Positions 1 through 15,433 of a DNA stretch of 15,433 nt are shown here, in pieces. A program made the translations under genes and the position numbers. Source of the stretch: a virus (taxonomy: Duplodnaviria; Heunggongvirae; Uroviricota; Caudoviricetes); IMG/VR virus record IMGVR_UViG_2690316285_000003; one strand, written 5' to 3'. The notes under the pieces are model-generated. The model had not been told where the DNA came from and did not search any database. It worked only from the letters and a program-made list of their open reading frames with translations. Position 1 is the stretch's first letter. Every line of letters starts with the position of its first letter.

Positions 1-1332
1 TCCAGCAGTTCCGTTTTAATCAGCCACAGCCCGGCGCGGTGTGCCTGCCCCCGGCTGGTACAGCCAAAGGCATCCATCTTCGTGACGTTACGACCGTAAC
101 GGGCAATGGCCTGCGTGTCCTCCACAAGCTCTGTCGCCGTCTCCCAGCCGTTATCCGGGTCAATCCAGTTCACCTCAACGGCATTATGGCGGTCCTTCAG
201 GGCGCTGAAGCTGTAGCGGAACGGCGCGCCATCATCCGGCATCACCACATTACTGCGGTTATAGGTCCACACCTTATCTGATGGTCGGTCCTGCACGAAC
301 GTCAGCGTCTGCCCGTTCCATACCGGCATACAGCGCATCGCCGAGCAGAAATCACTGAGNNNNNNNNNNNNNNNNNNNNNNNNNNNNNNNNNNNNNNNNN
401 NNNNNNNNNNNNNACTGGCCGATGACATACAGCGCCCATTTATCCACATCTGCCGCACCAAGACGTTTACCCATGCCGTAGCGCGGGTGGGTCAGCATAT
501 CCCACAGACACCAGGCCATGTTGTTGCTGTATGCTGGCTTAAACGTTCCGTCCCAGATACCGCTGTATTGCCGCGTCTGCGGATTATAGTTCGACGGCAC
601 CTGCAGAATGCGCCCGCGAAGATGATAATTACGGCTCACCTGCTGGCTGCCGAACTGCTCCGAATCCACCTGCACGCCGACCAGTGCCGTGTTCGGGTAG
701 CACTGTTTCACATCGATGATTTCGGTGTATGACGACCAGAGCGTTTTGTTCTGCAGCTGGTCTGTGGTGCTGTCCGGCGTCATCCTGCGCATCCGGATGT
801 TGAACGGGCGCGGCGGCAGATTATCCACCACTACCGAGGCCAGATACTGCGAGGTGGTTTTGCCCTTAATGGTGATGTCTTTTTCCGTCACCCAGCCACC
901 GTTACGTTGTATCTGAACCAGCAGGCGAACTTCCGACGGATTCCTGTCCCCCTTTGAGGTGGTTTCCACCAGTGCCTGCACACCGAAGGTAAAGCGCAGA
1001 CGGTCAATGTTTGCCGACGTGATGGTCCGGGTGATCGGCGTGTCGTATTTCACTTCCGTACCCAGTACCGTCTCGGAACCTGATGATTCAAATCCCTCCG
1101 GCGGTGTCTGTTCCTGCTCACCTGCCCGGAACACCACCGTGACACCGGAGATGTTAGTATTCCCCTCACTGTCCAGCACCGGTGTACTGTTCAGCAGCAC
1201 GCTTTTTAATCCATCCACCGGACCTTCAACCGGCCCTTCGCTGATGGCATCGATCACACTCAGCAACTGCGTGGACTTCAGGTTGTCCTTTGCTTCGCGC
1301 GGGGTATGCCCCTTACTGCTGCCTTTACCCAT
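1..1332 (-). CDS. J: Tail tip/host specificity protein J, N-terminal part; 3' end lies beyond the window start; interrupted by a 54-N gap at 360-413
   Basis: ATG at 1332-1330 with GGAG about 8 nt upstream. The translation MGKGSSKGHTPREAKDNLKSTQLLSVIDAISEGP... matches the lambda gpJ N-terminus as I recall it. After the N-run the minus strand of 1-359 still reads LSDFCSAMRCMPVWNGQTLTFVQDRPSDKVWTYNRSNVVMPDDGAPFRYSFSALKDRHN... with no stop, but in a different frame from the upstream part, so the gap length is not the true length. Confidence 0.9.
360..413. other. Run of 54 N: assembly gap or masked bases inside gene J
   Basis: Directly visible as n characters. The J reading frame on either side is offset by one base, so the gap is a placeholder rather than a measured length. 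Confidence 0.95.
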
Positions 1333-1353
1333 TCCTCACGCTCCATAAACGAC

Positions 1354-1374
1354 AAAACCGCCCGGAGGCGGTTT
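1354..1374 (-). terminator. Candidate stem-loop (8-bp stem, 4-nt loop, U-rich 3' side) in the I-J intergenic region; possible attenuator or RNA-stabilising hairpin
   Basis: The minus-strand RNA reads AAACCGCC-UCCG-GGCGGUUU followed by UGUCGUUUAU, and lies between the I stop (1393) and the J Shine-Dalgarno sequence. Confidence 0.4.
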
Positions 1375-1392
1375 CACATAAAACATTTTGCA

Positions 1393-2040
1393 TCAGCGAC
1401 CAATCACCACAACCTGACCACCATCCCCTTCGTCTGCCGTGCTGATCTCCTGAGAAACCACACGTGACCCCACGCGCATTTCACCGTACAGAACAGGCAG
1501 AACATTGCCCTGGGCAACCATGTTATCCAGTGAGGAGAAATAGGTGTTCTGTTTGCCGTTATCTGTACTGGCTGCCGTGGGCGTCCTGGCTTTCGGTGCC
1601 AGCATCTGCGCCACTCCGCCCAGGATCATACTGGCCCCTGCCGCATACATGCCCGATACAGCCGCGGCCCCCAGCCAGCCCACAGGGTTCCACCATGCCA
1701 CCGCAATCAGCGCCGCCCCAAGCACCACCTGAAACACACCGCCACTTTTAGCTCCCGCCAGACGCGGCACGATGTGGATCACGGCACCATTTGCCAGCGG
1801 CTCATTAAGACGGGCAGATAATTCATTTTCGCCTGCATCACGCCCGGCAATGCGCACCTGATACCAGCCCTCATTCAGTTTCTGACGAAACACCGGGAGC
1901 TGTGTGGCCAGTGCCCGGATGGCTTCAGCCCCCGTTTTCACACGAAGGTCGATACGGCGACCAAATCGTTGCAAATCCCCGTAAAGGCAGATGCGTGCCA
2001 TGCCCGGTGACGCCAGAGGGAGTGTGTGCGTCGCTGCCAT
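1393..2040 (-). CDS. I: Tail tip assembly protein I
   Basis: 215-aa ORF. MAATHTLPLASPGMARICLYGDLQRFGRRIDLRVKTGAEAIRALATQL... and the C-terminus ...NVLPVLYGEMRVGSRVVSQEISTADEGDGGQVVVIGR match lambda gpI as recalled. Its 5' end overlaps the 3' end of K by 103 nt in another frame. Confidence 0.9.
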   Translation of the reverse strand: MAATHTLPLASPGMARICLYGDLQRFGRRIDLRVKTGAEAIRALATQLPVFRQKLNEGWYQVRIAGRDAGENELSARLNEPLANGAVIHIVPRLAGAKSGGVFQVVLGAALIAVAWWNPVGWLGAAAVSGMYAAGASMILGGVAQMLAPKARTPTAASTDNGKQNTYFSSLDNMVAQGNVLPVLYGEMRVGSRVVSQEISTADEGDGGQVVVIGR

Positions 2041-2690
2041 TTGTCGGTATACCTCTCTCGTTTGCTCAGTTGTTCAGGAATATGGTGCAGCAGCTCGCCG
2101 TCACCACAGTAAATGGCGGCATGATTCGGCACCGATGAACCAAAACAGCACAGCAGCACGTCGCCAGGCTGCGCCTCTGTCAGTGGGACACGGTAAAAAC
2201 CCGTTGCCTCCATATTGTCAAGATAGAGATTCTGGCCGTGACGCCACCAGTCATCCCCGCGATGAAAATCCGGCATCTCAATTCCCGCCAGATGGTAAGC
2301 GTCCCGGAACAGCGTGTAACAGTCCGTCACCCCGTGCTCAAAGCGCCGCCCGGTGAGATGCGGCACACAGCGGAATTTATGAATCGCCCCCCGGCAGACC
2401 AGCCACCACGGCAAATCACTCTGCACCTGCAGCCGCCGGTCGGCCTCACTCAGCCAGTGCAGACCACCGGGGTGGCTGTGGACCAGCGCCACAATCTCAC
2501 CCTGCATCTCTGCCCGCAGCCAGTCCTCCGGCGACATCCGGAAATACGCCTCCGGCTCACCGGAGATATTCACGCAGGGAAAATATCTTTCCCCCTCCGG
2601 TGTTCTCACCACGAAGCCGCACGACTCCGCTGGCGCACATCGCCGGGCGTGCGCCAGAATCGCTGATTCTGTCTCTGTCATGGGATTCAC
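1938..2690 (-). CDS. K: Tail tip assembly protein K, with an N-terminal MPN/JAMM-type motif and a C-terminal NlpC/P60-type Cys/His peptidase motif
   Basis: 250-aa ORF. The JAMM signature H-S-H-x7-S-x2-D is present (HSHPGGLHWLSEAD), and NlpC/P60-like GVTDCYTLFRDAY with a downstream His (NHAAIY) follows. Start is GTG at 2690 or ATG at 2681, both abutting the L stop. Sits in the lambda K position. Confidence 0.85.
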   Translation of the reverse strand: MNPMTETESAILAHARRCAPAESCGFVVRTPEGERYFPCVNISGEPEAYFRMSPEDWLRAEMQGEIVALVHSHPGGLHWLSEADRRLQVQSDLPWWLVCRGAIHKFRCVPHLTGRRFEHGVTDCYTLFRDAYHLAGIEMPDFHRGDDWWRHGQNLYLDNMEATGFYRVPLTEAQPGDVLLCCFGSSVPNHAAIYCGDGELLHHIPEQLSKRERYTDKWQRRTHSLWRHRAWHASAFTGICNDLVAVSTFV

Positions 2691-3385
2691 TGCGAAAGTT
2701 TGTTAATGGAAAGGAAGCCGCCAAAGTTGCCGACGTTATTGCGAAACTTACAGCCGCTCAGGCATTTGCTGCATTTATCCTTCGTGATATCGGAGGTCGG
2801 CTGGTCATATTCATCCGCGACCGCCGGACCGTGATAACCGCACTCATCACCGCGATAGGTCCAGGTGCAGGTATTAGCCAGCATGATGCGCCCCGGAAAA
2901 ACAGCGCCGTCCGTTTCCGTCGGCGTGGACAGTACAAAAGAGGCACTGACCGCGCTCAGTTCGCTGCACTGCTCGATGCGCCAGCGGCTGATCACCTCCT
3001 GCTCCGGATCGGCGTCACTGTTTCCGTTGACGAAGTTCACCGCATCCAGAAAACGGGCGTAAACCTTACGCCGGACCACCGTTCCTCCGACCAGACTCTG
3101 CAGGTCTTCCGCCATCCCGGTGACCATGCCGTGCAGGTTAGAAACCGTCAGTGTCGGACGGGCAGCACTGCCTTTGCCGTTCAGTTCAAATCCCGTCCCC
3201 TGAATGGGATACGCCTGATACTGTCGCCTCTGCCAGGTGACCGGCTCACCTTTTTCGTTCTGCTCATTACAGAAAAAATAACGTTCACCACCGACCTCTG
3301 TCAGATCGATTTCCCAGAGCACCACCTGGGCTGACTGAGTGAGGCGTGTCGTCTCATGATGTGTTTCCTGTGGAATATCCTGCAT
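2687..3385 (-). CDS. L: Minor tail protein L (tail tip assembly), with a Cys-rich C-terminus
   Basis: 232-aa ORF with AGGAGG ahead of the ATG at 3385. Lambda gpL-like length and position. The C-terminal cysteine cluster (C..C and CSKCLSGC) is consistent with the reported Fe-S cluster of gpL. Confidence 0.88.
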   Translation of the reverse strand: MQDIPQETHHETTRLTQSAQVVLWEIDLTEVGGERYFFCNEQNEKGEPVTWQRRQYQAYPIQGTGFELNGKGSAARPTLTVSNLHGMVTGMAEDLQSLVGGTVVRRKVYARFLDAVNFVNGNSDADPEQEVISRWRIEQCSELSAVSASFVLSTPTETDGAVFPGRIMLANTCTWTYRGDECGYHGPAVADEYDQPTSDITKDKCSKCLSGCKFRNNVGNFGGFLSINKLSQ

Positions 3386-3394
3386 CAGAGCCTC

Positions 3395-3724
3395 CTATGC
3401 CACGACCTGTTCAAAATCTGCCGTTATGGTTACCCACAGCGCCCCCACGCTTGCCGACCATTTACGACAAACCACCCTAATCGGTTTCCAGTCATAAGGT
3501 GGCGTCCACTGAAATGCGCGGACGCCACCGTGCCGTTCCAGAAAGGCTTTTAAAGATGGGTGTTCACATTTACGAACACGTATCGTCACGCTGTAAGTCG
3601 ACAACTGGTTATTCAGTCCCGCCGCACGACGCTGTTCATAACCATCGCCCAGCTTCACTGTCACCACTTTCGGCTCTGATACCACATTCATATCCGGGCG
3701 CACTTTCCAGTGAAACGTCTCCAT
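3395..3724 (-). CDS. M: Minor tail protein M
   Basis: 109-aa ORF. METFHWKVRPDMNVVSEPK...GDGYEQRRAAGLN...FQWTPPYDWKPIRVVCRKWS...FEQVV resembles lambda gpM (109 aa). Its ATG overlaps the H stop (TAATG). Confidence 0.88.
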   Translation of the reverse strand: METFHWKVRPDMNVVSEPKVVTVKLGDGYEQRRAAGLNNQLSTYSVTIRVRKCEHPSLKAFLERHGGVRAFQWTPPYDWKPIRVVCRKWSASVGALWVTITADFEQVVA

Positions 3725-6700
3725 TACCGATATGCTCCACTTAACCGACCACCATCACGGGCCTGCTGTTGCATAAAGTCCGCTGCCGCTTTTTTCCCAA
3801 GGTCATAAACCACCTTCAGGGCAGCCGGACCTATCTGCCCGTTCGTGCCATCGTTATTGATCTCAATGTTGTACTGCGGGGCAAACATCGCCATACCTGA
3901 ACCACCAATATCCGCCACAACCCCCAGCTTACCGTCAGCACCACGACGCAGTGGCAGAATGGCTTCAGGTCCAGCTTCCCCCATCACACCCGCGCCTTTT
4001 GCAAATGCAAAAAACGTCGGACGGTTAACCACCGTGCCACTGTAACGACTCAAATCAGCAGACTGATAAATCCCCCCATTGGCATTCAGGGAAAGGCTGC
4101 TGAGATCAAATCCCAGTACACTGCCAATCCCTTTTATCGATTTCATCATGGTTGCCTGCGCCAGGATTTTCGCCATATCTGACAGCACCGAAGAGGTGAA
4201 GGATTTGAAGTTGAGTTTGCCGGTAGTGACAAAAGTTGCCAGGCCATTTCCCATGTTGCTGAAGGCTGACGAGAACACCTGTTCTGCTGTTTCTGCCGTA
4301 TTATCTGCATCCACGGTAAAATCCTGAAATGCACGCAGGACTCCGTTTTTCCAGTTACCCTGCACAACTTCAAGCTGTTGCCAGTAACGGCGATTCTCAT
4401 TCAGTTGTCGGTTCAGGCTCTCCGTCAGCGCCTGCTCGGCCTTTCTGTAGTCATCCGTGTTATATGTCCCTTTCTGCTCACTATCCCGCCTCAACTGCTC
4501 CAGCTGTTGCTGGTATTTCTGGCGAAGACTCAGTTGTACCTGATATCGCTGCCGCTGCTGATCACCCATACCCACCGTGGCGATATCCAGGTCATGTTGC
4601 TGACGCTGAGCGCGCTCTTCTTCAGCCAGTTGACTGGTCAGCTGAATTGTTTTTTTCTTCAGCTCGTTGAGTGCCGTCTGTTTCTGAAGCTCCTGCTGTT
4701 TTACATCCAGCAGCGTCAGTGCCTGAATCAGTTCATCTTTACGGGCCAGCACACTCTTTTCATCTGCCGTCAGTTTTTTCCCGTCCAGATCGCTGATGCG
4801 CTGCTGCAGAGCCAGAAGCTGTTTATGCGCTTCTGTCATCTTTTCAGTGGCAATGCCTGCTGACTGTCTTGCAGCAGCAATCTGTCCTTCCACCTGTGCC
4901 TGTTGCTGACTGTACTGCAGCAATAACCGGGTGGCCTCATCATTACGGGGTTCGCGTGTTTTTTTCTTACCGGATGCCAGGGCTTTCTCGTAACGTTCAT
5001 TTTCACGTTGTATCGCCGCATCCCTGACAGCCTGATCGGCGTACTGCATGGCATTAATACGCGCAATTTCACGCTGATGTCGTGCTGCTTCCGTTTCATT
5101 CATCCGGTTCAGTGCAGCATTTTCAGCATTACGGCGTTTCTGTTGCTCCTGATAATTCCGCTCTGCCTGCTCTTTTGCATCCTGCAAATCCTTCTGGCGT
5201 TTTTTCTCCTGAAGATCGTTAAGACGCTGCTGATCGTATTCAACCTGAGAAGATGATGCCGTCCAGGGGAGTCTTTTCGCCCGCGACACTTTCTCCTGTA
5301 AAGCGGCAATCTGTTCATCCAGCGAGTCTTCACGACCAATATTCATGGCCGCATCCCAGAAACGACTCCACAAATCAGACAGATACTTCAGCGTACTGCC
5401 AAGCGCATTGAGGTTATTATCAATATCCGCAGTACGCCGACCGGTTTCCTCTGCCAGTGCAGACATGGCTATCCGTGCAGCATCACTGGACCGCCCCTGC
5501 TCCCCAAGGACGCGTATCTGCTCAAGCTGAGTGGCAGTAAGAAAATGCAGCTCATTGTCCAGAGCCTTCGCGGCATTTACAGGATCATCCTTCAGCCGCT
5601 TAAACTGATTTATGGTATCGCTGACCGACTGGCCAACCGATCGCTCCATCTGTGCGGCAGCTCTCGCCACCATACCGATATCGTTTCCACGAAATGCGCC
5701 ACTCCCCACCACCTGAGCCAGCGCACCGGCTGCAGCATGTTGCGTGATACCATTCCCGGAAATAGCACGACTGAGCGTCCACAGCTGCCCGGCAGTGACT
5801 CCGGCATAGTGCCCCGTCAGCGACAGCTGGCGGTTAAATTCTTCCCCCTCCTTCTGACCGTCATACCAGGCTTTACCCAGACCATAGACGGCCGCGGTAA
5901 TACCGCCAATAACCCCGCCCAGCATCATGCCTTTCGGTGACATCAGTGTGTCTATCCATCCGGCACGGTTAGCCAGCGTTATCCCGGATCCACTCAGCGC
6001 CCCTAAATTGCCGCGGGCCAGTTCACCTATCAGAACGCCTATCTCCTGGCGGGCCGCTGCACTTTTCAGCCCCAGCGAATGCGTGGCTTTTCCTGCCTGC
6101 TCCATTTTGCGGATATACACTTCTGCAGCACTGCTTACCCCCAGTTGGGCTGCCTTAGCACGAAGCAACTCAGAAGACGAAAGATTCTGGCGGGTTGCCT
6201 GCTCTTTAAGCTGACGGATAAACGCCACTTTCTGTCGGGTAGCCTCTTCCTCAGCCTGTGTAAGAACACGGGTTTTCGCCGTAACCTCAGAAATCAGCGC
6301 CAGATAATCCTGCTGACCAATCCCGCCACTGTTTCTGGCCTGTCGGATCTGCTGCTGAATACGCTGTAATTCCTGCAGCCCCGCACTGGCCTGTTTCACA
6401 CTGTCAATCTGACGATAAAACGCAGCAGCTGCTTTATCCTGAGCCTCCGCCAGAGCCATGGCCTGCGCCTGTTCCTCGCGCATTTTCTGGCTCAGCGCCT
6501 CCATGCGCTGGCGGGTTTTCTCCACCTCGCGGGCCATGCGTTCATGAGCCTGTGCGTTCTTCTCCACCGTCTGCGCATGGACGGATGCGGCTGTTGCAGC
6601 CGAAGAAGCCGCCTGCGTTGTCTGCCGGGCGGCCTGAGTCTGACGCTCCATAAAACGCTGCATACGGGCAGAAGACCGTTCTGCATCGCTGGCTGCACCA

Positions 6701-6789
6701 TTCAGAAGGTTTTTGATACGGGGGATTTCATTTTTAAACTCTGCCGCATCAATCCCCAAATCAATGACCAGGTTGGCTATCTGGTCCAT
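3724..6789 (-). CDS. H: Tail tape measure protein, about 1021 aa
   Basis: Very long ORF rich in Q/A/E/R coiled-coil sequence. The C-terminus NNDGTNGQIGPAALKVVYDL...ARDGGRLSGAYR resembles the lambda gpH C-terminus. Sits between G-T and M. Start chosen at ATG 6789, which has GGAGGTG about 8 nt upstream; the ORF-track start at 6819 is less likely. Confidence 0.88.
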   Translation of the reverse strand: MDQIANLVIDLGIDAAEFKNEIPRIKNLLNGAASDAERSSARMQRFMERQTQAARQTTQAASSAATAASVHAQTVEKNAQAHERMAREVEKTRQRMEALSQKMREEQAQAMALAEAQDKAAAAFYRQIDSVKQASAGLQELQRIQQQIRQARNSGGIGQQDYLALISEVTAKTRVLTQAEEEATRQKVAFIRQLKEQATRQNLSSSELLRAKAAQLGVSSAAEVYIRKMEQAGKATHSLGLKSAAARQEIGVLIGELARGNLGALSGSGITLANRAGWIDTLMSPKGMMLGGVIGGITAAVYGLGKAWYDGQKEGEEFNRQLSLTGHYAGVTAGQLWTLSRAISGNGITQHAAAGALAQVVGSGAFRGNDIGMVARAAAQMERSVGQSVSDTINQFKRLKDDPVNAAKALDNELHFLTATQLEQIRVLGEQGRSSDAARIAMSALAEETGRRTADIDNNLNALGSTLKYLSDLWSRFWDAAMNIGREDSLDEQIAALQEKVSRAKRLPWTASSSQVEYDQQRLNDLQEKKRQKDLQDAKEQAERNYQEQQKRRNAENAALNRMNETEAARHQREIARINAMQYADQAVRDAAIQRENERYEKALASGKKKTREPRNDEATRLLLQYSQQQAQVEGQIAAARQSAGIATEKMTEAHKQLLALQQRISDLDGKKLTADEKSVLARKDELIQALTLLDVKQQELQKQTALNELKKKTIQLTSQLAEEERAQRQQHDLDIATVGMGDQQRQRYQVQLSLRQKYQQQLEQLRRDSEQKGTYNTDDYRKAEQALTESLNRQLNENRRYWQQLEVVQGNWKNGVLRAFQDFTVDADNTAETAEQVFSSAFSNMGNGLATFVTTGKLNFKSFTSSVLSDMAKILAQATMMKSIKGIGSVLGFDLSSLSLNANGGIYQSADLSRYSGTVVNRPTFFAFAKGAGVMGEAGPEAILPLRRGADGKLGVVADIGGSGMAMFAPQYNIEINNDGTNGQIGPAALKVVYDLGKKAAADFMQQQARDGGRLSGAYR

Positions 6790-7107
6790 AACGCACACCT
6801 CCGGAAATACCTTCCCCAAGATGCATCAGTTCTTCGTCCGTTCGCTCCGGTATCCCGTTCTCTTCCGGTAAAAGGCTGAAATCAGCCACCGCAGCATCAC
6901 TACTGCCGGACACCATTCTCACGATCAATGCCTTCAGCGAGGCAAACTGCGCATCCATCCACACATCACTGAAGCTCTGCATCCGGAAATAATCGCCCCA
7001 CTCACCAAGCTCAGTGGCCGACATTTCCGACAGCATCCGCCGCCAGTCTGCCCGCCGGAACTCCCGGGCAAGCCGCATGACAAACTGCATTTCCCGCGTC
7101 AGGACTT
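6761..7107 (-). CDS. T: T-frame portion of the tail assembly chaperone G-T, reached by a -1 programmed frameshift from G
   Basis: The ORF at 6761-7090 is in the -1 frame relative to G. The T frame is open from 7123, so it overlaps the last 8 codons of G. Position between G and H matches the conserved lambda G/GT arrangement. Confidence 0.7.
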
Positions 7108-7485
7108 TTCCGGCGTCAGCGCCTCATGCTCATCATCCCCGGCATTATCAATGGTCCCCATACCGCTCAGCGACAGAACCATCTCCGCCCCCGCACCCAG
7201 GGCATCATACGACCATGTTGTAATAACGGATGCGCAAAGCGTCTCAACATCCTTAGACTGATCCGCATTCCACAGTGAGCGGGAAACCAGCCAGGCATTG
7301 ATATCCATCCCCATCCGCAGAAAAGCAATCTGTCGTTCAGCCTCCGGCAGTTCTCCCTCCCCGGCATCAAACTTTGCCGTTCGCTGCTGAACAAACGCCA
7401 GATATTCAATTCTCTGCAGCCCGGACAGCTCACTGAGCACCACGGACTGCTTTTCATAATTAAACGTGCCCTGTTTCAGAAACAT
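7099..7485 (-). CDS. G: Tail assembly chaperone G
   Basis: Translation MFLKQGTFNYEKQSVVLSELSGLQRIEYLAF... resembles the lambda gpG N-terminus (MFLK..., LSELSALQRIEHLA). Start at ATG 7485 has GGTGGAG 6 nt upstream; an adjacent ATG at 7488 is an alternative. Stop is TGA at 7099. Confidence 0.85.
   Translation of the reverse strand: MFLKQGTFNYEKQSVVLSELSGLQRIEYLAFVQQRTAKFDAGEGELPEAERQIAFLRMGMDINAWLVSRSLWNADQSKDVETLCASVITTWSYDALGAGAEMVLSLSGMGTIDNAGDDEHEALTPEKS
7105..7111 (-). promoter_or_regulatory. Candidate -1 frameshift slippery site GGAAAAG (G-frame codons CCG GAA AAG) near the 3' end of G
   Basis: It is the only A-rich slippery heptamer in the 8-codon overlap between the G frame and the open T frame. 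It resembles lambda GGGAAAG, with a Lys-tRNA slip from AAG to AAA. The predicted fusion junction is ...EALTPEK/VLTREMQFVMR... Confidence 0.55.
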
Positions 7486-7501
7486 CATGTTCTCCACCTG
7501 C

Positions 7502-7525
7502 AAAAAAGCCCCGGATAACCGGGGC
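7502..7525 (-). terminator. Rho-independent terminator-like hairpin between V and G
   Basis: The minus-strand RNA reads GCCCCGG-UUAU-CCGGGGC followed by UUUUUU. It begins about 20 nt after the V stop and is followed directly by the G ribosome-binding site. Confidence 0.7.
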
Positions 7526-7545
7526 AAATGATGAGTATCGTCCTG

Positions 7546-8289
7546 TTAACCTGCGGCGCTGACAGCCACCGTAGCCACTGCCACAAAATCGCCGTCAGAA
7601 GTCATGCCCACAATGCTGACACTGCCCTGCTTCACGCCTTTCACCGTGGCCACAAGCCCGTTCAGGGTCACCGTGGCAGTCTGTGGATCTGTCGAATGCA
7701 CACTGATCGCTTTGTCACTGGCTCCGTCAGGTTTTACTGTAAAGGTCAGCGTGGTGGTTGCTCCCACTTTTACACTGGCAGATGCCGGTGCCACCGTCAG
7801 CCCGGTAACGCCCACGGTTTCAGTGCCTTCTTCTGCCAGATACGGACGCCCCACACCGCTGATTTTCACTGTGCGGGTCATCACGTCTTTTGAGGCAATG
7901 GTTTTACCCAGTGAACTCAGCCAGCCACGGAAAACATCAACAGTACCGTTGGGATATTTGATACGAAACGCGCAGACTTCACCGGAGTCGAACAACTGAA
8001 CCAGTTTTTTCTGCCCGCTGTCACCCGGACGCCAGGCCAGCGTCGCCGAAGTATCACCGACGGATTTCTGCCCCTGGGTTGTCGTTTTCCAGTCTGCATC
8101 TTCATCATCGAGATAAGTGTCATCTTCTGCATCAGCGGTCATTTCGCCAGGCTGCAGATCCTTCACCATCGCAAGACGCAGCCAGTCAGTGTCCGATAAA
8201 GGGTTCGCAAACGCATCGCCCTTGCCGGTGTACATCCAGAACGTCGTTCCCGCACCTTTCGTTTTTGCCAGTGGATTTGGTGTGGTCAT
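7546..8289 (-). CDS. V: Major tail tube protein V with a C-terminal Ig-like (Big_2-type) domain
   Basis: Start ATG 8289 is preceded by TAAGGAGGTG. MTTPNPLAKTKGAGTTFWMYTGKGDAFANPLSDTDW...YLDDEDADW...NGTVDVFRGW matches lambda gpV as recalled. The C-terminal ~90 aa (TVAPASASVKVGATTTLTFTV...) is Ig-like. Confidence 0.9.
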   Translation of the reverse strand: MTTPNPLAKTKGAGTTFWMYTGKGDAFANPLSDTDWLRLAMVKDLQPGEMTADAEDDTYLDDEDADWKTTTQGQKSVGDTSATLAWRPGDSGQKKLVQLFDSGEVCAFRIKYPNGTVDVFRGWLSSLGKTIASKDVMTRTVKISGVGRPYLAEEGTETVGVTGLTVAPASASVKVGATTTLTFTVKPDGASDKAISVHSTDPQTATVTLNGLVATVKGVKQGSVSIVGMTSDGDFVAVATVAVSAAG

Positions 8290-8299
8290 TGCCACCTCC

Positions 8300-8701
8300 T
8301 TAATTCGTGTACGTGATCTGGTACGTGATTTCCGCCATCGCCCAGGTGGCCATCTCATTATCACGTTGATAGTTAAAACCGAGTGGGATCAGGGTGTCGA
8401 TGAGTCCGGAAAGTGCCGGTACATCATTCAGGGCCGGGAAAATGGTGCTCTCCATCCACATATCCAGCTCTGAATCCGGTGCCTGTGCCCGGATGAAGAC
8501 AGCAATATGCAGAACAGCCTGCCAGTCATCTTCATCCGTCATTTTTCCGGTGTACTGAGCATCACTCAGCCACACCGCCACGGCAGGCAGTTCCTGCGCA
8601 TCAACAAATGCCGGAAGCCCGTCAAAAAACGTGGCGCTGTCTCCACACTGTTCCCGAAGGCGTGCCAGTACGACCTGGCGGATTTGTGTATGTCGGTTCA
8701 T
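8300..8701 (-). CDS. U: Tail terminator protein U
   Basis: ...ATFFDGLPAFVDAQELPAVAVWLSDAQYTG...DSELDMWMEST...ITYQITY resembles lambda gpU. Start taken as ATG 8701, which overlaps the Z stop (ATGA); ATG 8713 is an alternative. Confidence 0.85.
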   Translation of the reverse strand: MNRHTQIRQVVLARLREQCGDSATFFDGLPAFVDAQELPAVAVWLSDAQYTGKMTDEDDWQAVLHIAVFIRAQAPDSELDMWMESTIFPALNDVPALSGLIDTLIPLGFNYQRDNEMATWAMAEITYQITYTN

Positions 8702-9276
8702 CGGGTCAGCCATAACCTCAGTTGTTGTTTCAGTGCATACCCCAGCTGTTTCGGCATTTCCGCAGCAATGATGCGGTCGCGGGCATCTTCAAATGCCTGT
8801 GTCAGCGGTCCGGACAGAGGGATTTTCACCACATCAATGGGGTAACGATTTTTGCCATCAATACGCCGCATCACATGCCAGCGACCATTCGCCAGTTGCT
8901 GAATAAACGCATCCCGGAAAAGATATTTACCCACCTTCAGCACGCTGCCACGGTACCGCAGTTTTCCACCACGCCGGGTCAGTCTGACCCGGGCGGTCCC
9001 CAGCTTAATGGCAGGCAGATTGCCCCGGTTAACGCGGATCCTGGCCGTCATTTTTCCTGACGGACTGGCTTTAAACACCCGGACACGCTGACGTACCAGT
9101 TTCAGGGGTATCCCTTTCACCTGGTTATCTCCCGCAACGGTATTCCCGGCAACCTGCCGGGTGGCAACCGAGACCGCTTTCTGTGCCACACGGTTTATCG
9201 CCCATGCGCTGGCCTGTGGCACCATACGGGTATCAAGGCTGTTCAGATTGCGGATGGCATTCTCAAGCCCCTTCAT
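8698..9276 (-). CDS. Z: Tail completion protein Z
   Basis: 192-aa ORF, the same length as lambda gpZ. MKGLENAIRNLNSL...NGRWHVMRRIDGKNRYPIDVVKIP...LGYALKQQLR resembles lambda gpZ. AAGAGGTG Shine-Dalgarno sequence upstream. Confidence 0.85.
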   Translation of the reverse strand: MKGLENAIRNLNSLDTRMVPQASAWAINRVAQKAVSVATRQVAGNTVAGDNQVKGIPLKLVRQRVRVFKASPSGKMTARIRVNRGNLPAIKLGTARVRLTRRGGKLRYRGSVLKVGKYLFRDAFIQQLANGRWHVMRRIDGKNRYPIDVVKIPLSGPLTQAFEDARDRIIAAEMPKQLGYALKQQLRLWLTR

Positions 9277-9287
9277 CCCACACCTCT

Positions 9288-9563
9288 TTACTCAATAAAG
9301 ATCATTGGCTTACCGTTAAAGCGTTCATGCCGTGTGACCGTCCAATGTTGTCCGTCATAAACAACGCGATCCCCGCGCCGTGGGCGGTATCCCGAAGAAA
9401 ACACCACCAGAGAGACCGCAGGTCCGGACAGAGCATTCAGCTCTGCCAGTGTTTCTCCCGGGATCACAGTCATATCGACATCATTAATCGAGGCTGTCTT
9501 TCCCATCTTTCTGACCGTGATCGCATCCATACGCGCTGCCAGCCGGGAAAAGGGATCAGACAT
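9288..9563 (-). CDS. FII: Head-tail joining protein FII-like
   Basis: 91-aa ORF in the FII position. Weak resemblance to lambda gpFII (RGD..., head-tail connector family). Its start overlaps the stop of the upstream gene by 8 nt. Confidence 0.65.
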   Translation of the reverse strand: MSDPFSRLAARMDAITVRKMGKTASINDVDMTVIPGETLAELNALSGPAVSLVVFSSGYRPRRGDRVVYDGQHWTVTRHERFNGKPMIFIE

Positions 9564-9879
9564 TGAGTTTTACCGGCACTTCTTCTGCACTGGTTCCGGC
9601 ATCTGCCCAGACAACCCCGACCAGCGGATCAGAGCCGCTGTTAGTCAGCTGAACTTTTCCGGACTTCAGATAAACCTTCTTACCCGTTTTCATGTCATCC
9701 GTTTTCAGCTTAGGCAGCATAAACACACCTTCGGTCATGCCGTCGCCTGTTTCACCCTGTTGAATATCGGTCAGCGCCACCGCAAAAATATCACCCACCT
9801 GCACCAGATCTCCGCTGCTGATGGCTGCACTGGCAACAATCGCCACCGTTTTTCCTTCTTCTACAAAATTCTTTGCCAT
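9556..9879 (-). CDS. Small head-associated protein of uncertain function (decoration/cement-like or FI-position protein)
   Basis: 107 aa from ATG 9879, which has GGAGA 5-6 nt upstream; the ORF-track start at 9924 would overlap the upstream hairpins. Sits between the capsid gene and FII. No family confidently recognised. Confidence 0.6.
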   Translation of the reverse strand: MAKNFVEEGKTVAIVASAAISSGDLVQVGDIFAVALTDIQQGETGDGMTEGVFMLPKLKTDDMKTGKKVYLKSGKVQLTNSGSDPLVGVVWADAGTSAEEVPVKLNV

Positions 9880-9892
9880 AACTGTCTCCGCA

Positions 9893-9911
9893 CAGCCCCG
9901 TTCAGGGGCTG
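9893..9911 (-). promoter_or_regulatory. Second intergenic stem-loop (7-bp stem, 5-nt loop) immediately upstream of the small head gene's Shine-Dalgarno sequence
   Basis: Plus-strand CAGCCCC-GTTCA-GGGGCTG. No U-tract follows on the minus strand, so it is more likely an mRNA structure than a terminator. Confidence 0.35.
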
Positions 9912-9922
9912 ATTTCAGGTAC

Positions 9923-9941
9923 AAAAAAAGCCCTTACGGGC
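9923..9941 (-). terminator. Weak terminator-like hairpin about 25 nt downstream of the capsid-fusion stop
   Basis: The minus-strand RNA reads GCCC-GUAA-GGGC followed by UUUUUUU. The stem is only 4 bp (all G-C), so this is marginal. Confidence 0.35.
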
Positions 9942-9965
9942 CATCAGAGTTGTTATCTGCGACGA

Positions 9966-11924
9966 TTACGCCGTACATTTCACCAGACCGCGGTGATCAA
10001 CTGGCGCGACACCAGCGTCAATACGCACTTTCGTTGTCACGCCATCCACACTGAAGCCCTCCATCTGATCAATATATGGCGTATCCACACCGTTGAGATA
10101 AGCCACTTCAATCGTATCGGAGCCTTTGGACGCAGCCAGGTAGAAGGTGGTCTGGCTGTTATCATCAAGACGAGGCTCTGCAATAACGGTCGCAAAATCT
10201 TTCACCGGGTTAATAATACCGGCGTTAATGTCAGCCCCCTTGACACTTGAGGAGCGAATGACCTGGTTAGCAACAGACTCCATCGCCGTCGGTACCAGTA
10301 CGAACGCAGGACGAATATTCAGATGACGCTCACCCTCTTTCTGAACGCGCATCAACTGGCGGGCTTTATCCAGCGATGCCACGTCCATTGCAGCGCTCTC
10401 CAGTACGTTTGCATGTTTCGCTTTATCGAACAGACTTACATTATCTGTGGAGATTTTCGGGTTAGACGTCAGAATGGCATAAACCAGATCGGCAATAGTG
10501 GATTTCGCCGCACGGCCCAGTTTCATCGGGACATCGGTCAGCATATTCAGATCATCATTGATAATGGCCTGACGGGTGATACTGAACAGCTCGCCATAGG
10601 TCGCCAGTGCAATAGTGGCCTGTTTATCTCCGGTGGTGACGTATTTATATTCCGCCCCTTCACGCACCTGACGCAGAGCACTGAAGCCCCCCATACCCAC
10701 ACGATGGGCAATTTTAAAATCAGACAACTGACCTTTCCGCGTCCACTGTTCATAGGTTTCAGGGGCATCTTCCCAGCCCTGCAGAATGGCTTTGTTCGCA
10801 ACATCCAGCAGAATATTACCGAAGTCAGACGTACTGTGTGTGAACGCCGCACCGACCATCTGCATCGGGTTATAACTGGAAACCCCAATACCCCGTTCAG
10901 TCAGTGACATACGGGCATATTCACGCAGGGTCATCCCGTTGTAGACATTATCACGTTCGGTTTTTTCAAATCCGGCACGCGCCATCAGCGCCTGGCGGAT
11001 CCCGTCCCCCACAAAATTACCGTTACCGGCATAAATATGAGCCGGGGTATTTTTATTGGATGGCGTGGACTCGCGCCCCATCTCGTTCAACAGCTTTTCG
11101 CGGGCCTGCTCCAGCGAACATTCAGGATCGGCAAGACACTGAGCCTGCAGCGCCTGATAACGCCCGCCAAACATGGCAAACAGATCATTAATACCGTTTA
11201 CACGCGCTTTTTGCTCTGCCAGGACCTGCGCACGGATGTTGTTTTCATCCACCACGGGTGCTGCTGCCTGCACTGGCGTCCGGGAGGCTGCAGGTTCATC
11301 ATCCTGTACGCGTGGAGCACTGTTGCGTGGCGGAGTAATCATGTTTCGAATGGATTCCGGCATCTTTTTAAATTCCTCTGTACGTTTTGACTGAATACAT
11401 GCCATTGCCTTAACGGCTGGCGTCACCTGATCAGCAAATCCCTGTGCCAGACATTCGGCACCGGACATCCAGGTCTCATCCGCCAGCATGGCAGCAATTT
11501 CATCGGTGGTTTTCCCGGTTTTCTGTGCATAAGCGGGTAACAGAACCGCCTCAACCTTATCGAGCAGGTCGGCATAGGTGCGCATGTCCTCCGCATCACC
11601 GCCCGTAAAGCCAAATGGTTTATGAATCATCATGAAGGTGTTTTCCGGCATAATGACCGGGTTTCCCACCATCGCAATGACCGACGCCATTGACGCCGCC
11701 ACACCGTCGACATAAACGGTAATGGACGCACCATGTGTTTTCAGCGCATTAAAAATGGCGATGCCTTCAAAGACATCGCCACCCGGTGAATTAATATGGA
11801 GATTAATGTGGGTGATATCGCCCAGTGCATTCAGATCACTGATAAACTGCTTCGCTGTAACACCCCAGAAACCAATCTCGTCATAAATATAAATATCCGC
11901 GTCACTCTGGTGACCAGCCTGCAT
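9966..11924 (-). CDS. Tripartite head gene: ClpP-like (S14) prohead protease, scaffold-like linker and major capsid protein fused in one ~652-aa ORF
   Basis: Start ATG 11924 lies 14 nt after the portal stop. The N-terminal ~180 aa carry ClpP motifs HINSPGGDV, GVAASMAS (catalytic Ser codon at 11693-11691) and MIHKP (His codon at 11624-11622). Residues ~190-290 are Q/A/E-rich and helical-looking. The C-terminal ~360 aa are capsid-sized and sit in the major capsid position. Confidence 0.8.
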   Translation of the reverse strand: MQAGHQSDADIYIYDEIGFWGVTAKQFISDLNALGDITHINLHINSPGGDVFEGIAIFNALKTHGASITVYVDGVAASMASVIAMVGNPVIMPENTFMMIHKPFGFTGGDAEDMRTYADLLDKVEAVLLPAYAQKTGKTTDEIAAMLADETWMSGAECLAQGFADQVTPAVKAMACIQSKRTEEFKKMPESIRNMITPPRNSAPRVQDDEPAASRTPVQAAAPVVDENNIRAQVLAEQKARVNGINDLFAMFGGRYQALQAQCLADPECSLEQAREKLLNEMGRESTPSNKNTPAHIYAGNGNFVGDGIRQALMARAGFEKTERDNVYNGMTLREYARMSLTERGIGVSSYNPMQMVGAAFTHSTSDFGNILLDVANKAILQGWEDAPETYEQWTRKGQLSDFKIAHRVGMGGFSALRQVREGAEYKYVTTGDKQATIALATYGELFSITRQAIINDDLNMLTDVPMKLGRAAKSTIADLVYAILTSNPKISTDNVSLFDKAKHANVLESAAMDVASLDKARQLMRVQKEGERHLNIRPAFVLVPTAMESVANQVIRSSSVKGADINAGIINPVKDFATVIAEPRLDDNSQTTFYLAASKGSDTIEVAYLNGVDTPYIDQMEGFSVDGVTTKVRIDAGVAPVDHRGLVKCTA

Positions 11925-11937
11925 CCTGAACCAGGAA

Positions 11938-13446
11938 TTAATCTTCGGACTGGTCGTCGGTGTGCTGCGGCTCCTGTCGTTTCGTTGCGGCACTACTGCC
12001 TCCTTTATCACTGGCCGGATCGGTATCAAATACCAGATCCAACTTGCGGTTTTCATCAATTTCGGCCTTGCGCCGACGTTTGACATCATCCGGATTACGA
12101 CCACCAGCACGTACCCAGTCTGATTCTGTCGCCGCTCCACCACGAATCTGGATTTTCCAGGCCTCAGCCTCCTTAACAGGGTCAATCCACGGCATCACCG
12201 GTCCGGAATACACCGCGGTATACAGTGAAGAACGGTCAAGATCGCGGGGTAGCCTGATAACACCGGATGCCACAGCCTGTTTCAGCCATGCACGATACAT
12301 CGGGCGGGTGACGGCACCAATAAACCAGTCCTGCAGGATCAGGTAGCCATCAGTGGATTCAACCAGCTCCTGACGCTGGGCGCTGTAAGTGCCGTTATAG
12401 TTGCGCGCTGTACTGGAAAAACTCAGACGACTGCCCGCCGCCACGGCACGCAACTGACCATTACGAAAAGTTTCAAGGTTAGGATTGGGGCGATCCGACT
12501 TCACCATTCCGATTTCTTCGCCGGGTTTCAGATCGTCGTAAATAATGCCTGGCTGAATGGTAAGCTCGCGTTCCTTATCCTTGCTGCCATTACCATCCGG
12601 TTCATAGCTCTGCCCGTCGCCTTTGCGGATGTACATCCCCAGAGCAGCGGCGATCCTTGCTGCAGTCAGCTCATAATCTTCATAATCTTTCAGGGCACTG
12701 AGGCGGATCAGCACACCGGACAACAAAGACGTCCCGCGCATCTGGTGCAGACGGCGAACAAATTTAAGATGCAGCATTCGCTCTGCATCCACTTCTTTGG
12801 TTTCCATCTGCCGTCCGGATACGGGACGGCTTTTATACACCAGATATTTTTCGGGACGCCCCCAGTCATCAACAAACACGCCCTGATTCAGCCTGTTGCT
12901 CTCATCACTGGTCATGGGAATAAAGTCTGGCTCGAGCGCCTCCAGCCAGAAATGAACACCGGCAGAAGGCGTCAGGCTGTTTATGCGCCCGGAAACCATC
13001 TGGGCAAACACCTCACCATCGCGCAGCCAGGTACGCAGCATCAGACGTTCCAGCATCGGACGGGTAAACTGCCCGGTGACTTCCGGGCTGACAGACCATT
13101 CACTCCATCGGGTGCGAATCTCCGCTGCCAGATCACGGGCAATGGCCCCATTGCGTAATACCGGATGTGGCTCGACAATAATCCCGTTTTTCCCCACCAC
13201 CCGTTCTTCCAGCTTGTCAAATACACCAATAACCAGATCGTGGTTGTTATCAAGGTAACGGGCCTGCTCACGTAACGACACGGCCCCGTACTGGCTTAGC
13301 TGGTCGGCAGTTCGGTTCTCCCGTCGGGCTTTGTGTGTCCGCGTCGTTTTTACGGCTTTATAAGCCTGGATCACCGCACGGGAACGCAGCCTTGCCGCTT
13401 TCCATCCAGGTGAAAAAACGCCAATCACATCATCAAGAATTGCCAT
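11938..13446 (-). CDS. Portal protein
   Basis: 502 aa from ATG 13446, which shares one base with the W stop (TGATG) and has GAGG upstream. Size and position between gpW and the protease/capsid gene fit a portal; the ORF-track extension to 13518 overlaps W and is rejected. Confidence 0.8.
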   Translation of the reverse strand: MAILDDVIGVFSPGWKAARLRSRAVIQAYKAVKTTRTHKARRENRTADQLSQYGAVSLREQARYLDNNHDLVIGVFDKLEERVVGKNGIIVEPHPVLRNGAIARDLAAEIRTRWSEWSVSPEVTGQFTRPMLERLMLRTWLRDGEVFAQMVSGRINSLTPSAGVHFWLEALEPDFIPMTSDESNRLNQGVFVDDWGRPEKYLVYKSRPVSGRQMETKEVDAERMLHLKFVRRLHQMRGTSLLSGVLIRLSALKDYEDYELTAARIAAALGMYIRKGDGQSYEPDGNGSKDKERELTIQPGIIYDDLKPGEEIGMVKSDRPNPNLETFRNGQLRAVAAGSRLSFSSTARNYNGTYSAQRQELVESTDGYLILQDWFIGAVTRPMYRAWLKQAVASGVIRLPRDLDRSSLYTAVYSGPVMPWIDPVKEAEAWKIQIRGGAATESDWVRAGGRNPDDVKRRRKAEIDENRKLDLVFDTDPASDKGGSSAATKRQEPQHTDDQSED

Positions 13447-13658
13447 CAGAACCTCGCCAGCCGGTACCCGGGATGCCCCCGTCGTCGTGTAATCAGAGCC
13501 GCAAGGCGGCGCTCCCACTCCTGCCGTCCCTGCCGGATCTCAGATAAGTTTTCCATGGTCATCTGCTGACCATTAAAGGTGACGGATTTTCCGTCCAGCA
13601 CCGCCATTTCAGCTTCCATATAACGCTGAATCATGGCTTCGATATCATTCTGGTTCAT
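13446..13658 (-). CDS. W: Head-tail joining protein, gpW-like
   Basis: About 70 aa. The C-terminus ...LAALITRRRGHPGY resembles lambda gpW (...RRRGPAGF...). ATG 13658 has GGAGG 6 nt upstream and overlaps the terminase stop (ATGA). Confidence 0.75.
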   Translation of the reverse strand: MNQNDIEAMIQRYMEAEMAVLDGKSVTFNGQQMTMENLSEIRQGRQEWERRLAALITRRRGHPGYRLARF

Positions 13659-15433
13659 AACCATCCTCCGGAAGTCAGCCAGGGGTTAACATCGTCAGTT
13701 ACTGTTTTCTTCCGTTTTTGTTTTTTAACAGGCGTGGATACCGGTTCCGGTGAGGATGACGGTTCGGTACTGTCCTGGACACACTCCAGCCAGGTTTCCC
13801 GGCTCGCCCACTCCGGTGCATCCGGCCAGCGGATCTTTTCGTATCCATGCAGAATGACCAGCGCCTCGGCATACACCATCAGGTCAAAAGCTTCGTTGGC
13901 ACCGCGACCCGGCTTACTCCATTTCCCGTCACTGCTCCGCTCTTCATACGTCAGTTCGTCGTAAAACCAGCTCCCCAGCCAGTCAGGGAAATGCACATAG
14001 CCGGGACCTGGCGAGTCACGCCATAACGCGTTATTCACCCGGTCTTTCAGTGCATCCGTCTGAAGAAGCCAGAGCGGCACATCACCTGCGGCCTGCGCCC
14101 GTCGGCCCGTTCGTCCGGTGTTATCAGGGAATGTACGGGTGATCAGTTTTGCGCGCCGGATGCTGTCGCCCTTAAACAGGTAAATACGTTTACCAAGGCC
14201 ATCACGACGGCAACGACGCCAGAATTTATAGGCATTATCAGTGACCCCGTCTTCACCGCCGGAGTCCACCGCCATTGCCATCAGTCGCATTTGTTGAGAA
14301 GGATCGGAGGCCAGCGGCCAGCTTTTATGAAAAACATCCGTCAGCAGGACATCCCAGTCTTCCGGATAGCTGGCCGGATCAATTCGCTGGCTCTCCCCGT
14401 CGCTGTCACCGCGCAATGACTGCGTGATGTTGTAACGATCAATAATCCAGCGTTCGCCACGGCTGCCATAGCCCGTTACCTGAACCACAAAACGGCGATG
14501 ACGTCCCGCCTGCACATCCACTGTCGCCACAAGGAAATTAACGCCATCCGGCACACTGCGGGAAGGAACTGGCTCTGCCCGCTGCTCAAGCAGTTCACTT
14601 TTTCGTTGCTCCATGCTGGCGCGGGGAAGATAAGGTAATCCCCAGTCGGTATTGATAACCGCCCTGAGTGTTTCTTCACTTCCGGTTGTCTCGTATTCCT
14701 GTTCTGCAGTAAGCAGTTTGTAAACGAGTTGCGAGAGTGTCTGGTAAGCAGCTGCCGGACCCTCCATCCAGAATGACGCAATACGTGAGCGTCGGGGATC
14801 ACCATAACGACTGCCATCCGCATTGATGGATTCACCATCCCGCAACCAGACCCCACGTCCGTTCAGCTCACGTTTTTGTTCAGGCATAATCCGTCCTGAA
14901 CAGGAAGGACACTGAATATAAGCCGCCTCACTTGCCAGCACGGGATCGGCAATATCACGGAAACCAGCAACCACATCGCCGCAGGGCTGAAAATACTCAC
15001 CACAGTGTGGACAGGGCCAGTACCAGCGACGGCGATCACCACGGTTATAGAGCGACAGGATCCCCGTGGTTGGTGGAGCCTCATGCGGTGAAGTCCGTCG
15101 CCATTTCACATCCTTCACATCCCTGCCGGGGGAACTCTCCACCAGCGTCATACCGCTGGACATAAATGTGGTGGTACGTTTTGAGGCAAGAGAGAAAGCA
15201 TCCCCCTCGCCATCAATATCTTCCGGAAAACGGTCATAATCCGTCAGCGCGACGCATTTATAATCTGATGAGGACATGATATTGACTGACGGCCAGCCGA
15301 TTTTCAGGTAGTTACCAGCAAGGAATGTTCTGTCATAAACGTTGTTGTCATTTTTGTTCGGACTCAGGCGACTGACCACTTCCGGGCTGACGCGAAACGT
15401 TCTGGCGAGTCGTTTTTTGGAGTGTTCGCGGGC
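13655..15433 (-). CDS. A: Terminase large subunit (lambda gpA-like), 5' end outside the window
   Basis: Frame is open to the window edge; the ORF-track start at 15379 is a GTG and probably not the true start. Motifs WPCPHCGEYF, ...VATVDVQAGRHRRFVVQVTGYG...WIIDRYNI... resemble lambda gpA (ACPHCGEE, ...LTAGIDSQLDRYEMRVWGWG...WLIDRQII...). Confidence 0.85.
   Translation of the reverse strand, partial: AREHSKKRLARTFRVSPEVVSRLSPNKNDNNVYDRTFLAGNYLKIGWPSVNIMSSSDYKCVALTDYDRFPEDIDGEGDAFSLASKRTTTFMSSGMTLVESSPGRDVKDVKWRRTSPHEAPPTTGILSLYNRGDRRRWYWPCPHCGEYFQPCGDVVAGFRDIADPVLASEAAYIQCPSCSGRIMPEQKRELNGRGVWLRDGESINADGSRYGDPRRSRIASFWMEGPAAAYQTLSQLVYKLLTAEQEYETTGSEETLRAVINTDWGLPYLPRASMEQRKSELLEQRAEPVPSRSVPDGVNFLVATVDVQAGRHRRFVVQVTGYGSRGERWIIDRYNITQSLRGDSDGESQRIDPASYPEDWDVLLTDVFHKSWPLASDPSQQMRLMAMAVDSGGEDGVTDNAYKFWRRCRRDGLGKRIYLFKGDSIRRAKLITRTFPDNTGRTGRRAQAAGDVPLWLLQTDALKDRVNNALWRDSPGPGYVHFPDWLGSWFYDELTYEERSSDGKWSKPGRGANEAFDLMVYAEALVILHGYEKIRWPDAPEWASRETWLECVQDSTEPSSSPEPVSTPVKKQKRKKTVTDDVNPWLTSGGWL

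Follow-up and report, generated by a model that had tools for sequence, protein, structure and literature searches.

The single head gene of the Salmonella phage Gifsy-2 reportedly encodes a ClpP-like N-terminus, a central domain of roughly 200 residues with a possible scaffolding role, and a C-terminal capsid protein, and the cryo-EM maps of its capsid are said to have been fitted with HK97 gp5 and lambda gpD. This tripartite capsid gene is attributed to Effantin et al. 2010 (Virology 402:355) in passages of PMC12315714 and PMC8538268, and cryo-EM of the Gifsy-2 capsid is likewise cited in passages of PMC8538268 and PMC8814770.

The window, i.e., the whole stretch of viral DNA analysed (15,433 nt), carries a head gene that is closely comparable with the one from Gifsy-2. 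The 652-aa ORF, already delimited by an earlier sequence-only reading, was confirmed from the ORF list and its translation and could be assigned to the minus strand, which that reading had left out; it is uninterrupted, contains no internal stop, and holds all three parts in one frame (Table 1). The product aligned with the Gifsy-2 protein (STM1034.3n, NC_010393; annotated as 'Clp protease involved in capsid processing') over the full length of 652 residues with 70% identity and 83% positives, and both proteins have the same order of ClpP-like protease, central segment and capsid protein. The two genes also share their neighbours, namely the portal gene, the cement gene, the PF13856 gene, a lambda-type tail module and a terminator-like hairpin, the portal and cement genes being orthologous and lying in matching order, which bears out the proposal that this is a Gifsy-2-type tripartite gene. 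The differences are that the Gifsy-2 gene belongs to a Salmonella lineage and the window gene to an E. coli lineage, and that both linkers, the Pro/Ala-rich one and the second, have fewer residues in the latter. Based on the domain identities, the fold, the orthology with Gifsy-2, the conservation of Ser and His residues, the gene context and the prevalence of the family, we conclude with high confidence that the gene encodes a Gifsy-2-type capsid polyprotein, composed of a ClpP-related serine protease, a Pro/Ala linker, a three-helix scaffold-like domain, a second linker and an HK97-fold capsid protein.

Table 1. Features of the head-gene region, with positions counted from the first letter of the window, and the relatives scanned with Pfam.
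Feature	Position	Strand	Details
Fusion gene	9966..11924	minus	ATG at 11924, stop 9966-9968, 652 aa; ClpP-like prohead protease, scaffold-like segment and major capsid protein
Probable 5' extension	11925..11993	minus	in-frame GTG 11993-11991, 23 codons upstream of the ATG; product 675 aa
ClpP-related head-maturation protease domain	11421..11900	minus	residues 9-168; Ser78, His101, Glu150
Glu150 codon	11475..11477	minus	motif D-E-T-W-M, aligned with the ClpP catalytic Asp
Met188-Pro189	11358..11363	minus	just past the protease domain; MPESIR
Linker 1	11247..11339	minus	residues 196-226; Pro/Ala-rich; length varies among homologues (gapped alignment block)
Three-helix segment	11073..11246	minus	residues 227-284; presumed internal scaffold
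Linker 2	11010..11072	minus	residues 285-305; variable-length insertions among homologues; pLDDT 61-64
Major capsid protein domain, HK97 fold	9969..11009	minus	residues 306-652
Portal gene, lambda-family	11938..13446	minus	directly upstream of the fusion gene; Pfam PF05136, E=8e-82
Cement (head decoration) protein gene	9556..9879	minus	107 aa; Pfam PF09956 Phage_cement_2, E=7e-21; PHROG 122 'head decoration', E=5e-47
FII-position gene	9288..9563	minus	91 aa; Pfam PF13856 'Gifsy-2' family, E=2.5e-17; PHROG 153
Terminator-like hairpin	9922..9942	minus	short G+C stem and T-run, 24 nt past the fusion stop codon (pattern scan)
Six S78-type relatives scanned with Pfam			P0146, P0156, P0163, P0193, P0211, P0235

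The fusion protein as a whole was matched by the NCBIfam fusion-protein model NF045540 over residues 9-651 (985.9 bits against a cutoff of 475) and by PHROG 133 along its full length, and scanning its three segments with Pfam and NCBIfam models, a check that had been suggested together with the original proposal, returned a ClpP-related protease, a linker with a helical segment, and a capsid protein. The N-terminal part matched Pfam CLP_protease (PF00574) over residues 23-168 with E=6.5e-36, and NCBIfam NF045542 ('head maturation protease, ClpP-related') with 216 bits against a cutoff of 120. The ClpP-type Ser/His signature noticed from the letters alone was found as AASMA at residues 76-80 and MIHKP at residues 99-103; solved ClpP structures in the PDB matched this part with E values down to 1e-15, placing GVAASMA on the nucleophile Ser motif and MIHKP on the His motif. 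The third residue of a classical Ser-His-Asp triad was not an Asp in this alignment, the position of the ClpP catalytic Asp being taken by Glu150, which is invariant, like Ser78 and His101, among 12 homologues, whereas the adjacent Asp149 varies. The protease may have a Ser-His-Glu arrangement, and catalysis by the domain is plausible because an acidic residue is kept at the third triad position. All the equivalog and subfamily models for true ClpP scored below their cutoffs (e.g., TIGR00493, 58.7 bits against 308.6); since the domain reached none of the equivalog cutoffs, it is, as judged by profile matches, a ClpP-related phage protease and not a ClpP.

Full-length AlphaFold prediction from the single sequence was unusable (pLDDT 39.2), so that residues 186-652 were modelled from a 120-sequence alignment, giving a mean pLDDT of 89.9 and a pTM of 0.74. 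In this model, the first linker (approximately residues 197-225) has a pLDDT of 48-57 and is followed by helices at residues 227-250, 257-265 and 271-284 (fragment positions 42-65, 72-80 and 86-99) with a pLDDT of 92-98. The middle of the protein had been described as a Q/A/E-rich helical segment, and the three confident helices agree with this; nevertheless, a Pro/Ala linker lies ahead of them, and A, P, E, R, N and Q are the most frequent residues at 186-300. Given its position and the Gifsy-2 literature, the three-helix segment is presumed to be an internal scaffold, analogous to the delta domain of HK97. Linker 2 is likely the zone of maturation cleavage and a flexible N-arm.

After a second low-confidence stretch at residues 286-305, the model continues into an alpha/beta domain, predicted with confidence, whose spine helix is 28 residues long, and this helix together with P and A domains resembles the solved HK97-fold shells. 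Pfam Phage_capsid_4 (PF25209) matched residues 352-649 with E=9e-55, the Mu-like_gpT family of Pfam matched the C-terminal part weakly, and a weak sequence link connected the capsid domain with the Mu-GpT-type capsid protein of entries 8rkx and 8rkc (E=6e-4). The expectation that the C-terminal ~360 aa are the major capsid protein is upheld by the Phage_capsid_4 match and the HK97 fold of the model, the latter being the outcome of the structure prediction that had been proposed for this part. By analogy with Gifsy-2, for which capsid cryo-EM is cited in passages of PMC8538268 and PMC8814770, the capsid domain would build the icosahedral shell of the virion.

The other ORFs in the window encode terminase, a gpW-like adaptor, portal, cement protein, the FII-position protein, and the tail genes Z, U, V, G, T, H, M, L, K, I and J; none of them scored as a further protease, scaffold or capsid protein, in agreement with the reported absence of separate genes for these functions from the window. 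The fusion ORF had been placed between the portal and FII genes, and this position was correct, although the ORF does not lie there alone: the cement gene follows immediately downstream, and the match of the next gene to Phage_attach (lambda FII) is sub-threshold (E=0.0024; 18.9 bits against a cutoff of 26). The FII-position gene probably encodes a head-tail joining protein; for PF13856, Pfam has the description 'ATP-binding sugar transporter from pro-phage', seemingly a wrong name for such a protein. The portal shows 64% identity to that of Gifsy-2 in an alignment that begins at Met25 of the longest ORF, and the portal annotated in mEp460 has 502 aa. The cement protein is 61% identical to STM1034 of Gifsy-2; it gave no match to the lambda D-type family in the Pfam scan and nothing significant in a sequence search of the PDB, and, judging from its family assignment, it corresponds in function to lambda D but comes from an unrelated family. 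The fusion had been thought to stand in place of lambda C, Nu3, D and E. This is right for the protease, scaffold and capsid parts, but the D function lies outside the fusion, on the separate and unrelated cement gene. No ORF in the window matches the families of the lambda C/Nu3/D/E head genes, and the only lambda-family members of the head module are the portal and the terminase. The tail genes are indeed lambda-type, as had been noted; nevertheless, they provide no distinction, since Gifsy-2 has homologues of Z, U, V, G, T, H, M, L, K, I and J.

The hairpin behind the fusion gene looks like a terminator, a reading based on the pattern scan, on the rho-independent terminator annotated in the same intergenic region of mEp460, and on conservation in Gifsy-2, where the stem GGCCC/GGGCT and seven T also lie behind the gene (locus L002, 24590..24612) with a different loop; its folding energy was no better than that of shuffled sequences (z = -0.62). 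The hairpin separates the capsid and cement genes, whose products are expected in similar amounts. A masked or unknown stretch of 54 N occupies window positions 360..413 inside the J (tip attachment) gene. The apparent truncation or frameshift of J (ORF 352..1332, 326 aa; 41-nt gap relative to mEp460) was attributed to this N run and rejected as biology, and none of the E. coli genomes among the best matches listed aligned across the run in one piece.

The start codon of the fusion gene is probably GTG 11993 rather than ATG 11924. AAGGAGG at 12005-11999 precedes the GTG with a 5-nt spacer, while the ATG has only an abutting AGG and no usable Shine-Dalgarno sequence. The portal TAA lies 14 nt before the ATG, and the form starting at the GTG would overlap the 3' end of the portal gene by 56 nt. 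RefSeq carries the 675-aa form and phage GenBank records the 652-aa form. In an alignment of 12 homologues including Gifsy-2, the S-W-F/Y codons (11936-11928), which lie past the portal stop, are conserved, and the Gifsy-2 residue at the position of Met1 of the 652-aa form is Ile. The upstream start is thus indicated by the Shine-Dalgarno sequence in front of the GTG, by the RefSeq form and by S-W-F/Y conservation without Met in Gifsy-2, and the alternative 652-aa annotation would have arisen from the Met in place of the Ile.

The sequence-only reading had called the fusion a known architecture, yet the most unusual element in the window; the novelty implied by this has to be scaled back, since mEp460, cdtI, Ayreon, Tritos and other published phages have the same arrangement. 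The window aligns with mEp460 along 100% of its own length at 98.6% identity, and the fusion gene DNA is 98.9-99.6% identical in mEp460, cdtI, Ayreon, Tritos, phi458 and HannyBb. A near-identical gene (99% or more) could be found in 15-16 phage records and a full-length protein match in 80. Counted under its RefSeq name, 'ClpP-like prohead protease/major capsid protein fusion protein', the gene was found in 2125 of 5426 complete E. coli genomes (~39%). The labels in near-identical phage records range over 'putative protease', 'head maturation protease', 'head-tail preconnector protein Nu3', 'preconnector protease C', 'Major head protein', 'Major Capsid Protein' and 'ClpP'.

Beyond these close relatives, residues 186-652 used as a query retrieved 10,631 relatives of the scaffold-capsid part at E<=1e-3 from a representative library of 1.84 billion proteins. 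Among the 112 best representatives of at least 600 aa, clustered at 50% identity, 82 have a ClpP-type N-terminus and the other 30 are without it; all six of the latter that were scanned gave a Peptidase_S78 match, one of them just under the Pfam cutoff. Such S78-type fusions (NF045541, 'prohead protease/major capsid protein fusion protein') have a homologous scaffold-like segment and a capsid protein of the same PF25209 family, whereas their N-terminal protease belongs to the HK97 gp4/S78 family, unrelated to ClpP. NF045541 matched the window protein over residues 197-649 with 400 bits, below its cutoff of 525. The three-helix segment is conserved in fusions of both types, with homology beginning at fragment residues 12-27. 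From the profile matches, two unrelated proteases appear to have been fused to the same capsid family. Furthermore, some relatives of ~400-480 aa carry no detectable protease and are extended only slightly at the N-terminus.

The breadth of this family bears directly on whether the long ORF could be an artefact in which, for instance, a frameshift, a mistake of assembly or the decay of a prophage gene has run a protease gene and a capsid gene together. The many phage records that call the gene only 'protease', 'Nu3' or 'protease C' might seem to speak for this, since annotators perhaps expected separate genes; nevertheless, the same unbroken ORF occurs in the records of viable phages, in the 2125 E. 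coli genomes and in Gifsy-2, the fused frame is kept in most of the diverse representatives, and a curated NCBIfam fusion model exists. Conservation of the fused frame over thousands of independent sequences refutes the artefact, to which we give practically no probability. It is also very improbable that the N-terminal domain acts as a true, ATP-dependent ClpP subunit together with the host ClpX or ClpA instead of as an independent prohead protease. The similarity to cellular ClpP structures and the many database entries named 'Clp protease ClpP' would fit such a role, but the domain falls far short of the equivalog cutoffs and passes the phage-specific NF045542, and it forms one polypeptide with a capsid protein, encoded within a head-assembly operon.

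Another arrangement to be considered is a nested gene as in lambda C/Nu3, in which an internal start at residue 188 would yield a protease-free scaffold-capsid protein making up most of the shell, with few full-length chains, thereby lowering the protease load per procapsid. An in-frame ATG is present at this residue with an SD-like GAGGA 11 nt upstream, and Met188-Pro189 is invariant in 12 enterobacterial homologues; however, the 11-nt spacing is long, and among 120 diverse homologues (ClpP-type and S78-type, pooled) Met occurs in only 15, the column being mostly Ile, Ala and Val. Only the proline is kept, in 109 of the 120, after a hydrophobic residue (I/A/V/M/L). An internal start at Met188 was rejected as a conserved feature because Met is not kept among the diverse homologues, and we regard the nested gene as quite unlikely; Met188-Pro189 may mark a domain boundary or a processing site.

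For the capsid polyprotein, a maturation scheme could be proposed in which the scaffold role, the self-cleavage and its position, the T number and stoichiometry, and the binding of cement protein all rest on homology to Gifsy-2 and on what is known of HK97 and lambda. A T=7 procapsid would form from about 415 copies around the portal, enclosing their protease and scaffold segments. Tethered and concentrated in this interior, the protease would cut off the whole stretch that precedes the capsid domain, the last cleavage falling somewhere near residues 285-305. The fragments would then exit, the shell would expand in the course of DNA packaging, and bound trimers of the cement protein, which has its own gene, would stabilise it. 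A more speculative extension, which we consider unlikely, is that the scaffold-capsid part is a conserved cassette onto which ClpP-type and S78-type proteases have been grafted at one junction (a nearly invariant hydrophobic-Pro motif, here Met188-Pro189) that would serve as the primary self-cleavage site, combined in this E. coli clade with a GTG start inside the 3' end of the portal gene. If true, such a start would couple portal and capsid synthesis. No experimental work on the grafting junction or on GTG coupling was found in the literature searched.

The importance of these results lies mainly in annotation, and no new biology is added. The fusion supplies the major capsid protein in a prophage family that is very common in E. 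coli, Shigella and Salmonella and to which phages with cdt or stx belong, and recognising it could avert false calls of a missing capsid gene or a defective prophage; according to a passage of PMC8814770, an automated capsid-finding pipeline missed the HK97-fold capsid protein of Gifsy-2.

Compared with the classical head systems, the locus differs from lambda in that C, Nu3, D and E of lambda are four separate or nested genes, whereas here protease, scaffold and capsid are fused and accompanied by a PF09956 cement gene; the lambda protease C also belongs to a different family, S49. In HK97, the protease gp4 is a separate gene of family S78 and gp5 is a delta domain fused to the capsid protein, with a sequence identity of ~10%, and its shell is held by covalent chainmail cross-links rather than by a cement protein. 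Set beside mEp460, cdtI, Ayreon, Tritos, phi458 and HannyBb, the arrangement is identical, with effectively no difference. Since the window is near-identical to these published E. coli phages and the gene occurs in about two-fifths of complete E. coli genomes, the fused protease-scaffold-capsid architecture is an already known, widespread and curated one, with nothing new in comparison with the systems described.
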